64,000 nucleotides of DNA from Verrucomicrobiota bacterium (GTDB lineage Bacteria > Verrucomicrobiota > Verrucomicrobiia > Limisphaerales > Palsa-1400): positions 4,094 to 68,093 of the forward strand of contig JBEKYR010000012.1 of NCBI GenBank assembly GCA_049510745.1, read 5' to 3'. Under the pieces are notes generated by a model, which ran no database searches, was not told the DNA's origin, and was given only the letters and a program-made list of their open reading frames with translations. Both the position numbers and the translations under genes were made by a program. Position 1 is the first letter of the stretch, and each line of letters begins with the position of its first letter. Of the stretch, positions 1-64,000 are shown one piece after another.

Positions 1-2
1 TG

Positions 3-1454
3 CGCGATTTCCGGTCCATTCGACCGGTGCCTCCGCCGCAAGGTCTGCAAGCCAGCCTGCGCGGCTACCAGCAAGAGGGCCTCAATTGGCTGCAATTCCT
101 CCGCGACTACGGCCTGGGCGGCATCCTGGCCGATGACATGGGCCTGGGCAAAACCGTCCAGGCCCTGGCCCATCTGCTGGAGGAAAAAAACAGCGGCCGC
201 GCCGACCGCCCCAGCCTGGTCGTCGCCCCCACCAGCCTGATGACCAACTGGCGCCAGGAAACCGAGCGGTTTGCCCCCGCCCTCAAGCTCCTGGTGCTGC
301 ACGGCCAGGACCGCAAGGAGCACTTCGAGAAACTGCGCGACTACGACCTCATCGTCACCTCCTATCCCCTTCTGCCCCGCGACGAGGCCGTCCTCCTCAA
401 GGAACAATTCCACCTGGTTATACTTGACGAAGCCCAGTTCATCAAGAACCCCAAGACCAAGTACGCCCAGATCGTCTGCCAGTTGCGCGCCCGCCATCCC
501 CTCTGCCTCACCGGCACCCCCATGGAAAACCACCTCGGCGAACTCTGGTCCCAGTTCAACTTCCTCCTCCCCGGTTTCCTGGGCGACGAAGCCCGCTTTC
601 GCAAGCTCTTCCGCAACCCGATTGAAAAGGGCGGCGACACCGACCGCCGCGAGATGCTGGCCCGGCGCATCGCCCCCTTTGTCCTGCGCCGGCGCAAGGA
701 GCAGGTCGCCCGGGAATTGCCGCCGAAAACCGAGATCACCCAGAACGTCGAGCTGGCCGGCGCCCAGCGCGACCTCTACGAAACCATCCGCCTGGCCATG
801 CACGCCCGTGTTCAGGAGGAAGTCCGGAACAAGGGCCTGTCGCGCTCGCATATTATTATTCTTGACGCCCTCCTCAAGCTCCGCCAGGTCTGCTGCGACC
901 CGCGCCTGGTCAAGCTCGACGCCGCCCGCGCCGTGGCCGAGTCGGCCAAGCTGGAGTTGTTGATGGACCTGGTGCCCGAAATGCTGGCCGAAGGCCGCCG
1001 CATCCTGTTGTTCTCGCAATTCACCAGCATGCTGGCGCTCATTCAGGAGGAACTGGCCAGGCAAACCATCCCCTTCGTCCTGCTGACCGGGGACACGGTG
1101 GATCGCGCCACACCCATCCAGCGTTTCCAGAGCGGCCAGGTTCCCCTCTTTCTCATCAGCCTCAAGGCCGGCGGCACCGGCCTGAACCTCACCGCCGCCG
1201 ACACCGTCATCCATTACGATCCCTGGTGGAATCCCGCCGTCGAGACCCAGGCCACCGACCGCGCCCACCGCATCGGCCAGACCAAGTCCGTTTTCGTTTA
1301 CAAACTGATTACGGTGGGGACTGTCGAGGAGAAAATCCTCGCCCTGCAAACCCGCAAGCGCGACCTGGTCGAAGGTTTGTTGAACGAAAGCCGCAAGGAG
1401 ATGCCGCAACTGACGCCGGAAGATTTGCAAGTGCTCTTCGCCCCGCTCGGCTGA
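3..1454 (+). CDS. SNF2-family (RapA/HepA-like) DNA-dependent ATPase/helicase, 5' end cut by window edge
   Basis: The frame is open from base 3, so the GTG at 27 in the ORF track is probably internal. Motifs: 'DDMGLGKT' (Walker A), '[11 protein letters not shown]' (DEAx box), '[41 protein letters not shown]' (helicase C). Confidence 0.9.
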
Positions 1455-1518
1455 CCGCCTTCGGTCCCTTTCGGCACAATCGGTCGGCGCTGACGCACCG
1501 CGCCAGAACCGGATTTGA

Positions 1519-1580
1519 CCACGGATTTCACTGATGACACGGATAGAAAATGACATCCGTGAAATCCGTGAAATCCGTGG
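1519..1580. repeat. Hairpin-forming element with three tandem 9-mers (aNatccgtg)
   Basis: 'ccacggatttcac' (1519-1531) is the reverse complement of the 'gtgaaatccgtgg' units at 1559-1580. The 9-mer is repeated three times in tandem (1553-1579). Confidence 0.7.
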
Positions 1581-1671
1581 TCTTTCTCAGTCCTGACGGA
1601 GGGAAGCGGCGAAAATTTCAGCGGGGAGCCATCTCTTCCGCCAAACTATATTGCACTGCCGAGTTTTGCAG

Positions 1672-1820
1672 CCCGGCCATTTATGGCCGGGAACAACGCG
1701 ATCCTATTTTCCAAGTCCCGTCAGGGACGAAAGAAATCCACGGTCGTGCGAACATTTCTTTCGTCCCTGACGGGACTTGATTGGTTTGTTGGACGCTTTA
1801 CCCAGCCATAAATGGCTGGG
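1672..1820. repeat. Composite palindromic (REP-like) element: two 20-bp palindromes flanking a 23-bp-arm perfect hairpin
   Basis: Palindrome 'cccggccat tt atggccggg' at 1672-1691. Perfect inverted repeat 'gtcccgtcagggacgaaagaaat' (1715-1737) paired with 'atttctttcgtccctgacgggac' (1754-1776). Palindrome 'cccagccat aa atggctggg' at 1801-1820. Confidence 0.8.
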
Positions 1821-2246
1821 CTATTTTCAAAGCAAGGGCTTCCGCGCTGCGTTGGCTTCCGCCTCGGCTTTCCTGAAATTCAAATCCGGTTGGTGGTCGG
1901 GATGCTCGGCGCGCTGCGTCTGGTTCAACAAGCCTTCGATGGTCAGCAGCACACGCGGATATGATCGTCGCGTTTGTCGCCAAGGTCATCCCACTTGAGC
2001 TTATGAAGCGTCAGGCCCAGGAACCTGGCGTTTTTGGGTGGGTTGCCGGCGTCGGCCCGTTGCGCCGGTTTGTCCCTGTCGCCTAAACATCCCCCGATTT
2101 CCCAGCGCCGGGCCGGATCAGAAGAAACGCATCCGCCTTCGCCGTGGCTACGGCGGACGAGAAGGGATAGGGCGCGAAGACGCAAAGCAAAGCTGGCTTC
2201 CTTGCGTCCCCACGCGCCCAGTAAAGAATAACGGTCCTGCGCTTGC

Positions 2247-2855
2247 TTACGCGGCGCGGCGGCGGAGGAACCGCCCCAAGCCGCACAGACCAAAGAGCGT
2301 CGCGGTCACGGTTGCCATCCCAGGTCCCGCGTCGGGAACGGTCGCGGCCGTCACGCTCACGTCATCGAGAGCGATGTAAGACGGCGCGTTTCGTCCGGCA
2401 AAGGCAATGGTAGTTGGCCCCGTGGCCGTTTCAACGAAGTTGTAATCCGTCCAACCAAAATCTCCGATGGCGGGATCGATTTGTAGAACCGTGCTGTTCC
2501 CCCAACTGACGTCAAGATACGAGCCATTTTTCCCTTCCACGCTGTTCACCCAAAAGTTGAAGTCATACGTAACTCCGTTGACCGTCGGCACGGTCTGGGA
2601 CAGAGTATCATTTAAACCTTCATTGGCTCCGAATCCGGCCAGGTAATTCCCGCTGTGAGGGAATTGGCCACCGTATTGGGCCGGGATTTCGGTCAGGATT
2701 TGGAAGCCGCTTCCCGAGGCCGCCGGGGTCAAGGTCCAGTCGGTGGTGTTTCCGGTTTCAAAACCGGGATTTTGAACCAGATTTTGCGCCTGGCTTGCCA
2801 CGGCGGCAAACACCGAAGTCAGCGCCAACGAAAGCAGTTTCCGAGAATGTGTCAT
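2247..2855 (-). CDS. Secreted PEP-CTERM-anchored protein with carbohydrate-binding-like (DUF642/CBM-like) domain
   Basis: N-terminal signal peptide 'MTHSRKLLSLALTSVFAAVASQAQ'. Domain opening 'NLVQNPGFETGNTTDW'. C-terminus 'VPDAGPG' followed by a hydrophobic helix and 'RFLRRRAA', the classic PEP-CTERM layout. Confidence 0.8.
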   Translation of the reverse strand: MTHSRKLLSLALTSVFAAVASQAQNLVQNPGFETGNTTDWTLTPAASGSGFQILTEIPAQYGGQFPHSGNYLAGFGANEGLNDTLSQTVPTVNGVTYDFNFWVNSVEGKNGSYLDVSWGNSTVLQIDPAIGDFGWTDYNFVETATGPTTIAFAGRNAPSYIALDDVSVTAATVPDAGPGMATVTATLFGLCGLGRFLRRRAA

Positions 2856-3285
2856 AATCTTTTAGGTTTTTGTTTTCAGCATGTTGTCACCCAAGGCGTC
2901 ATAAAACCTCTTAGGCAGAACATATTTGGCTCGCACCAGCAAACCTTATGCAAAATTATTAGCATACATTATTCCAATTCCAGCCATCCACTGATTCTCG
3001 GATGCGTAAAACGTGTAAGACTCTGATTCTCAACATGTTCTAAGCATCATAATTCTGCCGCACGATGCCCAGACTTCACGATGCTTTCCTGGTAAACTGT
3101 AAACAATCCCGACGCCCGTGCTGCGAATCATCTCAATTCATGTTCATAAGCAATTGAACATAAACTGCATGCATACTATTCACAAAACCGTCAACCTTCC
3201 TTACGCTTGGGCGGGTACCCGGCAACGGCCCTGGCGAAAAACGCCGGTGTGCTTCCGCCGAGAATAGTGTATCGTCAATTCCAGG

Positions 3286-4674
3286 ATGGTTGTGCTTGGC
3301 CTGATTGTGACCGTCGCGGGCGTTTGGGTGCCCGCTTCCAATTTGCGGGAGCGGCTGCCGAGATCGCAGGCGGCGGTTTTGCGCCGGTGGCTCCGCCTCT
3401 GGGCCATCAAGGGATGGGCCGCACCGGTTTTGCTCTGGCTGATTTTTAACACGAGTTTTTCCGACTCGTTTCCTCCCCTGATGGCGCAAATTCAAGCGGC
3501 GCCGCGCGGTCTGGCCACGGTGGCGGCCTTTCTCGAGGTGGCGGGGATCGGTTTCTGCGTCATCGCTTCTTATTGGGCGGCGGTTACTTTGGGATGGTTG
3601 TTGCGGGTGCTGGAGGCGCAGGCGTTGGACCGGCTTCAATTCAGACGCACCGTGCTGGAATTGTCTGTTTTCCTGGTGCCGCTGGCCGTGCTGATCGTCT
3701 GCGCTTTTGGCGTGGAATCTGCCGGAGTGGCCGGCGTGGTTTGGCTGGGGCCGATTGTGCAAACGGTCATCCCCCTGGTTTTCCGGGAGAGAACCGCGCC
3801 GCTCTATACCCGCGCGATAATCAAAATGCTCGGGGACAAGCACCGGGAGGCCGAATTGGCCGTGATCGAGGAATTGGAACAATGGGAGGATGATTTCAAC
3901 GGCTGGTTGATGCTGGCCGAGCTTTACGCCAATCACTTCGACGATCTGGCCGGGGCCGATCGAGTCATCCGCGACACTTGCGCGCAAGCCAGCACCAGCG
4001 CCTCCGAGGTTTGCGTCGCCTTCAATCGTTTGGCCGACTGGCACTTGAACCTGGCCGACGACCCGGTCGCCGCGCGCGAGGCCCTGGAGGAAATCTGCCG
4101 GCGCTTCCCGGAAACCCACATGGGCCGGATGGCCCGGCAGCGCATCAATCAATTGCCCGCCAGCCGGGAAGAACTGATCGCCCAGCGAACCCCCAAACCG
4201 ATCCGGCTCCCCGCCCTGGGCAGCACCCTCGACCATCCCGCCGGCGTCCCAGCCTCGCGCTCCGAACGGAGAGAAGCGGCCGACCGAGCGAACGAGTGCG
4301 TGCAGAAGCTCCAAAAAAATCCCGACGACATGGCTGTCCGGGAAGAACTGGCCCGGATTCTGGCCGAACGCCTGGACAAGGCCGGCGCCGCCATCGAGCA
4401 GATCGAACTGCTGTTGAACATGCCGGAGGCGTCCGCCAGCCAGGCCGCCCGGTGGATGGGACTGGTGGCGGCCTGGCAAATCAAGTATCAGGGCGATGTC
4501 CAAAAAGGCCGCGAGACCATGGAACGGTTGGTCCGCCTTTATCCGCAAAGCACCGAGGCTTTCGGGGCCCAACGCCGGCTTGCCCTGATGGAATTGGAGG
4601 CCAAAATCCGCGCCGCGCGCTCCGCCGCCAATCCCGCGCGGGAGAAACCCATCTCGTTGTCGCTCTCGTTTTGA
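3286..4674 (+). CDS. Polytopic membrane protein with C-terminal TPR-like helical repeats
   Basis: Several hydrophobic helices lie in the first ~190 aa, followed by helical repeats ('GWLMLAELYANHFDDLAGADRVIRD', 'RLVRLYPQSTEAFGAQRRLALMELE'). The antisense 676-aa ORF looks like an Arg/Gly/Pro-rich shadow. Confidence 0.7.
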   Translation: MVVLGLIVTVAGVWVPASNLRERLPRSQAAVLRRWLRLWAIKGWAAPVLLWLIFNTSFSDSFPPLMAQIQAAPRGLATVAAFLEVAGIGFCVIASYWAAVTLGWLLRVLEAQALDRLQFRRTVLELSVFLVPLAVLIVCAFGVESAGVAGVVWLGPIVQTVIPLVFRERTAPLYTRAIIKMLGDKHREAELAVIEELEQWEDDFNGWLMLAELYANHFDDLAGADRVIRDTCAQASTSASEVCVAFNRLADWHLNLADDPVAAREALEEICRRFPETHMGRMARQRINQLPASREELIAQRTPKPIRLPALGSTLDHPAGVPASRSERREAADRANECVQKLQKNPDDMAVREELARILAERLDKAGAAIEQIELLLNMPEASASQAARWMGLVAAWQIKYQGDVQKGRETMERLVRLYPQSTEAFGAQRRLALMELEAKIRAARSAANPAREKPISLSLSF

Positions 4675-4700
4675 GGCCGCTTCTCCCCGCCTGTCATCGC

Positions 4701-6233
4701 TTAATCCGTCCGGCTGGTGAAGCGGCGGTGCCGGGTGAAGACCGGGCGCAAGGCCAGCGATAATTCGTCCTGGATGGATTGCAACTCGCGATAGACCGAG
4801 ACGGCGGCCTTGGCCGGGCGCGCGATCTCGCTCTTGTTCAAACGCACGAAACGCGCAGTGATGTCGTTGATCTTGACGCGTTCGCCGCGCTGCTGGCGCC
4901 AGCACCACAGGGCCTGCAGGGCCGCCCCGTAGGCGGCGCCTTCGCTCACTTTGATGGTGACGACTTCCGCGTCGAAAACATCGGCCATGATCTGCCGCCA
5001 GAATTTGGATTTGGCCCCGCCGCCGGTGACGCGGATTTGGCGCGGCTTGACGCCCAGTTCGCGCAGGCGGCGCAAGCCGTAATTCATCCCCAGCGTGACT
5101 CCTTCCATGGCGGCGCGCGAGAAATGAGCGGCGGTGAAAGTTTTCTGGTTGGCGCCCAGCCAAACGCCAGTGCCGTGCGGGACGTTGGGGGTGCGCTCGC
5201 CTTCCAGGTAAGGCAGCAGGAGCAGGCCGCCGGAGCCGGCCGGGGCCTTGGCCGCCTCGGCCGCGAACTGCTCGTGAGTCAAGCCGAAATCCGCGCGCAC
5301 CATTTCGGTCGCGACGGTCACGTTCATGGTGCAGAGCAGCGGCAGCCAGCGGTTGGTGGAATCGCAGAAGGCGGCGATTTCCCCCAGCGGATCAATGACC
5401 GGCCGTTCCGAGCAGGCGTAAATCGTGCCGCTGGTGCCGAAGCTGGCCGTGACCACGCCCGCCAGCGTGTTGCCCGTGCCGATGGCCCCCATCATGTTGT
5501 CGCCGCCGCCGGCGCTGACCAGGACTTTCGTGCCCAGGCCCAGTTCGCGCGCCGTTTCGTCGCGCAAATGCCCGGCGGGCTGGTCGCTGCCGATCAGCGG
5601 GGGCAAAGCGCGCTCCAACTCCGGGTCGATGGCCTGGAGGACGGCGCGGGACCACTGGCGCTTTTTCACGTCGAGCAGGGCGGTGCCGCTGGCGTCGCCA
5701 AATTCCATGACCTTGTTGCCTGTCAACCAGAAATTCAAGTAATCGTGCGGCAGCAGCACGGTGGCCAGGCGGGCAAAATTCTTCGGCTCCTTGCGTTTGA
5801 GCCAGAGAATTTTGGAAGCGGTGAAGCCGGGCAGGATGGCGTTGCCGATTTCCTCGATGGCCGCCTTGACGCCGCCCAGTTTTTGCGTGATTAGGTCGCA
5901 CTCCGCCGCGGTCGAAGTGTCGCACCAAAGTTTGGCGGGCCGAATGACTTCGCCCTCCTTGTCCAGGGGCACAAAGCCGTGCTGCTGGCCGCTGACGCCG
6001 ATGGCGGCGACTTCGCCGGCGGAAGCGCCGGCCTTCTTGAGGGCGTCGCGGATGGCTTTGGCGGCGGCATCGCGCCAGGTGCGGGGATGCTGCTCCTTGG
6101 CGCCGGGGGGCAGGCCGGGGATCAAATCATAAGCGCGCGCCGCCTCGCCGACGACGGCGCCGTCGCGGGCATTGACGACCAGGACTTTGGTGGACTGGGT
6201 GCCACTATCGATGCCAAGAATAAGGGTGCGCAT
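4701..6233 (-). CDS. xylB: Xylulokinase (FGGY carbohydrate kinase)
   Basis: 'MRTLILGIDSGTQSTKVLVV', 'GVSGQQHGFVPLD', 'GGGDNMMGAIGTGN' and 'VTGGGAKSKFWRQIMADVF'. The ATG at 6233 is preferred over the TTG at 6239. Confidence 0.92.
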   Translation of the reverse strand: MRTLILGIDSGTQSTKVLVVNARDGAVVGEAARAYDLIPGLPPGAKEQHPRTWRDAAAKAIRDALKKAGASAGEVAAIGVSGQQHGFVPLDKEGEVIRPAKLWCDTSTAAECDLITQKLGGVKAAIEEIGNAILPGFTASKILWLKRKEPKNFARLATVLLPHDYLNFWLTGNKVMEFGDASGTALLDVKKRQWSRAVLQAIDPELERALPPLIGSDQPAGHLRDETARELGLGTKVLVSAGGGDNMMGAIGTGNTLAGVVTASFGTSGTIYACSERPVIDPLGEIAAFCDSTNRWLPLLCTMNVTVATEMVRADFGLTHEQFAAEAAKAPAGSGGLLLLPYLEGERTPNVPHGTGVWLGANQKTFTAAHFSRAAMEGVTLGMNYGLRRLRELGVKPRQIRVTGGGAKSKFWRQIMADVFDAEVVTIKVSEGAAYGAALQALWCWRQQRGERVKINDITARFVRLNKSEIARPAKAAVSVYRELQSIQDELSLALRPVFTRHRRFTSRTD

Positions 6234-6263
6234 AAGCAAAAAAACTGGGAGGTTCGAGCCGGT

Positions 6264-6437
6264 TCAGTCGGTGTCGCACAACACGAACCCGATGAGGGCG
6301 GAGAGCGTAATGATGAAGGCCGTCCCTACGAGCCATTTGCTGACCAGGATCACGCCCCAAATGGAGAGCCAGACTCCAAAAATGGCAGTGGCAAAGAGAA
6401 TGATTTCACCGCGGCTGCGTTCCATAGATTTATTCAT
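6264..6437 (-). CDS. Small (57 aa) two-helix membrane protein upstream of xylB
   Basis: Not in the ORF track because it is under 60 aa. Hand translation: MNKSMERSRGEIILFATAIFGVWLSIWGVILVSKWLVGTAFIITLSALIGFVLCDTD*. It lies 24 bp upstream of xylB on the same strand. Confidence 0.4.
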   Translation of the reverse strand: MNKSMERSRGEIILFATAIFGVWLSIWGVILVSKWLVGTAFIITLSALIGFVLCDTD

Positions 6438-6527
6438 CTGGCGGAGATATTAAGGTGAATCGGCCCGGCAGGCAAGCTCATCTTGGCGGAGAGGTTCATA
6501 TTTCAAGGGGGGGAGCGGGGGCTCAAA

Positions 6528-6579
6528 CTACCTTAAATCACCTTAAACTACCTTAAATCACCTTAAATTGGCTTAAAGG
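6528..6579. repeat. Tandem 20-bp repeat x2 (10-bp sub-unit ccttaaaNNN x4-5)
   Basis: 'ctaccttaaatcaccttaaa' at 6528-6547 and again at 6548-6567, followed by the degenerate 'ttggcttaaagg'. Confidence 0.85.
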
Positions 6580-7069
6580 ATTGGGGGGTGCTTGAATGGG
6601 CCAAAACGACCGATGGGACCAATGGGACGAATGAACGACCCGCTGGCGGAGCGGCTGGAGCCATCCCTGCCTTGCCCGATGTGATGAGTATTTCATCGAT
6701 GGATGTAGTAACACAGAGTTATGGATGTTGGCAAGGGTATGTTTCAAGAAAAGAGGATTTAACCGCAGAGAACGCAAAGAGCGCAAAGAGAAGGGGTTAT
6801 GGAGTTTTTGCCCGCAACCCCGAGAGCTTTCGGGGTGCAATACGCGGATTGAATCCAGAACTCATCGAAAAGGCGGGCGAAAGATATTGGCGCGAGATTG
6901 ATCGCTATGCCGAGCTTTCCGAGTTTGTAGGTGAAGCCTGCCGACATCTTCGGCGCAGTCAGCGACGTCGAACTTTGATCCGCGCCTTTTGGCAACAGGC
7001 GGAGCTTTCTTTGTGATTTTGTATTACTCATTTATGCGAGCCTCAATAATTTCACCAGAACTTCCGGCG

Positions 7070-7807
7070 TCACTCTTTTGGAGTCGCGCCGGCCTCTTTC
7101 ACTCGCTTGGCAACAATCTCGGTCGTGGCGAAATCCTCCACTTTGCGCGTCAATTTGATTTCATCCCCAGAAATTTTGCCGGTGTAGTCAATAGTAATTG
7201 CCTGGTCCTGAATCTTGAGCGGCTCGGTGAAGGAAATGTCGCCACCGGTCACTTTGCCTGTGATGTCAGTGGTTGTCTTTTCTTCGTTCACCTCGCGCGT
7301 CGCCTTGCCGGTGAGTTTGCCGCCATCCACCTTGAATTCGTAAAGGTATTTTTGATGACCGACCTGGCTGTCGAATTCTGACTGCCATTTGCCCGCCGCG
7401 TCCGCTATTGCGCCAGACGCGCCTTCCTTGTCCCGCTTCGCAACGATTTCGTTGCTCCCGAAGTCCCCGACCTTGCGTGTAAATTTGATTTCATCACCCG
7501 TGACCTTGCCGGTATATTCGATGCGGAGATCCTGGTCTCCGGTCTTGACCAGTTCGACGAACGAAATCTCGTCGCCGTTGATTTTGCCCTCCTGGATCGC
7601 CACCGTGGCTTTTTCTCCGTCACGGTCGCGGAAGGCTTTGCCGGTGAGTTTGTCGCCCTCGGTTTTGAATTCATAGGTATATTTGAGGTGCCAGTCCTGG
7701 ACTTGAAACTCGGATTTCCACCTGCCATTCACGTCGGCGGCGCGAAGCGTGCCCAGCAGGCCAAGGAGCAGGACGGTGGAGAGAATTGAAGATGTCATTG
7801 CTTTCAT
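7070..7807 (-). CDS. Secreted beta-rich protein made of two tandem ~105-aa repeats
   Basis: Signal peptide 'MKAMTSSILSTVLLLGLLGTLRA'. Repeat 1 reads 'GRWKSEF...YTGKVTGDEIKFTRKVGDFGSNEIVAKR'. Repeat 2 reads 'GKWQSEF...YTGKISGDEIKLTRKVEDFATTEIVAKR'. Confidence 0.8.
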   Translation of the reverse strand: MKAMTSSILSTVLLLGLLGTLRAADVNGRWKSEFQVQDWHLKYTYEFKTEGDKLTGKAFRDRDGEKATVAIQEGKINGDEISFVELVKTGDQDLRIEYTGKVTGDEIKFTRKVGDFGSNEIVAKRDKEGASGAIADAAGKWQSEFDSQVGHQKYLYEFKVDGGKLTGKATREVNEEKTTTDITGKVTGGDISFTEPLKIQDQAITIDYTGKISGDEIKLTRKVEDFATTEIVAKRVKEAGATPKE

Positions 7808-8115
7808 AGAATTTAATTAGGCGTTGCTGGAATTATTCACCCGCCGCCTCGAAAATATCAATCCTTAAATGCCTGGGCGCCGAAGGCAATTGTTTCATGC
7901 CAGCAGTTTATCGTGGGACTTGGACAAATGCTGTCCAAGTCGAATGGTTGGCGGAAATCACAACTCGCTATTTTTGGACAGGTCGGAAAATGCACACCCA
8001 ATAAACCAGGGCTATCATCAAGGGTTGGATGGGAAGACGTGCCCACAAAAGCCAAGGCGCGATGTTTTCACCTTTCCAGCCATGCAGGGCTACATACAGG
8101 TTGGCTGGGAAATCG

Positions 8116-8289
8116 GTGGAGCAATGGGGCCTTTTTGAACTGGCATTGAAAGGCCCGACCAACGGCAATCCGTTTCTTGACGCAAGATTCTCCGCGCGCA
8201 TCCGGCAAGGAACCAGTTCGGTCGAGGCAAATGGCTTTTATGACGGTGACGCGCGTGCCCGGCGATTTTACGCTCAAGAACAGAGATGA
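8116..8289 (+). pseudogene. Remnant of the N-terminal (DUF5060-like) domain of a glycoside hydrolase
   Basis: 'VEQWGLFELALKGPTNGNPFLDARFSARIRQGTSSVEANGFYDGD' resembles the DUF5060 Ig-like N-domain signature (..NPFLD...F.....GFYDGDG). The frame then stops after about 58 aa and no catalytic domain follows. Confidence 0.35.
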
Positions 8290-8377
8290 TGGCACTTACG
8301 CCGATAAAAACGGGCCCAGCATTGCGTTGCCGGGCCATCCCTGCGTGGCGATTCGAGTGAAGCGGTTGAAGAACTGA

Positions 8378-11122
8378 TTATAAAGTCACCCGCGCGGCCC
8401 AATCAAGCGGGTTGCGCCGGCCAAGCTTCAGATGCAGATCCACCGGTTTTCCCTCCGGCAAATGCAGGTCGCATCTGGCCGTGCCTGACTGGAGTTTCGC
8501 CGTCAAAACACCGCTGGGGGCGGAGATATTTTCGATGCCATGCCGGGCAATCAATGTGACGTCTTGCTTTCTTACCGAGGTGATCGTTACGTCCACGGTT
8601 CGAGCTTCCATGTCCCAGGCCAGATTATCAATCCTGGCAAATGTGCGGGCCAGCACCCCGTTAATCGAGCCTTTCACCAGCGAGGGAGGAAGGGCGGGAA
8701 GCACCTCAATCACGCCCGGGCGCGAATAAGCCAGCATTTCCATCATGATCGCGGGAATTCCGCCCTGTGCGTCCGGCACGGGCCCGCCATAGGGTTCACG
8801 CGAGCACCGGAACGCGGTGCTGACGTAGCCCTGCTCCATCAATTGCCGCAGTTGAATGTCCACGATGACATTGTTTTTGAGCCGGGCCCCAACCAAAGCG
8901 CGATGGCAGCGGGCATAAGCAGCCAAAGTTTCGCCCGCGACTGCGGTGGACATGACATCGAAAGTGCGCCTCCGGTCGGCGATCACCGCGGCTCGGGCCA
9001 GTTGCGGTGCGCGGTCCGGATCAATTTCGTCGCCGGGCCAGGCTCCATAAAGATGAGAAACGTGTCGGTGGCTGTAACGTTCTTGCAGGGTGGGCCAGGC
9101 CCATTCCTTGAGCGTACCGTCCAATTCGAGCAAATAGGGTGGCATCTTGGCCAACATCGCCATCCATTTGGGCACGCTCTCGGCCTCAATGCCCAGCAAC
9201 TCGCAAGCCTCGACCAAATTGGCCAGGACTTCCCGGCACACCGCGATGTCCATGCTGGCATTGACCATCACCGGTCCGGACGGGTCCGTGCTGCCGGGCG
9301 TGTTCTCCGGTGAGAAGGATGGGACGAAGATGTAGTTCCCATCCTTGTCCGTGGCCGTCAGGAAATCCTCGTAAAACAGCGCCAGGTCTTTATATGCCGG
9401 CACCACGCGCTTGCGGAGGAAATCCAGGTCTCCCGTCACCAGATAGTGGTCCCAGAACGGGCGGCAGGCCAGGCCGCCCGCGGAAATCCAATAGGGCCAG
9501 AGGCCTCCAATCGTGGAGCTGTTGGAGTAATAATACTTGACGCCCATTCCTTTGTCCGGCCAAAGGGGATACGACGTGCCGCGGAACCCGAAGATGTTCC
9601 TGGCGTTGGCCCGGCAGTCCGGGGCCAGGCTTTCGATCCAATTGAAGTAGGCTTCCGTCCCTTCGCGGAGGTCGCCCTGCACCGCGCCGGCCGCCTGCAA
9701 CAGTCCGGGTCCCGCGGCTCGTACTTCTTCTCCAAGTCGGGGGTCGCCCGGCGCCGCGCCGCCCGCAGGCGGGTTGACGGCGAAGTTGACCCTCGCTGCG
9801 ATGCCTGGATACTTGCCGCTGGTGAGGATGAACCAATGGCGCCCCATTTCGAATACCTTCTCCAGCAAGGCGGGCGAAAAGTCCGCCCTTGACCGCTGAT
9901 CGGCCAGCAGTTCCTCGGCGGACATGCCGTATTGGGAGGCGCCGCCGAAATCCACGGTAACGCGGTTGAGCATTTCCGATTGGACCCGGCGATGGCGTTC
10001 CAAGAGGGCCGCGTAATCCGGGGTGATTTGCCCGACCGCCTGCCGGAGAGTTTCCACCTTGTCGTCGCTGTAGTCGGGGAAATACTCGATGCGGGTGAGC
10101 AGGATCACCGAAGAGGCGTTTTCGATGACCAGAGTGTCCTGGTCCATCCGTGCCAAGCCGCCGTTGGGAACGACGCGGGTCACTCCAGCGTAGCCGCTGT
10201 TGTCCACGGAGGGGTCCAAACGGCATTTGTAAATGAGGCGTTGCGCGGTAAAATCGGGTTGAACGTCGCCGGTTTCAGGGCCCTTGGTTGCTCCCCTGGC
10301 GGGGTGGTTGCCCCAAGACGTCCCGGTGCTCATGCTCCACTCCGCGGACTTCTGCACAGAGATTCGGACATTCACCGACTGCCCTTTGGGAGCGGTGAGC
10401 CACTGGACCACAACGTTGTCAGGCCGCGAAGTGAAAATCTGACGAAGCCACTCGCCGTGCTCGTCAGTCCAGGTGACCTCTATCTGACTGTTCTCGAAAT
10501 TGACCGTGCGGAGATAGTTCTTGACAGACGCGGTTTTCGGAAAATCCAACCGCATCAGGAACGCCGGGATGGTGAGGTGCGGCTCGGTATTCTGCTTGAG
10601 GGTGCTTTCATTCATGCGCTGAACCGCGAGCGCGATGGCTTCTCTGTGTTTCCCTTCCATCACCATTTGCCGCACTTGGGGAAAGAGGTCCGCGATCTTG
10701 GGGGCCTCCAAGGGCCTGGCCCACGGCATGAGCAGACTTTCGTGGTGGAAAAGGATCTGCTCCGAGTAGGGATCGCCCATCAACTCGATAGTCATCGCTC
10801 CGTTGCCCGAGATGAGACTCTCGCTGACCAACCCGCCGGGCGCGATGCTGCAAAAGCCGCGCTGCGGCACAATCTTCCGCTTGACCCGTTCCGCCAGCGG
10901 CATCGGCGCAAGCTGATACGGCTTCGCCAGCGCGGGCGCCTTGGGCAGGAATCGCTCCGCTTGTCCCTTGCGAAGATATTCGACTGGGCGATTGTCAGCC
11001 TCTGACGCCCCATTTGAATCAGGAATGGCGCCGCCGCCGGCTGCGAGCGACTCAAGCGTCTTGACAGAACCGGCCAGGCCCGCGGCGAGGGCGCTGGTTT
11101 TAATAAAATCTCTACGTTTCAT
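8378..11122 (-). CDS. Tat-exported GH95-like glycoside hydrolase (alpha-L-fucosidase/galactosidase family fold), paralog 1
   Basis: Tat motif 'MKRRDFIKTSALAAGLAG'. 'ISGNGAMTIELMGDPYSEQILFHHESL', 'ERYSHRHVSHLYGAWPGDEI' and 'GVIEVLPALPPSLVKGSINGVLAR' match GH95 N-terminal, catalytic and C-terminal signatures as I recall them. Confidence 0.8.
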   Translation of the reverse strand: MKRRDFIKTSALAAGLAGSVKTLESLAAGGGAIPDSNGASEADNRPVEYLRKGQAERFLPKAPALAKPYQLAPMPLAERVKRKIVPQRGFCSIAPGGLVSESLISGNGAMTIELMGDPYSEQILFHHESLLMPWARPLEAPKIADLFPQVRQMVMEGKHREAIALAVQRMNESTLKQNTEPHLTIPAFLMRLDFPKTASVKNYLRTVNFENSQIEVTWTDEHGEWLRQIFTSRPDNVVVQWLTAPKGQSVNVRISVQKSAEWSMSTGTSWGNHPARGATKGPETGDVQPDFTAQRLIYKCRLDPSVDNSGYAGVTRVVPNGGLARMDQDTLVIENASSVILLTRIEYFPDYSDDKVETLRQAVGQITPDYAALLERHRRVQSEMLNRVTVDFGGASQYGMSAEELLADQRSRADFSPALLEKVFEMGRHWFILTSGKYPGIAARVNFAVNPPAGGAAPGDPRLGEEVRAAGPGLLQAAGAVQGDLREGTEAYFNWIESLAPDCRANARNIFGFRGTSYPLWPDKGMGVKYYYSNSSTIGGLWPYWISAGGLACRPFWDHYLVTGDLDFLRKRVVPAYKDLALFYEDFLTATDKDGNYIFVPSFSPENTPGSTDPSGPVMVNASMDIAVCREVLANLVEACELLGIEAESVPKWMAMLAKMPPYLLELDGTLKEWAWPTLQERYSHRHVSHLYGAWPGDEIDPDRAPQLARAAVIADRRRTFDVMSTAVAGETLAAYARCHRALVGARLKNNVIVDIQLRQLMEQGYVSTAFRCSREPYGGPVPDAQGGIPAIMMEMLAYSRPGVIEVLPALPPSLVKGSINGVLARTFARIDNLAWDMEARTVDVTITSVRKQDVTLIARHGIENISAPSGVLTAKLQSGTARCDLHLPEGKPVDLHLKLGRRNPLDWAARVTL

Positions 11123-11152
11123 ATTTCTCCCGCCTGGTTTATTGGCTGTTCC

Positions 11153-13815
11153 TCACGCGACCCAATGGACCCATTCCAGCGGATTCCGCCGGCCGAGTTT
11201 CAAATGGATTTCCACCGGCTTTCCTTCCGGCAAGTGCAGATCGCACGCGGCAATGTCCCGTTGCGGCTTCGCCTTCAAAATACCGGCAGGCGCGGCAATG
11301 TCTTCAATTCCATATCGCGCCAGCAAGGTGATGTCCTGCGGTTTCACCGAGGTAACGGTTAAGTCCACCGTCCGAGCTTCCATGTCCCAAGCCAGTTTAT
11401 TGAGTCGCGCAAAAGTGTGGAGTTGCATCCCGTTGATGGATCCCTTCACCAGTGATGGAGGAAGGGCCGGAAGCACCTCAATCACACCGGGTCGGGCGTA
11501 GGCCAGCATTTCCATCATGATTGTGGGAATCCCGCCTTGCGCATCCGGCATGACCCTGGAGTAGGGGTCGTGAGAACACCGGAGCGTGGGGCCCACGTAG
11601 CCTTCTTCAATCAGTTGCCGCAACTCGCTGTCCACCATGTAGCTGTCTTTGAGCCGGGCCCCAACCAAAGCGCGATGGCAGCGGCCATGAGCTGCCAGCC
11701 TCTCCGGAATACGGCGCCGGTCGGCAATCATGACGGCCTTGGCCAACTGCGGCGTGCGGTCCGGATCAATTTCGTCGCCGGGCCATGCTCCGTAGAGATG
11801 AGAGATGTGCCGATGAACATAACGCTCTCCCAAAGTGGGCCAGGCCCATTCCTTCATGGCGCCGTCCGGTTCGAGCAGGTAGGGCGGCAATTTCGCCAGT
11901 ATCGCCTTCCATTTCGGCACGCTCTCGGCCTCAATGCCCAGCAGTTCGCAAGCCTCGACCAAATTGGCCAGGACTTCCCGGCACACCGCGATGTCCATGC
12001 TGGCGTTAATCACCATCATGCATGAAGGGTTCAGGCTGCCCGGATTGTTCTCCGGAGAGAAGGATGGGACGAAGATGTAGTTCCCATCCTTGTCCGTCAC
12101 CGTCAGGAAATCCTCGTAAAACAGCGCCAGGTCTTTATATGCCGGCACCACGCGCTTGCGGAGGAAATCCAGGTCTCCCGTGACCAGGTAGTGGTCCCAG
12201 AACGGGCGCACACACCAGGGGCCGGCGGCAAGCCAGTAGGGATGCGGCCAGGTTTCTCCGGTTGCGGTCGAACCAGCATGGTCGTACATGGTTTCGACGC
12301 CCATCTCTTTGCTCGGCGTGAGGGCAAAATGGGTGCCGCGCATGCCGAAAATATTCTTGGCGTTGGTGCGGAAGTCCGAGACCAGGCTCTCCATCCAGTT
12401 GAAGTAGGCTTCCTCGCCTTCGCGGTGATCGCCCAAGGCCATGGGCGCGAGCTGCAGGTTGATGTTGGCGTTGGTCTCAGCCGACATGCTGCAGTATTTC
12501 CCGCTGGTCAGGATGAACCAGTAGCGGCACATGTCGAATAACTTCTCGAGATAAGCGGCCGAATAACCCGGGCTCGACCGCTGATCCGACAGGAGCTCCT
12601 CGGAAGACAATCCATATTGCGAGGCGCCGCCGAAATCCACGGTGACGCGGTTAAGCATCTCGGACTGGACCTTCCGGCCTCGCTCCAGCAGGGCCTCATA
12701 GTCCGGAGTAAGCCCTTCCACTGCCAGTCGTAGCGCTTCCACCTTGTCCTCGGTGTAGTCGGGGAAGTATTCGAGGCGCGTGAGCAGCATCACGGAAGTC
12801 GCGTTCTCGACGACCAGCACGTTCCCCTCCATCCGGGCCGCGCCACCGTCGCGGACCACGCGGGTCACACCGGCGTAGCCCCGATTGTTGACGGAGGGAT
12901 CCAAATGGCCCTTATAGATCAGGCGCTGCTCGTTGCAGTCTTGCTGAACATTGCTGGATCCTCCGCCCCCGCCACCCGGCGGACCGCCCCCCCCGCCGCC
13001 TCTTCCCCCGCCACGACCTCCCCCCCGGCAGACAAAGCGATTCGGACATTCACCGACTGTCCTTTGGGGGCGGTGAGCCATTGAACCACAAGGTTGTCGG
13101 GTCGGGAGGTAAAAGTCCGGCGAACCCACTCACCGCGCTCGTCCGTCCAGTGGACCTTCACCTCGGTGCTCTCGAAATCAACCGTGCGGAGATAGTCCTT
13201 GACCGACGCGCTTTTTGGAAACTCAAGGCGCATGGAGAATCCCCCGCCTGCGCCGAACCCTATGCCGCCGGGCGCGGTTGGGCCTTCATGCCATTTGTGG
13301 TAGCCGAGTGCGGCAGCGTCGTGATATTTTCCGTCCAGCAACATTTGCCGCAACTGCGGTAAAATTTCCGCGACCTTGGGCGCCTCGAAGGGCCTCCGAC
13401 GCGGCACATACAGCATTTCGTGGCGGAAAGGAATCTGTTCGGTGTAGGGATCGCACGTCAACTCAATGTTGACGGCTCCATTGCCAGAGATGAGCCCGCC
13501 ATTTCCGGGCGTAATACTGCAAAAGCCCCGCTGCGGCACAATCTTCCGCTTGATCCGTTCCGCCAATGGCATCGGCGAAATCTCAACGTCCCCGGGAAGA
13601 TTTGATTTCGCCAGCACCGGCGCCTTGGGCAGGAACTTATCCTCCTGCGCGCGGCGAAGATAGTCAGCGGATCGGTTGTCCCCCGGCAGCCCTTCCGTTT
13701 GTCCTGTGGGTTGTTGGGAACCGCCTTCGCTGGCCGCAAGCATCGGGGGGAACTTCAGTGAACCGGCCAAGCCGGCAGCGACCGCACCTGTTTTAAGAAA
13801 ATCTCTGCGCCTCAT
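11153..13815 (-). pseudogene. GH95-like paralog 2, split by a frameshift inside a poly-G / Gly-rich tract
   Basis: The N-terminal part (ATG 13815, Tat motif 'MRRRDFLKTGAVAAGLAG') stops at 12919. The C-terminal part continues in another frame from the G-rich tract at 12955-13030 to 11153. Both parts are collinear with paralog 1. Confidence 0.6.
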
Positions 13816-13859
13816 AATTTCCTCGTCTGGATTGGCTCCGGGAGAATTTTGGGACTCTT

Positions 13860-15548
13860 CTAGCTTAACAAGATTTTGCGAACCTCGCCTTCGGGGTCGT
13901 CCACCATGCGGCATACGTTGTCGAATACCATCGTTGGGCACCCATCCGAGTTGAACGGCATCCAGGTCAAACCGCTCTGGCTGGGATTGCCCGTGCGAGC
14001 GAAATTCGCCCAGGCCGTGGCCATCTTCTTTGCCAGCTTTTGCGCCTTCGGCGTGTTCCCGGTGCCCTGTTCGCAACGCTTCGTGTTGTCAAAGCAGAAA
14101 GCCAGTTCGGCCGTGTGCCACGCGCCGGCATCCTCCAACATCGGCGATTGCCAGGTGAAGTAGTAGGCAAAGACCGGCGCGCCCTTCTGGTCGCACTTCA
14201 TCTTGGCCATGCGGGTGACGTTGTTGCGCACCAGCAGGCCGCTCACGCCGTAGGAAAGCGTGCGGATGCTCTTCTCCGGATGCGCCTTCTTCATCGCGGC
14301 AATCAGCGTGGTGGCCTTGGCATCGCCCAAGACTCCAGCCAGGGTGGCATGCCACTCCGCCTCAGTCGGCTTGGAAGACATCCGGTTCCCTTCCTCACTC
14401 ACCGAGCCGATCAACATCGGCACGTTCTTGGAAATTTCGGGAGCGGCTTCATAAAAGGAGCGCATGGTGATCAGCCGGCCATCAACTGTCGGTCCCATGC
14501 CGACGCGCGGCGTGGTCCCTGAGGGTGATCCCATCCCGAGACCCCGCTGCGCGGGCGGGTTGATCTTGGCAGCGGCGGCGGTGGCAGCCGCGTTCAGTTT
14601 GGCCCACTCCATTTTCTGTAGCGCGCCGATATCGTTCGGCCCCAGCCCCAACTCGACCATGATCTGTTTCGCCAGCGCCCGGGATTGCTCGGTGCCGGGA
14701 GGATTGCCGCCCCCGCCCGACTGCACAGAAGCGCGATGGAACAGCCCCGCCGCCGACGGCATGCCCATGAGCGTGGTCACCTTGGAGCCGCCGCCCGACT
14801 GGCCATAAATCATGACGTTGTTCGGATCGCCGCCGAAATTCGCAATGTTGTCCCGGACCCAACGCAGCGCCGCGACCAAGTCGGTCATTCCGATGTTGAC
14901 CGAATCAGCATAAGCGGCCCCGCCGATTTCAGACAGGTCGAAGAATCCGAGGATATTGAGGCGATGATTGACCGACACCTGGACGATGTCATGATGTCGC
15001 GCCATCTGCGCTCCTTCGTGCGAAGGCAACTCATAGGACGAGCCGAAGCTGAAACCGCCGCCATGAAAATAGACCATCACCGGGCGTTTGCCGGTCAGGC
15101 TGGACGTCCAGATGTTGAGCTTGAGCATGTCTTCGCTCATGTAGCCGTCGTCCCAATCCTGAATGAACGATTGCTCGATGGCCGTGTAGTCATGCAGCCG
15201 CTGCGGGCAGTTGGCGCCATAGATCAGGGCGGGGTGCTCGCCGTCCCACGCCTTTGGAGGTTTGACCGGAAGCCAGCGGTTCTCGCCGCCCGTATCCTGG
15301 CCATACGGTATTCCTTTGAAGCTGAAGACGCCGTCATCGAGAAAGCCGCGCACCTTTCCATATTGCGTATTTGCGACTGCCGAACGCGGCGTGGAGCAGT
15401 TTCCCGGCGCCTGGTGCGCGGAAGTCTTGGTGCTGTCGGACGCCCGCGCTGTTCCAGGCAGTGCGATTCCCAAGCCCGCTGTAGCAGAGAGCAGCAGCGC
15501 CTGGCGGCGGGTGAGTTTGTTACGATGCATGTAATCTGAATTTGACAT
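13860..15548 (-). CDS. Tat-exported type-B carboxylesterase/lipase (PnbA-like)
   Basis: 'TRRQALLLSATAGLG' (Tat), 'VMVYFHGGGFSFGS' (oxyanion hole), 'MIYGQSGGGSKV' (GxSxG nucleophile elbow). Confidence 0.88.
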   Translation of the reverse strand: MSNSDYMHRNKLTRRQALLLSATAGLGIALPGTARASDSTKTSAHQAPGNCSTPRSAVANTQYGKVRGFLDDGVFSFKGIPYGQDTGGENRWLPVKPPKAWDGEHPALIYGANCPQRLHDYTAIEQSFIQDWDDGYMSEDMLKLNIWTSSLTGKRPVMVYFHGGGFSFGSSYELPSHEGAQMARHHDIVQVSVNHRLNILGFFDLSEIGGAAYADSVNIGMTDLVAALRWVRDNIANFGGDPNNVMIYGQSGGGSKVTTLMGMPSAAGLFHRASVQSGGGGNPPGTEQSRALAKQIMVELGLGPNDIGALQKMEWAKLNAAATAAAAKINPPAQRGLGMGSPSGTTPRVGMGPTVDGRLITMRSFYEAAPEISKNVPMLIGSVSEEGNRMSSKPTEAEWHATLAGVLGDAKATTLIAAMKKAHPEKSIRTLSYGVSGLLVRNNVTRMAKMKCDQKGAPVFAYYFTWQSPMLEDAGAWHTAELAFCFDNTKRCEQGTGNTPKAQKLAKKMATAWANFARTGNPSQSGLTWMPFNSDGCPTMVFDNVCRMVDDPEGEVRKILLS

Positions 15549-15600
15549 GATTTCTCCTTTTGATAACGGGTGGGGGTTTTGCTTTTGCAGCGCCGGTAAA

Positions 15601-17103
15601 CTATTTGACAGGGATTAGCATCTGTGTAAATGAATGAGCCGGAAAGTCATATTTGATATGATTACCGCTGAATTGGAATTCCTTGGTGGCGATGGTCACA
15701 CCCTCCCGGGTCTTCGTGTTCGTTGACACGACAGATTCACCGTTGACCTCCTTGACGGCGGCGCTCCCCGTGAATTCCCCGCTCTGCAACACGATATCCG
15801 AGGCTATGGAATTCGTTTCACGCCGGTTGACTACATTGACCACCAGGATTTTGCTGGAGTCGTTGAACACAGCGGTAACATCAAGATAGGGTATGTCGTT
15901 AAATACCTTGTTGCTGTATTTTTCACTGTCGGCATACACATCCAGAGAAGTGCCTCGCGAGTTTTTTGAATACAAGTAGAAGGCCTGGTACAGTGCATTC
16001 TTGTAATCGCCGTCGGGTGAATTGCCCACCAGGCTGGAAAGCATCGTAATATTCGCCATTTTCACGATATCGGCATGCCTGATAAAGGAGTTCAGGTGCT
16101 GGGCTACCATGAGGGATCCTGTCAGCGTTGCGCCTCCGGCCGACCATTCGTCAAAAGAAATATACACCGGCCTTTTGGATCCGGATTTCGCCATCGCCTT
16201 CTCGATCAGGGCTTTGATGATGTTGATCTTCTGATCCACATCGAGGCCCAGAGACATCATCCCCGAGAAGTTTGTGTCGCCCGCCAGCGCCTCCCTTGCG
16301 TATCTGTGAACCGATAGATAATCAATATTGCCCACGAGGTGTTGCAATACATAATCGTTCCAATCAATCCAGTTGTTGTCGGGCTTGTAATTGGAAGCCC
16401 CGTCCGCAATGAATTTAACATTCCCGTCCACCAACCGCATGATCTTGGCGGCTTCCAGCGCAAATTTGCAGTAGTCTTCAGCATTCTTCTGGCCGGTCTG
16501 CCAGGGCCCGTCAATTTCGTTGCCCAGAGACCAGTATTTGACATTAAAAGGTTGTTCATTGCCATACTTCCTCCGAAGATCCGAGTAATAGGTCCCTCTC
16601 GGATAGTTGCAGTACTCAATCCAATGCCTGGCCTGATCCAGAGTTCCCAAGCCGGCGTTGATACAGACGAAATTCTCCGCCCCGAGCAGGCTGCAGAGTT
16701 TGACATATTCATCCGTTCCCATCTGATTGCTGTCAATTTGATGCCATGCAAGGTCGAGCCTGGCTGGACGCTGGTCCTTCGGACCAATCCCATCCTCCCA
16801 GTTATAGCCCGAGACATAATTTCCGCCGGGCCACCGGACCACGGGAATGTCGAGCGCCTGGATCAGTTGGACAAAGTCCTTTCTGAATCCGTTCCCATCC
16901 GCCAGGGGAGATTTGGGATCATAAATAGAGCCATAGACCACCGTGCGTATCGGCTCAACGAAAGCCCCGTAGATGTTGGGGTCCAAATACCCGATTTTTC
17001 GGTCCAGATCAATTTTAATGAGTGCCGATTGCTCTGCCCCAAGATTCGCGGTGATCAGGTTGGAGAGAATTAAAAAAGCGAGCGGAAGGTTGCTCTTTTT
17101 CAT
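15601..17103 (-). CDS. abfA: GH51 alpha-L-arabinofuranosidase, secreted
   Basis: Start chosen at 'MKKSNLPLAFLILSNLITANLGA' (cat at 17101-17103). 'VVRWPGGNYVSGYNWEDGIGPKDQRP', 'NEQPFNVKYWSLGNEIDGPWQ'. The 131 upstream codons of the track ORF are Arg-rich and non-homologous. Confidence 0.88.
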   Translation of the reverse strand: MKKSNLPLAFLILSNLITANLGAEQSALIKIDLDRKIGYLDPNIYGAFVEPIRTVVYGSIYDPKSPLADGNGFRKDFVQLIQALDIPVVRWPGGNYVSGYNWEDGIGPKDQRPARLDLAWHQIDSNQMGTDEYVKLCSLLGAENFVCINAGLGTLDQARHWIEYCNYPRGTYYSDLRRKYGNEQPFNVKYWSLGNEIDGPWQTGQKNAEDYCKFALEAAKIMRLVDGNVKFIADGASNYKPDNNWIDWNDYVLQHLVGNIDYLSVHRYAREALAGDTNFSGMMSLGLDVDQKINIIKALIEKAMAKSGSKRPVYISFDEWSAGGATLTGSLMVAQHLNSFIRHADIVKMANITMLSSLVGNSPDGDYKNALYQAFYLYSKNSRGTSLDVYADSEKYSNKVFNDIPYLDVTAVFNDSSKILVVNVVNRRETNSIASDIVLQSGEFTGSAAVKEVNGESVVSTNTKTREGVTIATKEFQFSGNHIKYDFPAHSFTQMLIPVK

Positions 17104-17229
17104 AGGGATTATGTTTGCAATTCTGATTGCATAAAGAACGGAGGGGAGTGCATGTTTGGCGCGACGCATGCACTCCGTGCGACGCGGGTGGCCGGTGCTG
17201 CCCGAAAAGTTCCAGCTTGTGCCGCCGAT

Positions 17230-17395
17230 CCGCAGCCGATTCATTGACCGTCTCGACCGTTTGAAACGGCAACGCCACCCGCAACGGCGCGACGCGGTTC
17301 CCCGCGCCGTCATATTTGCCTTCCCAAACCAGTTCCGTCCGGGTGACGGCGAGCGGGTGTTGCGTCTTGGCTGCCGCCTCGTTGCGCTCTGCCAT
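17230..17395 (-). pseudogene. N-terminal remnant (~55 aa) of an adenine-specific DNA methyltransferase (Mod/COG2189-like)
   Basis: 'MAERNEAAAKTQHPLAVTRTELVWEGKYDGAGNRVAPLRVALPFQTVETVNESAADRRHKLELFGQ' matches the conserved N-terminus of N6/N4 methylases (..LVW.GKYD..G.R......LPFQ..E..NES). No SAM-binding or DPPY region follows. Confidence 0.5.
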
Positions 17396-17499
17396 GCCAG
17401 CGAGCCTAACAGACAAGCCGGGCGCGGGCAAGCGCGGCCTTCGGTGGCGCGGTGGCGGGCGCTCCCGGGCTTTGGAAGCAACGCAAAGCGAAACACAAA

Positions 17500-17562
17500 G
17501 CTGAAAGCTGAAAACAGAAAGCAGAAAACTGGAAACTGGAAGCTGAAAGCTGAAAGCTGAAA
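17500..17562. repeat. Nine tandem purine-rich heptamers (gctgaaa / gcagaaa / actggaa)
   Basis: gctgaaa x2, acagaaa, gcagaaa, actggaa x2, gctgaaa x3. A related 'acgcaaagcgaaacacaaa' leader lies at 17481-17499. Confidence 0.9.
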
Positions 17563-17767
17563 ACCCTGCCCCCCGGGGCATTCTTCTCACGGGCCGTTGG
17601 CGGGACACCGTCGGCTGAGAGGTCAGCGGACGCGGGGCACCGCTACCGAATGGGGGTTCCGTTTTTGAGCGGCATCGATGCGGCTTAGTGCGCCTAAGAC
17701 TTTCCCTGATGGAAAAAAGGGTAATCCCCTTATTGCATGGGGGCGGATCGGGAAGGAGGTTGATGGA

Positions 17768-18040
17768 ATGAAATGGAAACTATTCATCTGCGGGATGGTT
17801 CTCATTGCGGCAGGTTGCGCCTCGAACCAAAATCAATACACCGCCCTCAACGAGCATGGCTTCACTTTTGATTTTTCGCCTGCGCCGACGCCGGGACGGA
17901 CGCCAATGGAAATGGGCCGGGATTATGGATCGCCCTTTGTGCCGCCCGTCATTGGCGGCGATGTGGCGAGGGAAGCGCCGCCATTTTATGTCGGGGCAGT
18001 GGCCAGCCCCAGCCTCATGATTGCTTCCAGCAATCCGTAG
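17768..18040 (+). CDS. Small lipoprotein (90 aa)
   Basis: An 'aaggagg' RBS lies about 9 nt upstream. 'MKWKLFICGMVLIAAGCASNQ' is a signal peptide with a lipobox-like AAGC. Confidence 0.55.
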   Translation: MKWKLFICGMVLIAAGCASNQNQYTALNEHGFTFDFSPAPTPGRTPMEMGRDYGSPFVPPVIGGDVAREAPPFYVGAVASPSLMIASSNP

Positions 18041-18110
18041 GGGCGGGGAGCGATTGAAAAACACCAGCCTGGTTTGACACGGGGGCGGGGGCTTCGTACG
18101 TTGGACGGTC

Positions 18111-20174
18111 ATGTTCGAGTTGTGCGCTCCGTATCAACCGGCCGGCGATCAGCCTCAAGCGATCGCCAAGCTGACCGAGGGCCTCCTCGCCGGCGCGCCG
18201 CATCAAACGCTGGTGGGGGTGACCGGCTCCGGGAAGACTTTCACGGTGGCCAACGTCATTCAACGCGTGAACCGGCCCACCCTGGTCATTTCGCACAACA
18301 AGACGCTCGCCGCCCAGCTTTACGCCGAATTCAAGAGCTTTTTCCCGCGCAACGCCGTCGAATACTTCGTCAGTTACTTCGATTATTACCAGCCGGAGGC
18401 CTACATTCCGCGGACGGACACGTTCATCGAGAAGGATTCGAGCATCAACGAGGAGATCGAACGGCTGCGGCTCTCGACGATGAGTTCGCTCCTGACGCGG
18501 CGGGATGTGATCGTGGTGGCCAGCGTTTCGTGTATTTACGGCATCGGCAGCAAGGAGAATTACGAGGCGCTGATCGAGCAGGTGCAGGTGGGCGTGCCGC
18601 TGTCGCGCGATCAACTGCTGGGCCGGCTGGTCGATTTGCAGTATGCCCGCAATGACGTCGCCTTCGAGCGCGGCCAATTCCGCGTCCGCGGCGACGTGGT
18701 CGAACTGCGGCCCTCGTGGACGGAGGACGCGCTGCGGCTGGAGTTTTTCGGCGACGAAATCGAGCGGCTGACGCGGTTCGATCCGCTGACGGGAGAAAAG
18801 AGCGAGACGCCGGAATCGGTCATCATTTTCCCGGCCAAACAATTCGTGACGCCGGAGCCGCAGATCAAGCGGGCCTTGCTGGTGATTCGGGAGGAACTGG
18901 GGGAGCGCATCGCGTGGTTCGAGGCGCGGGGCAAATTGCTCGAGGCGCAACGGCTGAAGATGCGGACGGAGTACGATTTGGAGATGATGGAGGAAATGGG
19001 GTTCTGCTCCGGCATCGAGAATTACTCGCGCCATCTGGCGGGGCGGCCGCCGGGTTCGCGCCCCGGGACGCTGCTGGATTTTTTCCCGGCCGATTACCTG
19101 CTGGTGGTGGATGAATCGCACGCGACCGTGCCGCAAATCGGCGGGATGCACGCGGGGGACCGTTCGCGCAAGACGGTGTTGGTCGAGCACGGCTTCCGCC
19201 TGCCCAGCGCGCTGGACAACCGGCCGCTGAACTTCGGGGAATTCCAATCGTTGCAGGGGCAGACCATATACGTCAGCGCCACACCGGCGGCCCAGGAGAT
19301 TGCCTGGTCGCAAGGCCGGGTGGTCGAGCAAATCGTCCGGCCCACGGGGTTGATCGATCCGAAGGTGACGGTCAAGCCGCTGACCGGCCAGATTGACGAT
19401 CTGATCGAGGAAGTCCGCCGCCGCGCCGAAGTCAGGGAACGGACGCTGGTGACGACGCTGACCAAGCGGTCGGCGGAGGAGCTGACCGATTATCTGCGCG
19501 GCCTGGGCGTCAACGTGCGCTATCTGCACAGCGAGATCGACGCCATCGAGCGGGTCGAGGTGCTGCGGGCCTTGCGCAAAGGGGAATTCGACGTGCTGGT
19601 CGGGATTAATTTGCTGCGCGAGGGATTGGACCTGCCGGAAGTTTCGCTGGTGGCGATTTTGGACGCGGACAAGGAAGGGTATCTGCGCAGCGCCACCAGC
19701 CTGATCCAGACGGCGGGCCGGGCGGCGCGGCATCTCCACGGCGAAGTGATCCTTTACGCCAGCGTGATGACGCAAAGCATCCAAAAGTTCCTGGTCGTTT
19801 CAGAATACCGGCGGGAGAGGCAACTGGCCTACAACCGGGAGCACCACATCACCCCGCGCAGCGTCAGCCGGGCGGTGGAGGAGAGCCTGGCGGTCTATCA
19901 AAACACGCGCGACCAGGCGGCGATGCTCTTGCACGAGGTGGGCGGGAACTTCGACGTGACCGAAACGCTGCGCAGTCTGCAGGAGGAAATGGTCGAGGCC
20001 TCCAACAATTTGGAATTTGAGAAGGCGGCGTTGCTGCGCGACCAAATCCGCGAATTAAAGCGCGCCTTCGGCGAGGCCGCCCCGGCGGAAGGAGCGCCGC
20101 CGCGTGAAGTCAACTATAAACCTGGAAAAAAAGGAGGAAAACCGCGGGCCGGCGCCGGCCGCCGGAGGGGTTAA
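18111..20174 (+). CDS. uvrB: Excinuclease ABC subunit B
   Basis: 'GVTGSGKTFTVANVI', 'YFVSYFDYYQPEAY', 'VDESHATVPQIGGM', and the C-terminal UVR motif 'LEFEKAALLRDQIRELK'. Confidence 0.97.
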   Translation: MFELCAPYQPAGDQPQAIAKLTEGLLAGAPHQTLVGVTGSGKTFTVANVIQRVNRPTLVISHNKTLAAQLYAEFKSFFPRNAVEYFVSYFDYYQPEAYIPRTDTFIEKDSSINEEIERLRLSTMSSLLTRRDVIVVASVSCIYGIGSKENYEALIEQVQVGVPLSRDQLLGRLVDLQYARNDVAFERGQFRVRGDVVELRPSWTEDALRLEFFGDEIERLTRFDPLTGEKSETPESVIIFPAKQFVTPEPQIKRALLVIREELGERIAWFEARGKLLEAQRLKMRTEYDLEMMEEMGFCSGIENYSRHLAGRPPGSRPGTLLDFFPADYLLVVDESHATVPQIGGMHAGDRSRKTVLVEHGFRLPSALDNRPLNFGEFQSLQGQTIYVSATPAAQEIAWSQGRVVEQIVRPTGLIDPKVTVKPLTGQIDDLIEEVRRRAEVRERTLVTTLTKRSAEELTDYLRGLGVNVRYLHSEIDAIERVEVLRALRKGEFDVLVGINLLREGLDLPEVSLVAILDADKEGYLRSATSLIQTAGRAARHLHGEVILYASVMTQSIQKFLVVSEYRRERQLAYNREHHITPRSVSRAVEESLAVYQNTRDQAAMLLHEVGGNFDVTETLRSLQEEMVEASNNLEFEKAALLRDQIRELKRAFGEAAPAEGAPPREVNYKPGKKGGKPRAGAGRRRG

Positions 20175-20725
20175 GATTTCCACTTGATGTTGCAGCCGAG
20201 GCTCGGAACCTGGCGGGGCGCGACGGGTTTGCCGGCCAGCACCGCGTCCACGGCGGCGCGCAAATCCGCCCCCGTCACCGGCAGGCCGTTGCCCGGGCGG
20301 CTGTCGTCGAACTGGCCGCGATAGACCAGCTTCCGGTTTTTGTCAAATAGATAAATATCCGGCGTGCAGGCGGCCCGGTAGGCCCGCGCCACGGCCTGCG
20401 ATTCATCGTAGAGGTAGGGGAACGTGTAGCCGGCCGCCTTGACTTCCTCCGCCATTTTTTCCGGGCTGTCGGCGGGATAGTTTTGGACATCGTTGGCGTT
20501 GATGGCGACGATGGCGGCGCCGCGCCGCTGGTATTCCCGGCCAAATTGCGCCAGGCCGGCGCGGATATGTTGGACGTAGGGGCAATGATTGCAAATAAAC
20601 AGGACGGCGAGCGCCGGGGCGGATTTGAAATCGGCCAGCGAGACGGGTTTTCCGGTGGTGTCGGGCAGCCGGAAATCCGGGGCGGCCGTTCCCAGCGGCA
20701 ACATATTGGACGGAGTCAATGCCAT
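20171..20725 (-). CDS. Thioredoxin-fold thiol-disulfide oxidoreductase (AhpC/TSA-like)
   Basis: Start at 'MALTPSNMLPLGTAAPDF' (cat at 20723-20725). CxxC motif in 'FICNHCPYV'. The upstream part of the track ORF overlaps the divergent gene region. Confidence 0.8.
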   Translation of the reverse strand: MALTPSNMLPLGTAAPDFRLPDTTGKPVSLADFKSAPALAVLFICNHCPYVQHIRAGLAQFGREYQRRGAAIVAINANDVQNYPADSPEKMAEEVKAAGYTFPYLYDESQAVARAYRAACTPDIYLFDKNRKLVYRGQFDDSRPGNGLPVTGADLRAAVDAVLAGKPVAPRQVPSLGCNIKWKS

Positions 20726-20812
20726 GCGGAGAATGTAGCGGCAAGCCGGGCGCGTTTCAAAGGCAAATTTTGCTTTTGCTGTGAGGCCCGCCCGGCCTAC
20801 CTTGTGGGCCGA

Positions 20813-21499
20813 ATGTTCGAGCCGAGTGAATTGTTTGATCTGGCCCAGACCGGGCATGCCGCCGTCTTCGACGGCTGCAAATTCGCCTGGGAGGCGCTGG
20901 CCAGGATCGCCCCCTACCTGGCCGCCCATTTAAACCCGGAATTGCACAACCACTGCGAAGGCACGGCCTTCATCGGCAAGCAAGTCTTCATCGGCGAGGG
21001 GACGGTGCTGGAAGACGGCGTGATGATCAAAGGCCCGGCGATCATCGGGAAGAATTGCCAGATCCGGCATAACGCCTACCTTCGCGAGCAGGTCATCATC
21101 GGGGACGATTGCGTGGTGGGAAATTCGTGCGAGGTCAAGAATTCCATTCTCTTCAACCACGCCCAGGCGCCACACTTCAATTACATCGGCGACTCCATCC
21201 TCGGCCACAAGGCGCACCTGGGGGCCGGCGTCAAACTCTCCAATTTCAAAGTGTTCCCCGGCAACATCATGGTGGAGATCGACGGCCAGCCTTTCGACAC
21301 CGGCCTGCGCAAATTCGGCGCGTTGCTGGGGGACGGCTGCGAGATCGGGTGCAACGCCGTCCTCAGCCCCGGCAGCATCATCGGACGCGAGTCCGTCGTC
21401 TATGCGAACGTGGCCTGGCGCGGCATCCTGCCGGCCCGGATGATTGTCAAGAACAAGGCCCCGCTGGAGGTCGTGTCCCGCCGCGGGCAGGGCGCATAG
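20813..21499 (+). CDS. Left-handed beta-helix (hexapeptide-repeat) transferase, GlmU C-terminal-like
   Basis: Start at 'MFEPSELFDL' (ATG 20813). Hexapeptide repeats run through 'IGKNCQIRHNAYLREQVIIGDDCVVGNSCEVKNSILF...IGDSILGHKAHLGAGVKLSN'. Confidence 0.75.
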   Translation: MFEPSELFDLAQTGHAAVFDGCKFAWEALARIAPYLAAHLNPELHNHCEGTAFIGKQVFIGEGTVLEDGVMIKGPAIIGKNCQIRHNAYLREQVIIGDDCVVGNSCEVKNSILFNHAQAPHFNYIGDSILGHKAHLGAGVKLSNFKVFPGNIMVEIDGQPFDTGLRKFGALLGDGCEIGCNAVLSPGSIIGRESVVYANVAWRGILPARMIVKNKAPLEVVSRRGQGA

Positions 21500-21511
21500 C
21501 GGGAGACGGCC

Positions 21512-23626
21512 ATGATCAGCCTGGTCGATGCTCAACCCGCCGGGGCGCCGGCCGGCCTGGTCGCGCAGGTCGCGGAAATTTTCTCGCCCGCCGGGATTTT
21601 GTCCAAATCCCCCAACTTCGAATACCGTCCGCAACAGCAGCAAATGGCGGTGGCGGTGGCGCGGGCGTTGGAAGAAAACGAGCATTTGATCGTCGAAGCC
21701 GGCACCGGCGTGGGCAAGAGCCTGGCCTACTTGATTCCGGCCATTTTTCACGCCGTGGCGCGGAACCGGAAGGCCGTCATCTCGACGCACACCATTAATT
21801 TGCAGGAGCAACTGATCCAAAAAGACCTGCCGATGCTGAAACACATCCTGCCGGTCGAGTTCAAATTTTCCATGCTCAAGGGCCGCCAGAATTATCTCTG
21901 CACCCGCCGCCTCTGGAAAGTGCGGCAGCAGGGACAGCAGCTTTTCACCTCGACAGGCCAGCAGGAGTTGGAGCGCATTCACGAATGGTCCCTGAAAACG
22001 GACGAGGGAAGCCTGTCGGATTTCGAGGTCGAGCCGGACCCGCAAGTGTGGCAGCAGGTCTGCTCGGAGCGGGGCTTGTGCAGTCCCAAATCGTGCGGGC
22101 GCGGGTCGGATTTTGTAAAGGGCGGCGGGGTCCCGTGCTTTTATCAGCAGGCGCGCAGCCAGATGCTCGGCGCGGACGTGCTGGTGCTCAATCACACGCT
22201 GCTGTTCACGCAATTGGGCGGACGGGAGGACGAAGCGGCCGGTGGCGTGCTGTTCCGGAACGATTTTGTCGTCTTTGACGAGGCGCACACGGTCGAGCGG
22301 GTGGCCTCGGCCCACATCGGCCTGAGCGTTTCCACCGCCCAAGTGCGCTACGGATTGCAACGGCTCTGGAACCCCAAGACCAAGAAGGGCCTGCTGGCCG
22401 TCTTGCGCCGCGGCAAGGAGCAAGTGGTCGAGGAGGCGTTGAAGGAGGCGGACAAGTTTTTTGCCGCGGTCGAGGCGGCCTGCGACGAGATCGCCGCGCG
22501 GCGGGAACGCCAGGCGGCGGCGCATACTTGGAGCGTCTTGCGCATCCGCCAATGCGATCTGGTGCCCGACACCCTCACCCTGCCTCTGGACCGGGTGCGG
22601 GAAGAGGTCAGCGCGCTGATTAAAACGGTCGATGACAAGGACACCGCGCAAGAATTGGCGGAGTGCAACCGGCGCCTGGCTGAGTTGCGCGAGGAACTGG
22701 CCATCTTTTTGGGTCAACGGGCCGAGGACCACGTCTATTGGGTGGAACGGACCGGCAAAGCCCAACGCCACCTGGCCCTCAACGCCGCTCCCATCAATGT
22801 GGCCGCTTATCTGCGCGAACGATTGTTCGGCTCGGACACTTCCGTCATCATGACCAGCGCGACCCTGGCGGTGAAACTGGACGAAAGCCCCGGCCCGGTT
22901 TCGCGCAAGCAGTCCGCTCCGCCGGACGCCGGCGCATCCGCCGACAAGGCGCCGCCGCTGCTTTATTTCGCCCGCCAAGTGGGCGGGGAAAAAGCCAATT
23001 TGCTCCAGGCCGGATCGCCCTTCGATTACGAGCGGCAAATGAAGCTCTATGTTGTCGGCAAGATGCCGGACCCGCGCGACGCCGGTTACCAAGCCAGCCT
23101 GGTCCATTGGATCAAACACTTCGTGACCCTGACGCAGGGAAAGGCGTTTGTGCTCTTCACCAATTTCAAACTCATGCTGGAGGTGGGCGCGCAAATGGAG
23201 CCGTTTTTCGAGAAACTGGGGGTCGAATGTTTCGTGCAAGGCACCGGCACGCCCCGCTCGCTCATGCTGGAAAAATTCAAAAAGGACGTGCATTCCGTGC
23301 TCTTCGGAACGGACAGCTTTTGGCAGGGGGTCGATGTGCCCGGAGAGAGCCTTTCCAACGTCATCATCACGCGCCTGCCCTTCGCCGTGCCCGACCATCC
23401 GTTGATCGAGGCGCGGATCGAGGCCATCGAAGCGCGCGGCGGCAATTCCTTCCTGGAATTCTCCCTGCCCGAAGCCGTCTTGAAATTCCGTCAGGGCGTT
23501 GGAAGATTGATCCGGGCAAAAACCGACACCGGCATCGTGGTCGTGCTGGACAATCGAATCCTGACCAAGCGCTACGGCCGGGCCTTCCTTTCCTCAGCCC
23601 CTAAATGCCCGGTGGAAATTGTTTGA
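21512..23626 (+). CDS. dinG: DinG/XPD-family ATP-dependent DNA helicase with Fe-S cysteines
   Basis: 'VEAGTGVGKSLAYLIPA', 'VVFDEAHTVE', a cysteine cluster (LCTRRL...VCSE...LCSPKSC...PCF), 'FGTDSFWQGVDVPGE', 'RQGVGRLIR'. Confidence 0.9.
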   Translation: MISLVDAQPAGAPAGLVAQVAEIFSPAGILSKSPNFEYRPQQQQMAVAVARALEENEHLIVEAGTGVGKSLAYLIPAIFHAVARNRKAVISTHTINLQEQLIQKDLPMLKHILPVEFKFSMLKGRQNYLCTRRLWKVRQQGQQLFTSTGQQELERIHEWSLKTDEGSLSDFEVEPDPQVWQQVCSERGLCSPKSCGRGSDFVKGGGVPCFYQQARSQMLGADVLVLNHTLLFTQLGGREDEAAGGVLFRNDFVVFDEAHTVERVASAHIGLSVSTAQVRYGLQRLWNPKTKKGLLAVLRRGKEQVVEEALKEADKFFAAVEAACDEIAARRERQAAAHTWSVLRIRQCDLVPDTLTLPLDRVREEVSALIKTVDDKDTAQELAECNRRLAELREELAIFLGQRAEDHVYWVERTGKAQRHLALNAAPINVAAYLRERLFGSDTSVIMTSATLAVKLDESPGPVSRKQSAPPDAGASADKAPPLLYFARQVGGEKANLLQAGSPFDYERQMKLYVVGKMPDPRDAGYQASLVHWIKHFVTLTQGKAFVLFTNFKLMLEVGAQMEPFFEKLGVECFVQGTGTPRSLMLEKFKKDVHSVLFGTDSFWQGVDVPGESLSNVIITRLPFAVPDHPLIEARIEAIEARGGNSFLEFSLPEAVLKFRQGVGRLIRAKTDTGIVVVLDNRILTKRYGRAFLSSAPKCPVEIV

Positions 23627-23631
23627 AGACC

Positions 23632-25452
23632 ATGCCATTCTCACCCGTCACGAACACGACTGCGAAAGCTGAACTTGATAATCTCTATGCCCGATTGAAG
23701 GGCATTCGCCAATTGCGGGGCGCGATGACCTCCCAAACCCCCAAGGATTTTAACCAGATTGTCGCAAGGCTCGGTGCCCTCCATGTTCTCACAGAGAAGG
23801 AAGTGTTTTCGCTCCGCGTTAATGAGTTTGCAGGGATACAGGAAGCAATGTTCTCAGGAATTCCAGAAAGAGCTGCCCAGTTATTGGCACTTTTAGAGCA
23901 CCGAAATTCGAAGACAATCGAGACTAAGGATGGCGCGAACGCGCCAAAAACAAGTATGGCCGCCAAAATCAAATTCAATGCGAGACGACTGATGGAGAAG
24001 GCCATCGAGGTGATGAGGCAGTCTCTTCAGGAGCCGCGAAGGGATGGCAAGTCGCCACCCAAGGTGGGTGCGGTGCTTTATAAAGCGGATGGTTCGATCG
24101 AAGCGGCGTGCCGCGGCGAGTTGCGTTGGGGAGATCACGCCGAGTTTGCCTTGCTCGAACGAAAGAACCGGCACAGCAGGCTGGACGGGGCAAAACTGTT
24201 TACGACTTTAGAGCCGTGCGCGCCCGGAGCGCGGAAGCATCCCAAGCTCGCATGCGCCGAGCGCATCGTGAATGCGCGCATCAAAGAAGTGTGGGTGGGA
24301 ATCGAAGACCCCGACCCGACGGTGGATCGCAAGGGGATCAAGTTTCTGCAGGACTTCGGCGTGACGGTGCATATGTTCGAGCGGGATTTGCAGGAAATCA
24401 TCAAGGCAGAGAACAAAGAGTTTATCAAACAGGCGTTGGCGCGGGCGGCAACCGCTGAAGAGGAGACGAAAGTCGTGACGTTGTCGGCTTTCGAGCAGCC
24501 GGTTGCCCATGCCGACTTGAAAGACTTCTCTGGTGAAGCGTTGGAGCAATACCGAGCGATTGCCAACATCAATGAGGCAGTTGGCTCGGAAGCGTTCAAT
24601 CGCCGCCTGGTGCAGCAGGGTTTATTGCAAGCGAAGGGGAAGACATTTGTTCCTTCGGGCTTTGGGTTGCTGTTGTTCGGCAAGGCGCCGCGCGATTCGA
24701 TGCCCCAGGCGGGATTACTTGGAACGATTCACCTTTCCGGCGGAAAGGAAGACACGCCGCGCAATTTTGACGGGCCGCAGGTTTTTGTTCCCGAACAGGC
24801 GCTCCGATGGCTACGCGACAAATTGCCCAACCCGATTGACCGCTCGGAGGCGCGCCGGCAGGAATTAAACAGACCTTTTTTTGAACTGGTGCGCGAAGGC
24901 ATCGTCAACGCCCTTGTCCATCGTGATTACTCGATTGTCGGTGCGAAATGCCAGTTGGTTGTGACGTCAGACACCGTCGTCATCAAGAGCCCTGGCAAGC
25001 CGGTCGAACCCATCACGCTTGGGCAATTGCAGGCTTTCAATGCGCCGATGTTGAGTCGCAACCCGACCCTTCACTACGTCTTTGCCAAAATGGAATTGGC
25101 GGAGGAACGCGGGCTTGGGTTGAAGTCGATGCGGAATCGCGTCACTGAAGCCGGTCTTCCACTGCCAAATTACAGCTGGGAAAATCCTTATCTGGTATTG
25201 ACGCTATTCCGTAGTCCAGCCAGTGCTGTTCGTGGTTTGAGTCCCAAAGTGCTCGACCGTCTAAACGAAGGCGAGAAAGCATCTTGGCAGTTTGTCGCCG
25301 GCCGGGAATCTGTAACTAGTCCGGAATTGATGAAGCAGATGGGCTTTGATGAACGCAAAGCTCAACGTGTCCTGAAGAAACTGCAGGCTGCCGGCTTGCT
25401 TCGCCGCGTTGGTAAGGGCCCGGCAACGCGTTACGAGATGGTTCGCCCATGA
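23632..25452 (+). CDS. Fusion protein: unknown helical N-domain, RibD/CDA-type zinc deaminase, COG2865 (RecG-C/HATPase_c_4, Schlafen-associated) core and winged-helix tail
   Basis: Deaminase: 'GDHAEFALLE' (HAE) and 'TTLEPCAPGARKHPKLACAERI' (PC...C). COG2865 core: 'GFGLLLFGKAP', 'VREGIVNALVHRDYS', 'VVIKSPGKP', 'LSRNPTLHYVFAKMELAEERGLGL'. wHTH: 'VTSPELMKQMGFDERKAQRVLKKLQAAGLLRRVGKGPATRY'. An alternative ATG at 23605 would overlap dinG by 22 nt. Confidence 0.8.
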   Translation: MPFSPVTNTTAKAELDNLYARLKGIRQLRGAMTSQTPKDFNQIVARLGALHVLTEKEVFSLRVNEFAGIQEAMFSGIPERAAQLLALLEHRNSKTIETKDGANAPKTSMAAKIKFNARRLMEKAIEVMRQSLQEPRRDGKSPPKVGAVLYKADGSIEAACRGELRWGDHAEFALLERKNRHSRLDGAKLFTTLEPCAPGARKHPKLACAERIVNARIKEVWVGIEDPDPTVDRKGIKFLQDFGVTVHMFERDLQEIIKAENKEFIKQALARAATAEEETKVVTLSAFEQPVAHADLKDFSGEALEQYRAIANINEAVGSEAFNRRLVQQGLLQAKGKTFVPSGFGLLLFGKAPRDSMPQAGLLGTIHLSGGKEDTPRNFDGPQVFVPEQALRWLRDKLPNPIDRSEARRQELNRPFFELVREGIVNALVHRDYSIVGAKCQLVVTSDTVVIKSPGKPVEPITLGQLQAFNAPMLSRNPTLHYVFAKMELAEERGLGLKSMRNRVTEAGLPLPNYSWENPYLVLTLFRSPASAVRGLSPKVLDRLNEGEKASWQFVAGRESVTSPELMKQMGFDERKAQRVLKKLQAAGLLRRVGKGPATRYEMVRP

Positions 25453-25463
25453 GTTTGTGTCCT

Positions 25464-25557
25464 GACAATAATCCCGACAAAGTGTCGGGATTCGGGTGGC
25501 TGCTGAGTCAGAAACTGGGAATCCCGACAATAATCCCGACAAAGTGTCGGGATTCGG
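25464..25557. repeat. Two perfect 32-bp direct repeats, each containing a 10-bp-stem palindrome, 30 bp apart
   Basis: 'gacaataatcccgacaaagtgtcgggattcgg' at 25464-25495 and at 25526-25557. The internal hairpin is aatcccgaca-aag-tgtcgggatt. The first copy starts 12 nt after the stop at 25452. Confidence 0.9.
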
Positions 25558-25595
25558 CTTCCCGCAAAAGCCCATGCCTACAAATCCACCAAACC

Positions 25596-25624
25596 AAAAC
25601 GGGTCAATAACGAAAACGGGTCAA
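25596..25624. repeat. Short direct repeats 'aaaacgggtcaa' x2 (17-bp period) plus a partial third
   Basis: Copies at 25596-25607 and 25613-25624, followed by 'aacggggtc'. Confidence 0.7.
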
Positions 25625-25930
25625 AACGGGGTCCCGCATCATCGCCTACTCTCGTCTTCTTCCCGCATCGCGCCGCAGGTTTGCCACGGAACCGGCAGCG
25701 CCCGTCATGGCCATCCCATTTAAGCTCATCGTCGTTTCCTGGCGTGGCCGTCCCGTCGGCGTAATTCCTTCTTCCTTTTCCAGTCAGAGGGGTCATCCGC
25801 ATGAAACAATGGATCCTCACACTCTTCCTTTGTGAATTGAGAGATTCGCCAACGTCCAGGAATGCGATGCGTCCGGCCCGGGATCGGGTTTGCGCTTCAA
25901 CGTTCCGGCTGCCATCCTTGTCCAAAAGGA

Positions 25931-26713
25931 ATGAAGGTCAATGTTCGCCACCTCAGCCGCCGACGGTTTTTGCTCCTCGCCGTGCTGGCCTCGCCGGCGC
26001 TGGTTTGCGCCGACGCCAAATGGCTTGAGCCGCAGTGGGTCAAGGTGCGCTCCATCAAGTTGACCGGCGGGAAGCCGTCTCATCGGATCATCCATATCAC
26101 CGACATTCATCATAAGGGAGACCGGCCTTACCTGGAATCGGTCGTGCGCAAAATCAACGCCCTTTCACCCGACGCGGTTTGCTTTACCGGGGATTTGATC
26201 GAAAGGAAAGAGTTCGTGGCGGACGCACTGCGCATCCTGGAGGGCGTCAAATCGCCGCTTTACGGCGTGCCGGGCAATCACGATTACTGGAGTCACGCGG
26301 TTTTTGACGACTTCAGAAACTCCTTCGCCCGCACCGGCGGAGCGTGGTTGATGGACTCGCAAGCGACGATCGCGGGCGGGAAAATCCAGATCGCCGGGGC
26401 GACTTGCTTGCGTGGCGCGCCCGCCGCGCTTGCGCCGAGGGCGGGCGCGAAGAACATCTTGCTCTTGCACTATCCGCTGCTGGCAGAACGAGTCGGGAAC
26501 AAGTTCGATCTCATGCTGGCAGGGCATTCGCATGGCGGGCAGGTGCGCATTCCATTTTACGGCGCGTTGGTTTTGCCGTATTGGGTGGGCCGGTACCAGG
26601 TCGGGATGTTTCGCCTTGCGGCGGGGCCGCTTTATGTCAATCCCGGCCTGGGCTGGCTGGTCACGCCGATTCGTTTCAATTGCCGCCCGGAAATCACCGT
26701 CTTTGAAATATGA
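25931..26713 (+). CDS. Exported calcineurin-like metallophosphoesterase (YaeI-like)
   Basis: 'SRRRFLLLAVLASPALVCA' signal. 'IIHITDIHH', 'FTGDLIE', 'GVPGNHDYW', 'LAGHSHGGQVRIP'. Confidence 0.85.
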   Translation: MKVNVRHLSRRRFLLLAVLASPALVCADAKWLEPQWVKVRSIKLTGGKPSHRIIHITDIHHKGDRPYLESVVRKINALSPDAVCFTGDLIERKEFVADALRILEGVKSPLYGVPGNHDYWSHAVFDDFRNSFARTGGAWLMDSQATIAGGKIQIAGATCLRGAPAALAPRAGAKNILLLHYPLLAERVGNKFDLMLAGHSHGGQVRIPFYGALVLPYWVGRYQVGMFRLAAGPLYVNPGLGWLVTPIRFNCRPEITVFEI

Positions 26714-26729
26714 AAGAATGCGCCCTTTG

Positions 26730-26771
26730 GCCTTTAGCTTTCAGCTTTTAGCCTTTAGCCTTTAGCCTTGA
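26730..26771. repeat. Six tandem heptamers (gccttta/gctttca/gctttta), the reverse-complement family of the 17.5-kb repeat
   Basis: gccttta gctttca gctttta gccttta gccttta gccttga. These fill the 60-bp spacer between two co-directional genes. Confidence 0.9.
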
Positions 26772-26773
26772 CT

Positions 26774-27871
26774 ATGGCGGCGCCCATCAATTTGAGCAAA
26801 CTGAAGGTCTTTCCGCTCGCGCAACGCGACAGCCTGGCGCGGTTGGAGGACATTTTGATCGCGCCAGATTCCGCGCCGCCGCCCTGCCCGGCGTCGAAGC
26901 TCGGGGTGATTCGTCAGTGCGCTCGTCATATCGCCCAAGCCCGCAAAAACAAGGCCGGCGTCCTGCTCATCTTCGGCGCGCATCTCATCAAGAACGGCGC
27001 GGCCTCGATTCTTCTGCGCCTCTTGCAAGGGGATTGGGTCACGCACCTGGCCACCAACGGCGCCGGCGCGATTCACGATTGGGAGTTTGCCTTCGCCGGC
27101 GTCTCGACCGAGAGCGTCAAGGATAATGTGGCGGCGGGAACTTTTGGCGCCTGGGCGGAGACGGGCCGCAACATTCACCTGGCGCTGCTGGCGGGCGGCG
27201 TGGCGGGCGAGGGGTTCGGCCGCGCCTTGGGCAGGTTTGTCAGCCAGGACGGCGTCCGGCTTCCGGCCATCAAGACGCTGGAGGCCGCGCTGAAGAAGGC
27301 GCCGGCCCACGCCCTCTCGGCGGCGCGGGCTGAATTGCTTCACGCCATGCGGGTCCATCGCCTGGCCCCCGGACGCCATGTGGTGGCGCACCGGTGGAAG
27401 GAAACCAGCGTGCTGGGGCAAAGTTTCAACCTGAACGTTCCCCTGACGGTCCACCCCGGCATCGGCTACGACATCATTTCCAATCATCCGATGTTCAACG
27501 GGGCCGCGATTGGCCGGGCGGCCGAGGCGGATTTTCGCCTTTTTGGCGGGGCGGTGGAGGAATTGGACGGCGGCGTGGTGCTGTCCATCGGATCGGCCGT
27601 CATGGGGCCGCAAGTGTTCGAGAAGAGCCTCAGTTGTGTCAATAATATAAGATTGCAGGCCGGCCGGCCCGTGGTCCGCGGGCATCACATCTACGTGATT
27701 GACCTGCAGGACGGCGGCGGCTGGGACTGGACGCGGGGCGAGCCGCCCAGGGACAACCCCGCCTACTACCTGCGTTTCTGCAAAAGCTACTCCCGCATGG
27801 GCGGCGTGATGACCAGCCTGCAAGTCGATAACGTCGTCTTTCTGCGCCATTTGTTGCGGGAACTGGGTTGA
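26774..27871 (+). CDS. Conserved hypothetical protein (possibly deoxyhypusine-synthase-like fold)
   Basis: Protein-like composition. 'LLIFGAHLIKNGAASILLRLLQGDWVTHLATNGAGAIHDWEFAF' is reminiscent of the DHS-family pattern G...G......V....T.GA..HD. The function is not established. An alternative TTG start at 26768 lies inside the repeat. Confidence 0.65.
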   Translation: MAAPINLSKLKVFPLAQRDSLARLEDILIAPDSAPPPCPASKLGVIRQCARHIAQARKNKAGVLLIFGAHLIKNGAASILLRLLQGDWVTHLATNGAGAIHDWEFAFAGVSTESVKDNVAAGTFGAWAETGRNIHLALLAGGVAGEGFGRALGRFVSQDGVRLPAIKTLEAALKKAPAHALSAARAELLHAMRVHRLAPGRHVVAHRWKETSVLGQSFNLNVPLTVHPGIGYDIISNHPMFNGAAIGRAAEADFRLFGGAVEELDGGVVLSIGSAVMGPQVFEKSLSCVNNIRLQAGRPVVRGHHIYVIDLQDGGGWDWTRGEPPRDNPAYYLRFCKSYSRMGGVMTSLQVDNVVFLRHLLRELG

Positions 27872-27938
27872 TCTTTGGACCATTTGACATTAGGGGTTGT
27901 TTTTTTTTGTGAAGGGGTCATTATCGCGCCATTCTTGG

Positions 27939-29309
27939 ATGAAAACCGCCTTGCTGATCGACGAGGACCGGGTCATGCGTCACTCGCTGGCTCAGTGGTT
28001 GCGCCAGGCGGGATGGAACGTCCTCGAAGCCGATGAGGGGGCCACGGGCCTGTCCCTGGCCCTGGAACAAAAGCCCGCCCTCATCCTGTGCGATTTGCTG
28101 GCGCCGCTTTACACCGGATTTCAGCTCTGCCGCTTTCTCCGCACCAAACCCGAAAAGCTCCCCGGCACCAGAATCGTCGTCACCGCCAGCAGCGGGTACG
28201 GCGTGGACCGGGAGACGGCCTTCCAGGCGGGCGCCGATGACTGCATGGTCAAACCGATTCTGCAATCCGACCTGCTCCGCCTGCTCAAAACGCTCGAAAG
28301 CGCGCCCGGCGAAACACAATCGACCGCCCGCCCCGCCCAGGCGGAGCGCGGCGCGGGGGATTTTTCGCCGTTGCCGCTCGAAGCGGCGCCCGAGGGCCAG
28401 GCGCTGGTGCGATTCTGGGGTGTGCGCGGCTCCATCGCCACGCCGGGCGCCTCGACCCTGCATTATGGCGGCAACACGGCCTGCGTGGAGGTCCGGGCCG
28501 ACGGCCAGTTGGTTGTGTTGGACGCCGGCACGGGGATTCGGCCGCTGGGCTTGCGCCTGGCGGGGGAATTCAAGGACGTGCCGCTGTGCTTGACGCTGCT
28601 GATCAGTCACACCCATTGGGACCACATCCAGGGCCTGCCGTTCTTCGGCGCGGCTTACAATCCAAGAAACCGGCTGCAGATTCTGGGCTACGAGGGCGCG
28701 CGGGCGGGGTTGCAGGCCGCCTTGTCCAGCCAGATGGAAAGCCCCTATTTTCCGGTCGGCTGGCAGCAATTGCCCGGCAACATCGTCCTGCAAGAACTCA
28801 AGCAGCCGCAATTCTACATCGGTCCCATCCGCGTGGATACCATGTACCTCAATCATCCGGGCGTCTGTGTCGGTTACCGTCTCAACACCAGCGCGGGGTC
28901 CGTCGCCTACCTGCCGGACAACGAACCGTTTCAGCGTTACAAGTATCACGCCGACCCGAAGGCCCAGCACGGTTCGACGGAAATCCTGCAATTCGCGCGG
29001 CGCATGGACCAAAAGCTGGGCGATTTCATCCACGGCGCCGATGTCCTCATCATCGACGCGCAATACGATTTGGAGGAATACCAAACGCGCGTCGGCTGGG
29101 GCCACGGCTGCGTCGATGACGTGGTGGCGCTGGCCTTGAACGCCAACGTCAAACGCCTCTATCTCTTTCACCACGATCCGAGCCACGACGACGCCAAAAT
29201 TTCCAGCATGGTGGAGTGGGCGCGGCAATTTGTGGCCGCCTTGGGCGAAAAGCTGACGGTGGAAGCCGCCCGCGAAGGACAGGAATGCGTTTTGAAGGCG
29301 GCCCGGTAA
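27939..29309 (+). CDS. Response-regulator receiver domain fused to a metallo-beta-lactamase-fold domain
   Basis: REC: 'ALLIDEDRVMRHSLAQWL...ALILCDLLAP...DDCMVKP'. MBL: 'VRFWGVRGSIATPG...GGNTACVEV...VLDAGTG...LISHTHWDHIQGLPFF'. Confidence 0.85.
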   Translation: MKTALLIDEDRVMRHSLAQWLRQAGWNVLEADEGATGLSLALEQKPALILCDLLAPLYTGFQLCRFLRTKPEKLPGTRIVVTASSGYGVDRETAFQAGADDCMVKPILQSDLLRLLKTLESAPGETQSTARPAQAERGAGDFSPLPLEAAPEGQALVRFWGVRGSIATPGASTLHYGGNTACVEVRADGQLVVLDAGTGIRPLGLRLAGEFKDVPLCLTLLISHTHWDHIQGLPFFGAAYNPRNRLQILGYEGARAGLQAALSSQMESPYFPVGWQQLPGNIVLQELKQPQFYIGPIRVDTMYLNHPGVCVGYRLNTSAGSVAYLPDNEPFQRYKYHADPKAQHGSTEILQFARRMDQKLGDFIHGADVLIIDAQYDLEEYQTRVGWGHGCVDDVVALALNANVKRLYLFHHDPSHDDAKISSMVEWARQFVAALGEKLTVEAAREGQECVLKAAR

Positions 29310-29321
29310 CGGGCCGTTTTT
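29299..29321 (+). terminator. Intrinsic terminator
   Basis: Stem cggcccg (29299-29305), loop gtaa (contains the TAA stop), stem cgggccg (29310-29316), then ttttt (29317-29321). Confidence 0.6.
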
Positions 29322-29654
29322 AGGGCTTCCGGGACATTGGCGGATTTCGCGTGGTTCGGGTATTTCGCGGTTGACCCGGTTTGCCCGCTGCTGCGCTCGT
29401 CAGAAAAGGACAATCAAATACGACGATGCCATTAACCAAGCCCTTTATCCTTCACGGTTAGCATATCTGGACGCGGTGTGAAACGAAGCGGCTGCCCTGG
29501 CCTCCAAGGGTTGCTTGAAGATGAACTGTGGCCGGATGAAATTGAAGGAAGGACAGTCAAATACGTCGCCCCTGCGCTGTTCTGCGGACCTTTGAGATAA
29601 TGCGTTGGAGCTTGACTTTGGGGGCTGGCAGCGACATTGTCACAGTACAAGTTT

Positions 29655-29951
29655 ATGCGTACACTCCAAGAACATATTGATGATCTCGACCGTATGGTTG
29701 ATGGCGGCGCTGAGAAACCAAAAGTGCGAAGCCAGATTGCCTTCATTGGGCGCGAGGTAGCCGCGCTTGAGGCAGATTATGCTCGTCTTGCAGAGGCGCA
29801 TTCGAAGCTCCAAGCAACCCATTCTGAACTTGAGGCACAGCACACGGCACTCAAGGACGGGAAGCGCAAGGCCGGTTGGGATGCCCTTCAGAAGCAGGCG
29901 GATGATTATGAGCGAATTGTCCGTAGCAAGGACTTGGACTATGGTGCGTAA
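29655..29951 (+). CDS. Small coiled-coil protein (98 aa), unknown function
   Basis: 'MRTLQEHIDDLDRMV...VAALEADYARLAEAHSKLQATHSELEAQHTALKD' has heptad-like helical composition. It lies in a low-GC stretch. Confidence 0.5.
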   Translation: MRTLQEHIDDLDRMVDGGAEKPKVRSQIAFIGREVAALEADYARLAEAHSKLQATHSELEAQHTALKDGKRKAGWDALQKQADDYERIVRSKDLDYGA

Positions 29952-29981
29952 TAATTATTAGGACTGCTGGAGGACTTCAGC

Positions 29982-30431
29982 ATGAGCGCAATAACACTAC
30001 AACCGTCGAACAAGACAGTGGGAGGCTGGCTAATCGCGCTCATTCTCTGGTTCGGCTTTTGGATACCTGCCGGTGTTCAAGGGGATACGGCGACCATTAA
30101 GATGTTTTTTGCTCCTGTTGTCAACCAGTCTCCAAGGTTGCGCACAGTGTCCAGCATATGCAGTTTGCTGTTATGGCTTACTGCAATTGTCAGCGTTTGT
30201 TCCGCGTACGTTTTGGCTTTCAGGAAGCCAGCAGCCGTCATTATTGCGAAACGCGGCTTGATTGTAATAACGGTTGCGCGGTTGTGCTTAATGGTAGGCG
30301 TTCTACTATTGGCGCAGCCTGCTTTACGGGACATTCCATTTGGTGTTTTGGCTAGTCCGCTGATCTGGCTGGCAATCTGGTACACTTATCTGGTTCGTTC
30401 CAAAAGAGTAAAGGAAACATATGTGCTTTAA
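29982..30431 (+). CDS. DUF2569-like four-helix membrane protein
   Basis: 'GGWLIALILWFGFW' near the N-terminus, four hydrophobic helices, and the C-terminal 'YTYLVRSKRVKETYV', as I recall the DUF2569 pattern. Confidence 0.65.
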   Translation: MSAITLQPSNKTVGGWLIALILWFGFWIPAGVQGDTATIKMFFAPVVNQSPRLRTVSSICSLLLWLTAIVSVCSAYVLAFRKPAAVIIAKRGLIVITVARLCLMVGVLLLAQPALRDIPFGVLASPLIWLAIWYTYLVRSKRVKETYVL

Positions 30432-30533
30432 GACCGCCCTGGAGCCAACGCCGATTGGGCCTTGCGTTCAGTTTTTGGGGCGTTGCGTTTTGTCGCGGTG
30501 TGGCTCAACTGTGGTTTATAACTCTTTGCCACC

Positions 30534-31130
30534 ATGCCACAAACTTTAAGTACAGTGAAGCAGGATGAATTCCTTGAAGACATTGTCCAAACGACGCTGG
30601 ACAATTTCAGCATGGCTTGGCATTTGGTTTCTTTGCTCATTGCCTATAAGAGAGCGAATCTTCCGCTCCCGGCCGCGACAATCTATTTACAGGGTCAAGG
30701 GCCTCCGGCCCATATACCCGGTACGAATTGCGGGTTCTTTGCTATACCCGTTATTCATATGGCGATTTTTGATTGCCGACGCTCTTTGGAGTTTTTCGGT
30801 TTGACATGCAATCACGACACGAATCGGCTAACGGCGATCAGACGCCGTCGCTCCGATGACCTTGGGATTGAACATTTCGCATTAGCTCGGGTGACTCCCT
30901 CGCAGTTCGTTGAGGCAACGTCCACGGTGATTTGTGGTCAAGTTGAGCCGATTGTTGTGGACGTTCACAAATATGGCAACAAGCGCCTTGCACATTCCAC
31001 GATGTCAGAATCCACCGTCATGCTTCCGGCCATTCGTGACATGTCAATTGTCCTGATTGAAGCCCACATGCGACTCCTCTTCGAGGCACTCGGACGGCCA
31101 CGGCCAAGTATCAACCCATCTCCGATTTAA
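30534..31130 (+). CDS. Hypothetical protein (198 aa), no recognisable family
   Basis: Longest ORF in the low-GC islet, with plausible composition. It contains 'VHKYGNKRLAHST', an Abi/HEPN-like R/NKxxAH-type motif that lacks a correctly spaced Arg. Confidence 0.5.
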   Translation: MPQTLSTVKQDEFLEDIVQTTLDNFSMAWHLVSLLIAYKRANLPLPAATIYLQGQGPPAHIPGTNCGFFAIPVIHMAIFDCRRSLEFFGLTCNHDTNRLTAIRRRRSDDLGIEHFALARVTPSQFVEATSTVICGQVEPIVVDVHKYGNKRLAHSTMSESTVMLPAIRDMSIVLIEAHMRLLFEALGRPRPSINPSPI

Positions 31131-31196
31131 AACACACAATCCAAAATGAGGGGTCAAGCCCGGAATTCGCGGTACGTTTACGGGGTCAAATTTGCG

Positions 31197-31508
31197 TCAG
31201 ACGCGCTCATACACGGGAAACAACTCGTCCTTGACGCGGCCAAGAAGCAGCGGATGCAACCGCGAACAAAAATCCACCTTGCGTCCGATGATGGCCGCCA
31301 GTTCCTCGCCATAGCCGAAGTATTGGAAGCCGACGCTTTTCAATACCCCCGGCTCAAATTCCGCCAGCACGTCCACGTCGCTGCGCCGCGGATCGAAATC
31401 CGGGTGCAACACCGAACCGAACAAGCTCAATTTGCGAATACCGCGTTCCCGACAGAAACGCGCGATTTGCTCGCGGTCAATCTGAATGGGCAATTCGGCA
31501 ACACTCAT
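31197..31508 (-). CDS. Nucleotidyltransferase-fold antitoxin (MntA/MNT family), orphan
   Basis: 'IRKLSLFGSVLHPDFDPRRSDVDVLAEF' carries the GS...D.D polymerase-beta-type NTase motif. Start at 'MSVAELP' (cat at 31506-31508). No DUF86/HepT ORF lies downstream. Confidence 0.75.
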   Translation of the reverse strand: MSVAELPIQIDREQIARFCRERGIRKLSLFGSVLHPDFDPRRSDVDVLAEFEPGVLKSVGFQYFGYGEELAAIIGRKVDFCSRLHPLLLGRVKDELFPVYERV

Positions 31509-31594
31509 GCGGACACGGTCGCTGAAATAAGAGAATTTGGCAACTGCTGAACCGGTTCCCTGATCCTCGCGGAACGAAAGGACGGCTGCGGATC

Positions 31595-31733
31595 GGGGAG
31601 CACACGCGCCCTCGCGTGTCGCCATTGGCGCCCTCGCCGATGGCATCAGCAAATTCCATAGGAAGTGTATAAGATTCAAAGATGTGGCCGGCGAGGGCGC
31701 CAGCCACGACACGCGAGGGCGCGTGTACTCCCC
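31595..31733. repeat. Imperfect ~45-bp inverted repeat around a 49-bp AT-richer core (REP/MITE-like)
   Basis: 'ggggagcacacgcgccctcgcgtgtcg' (31595-31621) pairs with 'cgacacgcgagggcgcgtgtactcccc' (31707-31733) with 1 mismatch. The repeat is extended by 'ggcgccctcgccg' paired with 'cggcgagggcgcc' (31689-31701). Confidence 0.8.
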
Positions 31734-31774
31734 TGCATGTTTCGCGCCCGTCTTAGCCGAGGATTTGGGCGGTT

Positions 31775-32710
31775 TTAGAGCGAGGCGAAGATCTTCTCCA
31801 GGAAAATGCGGTTGGCGCGCGCCCCGCCGGTCACTTCCTGGAACGTCCGGCCCCCCGCCCCTTCGACGAAGGTCGGGCCGTTGAAACCGGCTTTCTTCAA
31901 TTCCTTATACACGGCGGAAAAATCGACCTTGCCCGTCCCGAATTGGATCATCACGTCGCCCTTGGGCTGCGCGCAATCCTTGGCGCAAAAGCCGGTCACG
32001 TGCCCGGCGATGGGTTTCAATTCCTCAACCGGGTCTTTGCCGGTGTAATAGATGATGTTGCCGGCGTCGTACCAGATTTTAAAATTGGGCCGGTTGACTT
32101 CCTTGAGGCAGCGCAGGATTTCCCCGGACGCCCCGCTGCCGCCCCCGTGGGGCTTGAGCACCAGCTTGATTTTCCGTTCCTGCGCGTAATCGGCGGCATC
32201 GGCCATCGTCCGGTAAAATTTCCCGTAGTCCTCCTCGTGATCGGCGCCGAAGGTCAGCAGCCATTGCAGGTTCAGGAACCGGGCGTGCTCGATTTGCCGC
32301 CGCACCTGCCGGATGGCGTCCGGCAGCGACAGGGCAAAGTCAATGCGCAGCGCCCCCATCGTCGCCGTCAAACCGGCGGCGGCGACGCGCCTCTTGAGGT
32401 CCGCCAGATAAGTGTCGGTCGCGTCGGCGGCGATGAACGGTTCTTCGGGCATGCTGGTCAACAAGCCCGCCACCGCGTAGCCGGCTTCCCGCATGCCTTT
32501 GAGCGCGGCGTCAAACCCCCAATTCGCCGGTTGCGGAGTCGTGACCGGCTGCGGTTGGTGGCCGAACTTCTGCATCCAGGGCCGGTTGAAACATCCAATG
32601 GGCCAGGAAACCCCCGCCGCGGAAGCGTCCAGCAGACTTATCGTGGCGGTGGCGGCCGCGGCCGCGGCGGATTTGACAAACGTTCGACGGGACAAATTGG
32701 ATGCATTCAT
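31775..32710 (-). CDS. Tat-exported sugar-phosphate isomerase/epimerase (xylose-isomerase-like TIM barrel)
   Basis: 'SRRTFVKSAAAAAATA' Tat signal. 'KIKLVLKPHGG' and 'NFKIWYDAGNIIYY' are typical of AP_endonuc_2/TIM-barrel proteins. Confidence 0.8.
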   Translation of the reverse strand: MNASNLSRRTFVKSAAAAAATATISLLDASAAGVSWPIGCFNRPWMQKFGHQPQPVTTPQPANWGFDAALKGMREAGYAVAGLLTSMPEEPFIAADATDTYLADLKRRVAAAGLTATMGALRIDFALSLPDAIRQVRRQIEHARFLNLQWLLTFGADHEEDYGKFYRTMADAADYAQERKIKLVLKPHGGGSGASGEILRCLKEVNRPNFKIWYDAGNIIYYTGKDPVEELKPIAGHVTGFCAKDCAQPKGDVMIQFGTGKVDFSAVYKELKKAGFNGPTFVEGAGGRTFQEVTGGARANRIFLEKIFASL

Positions 32711-32957
32711 CTTTCAGGCGCGCCATAGTGCCAAAGCGCGGGACAAAGGCCACATTATTCGAATACTTCTATAATTGACAACACGGTATCTCCTCCAGGC
32801 GGGAAGATTGGCATGGCGGATGCTCACTTTGAAGCATGGACACGAAACACGCTGAAAAGGGCAGGAATTGGATGGATTGGGGCAGAGAACGTCTGGATTT
32901 GGGACGTTGCCCGAAGACGCGAGGCTGGGCGGCCACTGGCACTCAGGGGAGGTCACT

Positions 32958-33620
32958 ATGAGTTACTCCATCGTCATGAGCTCCATCGCCGGGGTGCTGC
33001 AATTCATCGTGGCGGGTTATGCCCTCCGTCTGAACCGGCTCTTTGGGACGGCCCGCGTGGGCTGGTCGCTCTTCTGCGCCTTCGCGCTGCTGGCGCTGCT
33101 CCATCTGTTTCAAGCCGTCCATTTGCCCGGTGGCGGAGAGCAATTCCCCCTTGGGATTGAGGTCATCTACTCGCTCATTTCTTTTCTGTTGCTGACCGGC
33201 ATGCTGCACATGGAAGCCTTGCTCAAAGAGCGGCTGCGGCTGGAGCGGGTCGAAAAGGAAGTGCGCTCGGAACTGGAATCCATGGTCAAACAGAAGACGG
33301 CGCACCTGACCAGGGCGATTGAGGAATTGATGCGCGAGATGGATGAACGCGGACGCGTCGAGGCCGAAGTCGCGCAAACGCACGAAAGACTTCTCGCCGC
33401 CTTGCGTCAAGCCACGATGGCGGAGGTCGCCACGAGCGAGTCGCAAAACGCGGGCCTCACGCTGGCCGGCGCTGAAATGCCCGCCCGTCTGGTTTCCGAC
33501 CAGGTGAAGCCATCCAAAATCGCGACTGCCGTCCCATCGTCTTCCCCTGCCGTCCAGGCGCAACGAAAGCGCCCCTCTTGTTGTTCCGCGCCCTGGCATC
33601 GCGCCGGATTGACGTGTTGA
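32958..33620 (+). CDS. Membrane plus coiled-coil protein that looks like the N-terminal remnant of a sensor histidine kinase (no ATPase domain, H-box His lost)
   Basis: Three or four transmembrane helices, then a coiled coil, then 'RQATMAEVATSESQNAGLTLAG...ARLVSDQVKPSKIA'. This parallels the HisKA entry '..AGMAEVATSVLHNVGNVLNS...SLV.D..K.SK' of a PVC/myxobacterial kinase family, with Q in place of the phospho-His. The ORF ends soon after. Confidence 0.5.
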   Translation: MSYSIVMSSIAGVLQFIVAGYALRLNRLFGTARVGWSLFCAFALLALLHLFQAVHLPGGGEQFPLGIEVIYSLISFLLLTGMLHMEALLKERLRLERVEKEVRSELESMVKQKTAHLTRAIEELMREMDERGRVEAEVAQTHERLLAALRQATMAEVATSESQNAGLTLAGAEMPARLVSDQVKPSKIATAVPSSSPAVQAQRKRPSCCSAPWHRAGLTC

Positions 33621-33645
33621 AGGAACAAGGGCGGTTGGTTAATCC

Positions 33646-33867
33646 TCATTTGCCCTCAAACGCCTGGAATACGTCTTCCGACAACGGAGCGTTGAAGTCA
33701 TCCGGCACGATGAACTGGCCCTTTGCCAAACCAATCGGGCGCGGCTGGGAAGGCGGCGGCGGATTCAGAATGGTGAGCAGGCCGGATGCTTTCTCCGGCA
33801 GGGCCTCGGCGCCTTTCGGTAAAACGCGCCCGTGGTCGATTTCGACTTCCAGTGTCCGATAGCTCAT
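33646..33867 (-). CDS. Type II antitoxin-like protein (DUF104/DUF2281-type, VapB-like), orphan
   Basis: 'TLEVEIDHGRVLPKGAEALPEKASGLLTIL' matches the DUF104-like pattern. The C-terminal 'GLAKGQFIVPDDFNAPLSEDVFQAFEG' matches the G..G....DDFDAPL....F.G antitoxin tail. Confidence 0.55.
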   Translation of the reverse strand: MSYRTLEVEIDHGRVLPKGAEALPEKASGLLTILNPPPPSQPRPIGLAKGQFIVPDDFNAPLSEDVFQAFEGK

Positions 33868-34063
33868 GGCATGAAGTTACACTTGGACTCGCATGGCTGC
33901 AAGATCGCTTCTGGGCCGTTGGCGCCCGGCTTCAACGGTTATGCGCCCACACTGACTCCCCCGGCGCCGGAGGGCCGCTTTGCGATTGCCGTTGTTTTGC
34001 CTTTTGACTTTTTGCCTCTCCGGGGCAACGCTCAGTCAGGACATCGGAATAATTGACAACGTC

Positions 34064-34699
34064 ATGAAGATCGAAACCCGCTCCGAATACACGCGCGGTG
34101 CATTGGACCGGGCCAGCCTCAAGCCCAGCCCGCTGGACCAGTTTGCCCTTTGGTTTCAGCAGGCGATGGACGCCAACATCGTTGAGCCAAACGCCATGAG
34201 CCTGGCCACAACGGGGGCCGATCAGCGGCCCCTGGCACGCACGGTCCTGCTGAAAATCTACGATGAGCGCGGTTTCGTCTTTTTCACCAATCTCGAAAGC
34301 CGCAAGGCCCGCCAGATCGCGGAGAACCCCAACGTTTCCCTGCTTTTTCCCTGGCTGGCTCTGGAACGCCAGGTCATCGTCTGCGGCTCGGCGGAGAAGG
34401 TCTCCACCGCCGAAACGCTGGCCTATTTCATCACCCGCCCGCGCGGCAGCCAACTGGGCGCCTGGGTCTCGGCGCAAAGCTCGGTCATCACGACCCGTTC
34501 GCTGCTGGAGCAGAAATGGGAGGAAATGAAGCGCAAATTCGGCGAGGGCGAGGTGCCCCTTCCCTCCTTTTGGGGCGGCTACCGCGTCGTCCCCCGCGAA
34601 ATCGAGTTCTGGCAAGGCCGTCCCAGCCGCTTGCACGACCGCTTTCTTTACACCCGCCAACCCGACGGCTCCTGGACCATCGACCGCCTGGCCCCGTGA
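34064..34699 (+). CDS. pdxH: Pyridoxamine/pyridoxine 5'-phosphate oxidase
   Basis: '[24 protein letters not shown]', '[17 protein letters not shown]', '[17 protein letters not shown]'. Start at 'MKIETRSEY' (ATG 34064). Confidence 0.93.
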
Positions 34700-34897
34700 G
34701 CGGGCTGTCTGTGATTCCTAATCCGTTATGAAAGAAACGGATGGGACGGAAGGGACAAAAAGGACGAAAGGGACATCGTACGCAACACAAGCCTCCACGA
34801 CAACTTACGGATTGTGTGTCTTGAGAGGCTGGAAGCCGCTCGGAATTTGGATGGGTAAAACCTGTCGTTTTAGCCAAGGTCCTGCTTAATCTGGGGT

Positions 34898-35923
34898 ATG
34901 AAGTTGGTCCACTGTGCTTGTCTTGCGCTCGTTTTGGCGCTGCTGGGCGGCTCCTGCGTTTCGACGCGGACTGACGTGGCGGCGCCGGGCCGTTACGAGT
35001 TTCAACAGCCGGAAATGGGTGTGCCGTTCCGCATCGTCCTGTATGCGCCGTCGGAGAACGCGGCCCAGGGAGCGGCGGCGGCGGCTTTTCAGCGGGTCAA
35101 ACAACTGAACGACATTATGACGGATTACGATTCGGACAGCGAATTGAGCCGTCTGTCGCAAACTTCCGGGCAGGACAAGGAAGTGGAGGTCAGCCCTGAT
35201 CTTTGGGTGGTGCTGGAGCGGGCGCAGCAATTGGCCGAACGCAGCCACGGCGCGTTCGATGTGACCGTCGGGCCTTTGGTGAACCTGTGGCGTTTCGCCC
35301 GGCGCCAGGGCGCGCTGCCCGATCCCGCCCGCCTGGCCCGAGCGCGCCTGGCCGTCGGCCACACCAAAATGCGGCTGGACCCGCTGCGCCACAGCGTCAA
35401 ACTGCTGGCACCCGAGATGCGGCTGGACTTGGGCGGGATTGCCAAGGGCTACGCGGTCGATCAAGCGCTCCGGACATTGGGCCGCCGCGGCATCACCAGC
35501 GCGCTGGTTTCCGGCGGCGGCGACCTGGCCGTGAGCGGCCCGCCGCCCGGAAAGGACGGCTGGCGCATCGAATTGCCGCCGCTGGACGCGAGCAACGCGC
35601 CGCCCGCGCGATTTGTGCTGTTGTCGCATGCGGGTCTCTCGACGTCCGGGGATCTTTTTCAACGGCTGGAGAGCGGGGGCAAGCGGTATTCGCACATCGT
35701 TGATCCGCGCACAGGGGTGGGGTTGACCGATCACAGCTTGGTGACGGTGATCGCGCCGGACGATTTCACGGCGGACGGGCTGACGAAAGTGGCGAGCGTG
35801 CTGCCGCCGAAAGAAGCGTTGAAATTCATCCGCCAGACGCCGGGGGCCGCCGTGCGGATCGTGCGCCAACCCGGGGCGAAGGTGGAGGTGTACGAAGCGC
35901 GTTTCCGGCGATATTACGAATAG
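34898..35923 (+). CDS. apbE: FAD:protein FMN transferase (ApbE family), probable lipoprotein
   Basis: 'GAFDVTVGPLVNLWRF', 'LDLGGIAKGYAVDQAL', 'SALVSGGGDLAVSG', 'LSTSGD...YSHIVDPRTG'. The signal ends in 'LLGGSC'. Confidence 0.9.
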   Translation: MKLVHCACLALVLALLGGSCVSTRTDVAAPGRYEFQQPEMGVPFRIVLYAPSENAAQGAAAAAFQRVKQLNDIMTDYDSDSELSRLSQTSGQDKEVEVSPDLWVVLERAQQLAERSHGAFDVTVGPLVNLWRFARRQGALPDPARLARARLAVGHTKMRLDPLRHSVKLLAPEMRLDLGGIAKGYAVDQALRTLGRRGITSALVSGGGDLAVSGPPPGKDGWRIELPPLDASNAPPARFVLLSHAGLSTSGDLFQRLESGGKRYSHIVDPRTGVGLTDHSLVTVIAPDDFTADGLTKVASVLPPKEALKFIRQTPGAAVRIVRQPGAKVEVYEARFRRYYE

Positions 35924-36071
35924 ATTTTTGAAACAATTTCGCCTCCCGCCGGGTTTTCCAGACAGCCAGACAACGAGAAATGAATGAGGATGTTGTCAAT
36001 GAAAGTGGAACTGTTTTGCTTCCGGCCAGGGGCCGGGCGTAAGGTGCGTTCTCGACGGTCGAGCATCGGCC

Positions 36072-36626
36072 ATGACAGACGCCCAACAATTCGAAGCGTT
36101 CATGCGAAAGTACCAAAATATGGTTTTTAGCACCGCCATGCGCTTGGTGGCCCAAACGGCCGAAGCGGAGGACATCTCGCAGGAGGTGTTTCTGCGGGCC
36201 TTCGAACACTTCGACGAATTGCGCGAGAACCCGCGCGCGCCGGGCTGGCTCAAAACGGTGGCCGTCAACCTGAGCCTCAATCATCTCTCGCGCTACCGCT
36301 CGCGCTGGAGCTTTTTCTCCGATTTTTTTCATGCCAGCGAATCCGGCGAGACGGCGGAGATCGAGTTTGCCGCGCCGGACAACGTCGAGCAGGACCTGGA
36401 GAGGTCGGAACAGCGCCGGTTGATCGAGCAGGCCCTGCGCCAATTGCCCGCCGCCCAGCGCGTGCCGCTGGCGCTCTTTCATCTGGAGGGCCTGAGATAC
36501 GAGGAAATCGCCGCGCGCCTGGGCGCTTCGCTGGGAAAAGTGAAGACCGATATTTTCCGCGGACGGGAAGCGTTGCGCAAGAGGCTGGAGCCGACGCTGG
36601 GCAGAGATTGGAGGGGGCAAGCATGA
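36072..36626 (+). CDS. ECF-type RNA polymerase sigma-70 factor
   Basis: Region 2: 'AEDISQEVFLRAF...GWLKTVAVNLSLNHLS'. Region 4: 'LPAAQRVPLALFHLEGLRYEEIAARLGASLGKVKTDIFRGREALRK'. Confidence 0.9.
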   Translation: MTDAQQFEAFMRKYQNMVFSTAMRLVAQTAEAEDISQEVFLRAFEHFDELRENPRAPGWLKTVAVNLSLNHLSRYRSRWSFFSDFFHASESGETAEIEFAAPDNVEQDLERSEQRRLIEQALRQLPAAQRVPLALFHLEGLRYEEIAARLGASLGKVKTDIFRGREALRKRLEPTLGRDWRGQA

Positions 36627-37099
36627 AACCCGAATTCGACGCGGAGCTGGAGGCGCAAATCGACCGCCACTTGAAAGACCTGCCGGACCTGGCCGCCCCG
36701 CCCGGATTGGTCGCGCGGACGATGAACGCCCTGGCGCGGCCGGCCCCGGCGCGGTGGCAGGCGCGGCCGTGGCCGGAGTGGCCCGCCGGGTGGCGCGTGG
36801 CGTTTTTAGTTTTGACTTGCGGCGTCCTGGGGACGGTGTTCCTGGGCTGGCGGGCGGCGGCCCCGCAACTGGCGGCCGTCACGCTGCCCCGGCTCTCGCA
36901 TTGGGCGGCCGCCGCCGGGTGTGTTTGGAACACCCTGGGCGCGCTGGCGGGGGCGGTCACGCTGGTGGCGCGGCATTTCGGCAACGGCTTCGTGCTGGCC
37001 TGCCTGGTGGCGGGGGCGATGGCCTACGCGGCCTGCATCGGATTCGGCACATTGGTAATCCGCTTCGCATTCGCGCCGGCGGGAAGATATCGCTTATGA
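36623..37099 (+). CDS. Membrane anti-sigma factor candidate
   Basis: An ATGA overlap joins it to the sigma-factor stop. A short cytoplasmic N-terminus ('MKPEFDAELEAQIDRHL') is followed by several transmembrane helices. Confidence 0.65.
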   Translation: MKPEFDAELEAQIDRHLKDLPDLAAPPGLVARTMNALARPAPARWQARPWPEWPAGWRVAFLVLTCGVLGTVFLGWRAAAPQLAAVTLPRLSHWAAAAGCVWNTLGALAGAVTLVARHFGNGFVLACLVAGAMAYAACIGFGTLVIRFAFAPAGRYRL

Positions 37100-38598
37100 A
37101 AATCGCGAAAATGATTCACTCATCGCTGGCCGCGGCGCTCGGCCTGCTGCTCGTGGCTCCCGGCGCCCTGAACGCGGCGGAAACCGTAGAGGCCGAGGCG
37201 TCCACCAACGGTCCCGCCGCCGCGCCAACGAAAACAAAAATCCATCATGACGCGCTGGTGTTCATTGGGCAGGACGCCGAGTTGAAGGCCGGAGAATCGG
37301 CGGAAGCCGTGGTCGTCATCGGCGGCTCGGCCAAAGTGCTCGGGGATGTGGATGAGAATGTGGTTGTCATTGGCGGCGATGCGGAGGTGCGGGGCGATGT
37401 CGGCGGCAACGTCGTGACCATCATGGGCAACGCGCATCTCGGCCCGAAGGCGGCGGTGCATGGGGATTTGGTGTCCGTGGGAGGCAGATTCACTTTGGCC
37501 GACGGCGCGACGGTCGGGGGACACACGCAGGAAGTGGGCATTGGCGCCGGGCCGGCCGGTGTTCTGCGGGCGCAATGGCTGAGGACATGGTTCCGGGATT
37601 GCGTGATGGAACTGCGCCCGCTGGCGCCCGGTGTGGGGTGGCTCTGGTGGATCGCCGGGACATTATTCCTGGTCTATTGGTTGATTGCCGTCCTGTTTCC
37701 CCATCCGGTGCAATGTTGCGTCAACCAGCTCTCGGCCCGTCCGGCCACGACGCTGGCCGTGGGCATCCTGGCGAAGTTGGCGATGCCGTTCGTCTTTGTG
37801 CTTTTGTTGTTTACATGCGTCGGCATCTTGGTGATTCCGTTTGTCGTCGCGGCGGGGTTGTTGGCGCTGCTGGTGGGGAAGGTGGCGATATTGCAATACC
37901 TGGGCGGCAGGCTGGGGAGTCCTTTTGGCCTGAAACCCGCCCAAGCGCCCGTGTTCGCGTTTGTCATCGGGGCAGTTTTAATCACGTTACTCTACATGGT
38001 GCCGATCATAGGGCTGCTCACACTGATAGGCGTGAGCCTCTGGGGATATGGGGCGGCGGTGACGGCCATCTGCGTGGCAATGCGGCGCGAGACGCCGCCC
38101 CCCGCGCCCATGCCGCCGCTGGGATTTGTTGCGCCCGGCCCGGGCGAGGGCTTCTCCGCGCAGGCAGCGCCGCCCGTGGGGGCGGCGGCGGCCGGGCCGG
38201 CCATCAGCCTGCCCCAGGCGCTGGCCTTTCCGCGGGCGGGATTTTGGGAACGGATGGGGGCCGGTTTTCTTGACATGGCTGTGATCTGTTTGAGCGCGGC
38301 CCTAGCCGGCCCGTTTGCCTCCCTGGTGGGCGTGGCCTATTTCACCGGGATGTGGGCGTGGAAGGGAACGACGGTGGGAGGGATCGTGCTCAATTTGCAA
38401 GTGGTGCGGCAGGATGGGCAGCCGCTGAGTTTTCTGGCCGCTTTTGTGCGGTGTGTGGCGGCGGTGTTTTCAGCCCTGGTGCTCTTCCTGGGCTTCTTCT
38501 GGATAGGTTGGGATCGTGAAAAGCAGGGCTGGCACGACAAGATCGCGGGCACGGTCGTGGTCCGCCTGCCCAGACCGATCTCCCTGGTCTGCCTCTGA
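37096..38598 (+). CDS. Exported beta-helical (bactofilin/DUF583-like repeat) domain, polytopic membrane region and C-terminal RDD domain
   Basis: An ATGA overlap joins it to the anti-sigma stop. Signal 'MKIAKMIHSSLAAALGLLLVAPGALNA'. Repeats 'VVVIGGSAKVLGDVDENVVVIGGDAEVRGDVGGNVVTIMGNAHL'. RDD-like tail 'GFWERMGAGFLD...RQDGQPLSF...WDREKQGWHDKIAGTVVV'. Confidence 0.8.
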   Translation: MKIAKMIHSSLAAALGLLLVAPGALNAAETVEAEASTNGPAAAPTKTKIHHDALVFIGQDAELKAGESAEAVVVIGGSAKVLGDVDENVVVIGGDAEVRGDVGGNVVTIMGNAHLGPKAAVHGDLVSVGGRFTLADGATVGGHTQEVGIGAGPAGVLRAQWLRTWFRDCVMELRPLAPGVGWLWWIAGTLFLVYWLIAVLFPHPVQCCVNQLSARPATTLAVGILAKLAMPFVFVLLLFTCVGILVIPFVVAAGLLALLVGKVAILQYLGGRLGSPFGLKPAQAPVFAFVIGAVLITLLYMVPIIGLLTLIGVSLWGYGAAVTAICVAMRRETPPPAPMPPLGFVAPGPGEGFSAQAAPPVGAAAAGPAISLPQALAFPRAGFWERMGAGFLDMAVICLSAALAGPFASLVGVAYFTGMWAWKGTTVGGIVLNLQVVRQDGQPLSFLAAFVRCVAAVFSALVLFLGFFWIGWDREKQGWHDKIAGTVVVRLPRPISLVCL

Positions 38599-38632
38599 AC
38601 CTGCGATCACGGCTTGGCGGGGACCCGCCTCG

Positions 38633-41600
38633 TCAGTCGGATTTCACCCGGATGAAGAGGGCGCGGGTGTTGGGCGGAATCGGCGTCGAAATGGTCTGAG
38701 TGGAGTTGCTGCCCATGACCGTGCCGGAAACACTCCAGGAACGGGAGGCCAGATTGGTGCTGGTCTGGATCGTATAAAGAACACTGGAGGCGCCAAAGAA
38801 GGAAAACTGGACGTTCGTTCCGACCCGCTGCGGGTTGAGCAGGGTGACGGGTGAGGCCACCGGCGATTCGGTGATTTTAGCCAGCAGTCCGCCCGTGGTG
38901 GAGAAGAACGCGACGCCGGTGCCGTAGTAATACAAGTAACCGTCGCTGTAAACGGAGTTGGTGCCGAATTGGGCCGGCAGATTGACTTGAACGATTTTGT
39001 TGAAACCACTGGCCCAGACGCCGTCGGACGCGGCCGCGATGCCGCGGAAGTTGGCCTCGTAAGGGGAAACTCCATTGAGCGCCCAAAGCGGGTTGCCGTT
39101 GCGGTCAAACTTGGCCACAAAGGGCTGGGAGAAATAATTGGAGCCGAGGTCGTTTTGGTAGTACTCCGGAGCGGCGATGAGATCGTTGCCGAAGTAGGAG
39201 AAATTGTCAAAGTCGCCGCTGACGTAAACGCCGGAGGCGTTGGCGGCCGAAGCCCAGGGCATGGTGGTGGCGCCGCCGAAGGTGGAGGCCACCTGAGCGT
39301 TGCCGTTGGTGTCGTAACGCGCGAAGTATTGCGCGCGTCCGCCCGGCAAGGAAACGGAAAGGCTGCCGAAGACGGCGGTGGAGCCGTAAGCGGTGCCGGT
39401 GAGGAAGACATCCGATCCCGCCACAGAAAGCAGCGGAAAATCGTCGTCGATGCCAGCTTGTTTTGCGGCGTACTGCTCGCCGACGCCGCGCAGCCAGAGC
39501 GGCTGGCCGGTGGAGGCGTTGAGGGCAGCCAGTCCGTAGGCGCGATCGGTGAGGTTGGAAAGAGAGCCGATGCTGAGGTTGGTCACGCCGCCGGAGGAGG
39601 AAGCGATCATGGAAAGGTAAATTTGTCCGCCGCCGCAAGCCAGATTCACCGGGAAATCGGGCAGGACCGATGCCCAGCGGACCACGCCGTTGGCATCGTA
39701 TTGAGCGAGGAATCCCATCTGACCGGGGGCCGTAAGATTGGTTCCGCCGAAATCGACGGTTCCGGACATGATGCCCGCGACGGTGACATTGCCGGCGGCG
39801 TCGGAAACGAGGGTGTTGTAGAGGTCGAAGACGCCGTTGGTTTTGCCAATGAATCTGGACCAGATGTTGCTGCCGCCGGCATCGAAGCGGGAGAGCAGAA
39901 GGGAGGCGCCGCCAGTGTTGGAGAATTGGTTGGATCCCAGCCAGTTGGTGCCGAAGAGAACAGCGGCCAAATAAGCGCCGTTTGCGGGAGCCGGCGCGAC
40001 GCAGAGGGCATAGCTGTAGCTGGCAAGCTGGTTATTGGTCAGGCCAGCGACCCAGAGCGGTTTGCCATCGGGGTCGTATTTGACCAGCGCGGCGCCGCCG
40101 TAGGTTCCAAGCGCGGTCAGAGTATTGAGGGTGACGAAGTTGGTTTCGACGTTCACATTTCCAATATACTGGTCGGCGGCATAGACATCTCCCGCCGAAT
40201 CCACCGCGCAGCCGCCATAGTAATCGCTGATCACGTTGGTCCCGTCGTCGGCGGCATAGAGCGGAGACTTGACGGCGACCGACCAGCCGGGCGGCAACGG
40301 GGCGCTGACGAAAGTGACAGCGGCCGTGAGGGTGGTGGCCGAGCCGGCCAGATTGGTGGCCACGGCGTAATAGCTTCCGGCCACTCCGGGAGCGCCGGAG
40401 TTGGTGGGAATGTAGAAGGAACTGGTCGCGCCGGAGATCGCGCCGACGCCGACTTGGTACCATTGCCAGGTTGGAGGGGGATTGCCGGTGGCGCTGGCGG
40501 AAAGCCAGACCGGGTATCCGGAATAGTTGGTCTGGCTGAACGGATTCAAGGTAATAACGGGAAGCGTGTCGGGGGCATAACTCACTTCATCCAAAAATGC
40601 CGCTTGGGTGGGATCGGTGTCACCATCGGCGAAGACCGTCCAGTCCAACGTATGCTGGCCGGCGGGAATGGGGAAAGGACCGTCCTGATACCAGGAATTA
40701 TCGCCGTAAATCGAATCCACATTATTATTGAGAGCATCGCCGTCCAGGTAGAATTCGCAATAGAAGCCGCTGCTGGGGTCGTTGGCGATGCTCGACCAAT
40801 AAAAGGTAAGCGTTCCCGGTCCGGTGACGGTGGCTGAGATGGTCGAAGATTGAGAATTGGTCACACTGCCGCTTTGCGCGGCGGAGACGCCGTCTTGCGT
40901 GTTGGTGGTTTCAACGAACCAGGAGGCATCGCCGAAGGTGGCCCAGTTGAGATTGGTCGCATTGAGCGCCTGCCCCAGCAAATTGAGAGGCGAGACCGGG
41001 ATATTGGTGACGATTTGGCCGGGATTCTGGAAAAGATAAAGCGCGTTGCTGTCGCCGATCGCCCCGTCGTAGATTTGCAGGTCGTCCACGACGCCGACGA
41101 ATCCGGCAAAGGAACTCCAGTTGAAATCGAGGGTCAGCCCGCCGCAGTTGGCCAGCAGATTGGTCCCGCCGAGGTCCTGGTTGTCCAAGACGCCGTTGAC
41201 GTAGATTTTGCGCGTGCCCGATGGCAGGTCGCGCGTGACCACCAGATGGACGAACGAGCCGGTGTTGATGGACGCCGTGGAATGCAGCGTCGTCTGGCTG
41301 TCGCCGGTGTAAAAAGCCAGTTTGCCGCCCGTTTGTGCCATGGGAATGCAATCATTGGTGCTGTCGCCGTTGTTGACGGCCGAAAAGAGGCCCGCGCCGC
41401 TGGTGGCGGCGTCGGTGTCGTTGCCGAAGAGGTTGGTCGTCTCCAGCCAGACGGCGACGGAAAAGCTTCCCTCGATGGCCGACACAACCGGCTGCGGCAG
41501 GTCCAGCCAATTGTCGCCGGGGCAGAGCAGCGCCTCGCCGCCCTCGACGCTGTAGTTGGTGTAAGTCAGCGCGGCGGGGCCATCCCAAGCGCTGCCGTTG

Positions 41601-42430
41601 GAATCATTTCCGTTGCCAGAACTGTCAGCGCCGAGATTATTCGTGTTATCGAAGGTGTAACGGGCGACCAGCGGGGGCGGTGCGCCGACAAAAAAGCGGG
41701 ACGAATCGGACACGTGCAACCCGCCGGTGCCGTCCCAATTGGTCATCGGCTGGCCCAGGGAGTTGGTCGGGGTGGAGAGCACGATTTTGGCCGTGGGAGC
41801 ATAATAATTGACATCCAGGCTGTTGAAGCCGTAGGGCAATAGGTCGTAAGGCGTCCAATTGTTGGTTGTCAGCGGCAGGTCGGCCCCGTCATAGAACGAG
41901 TAGTTGTCATTATGCGCATCGACCTGCAGGTCGGAGAAATTGGTCGGGCCGGTCCAGACACACAACGGCTGCGAGGCAACGTCCACCGCGCCATTGGCCG
42001 GGGAGGAAATCAGCACATCGGGCAGGTCATTGGTCGTCAGGCCGTTGAGAGAAACGGTGAAGTAATTGGTTTGTGGCGAGCCGGAGCCTGCATTGATGAC
42101 GAGGGTCCAAAGGCCGTTGGTAAACTCAGTGAGGACGTTGCTGATGTTGTTGGGAAAAGCCCATCCGCCGCTGGTGCCGCCCGGGCCGATGCTCGCGGTG
42201 TAGAGGCCGTTGGGGGAGGTTATTTGGTCGTAGGTGATGGGTGTGTTGGTGCTGCTCAAATCCAAGTCGGCGCCAAAAAACAAATTGCCTTCCTGAGTCG
42301 AGCCGGATTTGCTCGCGCGCAACAGAAAGCTGATCTGGTCGGCCCGGACGCATTGCGCCAGGACAAAAATGAGGATGGGGAGAAGGAACGAGCGCCAACC
42401 GGCGCCAGTTCCGCGGAGGGAATGCTTCAT
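38633..42430 (-). CDS. Giant secreted surface protein (about 1265 aa): LamG/ConA-like, Ig-like and beta-propeller (SBBP-like) repeats plus a C-terminal '...FIRV' beta domain
   Basis: Signal 'MKHSLRGTGAGWRSFLLPILIFVLAQCVRA' (cat at 42428-42430). LamG: 'LVARYTFDN...GNGNDSNG...SFSVAVWL...LVVTRD...KIYVNGVL'. Ig: 'PPPTWQWYQVG...GSYYAVATNLAGS'. Propeller-like: 'GDVYAADQ', 'DGKPLWVAG', 'GNPLWAL'. Confidence 0.85.
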   Translation of the reverse strand: MKHSLRGTGAGWRSFLLPILIFVLAQCVRADQISFLLRASKSGSTQEGNLFFGADLDLSSTNTPITYDQITSPNGLYTASIGPGGTSGGWAFPNNISNVLTEFTNGLWTLVINAGSGSPQTNYFTVSLNGLTTNDLPDVLISSPANGAVDVASQPLCVWTGPTNFSDLQVDAHNDNYSFYDGADLPLTTNNWTPYDLLPYGFNSLDVNYYAPTAKIVLSTPTNSLGQPMTNWDGTGGLHVSDSSRFFVGAPPPLVARYTFDNTNNLGADSSGNGNDSNGSAWDGPAALTYTNYSVEGGEALLCPGDNWLDLPQPVVSAIEGSFSVAVWLETTNLFGNDTDAATSGAGLFSAVNNGDSTNDCIPMAQTGGKLAFYTGDSQTTLHSTASINTGSFVHLVVTRDLPSGTRKIYVNGVLDNQDLGGTNLLANCGGLTLDFNWSSFAGFVGVVDDLQIYDGAIGDSNALYLFQNPGQIVTNIPVSPLNLLGQALNATNLNWATFGDASWFVETTNTQDGVSAAQSGSVTNSQSSTISATVTGPGTLTFYWSSIANDPSSGFYCEFYLDGDALNNNVDSIYGDNSWYQDGPFPIPAGQHTLDWTVFADGDTDPTQAAFLDEVSYAPDTLPVITLNPFSQTNYSGYPVWLSASATGNPPPTWQWYQVGVGAISGATSSFYIPTNSGAPGVAGSYYAVATNLAGSATTLTAAVTFVSAPLPPGWSVAVKSPLYAADDGTNVISDYYGGCAVDSAGDVYAADQYIGNVNVETNFVTLNTLTALGTYGGAALVKYDPDGKPLWVAGLTNNQLASYSYALCVAPAPANGAYLAAVLFGTNWLGSNQFSNTGGASLLLSRFDAGGSNIWSRFIGKTNGVFDLYNTLVSDAAGNVTVAGIMSGTVDFGGTNLTAPGQMGFLAQYDANGVVRWASVLPDFPVNLACGGGQIYLSMIASSSGGVTNLSIGSLSNLTDRAYGLAALNASTGQPLWLRGVGEQYAAKQAGIDDDFPLLSVAGSDVFLTGTAYGSTAVFGSLSVSLPGGRAQYFARYDTNGNAQVASTFGGATTMPWASAANASGVYVSGDFDNFSYFGNDLIAAPEYYQNDLGSNYFSQPFVAKFDRNGNPLWALNGVSPYEANFRGIAAASDGVWASGFNKIVQVNLPAQFGTNSVYSDGYLYYYGTGVAFFSTTGGLLAKITESPVASPVTLLNPQRVGTNVQFSFFGASSVLYTIQTSTNLASRSWSVSGTVMGSNSTQTISTPIPPNTRALFIRVKSD

Positions 42431-42699
42431 AGGCAAGGGATGTGATATTGGTTTATTCAAAACGACGCGATACACAATTCCGATTTTAACTCCCCTCTGT
42501 AACCTGGAATCGCCCGTTTGTCAATGAAAATGCCCTCTGTCGGCGCTCATGACTGCCACCACCGTCAGAGGGGTCGAGCCTGGCCTGCAAGAACCCTCGC
42601 TCCCTCAAGAAACTCCGGAGGCTGCGCCACTCCCTCGTTCATCGCAAACCCAGCGCCGCAAACAAATCTTGCTCAGAAGCCGGCAGAGGCCTTATCGTT

Positions 42700-42810
42700 G
42701 CCTTGGTTTTGCCAGGGCCCATGGAATGTGGACTTACGAACCCCGCGAGGGCAGGAATGCAGCAACGGCAGTTTGCTCCGCATCCGCCGTGGTCACCCTG
42801 GCATTTCCCC
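42700..42810 (+). ncRNA. ffs: Signal recognition particle RNA (small 4.5S-type); ends approximate
   Basis: A long imperfect hairpin spans 42711-42802 ('gccaggg' pairs with 'ccctggc'). Its apex 'gaGGgca-GGAA-tgcAGCAacggcag' (GGAA at 42754-42757) parallels E. coli helix 8 'caGGucc-GGAA-ggaAGCAgccaaggcag'. It sits immediately upstream of dnaX, as in Bacillus. Confidence 0.65.
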
Positions 42811-42824
42811 TGTTTTCAAGTGAC

Positions 42825-44495
42825 ATGTCGTACCAAGTCATAGCGCGCAAATATCGCCCGCAACGTTTCGCCGACGTTGTCGGCCAGGAACACGTCACCC
42901 AGACGCTCTCCAACGCCATCGGGCAAAAGCGCATCGCCCACGCCTACCTCTTCGTCGGCCCGCGCGGCACGGGCAAAACCACCATCGCCCGCATTTTTGC
43001 CAAGTGCCTCAATTGCGCCGGCGGCCCGGCCGTCGATTTCCCCGACGACGACCCGCGGGCCAGGGAAATCACCGAGGGCCGCTCGATGGATGTGATGGAA
43101 ATTGACGGCGCCAGCAACCGGGGCATTGACGAAGTGCGCGAACTGCGCGAGACGGTCAAGTACGCCCCCGCCTCGTCGCGCTTTAAAATCTATATCATCG
43201 ACGAAGTCCACATGCTGACCAAGGAGGCCTTCAACGCCCTGCTCAAAACCCTCGAGGAGCCGCCGGCGCACGTCAAATTCATGTTCGCCACGACCGAGGC
43301 GGAAAAGGTGCTGCCCACCATCCTGTCGCGCTGCCAGCGTTTTGATCTGCGGCGGATTCCCTCCGCGCTCATCGTCCAACATCTGGCCGGTATTGCCCGA
43401 CAGGAAAAGGTGCAGATCGACGAGGCCGCTCTCCATGCCATCGCCCGCGGGGCCGACGGCAGCATGCGCGACGCGGAATCAACCCTCGACCAGTTGATCA
43501 GTTTTTGCGGCGCGCAGATCGCCGAGGCGGACGTGCTGTCGATGTTTGGGCTGGCGGCGCGCAGCCAGATTCTGGCACTGGGCGACGCGCTGCTGGCGGG
43601 GGAGGCCGACACCGCGTTGCGACAGTTGAACGAACTGGCCCAGCAAGGCAAAGACATCGCCCGGCTGGTGTCGGAACTGCTCAACCACTTCCGCAATCTG
43701 CTCATTTTCCAGGTCTCGCGCGGCGACTTGCGGCTGATCGAAGCTTCGGAAGCGGAAGCCGCCGCCCTCCGCGAACAAGCCAGCCGCCTGCACAGCGACG
43801 CCGTCACCCGGATGCTCGAAGTGCTGACCGATTGCGAGGGCCGCTTGCGCGACAGCACCTCGAAGAAGATTCTGGTGGAAGTGACGTTGTTGAAAATGAT
43901 CGAAGCCCGCAACGCCGTCAGCATCGACACCGTCCTCAAGCAGGTGCGGCAACTTCGCGCCGAGGCCGCCGCCGACGCGCCCAAGGCCGCCTCTCCCAGG
44001 CCGGCGTCTGCGCCCGCCGCCAAGCCGGCTCCGCCCGCCGCGCCCACGACGGCGCCGCCGCCGTCGGGGGACACTGACCTCAACCAACTCTGGCCCCAAT
44101 TGAGCGATGCCGTGGAGCGCGCCAATAAGTTCGTCCACTCCTACCTTAAGCAAGCCCATCCGGTCTCCTTCGTGAAAAACGTCCTGACAATCGGCTTTGA
44201 TCCCGAATTCGTCGATACTTTGCCTCTGGTTGACAACTCCCGCAATCACGCGCTGTTGCAGACCAAGCTGGCGGAATTGGGCCATCCTAACGCCCAGGTA
44301 AAATTCATCCAGCACGAGGCGTCGCCGGGCGGAAAACCCTCCGCGCCCGCGTCGCCGCCGCCGTCCGCGCCGCCGGACAAACCCGCCGCCGCCCCGGAAG
44401 CGGGGCCGTTGCGCCAGGATGAATTCAAGAACGACCCGCTCATCCAAAAGGCGCTGGAGATTTTCAAAGGACAGATCATCGACGTGCGCTCCTGA
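42825..44495 (+). CDS. dnaX: DNA polymerase III subunit gamma/tau
   Basis: 'MSYQVIARKYRPQRFADVVGQEHV', 'YLFVGPRGTGKTTIARIFAKCLNC', 'KIYIIDEVHMLT', 'TILSRCQRFDLRRI'. Start at ATG 42825; the upstream part of the track ORF overlaps ffs. Confidence 0.95.
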   Translation: MSYQVIARKYRPQRFADVVGQEHVTQTLSNAIGQKRIAHAYLFVGPRGTGKTTIARIFAKCLNCAGGPAVDFPDDDPRAREITEGRSMDVMEIDGASNRGIDEVRELRETVKYAPASSRFKIYIIDEVHMLTKEAFNALLKTLEEPPAHVKFMFATTEAEKVLPTILSRCQRFDLRRIPSALIVQHLAGIARQEKVQIDEAALHAIARGADGSMRDAESTLDQLISFCGAQIAEADVLSMFGLAARSQILALGDALLAGEADTALRQLNELAQQGKDIARLVSELLNHFRNLLIFQVSRGDLRLIEASEAEAAALREQASRLHSDAVTRMLEVLTDCEGRLRDSTSKKILVEVTLLKMIEARNAVSIDTVLKQVRQLRAEAAADAPKAASPRPASAPAAKPAPPAAPTTAPPPSGDTDLNQLWPQLSDAVERANKFVHSYLKQAHPVSFVKNVLTIGFDPEFVDTLPLVDNSRNHALLQTKLAELGHPNAQVKFIQHEASPGGKPSAPASPPPSAPPDKPAAAPEAGPLRQDEFKNDPLIQKALEIFKGQIIDVRS

Positions 44496-44515
44496 ACCGC
44501 AAACCCAAAACCCCT

Positions 44516-44827
44516 ATGTCCAGCATCGGAAAACTCGTCAAGCAGGCTGCCCGGATGCAGCAACAGATGGAACAAATCCAGGCCCAACTGGCCCTTCGCA
44601 CCGTCGAAGCCGCCAGCGGCGGCGGCGCCGTCAAGGTCGTGGCCAAGTGCGACGGCTCGATCGCGTCGATCAAGATAAACCCGCAAGCCATCAACCCCGC
44701 CGACGCCCAATTGCTCGAAGATATGATTGTCACAGCCGCCAATTCCGCCCTCGACCAGGCCCGGCAGATTTCGTCGGCGGAAATGGGCAAAGCCACCCAG
44801 GGTTTTAATCTGCCTGGGATGATGTGA
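44516..44827 (+). CDS. ybaB: Nucleoid-associated protein YbaB/EbfC
   Basis: 103 aa. 'KQAARMQQQMEQIQAQL...ASGGGAVKVVAKCDGSIASIKINPQAI...LEDMIVTAANSAL'. Conserved dnaX-ybaB-recR order. Confidence 0.92.
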   Translation: MSSIGKLVKQAARMQQQMEQIQAQLALRTVEAASGGGAVKVVAKCDGSIASIKINPQAINPADAQLLEDMIVTAANSALDQARQISSAEMGKATQGFNLPGMM

Positions 44828-44831
44828 TCGC

Positions 44832-45428
44832 GTGCCGCTGCCCGAAGCCATCACCACGTTGAGCGAAGCCCTGGGCCGCCTGCCAGGAATCGGCCCGCGC
44901 TCGGCCGAGCGCCTGGCATTGCATATCGCGCAAAGCGATGCCGACGCCGTCCGCCAACTGGCCCAGGCTCTTGTCCAGGCGCGGGAACGCATCCGGGCCT
45001 GTTCGGTTTGCGGGGCGCTGACCGAGGGGCAGACCTGCGCGATCTGCGCCGACCCGCGCCGCGATGGCTCCATTCTGTGCGTGGTCGAACGGCCGCTCGA
45101 TGTGTTCGCCCTCGAAAAAGCGGGCAGTTTCCGCGGCAAGTACCATGTCCTGGGCGGAAAAATTTCGCCGCTCAACGGAGTCGAACCGGAAGACCTGCGG
45201 CTGGCGGAATTGGAAGCGCGCCTGGCCGGCGTGCAAGAGGTGATCGTGGCCTTGAGCACCGACGTAGAGGGCGACGCCACCAGTTTTTATCTCGGCAAAC
45301 GCCTGGCCGGAAAAGGGCCGAAACTGACCCGCATCGCCCACGGTCTTCCGGCGGGCGCCGGGGTGGAGTTCGCCGACGAAGTCACCCTCAGCCTGGCCCT
45401 GGAGGGCCGGCGCGAATTGGCCCCGTGA
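44832..45428 (+). CDS. recR: Recombination protein RecR
   Basis: 'LGRLPGIGPRSAERLALHI' (HhH), zinc finger 'CSVCGALTEGQTCAICADPRRD', Toprim 'LCVVERPLDVFALE'. GTG start. Confidence 0.95.
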   Translation: MPLPEAITTLSEALGRLPGIGPRSAERLALHIAQSDADAVRQLAQALVQARERIRACSVCGALTEGQTCAICADPRRDGSILCVVERPLDVFALEKAGSFRGKYHVLGGKISPLNGVEPEDLRLAELEARLAGVQEVIVALSTDVEGDATSFYLGKRLAGKGPKLTRIAHGLPAGAGVEFADEVTLSLALEGRRELAP

Positions 45429-45441
45429 GAATTCAGCCAGC

Positions 45442-46065
45442 ATGAAAGAGTCGCCGGCCGTGGTTTTTGATTTGGGCAAAGTGTTGGTCGATTTCGATTA
45501 CACCATCTCGGCCGCCAGGTTCGCCCGCCGCAGCCGGTTCACCCCGCCGCAGGTGCGGCAATTGCTGGACCATTCGCCCCTGCTCTACCGCTTCGAGACC
45601 GGCGTGCTGTCCGAGACGGAATTCTTCGGCGAAGTTTGCGCAGCCTGCGGATTTTCAGGCAGTTTGTCCGAATTTTGCGAGATTTTTGCCGACATTTTTT
45701 CGGAAATCAAACCCATGACCGCGATGCAGGCCGCGCTCCGGTCCAACAAGGTCCCCACTTACATCTTCTCCAACACCAACGGCATCGCCGTCCGGCACAT
45801 TCGCAAAAAGTTTCCGTTCTTCGCCCATTTCGACGGCTACATTTTCTCCTACGAGCAGGGCGCGATGAAGCCCGAGGCGAAAATCTACCAAGCCCTCGAG
45901 CACCTGACCGGCCGGACCGCAGAGGGGATCATCTATCTGGACGACCGGGCCGAAAATGTCCAGGCGGGTCTGGCCCGGGGCTGGCGCGCGATGTTGCACC
46001 AAACGCCGGAACAAACCATTGCGGCCCTGCGCCAGTTGGGCCTGCCCGTGGACCTCAACCCTTGA
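45442..46065 (+). CDS. HAD-superfamily hydrolase (subfamily IA-like)
   Basis: 'AVVFDLGKVLVDFD' (motif I variant), 'YIFSNTN' (motif II), 'IIYLDDRAENV' (motif IV). Confidence 0.8.
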   Translation: MKESPAVVFDLGKVLVDFDYTISAARFARRSRFTPPQVRQLLDHSPLLYRFETGVLSETEFFGEVCAACGFSGSLSEFCEIFADIFSEIKPMTAMQAALRSNKVPTYIFSNTNGIAVRHIRKKFPFFAHFDGYIFSYEQGAMKPEAKIYQALEHLTGRTAEGIIYLDDRAENVQAGLARGWRAMLHQTPEQTIAALRQLGLPVDLNP

Positions 46066-46759
46066 GAAAGAGCGGCCACTCCGGGTCGCCCAGGGACAGG
46101 ACCCGTTCGGCCAGATCGTTCAACGCCAGGCGGGCCGGCTCGAAACGCTCGGCCAGGGTGTCAAACACAGACGCCAGATCATACCGCGCCGCCAGCCTGT
46201 GGGTGCTGGCCGCGCGGTAGTTTGCGCGTCCCAATTCCTGATAATAGCTCAGACCCGGCGCCCCGCTCCGTTCGGCGCGGTGGCGGATGTGCTCCGGGAA
46301 CACGCCTGACAAAAACAAGGAATGATTGCCGATGTGCGCCCGGATGCAGAAGGCGGTGTGATCATCGGCCGTTTGCAGGGCGGTGAGCATTTCGAAAAAG
46401 TATTGCAGGCGCGCCGGCTGCCCGGGGACGACGCACTGCGTCCGTTCCAGGCGCGAGAATTCCGTCAACAATTCCGCCACATAATCGGCCACGTTCCGGT
46501 CCTCCAGGCCCGAGCGGCGCAAGACGTGCCGCACCAGCACGTAGAAGTACAGGTGCGGGGAGACCCGAAGACACCCGCGCTGCTCGAGCAAGGCACGAAA
46601 GAGCGTGTCATCATCAAGAATCAAATCCCGGGAATCAGGGTCCGCCAAAAGCGCGACGAGTGAAGCCGCCTCGCCTTTGTTGCGTCCAAGCACGGTCAGG
46701 ATGAAATCGACGTCATCCGCCGTGAACTGGACCCGGCAATTGGCCTGAATCACTCTCAT
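46055..46759 (-). CDS. Conserved hypothetical protein (234 aa)
   Basis: Start at 'MRVIQANCRVQFTADDVDF' (cat at 46757-46759). Helical, non-repetitive composition. The 146 upstream codons of the track ORF are Pro/Arg-rich junk that overlap the divergent promoter. Confidence 0.6.
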   Translation of the reverse strand: MRVIQANCRVQFTADDVDFILTVLGRNKGEAASLVALLADPDSRDLILDDDTLFRALLEQRGCLRVSPHLYFYVLVRHVLRRSGLEDRNVADYVAELLTEFSRLERTQCVVPGQPARLQYFFEMLTALQTADDHTAFCIRAHIGNHSLFLSGVFPEHIRHRAERSGAPGLSYYQELGRANYRAASTHRLAARYDLASVFDTLAERFEPARLALNDLAERVLSLGDPEWPLFLKG

Positions 46760-46956
46760 ACGCTGCCTCCGAGCATTTTTGATTCCAAACTCAACACTGA
46801 CCGCATAATTCTTTATCGGCCGGAACCCGGCTGCGCTCAAGCGGGAACCGGCGCGGAAAGACGTGATCGCTTCACGGTCAAGGAGATTGGCTGCAAAACG
46901 CTTTTTCTTTGGACGATTTGGGGCGGCGAAGGCATGATAGGGGAGACGCATTTCGC

Positions 46957-49900
46957 ATGGCCGATTTTGATGACAGGTTCTCGGTGACGCTGCCGCCAGC
47001 ACTCCGCCAGCAGTTCGCCGAGGTCGAACGCCGCCTCTGGCGGGCCGAATCGACCATCGCCGTGTGCGGCGCGGCGGGCGGGCTGATGGTTTCGTTTCTG
47101 GCGCTGTTTGTCTCGGATCGATTGTGGGAGACGCCGGCCTGGCTGCGGTGGACGCTGTTCCTGCTGGGCTTGGCGGCGGCGGGGGCGGCCGGCGCAAGTT
47201 GGGCCAGGCGCTGGATTTGGCGCCGGCGCGATCTCAAGGCGCTGGCCAATCTGGTGCAAAAGAAACACCGCCGCCTGGGCGACCGCCTGCTGGGGATTGT
47301 CGAACTGGCCAACGAGGAGCGCCATTTCGTCGATTTCTCCCCTGCCCTCTATCACGCGGCCATCCACCAGGTGGCCGCCGAGGCCAAAGAACTCGACTTC
47401 CGGCAAAGCGTCAGCATGGCGGGCGCGAAAAGAGTCGCGCTCGGCGCGGGGATTGTGGCGGGTTGCGTGCTGCTGGTTTTTGCGGTGCTGCCCAGGCCGG
47501 GCTGGAATGCGTTTGTGCGTTGGGCGCTTCCGGGCGCCGGCCTGGCGCGCTATGCGCTGGTGACGTTGGAGGGTCTGCCCGGCGAATTAATTGTCGCGCA
47601 TGGCGAACCGTTCGAGATTTCCGCCTCCGTTCATTACCGCTCTTTTTGGCAGCCGCGGCGGGTCTTGGGTCTGTGGCCGCGCCAGCCGCGGATTGAAAGC
47701 GCCGTCGAAGGGGGCCGGATTCGTTTGCGCGTTCCCGGCCAGGTCGAGCGCGGGGTGTTGGAAGTGCGGGTGGGCGATGCCCGGGCCGAAGTGAAGGTGC
47801 GGCCCACGCATCGGCCCTCCTTGCAGGAGTTGGCGGCGGTGGTGCATCTGCCCGATTATTTGCGGTATCCCGAGCAAGAGCAACTGGTGCTTAACGGCGC
47901 TCTGCTGGCCGTGGAAGGCAGCCGGATCGCCTTTCGCGGCAAAGTCAGCCGCCCTCTTGCCGCCGCCCGGATGCAAAACGGCGGCGGGGAACCGGCGCCC
48001 CTGAAAATTGACGGGGAAAATTTCCTCAGCGACCCGGCCCAGCCGGAGGGCGTCGCGGAGTTCACGTTCCACTGGCAGGACACTCTTGGCCTGACCAATT
48101 CCGCGCCCCTGCGGCTTTCGGTCCAAATGCAGCCCGACGCTCCGCCGGTCCCGGAAATTCCCGATTTGCCCCGGGACGTCGCCGTCCTAGATTCCGACGT
48201 GCTGCGCATCCGCCTGCAGGCGCGCGACGATTTCGGCGTGCGCGATTTCGGTTTGACTTGGGAAATGACGGAAGATTCGCCGCGGATGGCGGTCGCGACG
48301 ACGGAGATCAAGACCCAACCCCCGTCGGCCCGCGCCAGGACGGTCGAAAAGACCTTTCTCTGGAGTCCGTCGCTCTTTCGCATCCCGGCCGGCGCGACGG
48401 TGGAGTTGCAGGGGTACGCGCGGGATTATTATCCGGAACGGGAGCGCGCGCGCACGGCGCCGCACCGGATTCACGTGTTAAGCCCCGAGGAGCACGCCGA
48501 AGCGGTGCGTCAACAATTGGAATCGGTCCTGGCGCAAGTCGAAGAAGTCACCCGCCTCCAGGAAAAAGTGGTGGCCGGCCTGGCCGAGGTCAAGGACGCC
48601 GACAAGATGGCGGAAGCGCAGAAGTCCTCGCGTCTGGGCCAGAGCAAGGACGAGCAAATGGAGAACGCGGCGCACCTGGACCAATTGTCCCAGCAAGGCG
48701 AGCAGACCGTGCGGGAGGCGATGAAAAATCCGCTCTTAAGCGAGGAGACCATCCGGCAATGGAGCCAGTCGATGCAACAATGGCGGCAGTTGTCGCGGGA
48801 GCAGATGCCGGCGGCCGCCCAGTCGATGCAGCAGGCGCGGCAGAACCCCGGAGCGGACAAGGAACCGCTGGCCGAGGCCTTGCGCAAGGCCGAGGAAATT
48901 CTCCGGGCGCTGGAAAAGATGGAAAGGAAAGCCAACCAGCACATGGATGACCTGCAGGCGCTGACCCTCTCGCAGCGGTTGCGCAAGGTGAGCGGGGAGG
49001 AGAAGGACATCGCCGGCCAACTGCTGGCCAGCGCGCCGGAAACCATCGGGTTGGCGGCGCGGGATTTGCCGGAAAAACTCAAGCTCCTCGAACAGGGGCT
49101 GAGCCGGGACCAGGGCGGCGCCCAAAAGGAAACCCAAATGTTGCAGGGCGAAATCAGCCGGTTCTTCGAGCGAACGCAGAAGACGAACTACGGCCAGGTG
49201 AGCCGGGAAATGAAGGACACGCACGCGACCGACGAATTGGACCGGCTCGGCGAGTTGATCGAGAACAATATCGGGATCGAGGCATCGGACAACCTGGGCC
49301 AGTGGTCGGGGCGTTTGCAGAAGTGGAGCGAAAAACTGGAGCCACCCACTTCGAGCCAGAGCGGCGGCGGCAATTCCGGGGGCAGTCAAAAAAAGACCGA
49401 TCTCACCGAACAATTGATCGCGTTGTTGCGCCTGCGGGAGAGCGAGATGAACCTGCGCGACCAAACCAGCGTTTTGGACCAGGACAAAGGCGAGCCGGCC
49501 AGTTACAAAGAGCGGGCCACCGCCCTTTCCGGCAGCCAGGAGAAGCTGGCGGGGGACTTGGATGGCATTCACCAGAAAACGCCGATCAAGGAGCTCGACC
49601 CGGCTTTTGCCGACACCGGCGGCGACATGAAGGCAGTGGCCGCGACGTTGCGGCAGCCGCAGACCGGCCCACCGGCCGACGCCGCCGAAGTGAAGACCAT
49701 CGAGACGTTGTCGGATTTGATTAACTTGATTAACGAACAAGCCCAACGTCCCGGCCAACAGCCCTCGCCGTCGCAAGGCAACAATGGTACCGACGAGGAG
49801 ATGCAGTTTTTGCTGCAAATGATGCGCCAATCGTCCCAGGGCAAGGCGATGGCCACGCGGCCCGCCACCGGGCTGAACAACGCGGGCGGGACGACGGACC

Positions 49901-50052
49901 GCGCCGGCGGGCGGGCGGGCGGCAACGCTGTGGGAAAAGGCGCCGCCGCGCGCGACGTGCGCAGGGCCGGCGGGATGACGGAGGAGGCGCCGGCGGAATT
50001 TCGGGAGGCGCTGGAGAATTATTTTCATGCCATTGAACAAAGCGGGCAATAG
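46957..50052 (+). CDS. Large (1031 aa) membrane-anchored coiled-coil protein, DUF4175-like
   Basis: Start at 'MADFDDRF' (ATG 46957). Three transmembrane helices lie in the first 200 aa, then a beta-rich middle region, then a long Q/E/K-rich coiled coil. The C-terminal 'EAPAEFREALENYFHAIEQ' resembles the DUF4175 ending as I recall it. Confidence 0.8.
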   Translation: MADFDDRFSVTLPPALRQQFAEVERRLWRAESTIAVCGAAGGLMVSFLALFVSDRLWETPAWLRWTLFLLGLAAAGAAGASWARRWIWRRRDLKALANLVQKKHRRLGDRLLGIVELANEERHFVDFSPALYHAAIHQVAAEAKELDFRQSVSMAGAKRVALGAGIVAGCVLLVFAVLPRPGWNAFVRWALPGAGLARYALVTLEGLPGELIVAHGEPFEISASVHYRSFWQPRRVLGLWPRQPRIESAVEGGRIRLRVPGQVERGVLEVRVGDARAEVKVRPTHRPSLQELAAVVHLPDYLRYPEQEQLVLNGALLAVEGSRIAFRGKVSRPLAAARMQNGGGEPAPLKIDGENFLSDPAQPEGVAEFTFHWQDTLGLTNSAPLRLSVQMQPDAPPVPEIPDLPRDVAVLDSDVLRIRLQARDDFGVRDFGLTWEMTEDSPRMAVATTEIKTQPPSARARTVEKTFLWSPSLFRIPAGATVELQGYARDYYPERERARTAPHRIHVLSPEEHAEAVRQQLESVLAQVEEVTRLQEKVVAGLAEVKDADKMAEAQKSSRLGQSKDEQMENAAHLDQLSQQGEQTVREAMKNPLLSEETIRQWSQSMQQWRQLSREQMPAAAQSMQQARQNPGADKEPLAEALRKAEEILRALEKMERKANQHMDDLQALTLSQRLRKVSGEEKDIAGQLLASAPETIGLAARDLPEKLKLLEQGLSRDQGGAQKETQMLQGEISRFFERTQKTNYGQVSREMKDTHATDELDRLGELIENNIGIEASDNLGQWSGRLQKWSEKLEPPTSSQSGGGNSGGSQKKTDLTEQLIALLRLRESEMNLRDQTSVLDQDKGEPASYKERATALSGSQEKLAGDLDGIHQKTPIKELDPAFADTGGDMKAVAATLRQPQTGPPADAAEVKTIETLSDLINLINEQAQRPGQQPSPSQGNNGTDEEMQFLLQMMRQSSQGKAMATRPATGLNNAGGTTDRAGGRAGGNAVGKGAAARDVRRAGGMTEEAPAEFREALENYFHAIEQSGQ

Positions 50053-51040
50053 AGGCAATAGAGTCTGTCTGCTGGCGGTGACGCTGGCGCTGTGCGGCGC
50101 CGTGGCGCCAGCCCAGCAATTGTACACCGGCTCGACCGGCGTGGTGGCCCGGGAGGTCGATCAAATGTACCTCAAGGGGCTGCGCTACTTGGCGCGGACG
50201 CAGGCGGCGGAAGGGAATTGGCCCGATGAGCCGCGCAACACCGAGCGGGCGATAACCGCCCTGGCGGTCCTCAGCATTTTGGCCCATGGCGACGACCCCA
50301 ATTTCGGCCCGTACAGCAAGACGGTCCATCAGGGGCTGGACTACCTTTTGAAGAGCATGGACCCGGTCACGGGCTACATCGGCCCGTCGATGTACAATCA
50401 CGGTTTTTCCACCCTGGCATTGGCGGAGGCTTACGGGGCGGTGGACGACCCGCGGTTGGGACCGGCCTTGGAGAAGGCGGTGCGGCTGATTGTGAACGCG
50501 CAGGCGGAAAACAGCCTGCACGCCTGGCGCTACTCGCCGGATTCGAAGGACGCCGACACGACGGTAACCGGGGCGCAAATGGTGGCGCTGCTGGCGGCGC
50601 GCAACGGGGGCGTCGCCGTGCCGGAAAAGGTCATTGAAAACGGACTGAGTTTCTTCCGCTCCTGCCAGACGCCCGACGGCGGCATCGGCTACATTTCGCC
50701 CATTGCGCCCAACGCGACGCGCACGGCCATAGGCTGCGTGGTCTTTGCCCTGGCCAAGGAGAAGAATTCGCCCGCGTTCAAAGCCGCCTTCGCGTTCCTG
50801 AAAAACGCGCCGCCGGACCCTCAATATCCGCAGTACTTTCTGTATTACGTGTCGCAGGCCTTTTTCCACGGCTCGCCCGAGTTGTGGCAAAGTTGGAACC
50901 GGGACAACATCCGATCCCTGCGCGCCACGCAGGCCGCGGAGGGCAATTGGGAGGGACAATTCGGCGCGACCTTTGGCACGGCCGGCTCGCTGTTGTCGCT
51001 GGCCCTGAACTATCGCTACCTGCCCATTTATGAGAGATAA
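50027..51040 (+). CDS. Exported prenyltransferase/squalene-oxidase-repeat (alpha/alpha-toroid) protein
   Basis: Signal 'RVCLLAVTLALCGAVAPAQQ'. QW-type motifs 'RTQAAEGNWPDE', 'CQTPDGGIGY' and 'ATQAAEGNWEGQ'. Overlaps the upstream gene by 26 nt. Confidence 0.8.
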   Translation: MPLNKAGNRGNRVCLLAVTLALCGAVAPAQQLYTGSTGVVAREVDQMYLKGLRYLARTQAAEGNWPDEPRNTERAITALAVLSILAHGDDPNFGPYSKTVHQGLDYLLKSMDPVTGYIGPSMYNHGFSTLALAEAYGAVDDPRLGPALEKAVRLIVNAQAENSLHAWRYSPDSKDADTTVTGAQMVALLAARNGGVAVPEKVIENGLSFFRSCQTPDGGIGYISPIAPNATRTAIGCVVFALAKEKNSPAFKAAFAFLKNAPPDPQYPQYFLYYVSQAFFHGSPELWQSWNRDNIRSLRATQAAEGNWEGQFGATFGTAGSLLSLALNYRYLPIYER

Positions 51041-52433
51041 CGCCGTCAGGGCCGGCCTGCTGTGGCTGCGCTGGCTGCCGGTCAGCCTGGCCGTTGCGGC
51101 CGCGCCGGGAGAGGCGCCCGCTGCCGCGCTCCCGGACAGCGCATCGGGCGGCAGCGTGCTGGAGTTTGTGGATGGCTCGGCCTTGCACGGGCAGTTGGAG
51201 CGGATGGACCTGGAACACGGGCTTTGCTGGGTTTGCGCGCCAGCCCGGAGCGCGATTCATTTCCAGCCGGCGCACGTCGATGTCATCCGCTTCGCCCATG
51301 CCGACCAGGTCAACCTGGCGCCGAAGTGCCATCTGCGCTTCGCCAACGGAGATGATTTGTTCGGGGCGATCTCCAGTCTGGAAGGCGGGCAGCTTGGGTT
51401 CAGCACCTGGTTCGGAGGGACGATGAGCATTCCGAAGGCGGCGGTGCGCACCATTACGTTTCTTTCCCGCAATTACCGGATCGTTTACGAGGGTCCCTAC
51501 GATGGCAACGGCTGGGTTATCGGCAACAATGCGCCCCAAAGCTGGAGCTATCGGGATGGCTGCTTCATCGGCGCCGGTTCGGGCACACTGGGCCGCGATC
51601 TCTCCCTGACCAACTCCTCGACGGTGGAATTTGACCTTGCCTGGAACGGGTCCTACCTCTTGCTGGTGAACGTGTATAGCCGCCCGCTTGATCATCTGGA
51701 GTACAACAGCGGATCCTATGTGGTGGAGTTTTCCCCCAAACAAGTCACCCTCCGCCACGTCCACTCGGGCGGGCTGCCCCGCAGTTTCGGGGGCGCGCCG
51801 CTCCCGGTGGACGGTGACAAAAATAAATTTCACGCGACCATCCAGTGCAACAAGGACGAGGGGACTGTGGCGGTGTTTATCAACAATCTGTTGGTGAAAA
51901 GCTGGAAGGATGAGGACGGTTTTCACGGCTCCGGCTCCGGTCTGCTCTTCGAGGAGGGATCGGCGCCGGGCACGACGGTGAAGTTGAGCAATCTCAAAGT
52001 CGCGCAGTGGGAGGGCCGTTACGAGCCGGACACAACGCTCGCGGCGACCAACGGCGACGCCATTCACTTCGTCAATCACGACCGGGCGGGAGGAAAGATC
52101 GCCGGCATCAAAGACGGCAAGGTGACGCTGGCTTTGGAAGGGACGGTTCTGGAGGTGCCGTTGGAGCGGGTGACGCAGATCAGCTTTGCCGAGGGCAGCG
52201 CCCCGGCCGAGCCATCCGGGCCTTGGGACGTGCGCGCCTATTTTCCCGGCGGCGGCAACCTATCGTTTCAATTGGAGAAATGGGACGACAAGATGATTTC
52301 CGGCAGAAGCGCGATCTTCGGCCCGCTCGCCTTCCAGCCCGGTGCCATCCGCCAGATGGAATTCAACCTGAACCGTTCCAAGGACGACGCGGCGGCCGTG
52401 GCGGGCAAGGATTTCGAGGAACTCGATGAATAA
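51030..52433 (+). CDS. Exported protein: 2 N-terminal and 2 C-terminal ~47-aa beta repeats around a LamG/DUF1080-like jelly-roll; paralog A
   Basis: Repeats 'LEFVDGSALHGQL...', 'LRFANGDDLFGAI...IPKAAVRTITF' and 'IHFVNHDRAGGKI...VPLERVTQISF'. Core 'WSYRDGCFIG...VEFDLAW...VAVFINNLLVKSW...LSNLKVAQWEG'. Overlaps the upstream gene by 11 nt. Confidence 0.8.
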   Translation: MRDNAVRAGLLWLRWLPVSLAVAAAPGEAPAAALPDSASGGSVLEFVDGSALHGQLERMDLEHGLCWVCAPARSAIHFQPAHVDVIRFAHADQVNLAPKCHLRFANGDDLFGAISSLEGGQLGFSTWFGGTMSIPKAAVRTITFLSRNYRIVYEGPYDGNGWVIGNNAPQSWSYRDGCFIGAGSGTLGRDLSLTNSSTVEFDLAWNGSYLLLVNVYSRPLDHLEYNSGSYVVEFSPKQVTLRHVHSGGLPRSFGGAPLPVDGDKNKFHATIQCNKDEGTVAVFINNLLVKSWKDEDGFHGSGSGLLFEEGSAPGTTVKLSNLKVAQWEGRYEPDTTLAATNGDAIHFVNHDRAGGKIAGIKDGKVTLALEGTVLEVPLERVTQISFAEGSAPAEPSGPWDVRAYFPGGGNLSFQLEKWDDKMISGRSAIFGPLAFQPGAIRQMEFNLNRSKDDAAAVAGKDFEELDE

Positions 52434-53802
52434 TTGTCGATGTCAGATCGCAGCCGGGCTGGCGGCGCTCTTTGTTGCGGTCGCGCCGGGGCGCGCGCAG
52501 CCGGCGGCCCAGGCGCTTGCCGACAGCCTGGTCTTTCGCAACGGGGATGTCCTCTATGGCAAGTTGCTGGCCATCCAACCCCGCAGCGTGGTCCGCTGGC
52601 AGCATCCGGACGCGGCGGAGCCGATCGACTTCAGTCCGGAGAGCATTGCGCAGATAGATTTTCCCGCGCACAAAGCCCTCGCCAGCCCGGCCAATGATTC
52701 CTGCCGCATCACCTGCGCCAACGGCGACGCGCTCAATGGCAGCCTCGTGGCGGGAGATCGCGACACGGTGACGCTCGAAACGTGGTATGCGGGCAAATTG
52801 AAGCTGCCGCGCAAGGCGCTGCAATCGGTGGTGTTCACCCCTCGCGCGCCGGTTTTTTTCGCCGGCATCGAGGGCCTGGAAGGATGGACGCAGGGCAATG
52901 CGGTCAAGGCCTTTGCCGGCGAGGCCGGCGAGTGGACGTATCGCAACGGCGCGTTCTACGCGGACAAACCGGCTTCGATCGCGCGGGATTTGAAATTGCC
53001 GGACGTGGCGGAGATTCAATTTGACTTGGCTTGGAAAGGCATGCTCAACCTGGCCATCGCCTTTTACACCGATTCCCTCCAACCGATTCTCCTGACCGCC
53101 AAGGATGACGGCCCCGACTTCGGCGGTTTTTACAGCCTCCGTTTCAACAGCACCGTCTTCATCAGCCTCATGCCCATCCGGAAAAAGGAACCGCTCCGTT
53201 CCCTCGGCGACGTGATCGTCCCGTCCCTCAACCAAAAGGACCGCGTCCATGTCGATCTGCGGGTCAGCAAGCCGGACCACCGGCTTGTTCTGTTCTTTGA
53301 CGGCACGCTCGTCAAGGAGTGGAACGACCCCGGCGGCTTCGTCGGCGCGGGGACGGGCGTGCGGTTTGTCCAGAACGTCGGCAGCGCGATCAAGCTGGGA
53401 AATCTCCGCGTCGCCCAATGGAACGGCGTGCTGGATGAAGGCGCCGCCGCCCCGCCGGATGGCTCCCGCGACACGGTGTCGCTGGAATCCGGCGTCAAAA
53501 TCACCGGCGACATCGAAGCCATCGCCGATGGACAATTGTCCGTCCACACCACCAGCGGCACGGTGGAGGTCCCGCTGGCCAAGGCGACCGGCATCGAATT
53601 TGCCCGTCTGGCTGGCGAGCCGTTCAAATCAGCCGCCAACACAGTCCACGCGACTTTCGTGCAAGGGGGCGCCGTCACGATGGAATTGCTGAGTTGGCGG
53701 CCCGACGCGGTCGTGGTTGCCAGCCCGGACTTCGGCAAGGCTTCGTTTGATCCCGCCGCCTTTTCACGCCTCAAATTCCTGTCGGTTGAACCGAAAAGCT
53801 GA
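52426..53802 (+). CDS. Paralog B of the preceding gene (same repeat/jelly-roll architecture)
   Basis: 'LVFRNGDVLYGKL...', 'ITCANGDALNGSL...LPRKALQSVVF', core 'WTYRNGAFYA...IQFDLAW...LVLFFDGTLVKEW...LGNLRVAQWNG'. Overlaps the upstream gene by 8 nt. Confidence 0.8.
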   Translation: MNNCRCQIAAGLAALFVAVAPGRAQPAAQALADSLVFRNGDVLYGKLLAIQPRSVVRWQHPDAAEPIDFSPESIAQIDFPAHKALASPANDSCRITCANGDALNGSLVAGDRDTVTLETWYAGKLKLPRKALQSVVFTPRAPVFFAGIEGLEGWTQGNAVKAFAGEAGEWTYRNGAFYADKPASIARDLKLPDVAEIQFDLAWKGMLNLAIAFYTDSLQPILLTAKDDGPDFGGFYSLRFNSTVFISLMPIRKKEPLRSLGDVIVPSLNQKDRVHVDLRVSKPDHRLVLFFDGTLVKEWNDPGGFVGAGTGVRFVQNVGSAIKLGNLRVAQWNGVLDEGAAAPPDGSRDTVSLESGVKITGDIEAIADGQLSVHTTSGTVEVPLAKATGIEFARLAGEPFKSAANTVHATFVQGGAVTMELLSWRPDAVVVASPDFGKASFDPAAFSRLKFLSVEPKS

Positions 53803-53872
53803 AGCCTCACCCCTTTGGGGGTCTGGACGCTTCCCCTTTTATGGTGATAATTGCACGAGAAACGGAAATGCG

Positions 53873-56533
53873 ATGTCATTTTGCCCTTCATTGCCGGTGA
53901 CGACGTTCCTTGCCCGTCCCTTGCTGGCAGCGGGCGGGCGAGGGATGAATCTGGGGTGGTGCGGCTTGGTCTGGCTGGGGTTGAGCTTCCCGCTTGACGC
54001 CGCCAATGCGCCCACCGGATTGCTGTGCGACTTGCTGGAAGACCCGGAGCTGACCGTCATCACCACGGCCACGCCTCAATTTGGCTGGATCTACAATCCG
54101 TCGCTTCGCAATGACATTCAGAGCGGCTATCGAATCATTGTGGCGTCGAGCCAGACGCTCGCCAACGAAGGCCAGGGTGATTTGTGGGACACCGGCTGGG
54201 TCGGGAGTTCGGCCTCGATCAACGTGCCCTATGCCGGGGCCGCCTTGCGGACGAGCACGGATTATTACTGGAGCGTGCAAACGCAGGACAGCGCCGGCCA
54301 AATCAGCCCGCTTTCAGCAGTGCAGCACTTTCGCACGGACACGCAGTTCACCACCGGCCCGAACCTGATCTACAATGTGTCAACGAACACCTGGGCCAAT
54401 CGCTATCCGATAGGGTTTGTGAGCGCGGCGCCCGCGCTCCTCACGAACACAGCGCCGGGACGTTGGTTCGCTGACTTCGGCCAGGACGCCTTCGGCTACG
54501 CGACGGTGCATCTGAACGGTTTGTTCAACGGCAGCAATGTCCAGGCGCGCTTTGGCGAGATGGCCAACGGAACGGCCGTGAACCCCAGCCCGCCGTCCGG
54601 CAGCACGGTGCGCTACGGGACCTCCGCTTTGACGCTCCAGAATGGCGACGTCGTTTATTCCGTCCGCCCGCCGTCGTACAGCGGCCAGACCATCAGCCCG
54701 CCCGCCTCCTACGGGGTGGTGATGCCGTTCCGTTACTTTGAGTTGAGCAACTGCCCCCCCGGCGCCGTCCTCACCGCGGGGGACGTGACGCAACAGCGGT
54801 TGCTTTACCAATTCAACACGAATGCCGCCGCGTTCAGCAGTTCCAGCGCGGCGTTGAACCGGGTCTGGAATCTGTGCCGGAACTCGATGCAGGTGTTGGG
54901 TTTCGACGGCGTCTATGTGGATGGCGACCGCGAACGCACGCCTTACGAGGCGGATTCCTACATTCACCAGTTAAGCTCCTACGCGGTGGACCGCGAATTC
55001 ACGATGGCGCGCTACAGCTTCGAGTATCTGCTCTCGCACCCCACCTGGCCGACGGAATGGAAGTTCCACATGATTTTCATCGCCTGGGCGGACTATCTCC
55101 AGACGGGCAACACGGATTTGCTCGGCGCGCATTACGCCGCGCTCCAACCCGACGCCTTCACCTGGGCCGCGACCGGCAACGGCCTGATGAAAGGGTTTCC
55201 GAACTATCCGCAAACGACCAATTCCGACATCGTGGACTGGCCGGCGGGTGACCGGGACGGATTTGTCATCACCAGCGGCAGCTACTTGAATTGGACCAAT
55301 TCCGTCAATAACGCCTTTTACTATCGGGCACTGCAAACGATGGCGAACATCGCGGCGGTCCTTGGCCGCGGCAGCGACGCGGCCACTTACAGCGCCGCCG
55401 CCGCCCAGGTTTACAGCGCCTACAACACGACGTTTTGGACCAACAGTTCGCAGAGTTACGTGGACGGCGCCGGCACCACCCATTCCGCGGCGCACGCCAA
55501 CTTCTTTCCGCTCGCCTTTGGGCTGGTGCCGGCCACCAACCAGGCCGCGGCGCTGAACTACATTCACGGGCGCATCGCGGCCAATGGCGGCATGCCGCCC
55601 AGTGTCTATGGCGCGCAATATCTGTTGGAAGCGTTGTTCGGGCAGGGCGACGCGGACACCGCGCTGGGCTTGCTGGCCACCAACGGACCGCGCGGCTGGC
55701 TGAACATGCTCAACCTGGGTTCCACCCTAACGACCGAGGCGTGGAATTTCACCGACAAACCCAACATGGACTGGAACCACGCGTGGGGAGCGGCGGCGGG
55801 AAACCTGATCCAACGTTTCGTCATCGGCGTGCGTCCGATCACCGCCGGTTACAGCCAATTCCTCATCCAGCCGCAGCTCGGCCAGACGCTCTCCTTTGTG
55901 CAAGGGGTCGTGCCCACCATCCGCGGGCCGGTGTCCATCCAGGCCAGCAATGGGCCGGGACTGTTTCAACTCCTGGCGACCCTTCCCGGCAACACCGCCG
56001 CCATCGTCCTGCTGCCCGCTCAGGGCGCCACCAGCCCGGCCGCCCTCCTCGACGGCGGCGTGGCGTCCGCCGTGCTGTCCAACAACTGGCTCATCGTCAG
56101 CAACGTCGGTTCAGGGCAGCACGCGCTGTGGCTGAACACCAACAACACGCCCTCGCAGAGCACGCTCTACAGCAATTGGGCGGCCGCCTGGTTCGGCACC
56201 AACGCGGCCAACCCCGCCATCGCCGGCATGGCGGCCGACCCGGACGGGGACGGGCAGAGCAACTACAGCGAATTCATTGCCGGGACCGACCCGACCAACC
56301 CGCAGTCGAAGTTTCAAATTGGCGGGGTTATCCAGTCCAACGCGCTGTCGGTCTCGCTGTCCGGGGTGGCCGGGCGCGCCTACGCCCTGCAACGGACGGC
56401 CAGCCTCGCCGCCGCCGTCTGGAGCGGCGTCGCGACCAACGGGCCGCTGGCGGCGAGCCAGACAATTGTGTTGACCGATCCGCACACGCCATCACCGGGC
56501 GCTTTTTACCGTGTGGCCGTCAGCCTGCCGTGA
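53873..56533 (+). CDS. GH78 alpha-L-rhamnosidase with a C-terminal TSP3-like 'DPDGDG' linker and '...FYRV' beta domain
   Basis: 'LLCDLLEDPELTVITTATPQFGWIYNP...QSGYRIIVASS...DLWDTGWVGSSASINVPYAG..L.TSTDYYWSVQTQD' is the GH78 N-terminal pattern. 'VYVDGDRERTPYEAD' follows. The ATG at 53945 ('MNLGWCGLVWLGLSFPLDAANA') gives a better signal peptide. Confidence 0.85.
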   Translation: MSFCPSLPVTTFLARPLLAAGGRGMNLGWCGLVWLGLSFPLDAANAPTGLLCDLLEDPELTVITTATPQFGWIYNPSLRNDIQSGYRIIVASSQTLANEGQGDLWDTGWVGSSASINVPYAGAALRTSTDYYWSVQTQDSAGQISPLSAVQHFRTDTQFTTGPNLIYNVSTNTWANRYPIGFVSAAPALLTNTAPGRWFADFGQDAFGYATVHLNGLFNGSNVQARFGEMANGTAVNPSPPSGSTVRYGTSALTLQNGDVVYSVRPPSYSGQTISPPASYGVVMPFRYFELSNCPPGAVLTAGDVTQQRLLYQFNTNAAAFSSSSAALNRVWNLCRNSMQVLGFDGVYVDGDRERTPYEADSYIHQLSSYAVDREFTMARYSFEYLLSHPTWPTEWKFHMIFIAWADYLQTGNTDLLGAHYAALQPDAFTWAATGNGLMKGFPNYPQTTNSDIVDWPAGDRDGFVITSGSYLNWTNSVNNAFYYRALQTMANIAAVLGRGSDAATYSAAAAQVYSAYNTTFWTNSSQSYVDGAGTTHSAAHANFFPLAFGLVPATNQAAALNYIHGRIAANGGMPPSVYGAQYLLEALFGQGDADTALGLLATNGPRGWLNMLNLGSTLTTEAWNFTDKPNMDWNHAWGAAAGNLIQRFVIGVRPITAGYSQFLIQPQLGQTLSFVQGVVPTIRGPVSIQASNGPGLFQLLATLPGNTAAIVLLPAQGATSPAALLDGGVASAVLSNNWLIVSNVGSGQHALWLNTNNTPSQSTLYSNWAAAWFGTNAANPAIAGMAADPDGDGQSNYSEFIAGTDPTNPQSKFQIGGVIQSNALSVSLSGVAGRAYALQRTASLAAAVWSGVATNGPLAASQTIVLTDPHTPSPGAFYRVAVSLP

Positions 56534-56544
56534 CGGTTTTTTTT
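56517..56544 (+). terminator. Intrinsic terminator
   Basis: Stem ccgtca (56517-56522) pairs with tgacgg (56531-56536), with an 8-nt loop. It is followed by T8 (56537-56544). The stop codon lies inside the 3' arm. Confidence 0.7.
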
Positions 56545-56607
56545 GGTGTGAAATTGGTGTTTTAACTTTCGGGGGAAGCAGCTATACTGCGGGCGTACAG
56601 TTCCAAT

Positions 56608-57501
56608 ATGTCAACGACGCAATGGCAGAAAACCTTGGAAATTCCGGGCCGGGTCCTGTTCTCGGAAGGCAACGGGGATATGGCGCGGCTGGAAATCAAC
56701 ACCGCCTGGAGCAGCGCGGAAATTTATTTGCATGGCGCGCATGTCACGCACTTCCAAAAGAAGGGCGAGCCGCCGCTCTTGTTCCTGAGCCATCTGAGCC
56801 GCTTTGCCGAAGGGGTGCCCATTCGGGGAGGCATCCCCGTGATCTTTCCCTGGTTCGGGGCGCGGGAGGGACAAAGCGCGCACGGCTTCGCCCGGCTGCA
56901 AATCTGGGAATTGCGCGAGGTGATGCAATTGTCCACCGGCGAAGTGACGGTGCATTTCTCTCTGCCGGATTCGCCGGCGGCCGCGCTGTTCGGCAAGTTT
57001 TCCGCCGATTACTGGGTGACCGTCGGCAAGACGCTGTCGGCCCAACTGAACATCGCCAACACGTCGGAGGACCAGGATTTCCGGTTCGAGGATTGCCTGC
57101 ACGCCTATTTCAAGGTGGGGGATATCGGGGCCATTTCGATCACGGGCTTGAAAGGGGCCGATTACCTGGATAAGACGGAGAATTTCGTGCGCAAAACCGA
57201 GCGGGCCGAGCACATCAAAATCTCGCAGGAAACCGACCGCATCTATCTGGATACGGCCGCGCCGGTGGAAATACATGACTCAAGGCTGGGGCGGCGCATC
57301 CGCATCGAGAAATCCGGCTCGCTTTCCACCGTGGTGTGGAATCCGTGGGTGGACAAGGCGGAGCAGATGCCGGACTTCGGCGGGGACGAATTTCATCAGA
57401 TGGTGTGCGTGGAGTCCGGCAACGTGGCGGACAGCCAGTTGACGTTGCCGGCGGGCAAGAGCAGCACGTTGAAAGTGGAATGGAGCACGCTGCCGCTGTA
57501 G
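56608..57501 (+). CDS. D-hexose-6-phosphate mutarotase (aldose-1-epimerase family, YeaD-like)
   Basis: 'IRGGIPVIFPWFG', 'HGFARLQIWEL', 'VVWNPW', 'MVCVESGNV'. Confidence 0.85.
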   Translation: MSTTQWQKTLEIPGRVLFSEGNGDMARLEINTAWSSAEIYLHGAHVTHFQKKGEPPLLFLSHLSRFAEGVPIRGGIPVIFPWFGAREGQSAHGFARLQIWELREVMQLSTGEVTVHFSLPDSPAAALFGKFSADYWVTVGKTLSAQLNIANTSEDQDFRFEDCLHAYFKVGDIGAISITGLKGADYLDKTENFVRKTERAEHIKISQETDRIYLDTAAPVEIHDSRLGRRIRIEKSGSLSTVVWNPWVDKAEQMPDFGGDEFHQMVCVESGNVADSQLTLPAGKSSTLKVEWSTLPL

Positions 57502-57608
57502 GGGTGTGGGGGGCGTGAGTATGGAATTGACAGACCGCTGAAAATCTCTACGGTGGGGGCGGTGGGCGTCGTATTTCAAAGTTGGTTGGAAAACAGGAGT
57601 TTTCCAAA

Positions 57609-59849
57609 ATGAATATCTCGAACACGATGGGTTACAACCTGGAGTTTTCGGGCGATCATCTCAAGCCCGCCTTGCTGGTGTCCCTGTTGAGCGTCTGGGT
57701 GCTGGTTTCCGTCTTCTATTATTTGAACACCTATACCCGGCGGCGCTATTTCACCATCTGGACGGCGGCCTGGTTGTTTTACGCGTTGTGGCTGACGCTC
57801 TTTTTTTGCGGGCGATCGGCGACGAAGGTGGAGCCGCCTTGGCTGGTGTGGCTGAAGCTGTGGTGCATCAGTGTTTCGGCGGTGTTCTTGCTGTGGGGCA
57901 GCCTGCGGTTTCTGGGCGAGCGGGTCAAGCAACGGCTCATCGGGTTCTGCCTGGTATTTCTGCTGGCGTGGAGTTACGTGGGCAGCCATTGGGCGGGAGC
58001 GACGCGGAATCAGATGCAATGGCCGGTCTTCGCGTTCTTCGGGCTGGCCAGCATGTTGACGGCGTTTTCCTTTTATCGGTACCGCCGGCTGCGGCGTTTT
58101 TTGGGGGGGACGTTGCTGGGCATCGGCTTTTTCAGTTGGGGAGTGTACCTGGGGTGCTTTCCGCTGTTTGAATCGGCGGCGATGGAGGCAACGGGCTTCA
58201 TTGTTTCGACGGTGCTGCAACTGCTCATTGCCGTCGGCATGATCATCCTGGTCCTGGAACAGGTGCGCTATAATCACCTGCGGCAGGACTTGTATCAGAG
58301 GGAAAAACTGCAGAGCAAGGTGTGGTTCACCGAAGAACGCTACCAGCGGCTGTTCGAGCAGGCGCACGAGGGGATTGTCATTGCCGCGCGGACGGACCTG
58401 CGCATCCTGGAACTCAACCGGGCCGCCGAGGCGATGTTGGGCGTGACGCTCCAGGAGGCCACCTCGCAATCGCTGGCGTCGTTTTGCCAGATTAAACCGC
58501 TGCCGGACCCGGCGCCCAAGTCGGGGCGCGACTGGTTCGAGTTGATCTGCACGCAGCGGCCGCTCCACCTGGTGCATAAGAACGGCGCCCTGATTCCGGC
58601 GGAAACGACGGGCGCGCCGATCGAATTCGGGGGACAATCGGCCTACCAGTTTTTTTTCCGGGAGTTGACCGATCAATCGCGTCTGGCGGAGCAGTTGCGG
58701 CAGGCGGAAAAGCTTTCCTCGCTCGGCCAGATGATCTCCGGTGTGGCGCACGAACTGAACAACCCGCTGGCGATCATCGGCGGCTACGTGGAACTGATCC
58801 TGCGCACCCACGATCTGCCGCCCAAGACGCGGCTGGACCTGGAGAAGGTGGCCACCGAGAGCAACCGGGCGGCCCGCCTGGTGCGCAATTTCCTGACTTT
58901 CGCCCGCTCCCAGCCGGTCCATCGGGAAATGATCCACCTCAACGATCTCATCACCGGCGTGATCGACCTGCGCAAGTTCGATTTGTCGCTGGCCCACGTC
59001 CAGATCGAGGCGGCGTTGGATTGGACACTGCCCGCCACCAGCGTCAGTCGGGACCAAATCCAGCAGGTGCTGATCGTCTTGATCAATAATGCGATGCAGG
59101 CCATGGCCAAGGCGCCCGAACCGCGCTTGATCCGGGTCGTCACGGCGCTCAAAGGGGGCCGCATTTGGATCACCGTCGAGGACAACGGCCCCGGCGTGCC
59201 GGCGGAAATCCAGTCGCGCATCTTCGAGCCGTTTTTCACGACCAAGGAAGTGGGAGTGGGCACCGGCCTGGGGCTGTCCATTGCGCACGGCATCATGAGC
59301 GAGCACAGGGGGCATATCCACTATGAAAAAGCGTCGCTGGGGGGAGCGGCCTTCGTGCTGGACCTGCCGATCGTCTCGATCGAGGTGCCGCGGGGCGCGA
59401 CCACGCAATTCGTCACCGCGCCCGACGGGAGGCTGACGCAGGCCGCGCCCCGGCCGGAAAAAATCCTGGTGGTGGATGACGAGAAGGCGATCGTGGAGGT
59501 GCTGGGCGAGATGCTCGGCCTGCTGGGCTACCAAACGTCTCTTTGCTACTCGGCCCGCGAGGGGCTGGAAAGGATCAGCGAGACGGCCTTCGACCTGGTG
59601 CTGTCCGATCTGCGCATGCCGGAGATCGACGGGCCGGCCTTTTACCGCCTGGCGCTGGAGAAGGACGCGCGGCTGGAGCGGCGTTTTATATTTTTGACAG
59701 GAGACACGGTGAACGAGGACACGAAGACGTTTTTGAGGGCCTCCGGCAAGCCGTGCCTGGCCAAGCCCTTCCGCCTGGCCGGCATCGAGGAAATCACGCG
59801 CCAGGCGCTGGCGGGACTAGGCGGGGCGCCCGACGAAATTTCGATTTGA
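57609..59849 (+). CDS. Hybrid sensor histidine kinase (multi-TM N-domain, PAS-like, HisKA, HATPase, C-terminal receiver)
   Basis: 'LSSLGQMISGVAHELNNPLAII' (H box), 'NNAMQAM' (N box), 'VEDNGPGVP' (G1), 'GTGLGLSIAHGI' (G2), REC 'ILVVDDEKAIVEVL...LVLSDLRMPEIDG'. Confidence 0.9.
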   Translation: MNISNTMGYNLEFSGDHLKPALLVSLLSVWVLVSVFYYLNTYTRRRYFTIWTAAWLFYALWLTLFFCGRSATKVEPPWLVWLKLWCISVSAVFLLWGSLRFLGERVKQRLIGFCLVFLLAWSYVGSHWAGATRNQMQWPVFAFFGLASMLTAFSFYRYRRLRRFLGGTLLGIGFFSWGVYLGCFPLFESAAMEATGFIVSTVLQLLIAVGMIILVLEQVRYNHLRQDLYQREKLQSKVWFTEERYQRLFEQAHEGIVIAARTDLRILELNRAAEAMLGVTLQEATSQSLASFCQIKPLPDPAPKSGRDWFELICTQRPLHLVHKNGALIPAETTGAPIEFGGQSAYQFFFRELTDQSRLAEQLRQAEKLSSLGQMISGVAHELNNPLAIIGGYVELILRTHDLPPKTRLDLEKVATESNRAARLVRNFLTFARSQPVHREMIHLNDLITGVIDLRKFDLSLAHVQIEAALDWTLPATSVSRDQIQQVLIVLINNAMQAMAKAPEPRLIRVVTALKGGRIWITVEDNGPGVPAEIQSRIFEPFFTTKEVGVGTGLGLSIAHGIMSEHRGHIHYEKASLGGAAFVLDLPIVSIEVPRGATTQFVTAPDGRLTQAAPRPEKILVVDDEKAIVEVLGEMLGLLGYQTSLCYSAREGLERISETAFDLVLSDLRMPEIDGPAFYRLALEKDARLERRFIFLTGDTVNEDTKTFLRASGKPCLAKPFRLAGIEEITRQALAGLGGAPDEISI

Positions 59850-59883
59850 CAGTTCCAAATTTTCAATTCCCGTTGCCGCGCGG

Positions 59884-60504
59884 TTACGGCGGGCGGGAAT
59901 GATCCCGGCTCGCGCGGTCGTCCGAGAATTGCTTCCTCCGAAGGATCATGGCGGCCAGGCCGATGATCGTGCCGGCGTACAAGCCGGTGTGGGTCCACCA
60001 CACTTGTCTAAAACGGGCGAGTTGGTCCGCGTTGAGCAGGGAATTCAAGTCGGCCGAAAAACCCAGTGGATCAAAGCGGCCGGCGATCCGAGGCAGGGCC
60101 ACGCCCATGAGAACAGCCCCCGTCAGGGGCATCCACAGCGCGCCGAGGAGGCGGCGCGCCTGGGCCGGAGACATGGGTGATTTTCCGGCGCAGGCGAACA
60201 GGCAAACCGCGCCGCCGATAATGCCGGCGGAAAACCCTTCCTTCAATCCGAACACGCCCGCCCGCCACCGCAAATCGCCGCCCTCCGCCAGCCCCTTTCC
60301 CAACGTAAAGTAATCCGGAGAAATGGAGGAAGTAATCAAGTCATTGGCCCATCCGAGAAGGGCGCCGGCGACGCCGGCAATCAACACGAAGGCGTACTCG
60401 CGGTATTTCGCGCCGCGCGCCCGGTTTCGCCAAAAATCAACGCCCGCGACCACCGCCATCAGGCCGAGCAGCAGCAAAACGCGATTGAGAAACGGGTCCC
60501 GCAC
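59884..60504 (-). CDS. Polytopic membrane protein, unknown function
   Basis: Five or six hydrophobic helices ('VLLLLGLMAVVAGV', 'YAFVLIAGVAGALLGW', 'GIIGGAVCLFACAG', 'GTIIGLAAMIL'). It ends 3 nt upstream of lpxB on the same strand. Confidence 0.65.
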   Translation of the reverse strand: MRDPFLNRVLLLLGLMAVVAGVDFWRNRARGAKYREYAFVLIAGVAGALLGWANDLITSSISPDYFTLGKGLAEGGDLRWRAGVFGLKEGFSAGIIGGAVCLFACAGKSPMSPAQARRLLGALWMPLTGAVLMGVALPRIAGRFDPLGFSADLNSLLNADQLARFRQVWWTHTGLYAGTIIGLAAMILRRKQFSDDRASRDHSRPP

Positions 60505-60506
60505 GG

Positions 60507-61766
60507 TCAGGGAGAATTCGCCGCATCTGTCAACTTCAAAATGGCGGCGGCGGCGCGGGCGGCGGCCCCGGGGCCGCCCAGGGCGGAGACGACCTGGCGC
60601 AGTCTGGCCCGGATTTCCGCGCGGCGGGCGGGGTTTTCCAACAACTCCAGCGCGGCTTGGGCGATGTTTTGGGCGGTCGCCCGCCCCTGGATGAATTCCG
60701 GGCAGAGCGCCTCGCCGGCCAGAAGGTTCGGCATGGCCAGGAATTTCACGGTGACAATCCGGCGCGCGATCAAATAGGTGAGGAGCGACGTCTTATAGAG
60801 GGCGACGACCGGGACTCCGAAGCGGGCGCATTCCAGCGTCACGGTGCCGGTGGAAGCGATGGCCAGAGTCGCGCGCGCGAGCGCCTCTTCCAATTGGCCG
60901 GTCTGGATTTCAACCTGAGCTGCGCCAGCGATCACGGCGATGTGAGCCCGGTTGGCCACGTCATCGTTGGGGACAACGGGTTTGAATCGAACGGGCTGTC
61001 GGGCGGGGGTCAGAGTGCGGGCTGCAAGTATTACGGGAATAGAGAGGCTGGCCAATGTCTCGTTTGGGGCGACGAGTTTGAATCGAACGGGCTGCAGGGC
61101 GGCGATCATGTCGGCGGCCGCCAGCATCACGGGGAGATGGCGCCGCAGTTCGCCCCGACGGCTGCCGGGGAGAAGAAGGATGGTCGGAATCGGGTCCGCG
61201 TTTTCCGGTTCGCCGCCGGGGGGCGGGCCGGTGTCAAACATTGGATGGCCGACGCATTCGACGCGCAGTTGCGGCAGGCGCCGGGCATACCACTCCTTTT
61301 CAAAGGGAAAGAGGCACAGGAGCAAGTCGAAGTCCCTGACCATTTTTTCGGCGCGGCCGGGACGGGAGGCCCAGACTTGGGGGGAGACGTATTTGACGAT
61401 GCGCGGCCGCCAGGGCGGGGCGGCGCTCCGGCGGGCGGCCGCGCGAAGGGCGCGGGCCAGGCGGCGGTTGAAAAACTCGAAATCGACCAGGATGACCAGA
61501 TCGGGCTTTTCGGCGGCAGCCAGGCGGACCAGTTGGCGCAGGCGGCGGCAGAAGAGGGGCAGTTTCCTGATGACAGCGCTCAGGCCGATGACGGCGTCAG
61601 CAGTCAAGTCGAATGACAAGGCGACGCCCGCCCCCGCCATCTTCGGTCCGCCCGCGCCGATGAAGCGGGCGGCGGGCAGAGCGGCGGCCAGGGCTTGGAC
61701 CAGGGCGGCGGCGTGGGCGTCGCCGCTGGGTTCGCCCGCCACCAGCATGATGGTTCGGGGGTTCAT
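60507..61766 (-). CDS. lpxB: Lipid-A-disaccharide synthase, with an internal 32-codon duplication
   Basis: 'IMLVAGEPSGDAHAAALVQAL', 'YVSPQVWASRPGRAEKM', 'LAIASTGTVTLECARFGVP'. Start at 'MNPRTIM' (cat at 61764-61766). Confidence 0.9.
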   Translation of the reverse strand: MNPRTIMLVAGEPSGDAHAAALVQALAAALPAARFIGAGGPKMAGAGVALSFDLTADAVIGLSAVIRKLPLFCRRLRQLVRLAAAEKPDLVILVDFEFFNRRLARALRAAARRSAAPPWRPRIVKYVSPQVWASRPGRAEKMVRDFDLLLCLFPFEKEWYARRLPQLRVECVGHPMFDTGPPPGGEPENADPIPTILLLPGSRRGELRRHLPVMLAAADMIAALQPVRFKLVAPNETLASLSIPVILAARTLTPARQPVRFKPVVPNDDVANRAHIAVIAGAAQVEIQTGQLEEALARATLAIASTGTVTLECARFGVPVVALYKTSLLTYLIARRIVTVKFLAMPNLLAGEALCPEFIQGRATAQNIAQAALELLENPARRAEIRARLRQVVSALGGPGAAARAAAAILKLTDAANSP

Positions 61767-62110
61767 TTCAACTCCGCTTTCACTTCCTTGAGGAAGCCGG
61801 CGATTTTGAACGGAATGAAAGGGGCGGCCAGGCCGGTGAGAAAATCGGCGGCGGCGCCAAGGCGGGTGACGGCGGCGGGCAATCTGGTGTGCGCCCAGGG
61901 AATGGGGAAGCCTTTGAGGAGATCGGGTCCGCTGTGATATTGGAGGAAGAAGGTGAGCCAGACGGCCAGAAGGAGGCCGGCGGCGGCCACGGCGGCGATG
62001 GGGCGCCAGTCCTTGCGGGCGCGCCAAAGGGAGAGTTGGCGGCGGCCCGTGGTACAGGCCAGCCAGAGATCGAAGGCGACAACCGGGACGATGAGAAGCA
62101 AGCCGCCCAT
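61763..62110 (-). CDS. Small (115 aa) membrane protein in the lpxB operon
   Basis: An ATGA overlap joins it to the lpxB start. Three hydrophobic helices. It begins 6 nt after the upstream oxidoreductase gene. Confidence 0.55.
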   Translation of the reverse strand: MGGLLLIVPVVAFDLWLACTTGRRQLSLWRARKDWRPIAAVAAAGLLLAVWLTFFLQYHSGPDLLKGFPIPWAHTRLPAAVTRLGAAADFLTGLAAPFIPFKIAGFLKEVKAELK

Positions 62111-62116
62111 AGGAGG

Positions 62117-63136
62117 TTAACGGGCCGATTGAATCTGGCGTGTGATCTCGAAGGCGAGGTCGAGGGCGCGTTTGGCGACGGCGCCGCTGACTTTGGGAGT
62201 CTGGCGGGACTGGACGCAGCGGATGAAATCGCGCAATTCGAGCTTGAGCGGCTCGTCCTTTTCAATCGGCACCGGTTCGCGCACGATTTTGCGCCCAGCG
62301 AATTCGCTGACGATGGCGGAGTCCTTGCCGCGGAGGAGTTTTTTGAGCAACGACGATTGCTCCTCGCCGTCGCGGGCGACGCGATAAATGAAGCCTTCCT
62401 GGGCGCGGTAATCGAGGGAGACATAACTGGTGATCGCGCCGCCGCTAAAGACGCGGATTTTGCGCGTGCGCTCCGGGCTGATGCGGCTGGCGGTGAGATT
62501 GGCCACGCAGCCGTTGGCGAAGCGGAGCCGGGCATTGGCGATGTCCTCGGTCTGGCTGAGGACGGGAATGCCGACGGCCTCGACACTGGCCACAGTGGAG
62601 CGCACCAAACTGAGCACGACATCCAGATCGTGAATCATCAGGTCCAGCACAACGCCGATGTCGGTGCTGCGATTGGGGAAGGGGGAAAGGCGATTGGTTT
62701 CAATGAAGCGCGGATCGGTGGCGACTTGCTCCAGGTAGGCCAGGACGGGATTGAAGCGTTCGACGTGCCCGACCTGTAGGACGACGGAGCTTGCCTGCGC
62801 CAGTTCCACCAATTGACCGGCCTGGGCGGCGTTGTCGGTCATCGGTTTTTCCACCAAGGCATGTTTGCCGGCGGCAAGGATGCGTTTGGCCAGGTCGAAA
62901 TGGGTGTGGGTGGGGGTCACGACGCTGAAGGCTTCGGCGGCGGCAAGGGCGTCGTCGAGCGAGGCGAAGACGGGGACGCGGTATTTGGCGGCGATTTTGG
63001 CGGCTTGGGCGGGGGAAAGGTCATGGACGCCGGCGAAATGGATTTGGCCGGCGGCGGCGAGTTGGGCGTAGATGCGGGCGTGTTCCTTGCCCAGGGAGCC
63101 AACGCCGAGCACCGCGACATTAAGTAGTGAGTTCAA
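62117..63136 (-). CDS. Gfo/Idh/MocA-family NAD-dependent oxidoreductase (possible UDP-GlcNAc 3-dehydrogenase, GnnA-like)
   Basis: Rossmann motif 'VAVLGVGSLGKEHARIY', 'SVVTPTHTHFDLAKRILAAGKHALVEKP'. The GnnA suggestion rests only on its position in the lpxB operon. Confidence 0.85.
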   Translation of the reverse strand: MNSLLNVAVLGVGSLGKEHARIYAQLAAAGQIHFAGVHDLSPAQAAKIAAKYRVPVFASLDDALAAAEAFSVVTPTHTHFDLAKRILAAGKHALVEKPMTDNAAQAGQLVELAQASSVVLQVGHVERFNPVLAYLEQVATDPRFIETNRLSPFPNRSTDIGVVLDLMIHDLDVVLSLVRSTVASVEAVGIPVLSQTEDIANARLRFANGCVANLTASRISPERTRKIRVFSGGAITSYVSLDYRAQEGFIYRVARDGEEQSSLLKKLLRGKDSAIVSEFAGRKIVREPVPIEKDEPLKLELRDFIRCVQSRQTPKVSGAVAKRALDLAFEITRQIQSAR

Positions 63137-63313
63137 AGTTCAAGGCCTGCTGCTCTTAATCCTAGTCTCCCTCCGTCCTCCCACGCAACCAACTTTGAGG
63201 AAGAAGGATGAAGGATGAAGTGAGCGGGCGGCGCGGGCGGTTACGGCTTGGGGTTGGCGGGCTGGCCGGGAAAAGGATTAAGATAAAGGGCAGGCTTAGG
63301 AGCAGGAGAAAGA

Positions 63314-64000
63314 TTAGCTCAGGTCAAAAAGAAGGACTTGCGAGGGTTCGATTGCGCTCAATTCCAGGGAGGTTTCTTCGCTGACAGCCGCCGCGTCGCC
63401 GCCGCACAGTTTTTCCCCGTTGAGAGATACTTGGCCTTCGGCCACGTGAATCCAGGCATGGCGTCCTTTGGCCAATTTATGGGTGGCGTGATTCCTGGCG
63501 CTGAATCTGGCCAGCCAGAGATCGGCGTCCTGATGAATGGCGATGGAGCCGTCGCGGCCCGTCTTGCTCGTGACCAGGAGCAGCGTTCCGACCGGCGCGT
63601 CCGCCAGCGATTTCTCCGCGTAACGCGGCGTGACACCTTTGCGATCCGGTTGAATCCAGATTTGGAGGAGATGCACCGGCTCGTCCTTTGACGGGTTGAA
63701 TTCGCTGTGTTGCACGCCGGTCCCGGCAGCCATGTATTGCACCTCGCCTGGGCGGATGACGCGGCCGTTGCCCATCGAATCCTTGTGCTGCAGCGCGCCG
63801 CTGAGGATGTAGGTGATGATCTCCATGTCGCGATGCGGATGCGTCCCGAAACCCATCCCCGGCATCACCAGATCGTCGTTGATGACGCGGAGGCTGCGGA
63901 AGCCCATCCATTGCGGGTCGTAATAATCCGCGAAGCTGAAAGTGTGATAAGTGTCGAGCCACCCGTGTGCGGCGTGGCCCCGTTCGTTTGCTTTTCGAAT
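63314..64000 (-). CDS. Pirin-family (bicupin) protein, 5' end beyond the window
   Basis: The frame is open to base 64000: '...ERGHAAHGWLDTYHTFSFADYYDPQWMGFRSLRVINDD...GFGTHPHRDMEIITYILSGALQHKDS'. Confidence 0.92.
   Translation of the reverse strand: MRKANERGHAAHGWLDTYHTFSFADYYDPQWMGFRSLRVINDDLVMPGMGFGTHPHRDMEIITYILSGALQHKDSMGNGRVIRPGEVQYMAAGTGVQHSEFNPSKDEPVHLLQIWIQPDRKGVTPRYAEKSLADAPVGTLLLVTSKTGRDGSIAIHQDADLWLARFSARNHATHKLAKGRHAWIHVAEGQVSLNGEKLCGGDAAAVSEETSLELSAIEPSQVLLFDLS

Follow-up and report, generated by a model that had tools for sequence, protein, structure and literature searches.

A mobile gene family joining a RibD-like zinc deaminase domain to a GHKL and winged-helix module, with putative operators behind the gene

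The window, which is the whole 64,000-nucleotide stretch of Verrucomicrobiota DNA analysed here, carries one gene of this family directly behind dinG. The gene encodes a deaminase domain, a GHKL module, and a winged helix, and a conserved DNA repeat lies just 3' of its stop codon. The features at the locus are the following:

23605..25452, + strand: full ORF, 615 aa (606 aa from ATG 23632), with an in-frame stop just ahead at 23602-23604
23605..23955, + strand: lineage-specific 5' extension, 117 codons (108 from ATG 23632), GC 0.50
23956..25452, + strand: family-conserved gene, 498 aa, whose first residue is the Met of MAAKIKFNARRLMEKAIE
23968..24459, + strand: RibD-like CDA-fold zinc deaminase domain (Pfam, NCBIfam, RibG alignment, AlphaFold, Foldseek)
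24136-24144, 24214-24219 and 24253-24255, + strand: deaminase motifs HAE, PC and second Cys, respectively
24460..25260, + strand: linker and GHKL (Bergerat-type) ATPase-like module, with invariant SPG and ERGLG motifs
near 24892, + strand: start of the N-box REGIVNALVHRDY, within the GHKL module
24940-25203, + strand: Pfam HATPase_c_4 core
25267..25440, + strand: C-terminal winged helix-turn-helix
25348-25383, + strand: recognition helix DERKAQRVLKKL, inside the winged helix
25460..25495, + strand: putative operator unit 1, class CCA; TCCTGACAAT (direct half-site, 1 mismatch), then AATCCCGACA-AAG-TGTCGGGATT
25522..25557, + strand: putative operator unit 2, 62 nt past unit 1; TCCCGACAAT, then AATCCCGACA-AAG-TGTCGGGATT

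ATG 23632 lies 5 nt past the dinG stop (23624-23626), and ATG 23605 overlaps dinG by 22 nt, both as first described. The family start is ATG 23956, which is codon 118 of the ORF and encodes the Met of MAAKIKF, as seen in about 120 listed homologs and 82 loci. The original prediction had counted about 125 aa of unassigned helical sequence at the N-terminus as part of the protein. This part does not belong to the family: the N-terminal ~110 aa are lineage-specific. A search for homologs of the upstream 117 codons detected none, the extension is found in the source genome alone, and AlphaFold models it with a pLDDT below 50. The extension is probably coding, or was until recently, because its frame stays open in just 50 of 20000 shuffles.

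The deaminase domain itself was called correctly. Pfam dCMP_cyt_deam_1 matches at 121-223 (E 4e-10, numbered from ATG 23632), and the H-A-E and PC...C motifs line up with the residues that bind zinc and with the catalytic Glu in B. subtilis RibG/RibD. The RibD/RibG deaminase (TIGR00326; PDB 2b3z, 4g3m) is the top match of the domain in sequence and fold, with 30% identity and an rmsd of 2.6 Å over 151 columns. Both have a zinc site of the form HxE and PC-insert-C as well as a DPxP ribose loop (DPDP here), and the phosphate-binding position is basic in each, with an invariant Arg here in the place of RibG Lys79. The family differs from RibD/RibG by a C...C insert that is 3 residues longer and by an Asp instead of Asn103. 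The NCBIfam RibD model is matched only at positions 16-134 of 343, with 56 bits against a cut-off of 156; therefore the reductase domain is absent, as had been claimed. No rib genes occur among the neighbours within ~8 kb, also as claimed, and the genomic context is wholly different from that of RibD/RibG. In RibG, Lys79 contacts the phosphate, and Asp101 and Asn103 contact the ribose (PMC8256712); these residues align with an invariant Arg, Asp, and Asp in the deaminase family. The substrate had first been suggested to be dC nucleotides, DNA, or RNA; the closest relatives and the kept ribose and phosphate contacts point to a probable mononucleotide-type substrate and not to nucleic acid.

The rest of the protein resembles the architecture known as COG2865 or Schlatpase-HTH, namely SLFN_AlbA_2, a PF13749 GHKL ATPase, and a C-terminal HTH. 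Such proteins have been named the pSlfn 'HisKinase-HTH' class (PMC13056530) and 'Schlatpase' (bioRxiv 10.64898/2026.05.29.728809). Their only solved example, DIP2311 (PDB 3lmm), is the top Foldseek match (E 6e-12), ahead of the RibD deaminase domains. The COG2865 core is recovered by Pfam HATPase_c_4 at 437-524 (E 2e-15, numbered from ATG 23632) and the winged helix by sub-threshold Pfam wHTH families at 554-606; AlphaFold models residues 113-606 confidently (pLDDT >75). The linker, the GHKL module (E..N box, SPG, ERG.G), and the winged helix are homologous in the two groups, which also agree in overall size; their tblastn identity is 25-30% across residues 180-497. From about residue 288 to its end the protein aligns to canonical AlbA_2+HATPase_c_4 'ATP-binding proteins', directly after their AlbA_2, and the zinc deaminase sits exactly where COG2865-type proteins carry the AlbA_2/Schlafen domain, which is absent here. 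Since PF13749 and the winged helix normally partner a Schlafen nuclease, the predicted architecture is an effector swap, with a RibD-like zinc deaminase in place of a Schlafen tRNA nuclease. This reading is natural because Schlafen plus PF13749 (+HTH) is established as an immune-type effector plus regulator (bioRxiv 10.64898/2026.05.29.728809; PMC13056530; both 2026). Of 56 full-length representatives, which range down to 28% identity, 55 keep the deaminase and PF13749 together, and H61, P87, E314, N318, H322, Y325, S345, G347, N369, and G388 are invariant. Binding of ATP by the GHKL module is predicted from its motifs. The domain order had not been recognised as a described system, and no published description of deaminase, PF13749, and winged helix in this order was found in the literature.

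The first reading overlooked a conserved DNA element that lies shortly behind the stop codon. It consists of 1-4 units about 62 nt apart, each composed of three 9-mers (ATC-NN-G-N-CA) in direct, direct, and inverted orientation. A unit lies within 400 nt of the stop in 65 of 78 loci; altogether, 111 units fall within 400 nt of the stops versus 4 in the other 1.05 Mb. Orientation is the same for 106 of 122 units, and the spacing is 61-63 nt. We take the ATCCCGACA units to be predicted binding sites of the winged helix. At helix position 470, all 26 xCA sites go with Q, all 15 CGx sites with R, 6 of 7 GGC sites with K, and 7 of 8 CCC sites with L, and the top eight mutual-information columns all lie inside residues 451-477. 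The variable bases of the sites change along with the helix even where two proteins are 96% identical in their bodies. The nearest neighbour by body sequence carries the same site class in just 18 of 66 cases, and mosaic breakpoints fall at nt 1260-1350. The co-variation shows the winged helix to be the probable reader, as duplex DNA, of the three-half-site array directly behind the gene. The mosaics show that the 3' end of the gene, which encodes the helix, is exchanged along with the sites as one specificity module. The winged-helix domain stands as proposed, but its role as a mere tail does not, and whatever mechanism is put forward has to explain the predicted recognition of the sites. Neither for this family nor for Schlatpase-HTH proteins were operator arrays or helix-site co-variation found described in the literature. 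Sites lie upstream of the gene in four loci. The AATCCCGCA sites beside the gene of L088, a canonical Schlatpase-HTH member, closely resemble those of the deaminase family and are likewise direct-direct-inverted; they lie upstream of L088, whereas those of the deaminase family are usually 3'. A position downstream of the gene is odd for simple autorepression.

The family comprises more than 3000 proteins with 56-83% identity in at least 373 species of more than 15 phyla. Across these species the identity is 56-76%. With at least 373 species out of 185,579, the family is patchily distributed, and it is horizontally mobile. The window gene is AT-richer than its flanks, as noted originally, with a GC3 of 0.65 versus 0.79-0.82 in dinG and uvrB. 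The gene is absent downstream of dinG in relatives with 86-88% identical DinG. The window gene is a horizontally acquired, solitary orphan cassette inserted behind core dinG, in which every conserved residue is intact, as are two putative cognate operator units.

About half of the family loci are embedded co-directionally in type I or type III-like restriction-modification (RM) operons. RM genes occur within 10 kb in 40 of 79 loci, and the typical type I order is hsdM-hsdS-gene-hsdR, all co-directional. Immediate neighbours include Methylase_S, HsdR, N6_N4_Mtase, RE_endonuc, AAA_13, Abi_C, RhuM, and GmrSD. In 61 of 73 loci the gene just upstream runs in the same direction, and in 23 the gap does not exceed 30 nt. 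Schlatpase-HTH proteins share the association with type I RM operons, down to an HsdS fusion, which is a possible one in locus L008 for the deaminase family and occurs in Poribacteria for Schlatpase (bioRxiv 10.64898/2026.05.29.728809). About half of the loci, the window included, have no RM or defence neighbour. The suggestion of a defence role is thus borne out in part: the family is strongly tied to RM and defence genes, but the window copy stands alone among housekeeping genes. An arms-race protein would not usually keep 56-83% identity across phyla, which counts against a defence reading.

The explanation that we favour, to which we would give an even chance, is an ATP-switched nucleotide-deaminase effector of defence type that is tethered or regulated through its own operators. 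The deaminase would act on a 5'-phospho(deoxy)ribosyl mononucleotide. Binding of ATP may drive oligomerisation and so switch the effector on, by analogy with PF13749 in SLFN-pAgo. Its own operator array would tether the protein and/or allow it to regulate itself, and from there it may also gate hsdR further downstream. A trigger would make it change the nucleotide pool, giving a second-line or abortive defence in support of restriction; in function this would be comparable to PrrC or the dCTP-deaminase defences. The ATP role of the GHKL module and the immune role of the parent architecture come from published work (bioRxiv 10.64898/2026.05.29.728809; PMC13056530); HisKinase-type Schlafen fusions gave no protection on the phage panel tested (PMC13056530).

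Three known systems invite comparison with the architecture and setting of the family. PrrC and RloC are anticodon nucleases embedded in type I RM loci; like them, the gene lies singly between hsdM/S and hsdR in the type I loci and is predicted to join an NTPase regulatory domain to a latent toxic effector, a likeness that suggests a back-up role when restriction is blocked. Unlike them, it has no ABC-ATPase or anticodon-nuclease domain, its link to the RM complex is one possible HsdS fusion only, and it has predicted DNA sites of its own. DcdV/DifV of Vibrio cholerae is a nucleotide-depleting deaminase defence, as reportedly is the dCTP deaminase of Tal et al. 2022. These too are single-gene CDA-fold effectors with an NTP-binding regulatory domain and control by a cis-encoded nucleic-acid element, and the mononucleotide pool would be the common target. 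The present deaminase belongs to another clade (PADLOC found no defence family; its dCTPase match has E 0.005 over about 50 residues), its regulator is GHKL plus winged helix instead of a P-loop kinase-like domain, and its cis element is DNA predicted to be read by the HTH instead of an sRNA. The C proteins of type II RM systems are Xre-type HTH dimers of ~80 aa, and their sites precede the gene that encodes them. The family resembles them as an HTH protein in an RM operon that is predicted to bind repeated or inverted sites, with discrete specificity groups evolving along with the sites, and differs as a putative 498-aa winged-helix enzyme with sites mostly downstream.

This last likeness underlies an alternative that we consider unlikely but deserving of real weight: the protein might be mainly a transcriptional controller of restriction genes, functionally like C proteins. 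The winged helix would bind the array before hsdR or a downstream methylase and time or gate its expression, with the deaminase/GHKL part as a nucleotide-sensing input and the classes diversifying to avoid cross-talk between RM cassettes. In type I loci the sites fall between the gene and hsdR, and the specificity groups, exchanged in modules, resemble the C-protein/C-box groups. These points and the upstream sites of L088 fit this proposal, as does one MAG that holds two copies of different classes (L060, CGC; L079, GGC). However, sites are kept in orphan loci whose downstream genes are unrelated or on the opposite strand, the window included; the downstream gene in type III-like loci is a methylase and not a nuclease; the distance from sites to hsdR varies (an estimated 39-209 nt); and a controller has no need for family-wide invariant H-A-E/PC..C catalytic and ATP-box residues. 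A further reading is a bifunctional metabolic enzyme-repressor in the style of BirA, PutA, or NadR, an idea we hold to be decidedly unlikely, in which a nucleotide-salvage or sanitising deaminase without immune role is autoregulated through its operators and the RM linkage is hitch-hiking in mobile islands. The high conservation across phyla, the RibD-like, mononucleotide-type active site, and the missing defence neighbours at about half of the loci speak for it. Against it stand the patchy spread with clear horizontal transfer, the precise and recurring position between hsdS and hsdR or in type III-like operons, often translationally coupled, and a regulatory module that is the same as that partnering immune Schlafen nucleases.

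It is highly improbable that the winged helix anchors a DNA deaminase at the array, which would deaminate nearby DNA, or invading DNA with such sites, for local mutagenesis or to mark it for repair nucleases. Helix-site co-variation supports a sequence-specific anchor, and CDA-fold enzymes include DNA mutators, in line with weak Pfam matches to Inv-AAD and MafB19 and distant APOBEC matches in Foldseek. Yet the nearest relatives are nucleotide-type RibD and not APOBEC or DddA, phage genomes would very rarely contain three-half-site units, and cytosines of sites and flanks are conserved across phyla, so there is no erosion by C-to-T changes. Least probable of all is that the repeats act as 3' UTR RNA elements instead of DNA operators, whether as hairpin stabilisers, terminators, or an inhibitory RNA array like that of type III toxin-antitoxin systems. 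On the transcribed strand, every unit does contain a perfect stem of 10 bp closed by a 3-nt loop; the units stand in tandem, and compensatory changes occur in the arms. However, 6 of 9 stem positions are invariant, the third, unpaired direct copy changes together with the arms, and a U-tract is absent, as is any match in the Rfam search. The variable bases instead follow amino acids that line one face of the recognition helix, G going with R/K and C with Q/L, and sites lie upstream of the gene in the four loci and the canonical relative described above.

The gene behind dinG encodes a protein in which a zinc deaminase domain, a GHKL module and a C-terminal winged helix follow one another.

23605-25452, + strand: full ORF, 615 aa; 606 aa from ATG 23632
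residues 121-223 (from ATG 23632), + strand: dCMP_cyt_deam_1 (PF00383), Pfam
residues 437-524 (from ATG 23632), + strand: HATPase_c_4 (PF13749), Pfam, 57 bits against a cut-off of 26
residues 554-606 (from ATG 23632), + strand: winged-helix families, weak; Pfam, sub-threshold TrmB/MarR

The dinG stop codon occupies 23624-23626; ATG 23632 lies 5 nt beyond it, and for ATG 23605 the overlap with dinG is 22 nt. The ORF call and coordinates confirm the ORF, both starts and the distances to dinG named in the original prediction, whose descriptive claims all hold. It had also called the gene AT-richer than its flanks, which is borne out by GC3 (0.65 in the gene versus 0.79-0.82 in dinG and uvrB). Neither a sigma-70 promoter nor an intrinsic terminator was detected in scans of the gene's surroundings.

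More than 3000 database proteins match the query, and nearly all of them are 485-500 aa long with a first residue that corresponds to the Met of MAAKIKF (ATG 23956). For the 117 codons before ATG 23956, no homolog was found in 86 related loci or in a collection of 5.8 billion proteins, and in the AlphaFold model this 5' extension has pLDDT <50. The unassigned helical N-terminal part that the original prediction took as protein is therefore not upheld as a domain; judged by these comparisons, the extension is private to this genome. Its frame is open from the stop at 23602, the other five frames contain 1-7 stops, and it stays open in just 50 of 20000 shuffles. This openness suggests that the extension is probably translated, or was until recently. 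A contig for P0035, a 100%-identical fragment, was sought and none was traced.

The deaminase domain scores 40 bits against PF00383 (Pfam cut-off 25). Its H-A-E and PC...C motifs, both invariant in the family, line up with the zinc ligands of RibD/RibG in a PDB sequence search. An AlphaFold model based on 56 sequences is confident over residues 113-606, and Foldseek matches it to DIP2311 (3lmm) first and then to RibD deaminase domains (rmsd 2.6 Å, 30% identity). DIP2311 is the sole COG2865-type protein with a solved structure. The PF00383 motifs, the ligand alignment and the modelled fold place the protein in the CDA-fold zinc deaminase superfamily, in agreement with the signature first read from the sequence. 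The profile HMM searches that had been proposed place the domains, and the structure search matches both the deaminase and the COG2865-type fold.

A bifunctional RibD/RibG enzyme was rejected: TIGR00326 (NCBIfam) scores 56 bits against a cut-off of 156.35, and the match covers model positions 16-134 of 343, i.e. the deaminase third alone. There are no rib genes among the neighbours of the window copy, so the reported lack of a RibD reductase and of nearby rib genes stands. Two features mark the RibD-like clade: the CxxC motif contains an insert, and the strand4-helix4 loop is extended in the DPNP region (Iyer et al. 2011, PMC3239186). They are present here as PC-x11-C with a basic His-containing insert, and as the loop DPDPTVDRKGI aligned to RibG DPNPLVAGRGI. 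The same survey of the deaminase fold lists RibD-like enzymes in riboflavin synthesis only (PMC3239186). In RibG, Lys79 binds the phosphate, and Asp101 and Asn103 the ribose hydroxyls (PMC8256712); in the family alignment these positions are invariant Arg, Asp, and Asp, which favours a substrate of the mononucleotide type. A defensive dCTP deaminase (PADLOC dCTPase PDLC02373) was rejected at E 0.0046 and 13.9 bits over residues 169-220 alone, as was membership of any PADLOC defence family, the matches being weak, partial and limited to Ago-associated SLFN/GHKL regions and dCTPase.

The E..N Mg-ATP box of the GHKL module falls at E314 and N318 (498-aa numbering from ATG 23956) and is invariant in the family; ATP binding is predicted. 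Behind it, the model shows a winged HTH with three helices and a beta wing at 546-603. PF13749 above its cut-off, the modelled HTH and 3lmm as top Foldseek match support the COG2865-type core and winged-helix tail of the original prediction. The E..N-bearing PF13749 module and the C-terminal (winged) HTH are shared with the Schlatpase (COG2865) proteins. Their N-terminus, however, is a SLFN_AlbA_2 nuclease, whereas the query holds the deaminase at that position and has no Pfam match to SLFN_AlbA_2 (PF04326) at E<=1. Alignment of the canonical AlbA_2+PF13749 proteins with the query begins directly after the AlbA_2 domain. This boundary indicates that the deaminase has replaced the Schlafen domain. 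The proteins form a large unannotated family of effector-swapped Schlatpase-HTH proteins.

Prokaryotic Schlafen proteins most commonly pair PF04326 with PF13749, usually followed by an HTH at the C-terminus (PMC13056530; bioRxiv 10.64898/2026.05.29.728809), an architecture named "HisKinase" and "HisKinase-HTH" in the former and "Schlatpase" in the latter. The PF13749 domain of SLFN-pAgo uses the E..N pair to bind and hydrolyse ATP, and ATP drives tetramerisation, which assembles the active tRNase; Schlatpase modules also occur as HsdS fusions or as stand-alone genes of RM operons (bioRxiv 10.64898/2026.05.29.728809). Neither source mentions a deaminase, and a literature search found no paper coupling HATPase_c_4 to one. 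The newly recognised Schlafen-GHKL-HTH immune architecture would gain a second effector chemistry, a deaminase for a tRNA nuclease, and the swap argues that GHKL-HTH is a portable regulatory chassis.

Relatives occur in at least 373 species in a scan of one genome per species. The best 80 of them are 56-76% identical and include Verrucomicrobiota, Chloroflexota, Proteobacteria, Acidobacteriota, Firmicutes, Cyanobacteria, Planctomycetota, Bacteroidota, Elusimicrobiota, and others. With the C-terminal half as query, 4500 matches were obtained among 1.8 billion representatives. The deaminase is retained in 55 of 56 full-length representatives at identities as low as 28%, and among the residues that never vary are H and PC of the deaminase, the E314/N318 box, SPG, and one Gly. 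IMG/VR viral contigs, PLSDB plasmids and GenBank phages contain no deaminase-bearing relatives; there, the C-terminal module alone matches, to canonical AlbA_2+PF13749 proteins.

The genomic setting was compared across 79 non-redundant loci, in which ORFs were called and labelled by BLAST to Pfam-verified representatives. RM genes lie within 10 kb on the same strand in 40 of the 79. Type I systems account for 33 of these, typically in the order hsdM-hsdS-gene-hsdR. The position that PrrC/RloC-type abortive effectors have between hsdM/S and hsdR is thus seen in 33 of the 79 loci and not for the solitary window copy, and the query has no Pfam or PADLOC match to a PrrC/RloC-type ABC ATPase and anticodon nuclease domain. 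The other 7 are type III-like: the gene is preceded by one for a RE_endonuc/ResIII protein and followed by one for a 940-aa N6_N4 methylase. A block of these three genes, the first encoding ~1017 aa, recurs at L015, L030, L046, L053, L080 and L086, with the upstream 270 nt 72-77% identical across phyla. The top Pfam families are Methylase_S, RE_endonuc, AAA_13, AAA_21/15 and ResIII among immediate upstream neighbours and HsdR, N6_N4_Mtase and RadC among downstream ones; Abi_C, RhuM, GmrSD, integrases and transposases also occur. In 61 of 73 loci the gene upstream runs in the same direction, and in 23 the gap is at most 30 nt or the two overlap. The gene co-evolves only weakly with the adjacent HsdR (Pearson r = 0.22); it and its RM system therefore do not make up one strictly co-inherited unit. 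Type I and type III-like restriction operons have in this family a widespread passenger that lacks annotation beyond "ATP-binding protein" or the wrong name "RecG", and such a passenger could account for RM-linked phenotypes.

The closest homolog (83% identity) lies within a type I operon, beside GmrSD. Besides the GmrSD type IV enzyme, this operon (L001/L002; 5943-7751, 12999-14453) encodes a 484-aa protein with a C-terminal SLFN_AlbA_2 domain and has several ORFs that lack annotation, in a dense defence island; the AlbA_2 protein proved unrelated to the query. In a Chloroflexia MAG (OY969567.1; L008 8573-11485), a single 970-aa ORF joins HsdS (Methylase_S) to the whole deaminase-GHKL-wHTH protein. 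It echoes the reported Schlatpase-HsdS fusion (bioRxiv 10.64898/2026.05.29.728809), and could be either a true fusion or an assembly frameshift; we hold it anecdotal because hsdS of this MAG appears split over two frames.

The neighbours of the window copy are AhpC/TSA, LbH transferase, DinG, metallophosphoesterase and a response regulator. Verrucomicrobial relatives whose DinG is 86-88% identical keep LbH-dinG, have different genes downstream and lack this gene. These housekeeping neighbours and the absence from relatives mark the window copy as an orphan insertion at a synteny break. The proposed homolog survey therefore yields a defence and RM setting for the family (40/79 loci, GmrSD, Abi_C) but not for the solitary window copy, and conservation beside dinG is not found.

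Comparison of the 350 nt past the stop codons gave 1136 significant pairs. A conserved DNA element lies 3' of the stop, which the original prediction had overlooked.

25460-25495, + strand: unit 1, 36 nt, TCCCGACAAT then palindrome AATCCCGACA-AAG-TGTCGGGATT
25522-25557, + strand: unit 2, 36 nt, TCCCGACAAT then palindrome AATCCCGACA-AAG-TGTCGGGATT

The palindrome is perfect and unique to the units within 64 kb (0.01 matches expected), and the exact 9-mer is likewise confined to the two units in the window. The general unit consists of three 9-mers, ATC-NN-G-N-CA, in a 12-nt register: direct, direct, inverted. One to four units are present within 400 nt of the stop in 65 of 78 loci, and 111 units lie near stops versus 4 in the other 1.05 Mb of the loci. 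Orientation is constant in 106 of 122 units, consecutive units are 61-63 nt apart, and in four loci a unit stands upstream of the gene instead. Downstream of the units in the window, a direct repeat AAC[C/G]AAAACGGGTCAA occurs twice with 17-nt spacing (25592-25624), inside the 409-nt spacer ahead of the metallophosphoesterase gene; the locus of the closest homolog lacks it.

Two canonical relatives also have repeats adjoining the gene. On a Ca. Chlorohelix plasmid (NZ_CP128402.1; L088 3333-3378), AATCCCGCA is found direct, direct, inverted, 14-60 nt upstream of the start of an AlbA_2+PF13749+HTH gene, with a half-site nearly as in the deaminase family; Schlatpase-HTH proteins may thus have cognate arrays as a rule. 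On a Streptococcus respiraculi plasmid/prophage (NZ_CP022681.1; L087 4991-5150), ~16 tandem copies of the 10-nt TAGTTTATTG run from the stop codon of an AlbA_2+PF13749 gene flanked by a LexA-family repressor and an integrase.

Units fall into classes by their three variable bases (CCA, GCA, CGA, GGC, CCC, CGC, GCC), and all three 9-mers shift together. The class of the first unit co-varies across loci with the recognition helix, which in the window copy is DERKAQRV (465-472, 498-aa numbering).

Site classes and recognition helices
CCA: ERKAQR(V/I)
GCA: xR(T/K)AQRH
CGA: xRTARRH
CCC, GCC, TCC: NRTALNH
GGC: NRTAKNH
CGC: ERTAR(F/R)H

Residue 470 is Q in 26/26 xCA sites, R in 15/15 CGx, K in 6/7 GGC and L in 7/8 CCC, and the top eight mutual-information columns all fall within residues 451-477. 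This co-variation is not simple phylogeny, because the nearest neighbour by residues 1-420 shares the site class in 18 of 66 cases only. For example, the bodies of L079 and L083 are 96% identical, with K-N versus R-E in the helix and GGC versus CGC in the sites; such pairs share 88-98% nucleotide identity as far as roughly nt 1260-1350, beyond which it drops to 40-55% over the helix-coding end and the sites. The pattern indicates that the winged helix of the protein itself reads the element, and is thus more than the mere tail it had been taken for, and that the recognition code is legible in residues 466, 470 and 471 versus 9-mer bases 4, 5 and 7. We infer that sites placed right behind the helix-coding end keep reader and target linked in recombination. 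In mixed arrays (L063, L082, L042, L022), the distal units belong to other classes and resemble remnants of previous cassettes. One Myxococcales MAG (JAJZQG01) carries two copies, L060 and L079, of classes CGC and GGC with matching recognition helices, consistent with selection against cross-talk.

That the repeats are an RNA element is the least probable of the alternatives weighed here. Arg and Lys go with G, and the third, unpaired copy changes in concert, which argue for readout of duplex DNA over an RNA hairpin; the repeat region has no Rfam match and no terminator-like tail. Type III toxin-antitoxin RNA repeats were rejected on mixed classes per array, 9-mers that track the HTH helix, and the lack of an RNase domain. 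Integron attC, REP and CRISPR readings were dropped for want of recombinase linkage and of the 9-mer elsewhere in the window; units of differing class in one array speak against these as well as against an RNA antitoxin.

Comparative sequence analysis establishes the architecture, the integrity of the catalytic and ATP-box residues, the horizontal mobility of the family, its embedding among RM genes, and cognate arrays with swappable specificity. By analogy, these features may describe a defence-type effector, a reading to which we give an even chance: ATP would switch the nucleotide deaminase, which would sit on its own array or be regulated through it, could gate hsdR, and would back up restriction in a PrrC-like or dCTP-deaminase-like manner. 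The putative anti-phage role is drawn from genomic association and from analogy with Schlafen systems. The main weaknesses are that half of the loci are orphans, that the array lies downstream of the gene, and that sequence conservation is unusually high. A non-immune enzyme-repressor is a rather unlikely alternative. A restriction controller with a nucleotide-sensing input has slightly better prospects, though still small ones; the position of the sites before hsdR in type I loci speaks for it. A site-tethered DNA deaminase is improbable, as the RibD-like residues favour a substrate of the mononucleotide type; should the protein prove active on DNA, its compact size and exchangeable DNA-addressing helix may make it interesting for the engineering of deaminases and base editors.

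A bolder form of the defence reading, which we consider doubtful, is a modular, DNA-addressed deaminase: an exchangeable winged-helix/operator cassette would set the chromosomal parking site, often before hsdR, and the enzyme would be released or activated upon infection or when restriction is lost. If true, this would amount to a new logic, with a defence effector or restriction controller that its cognate DNA array both stores and licenses. Reading of a cognate array beside the gene is predicted to be the first concrete testable function of the HTH in this chassis, and the natural variation makes a protein-DNA recognition code and clear swapping of specificity modules visible. The finding is real, and it can be tested directly through the operator/recognition-helix system that has now come to light.

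Elsewhere in the window, a SNF2-type helicase ORF with a GLGKT motif enters from the window start (27-1454). At 29400-31250, GC falls to 0.49-0.54 and there are short ORFs only, including a DUF2569 protein at 29982-30431; this may be another acquired segment.
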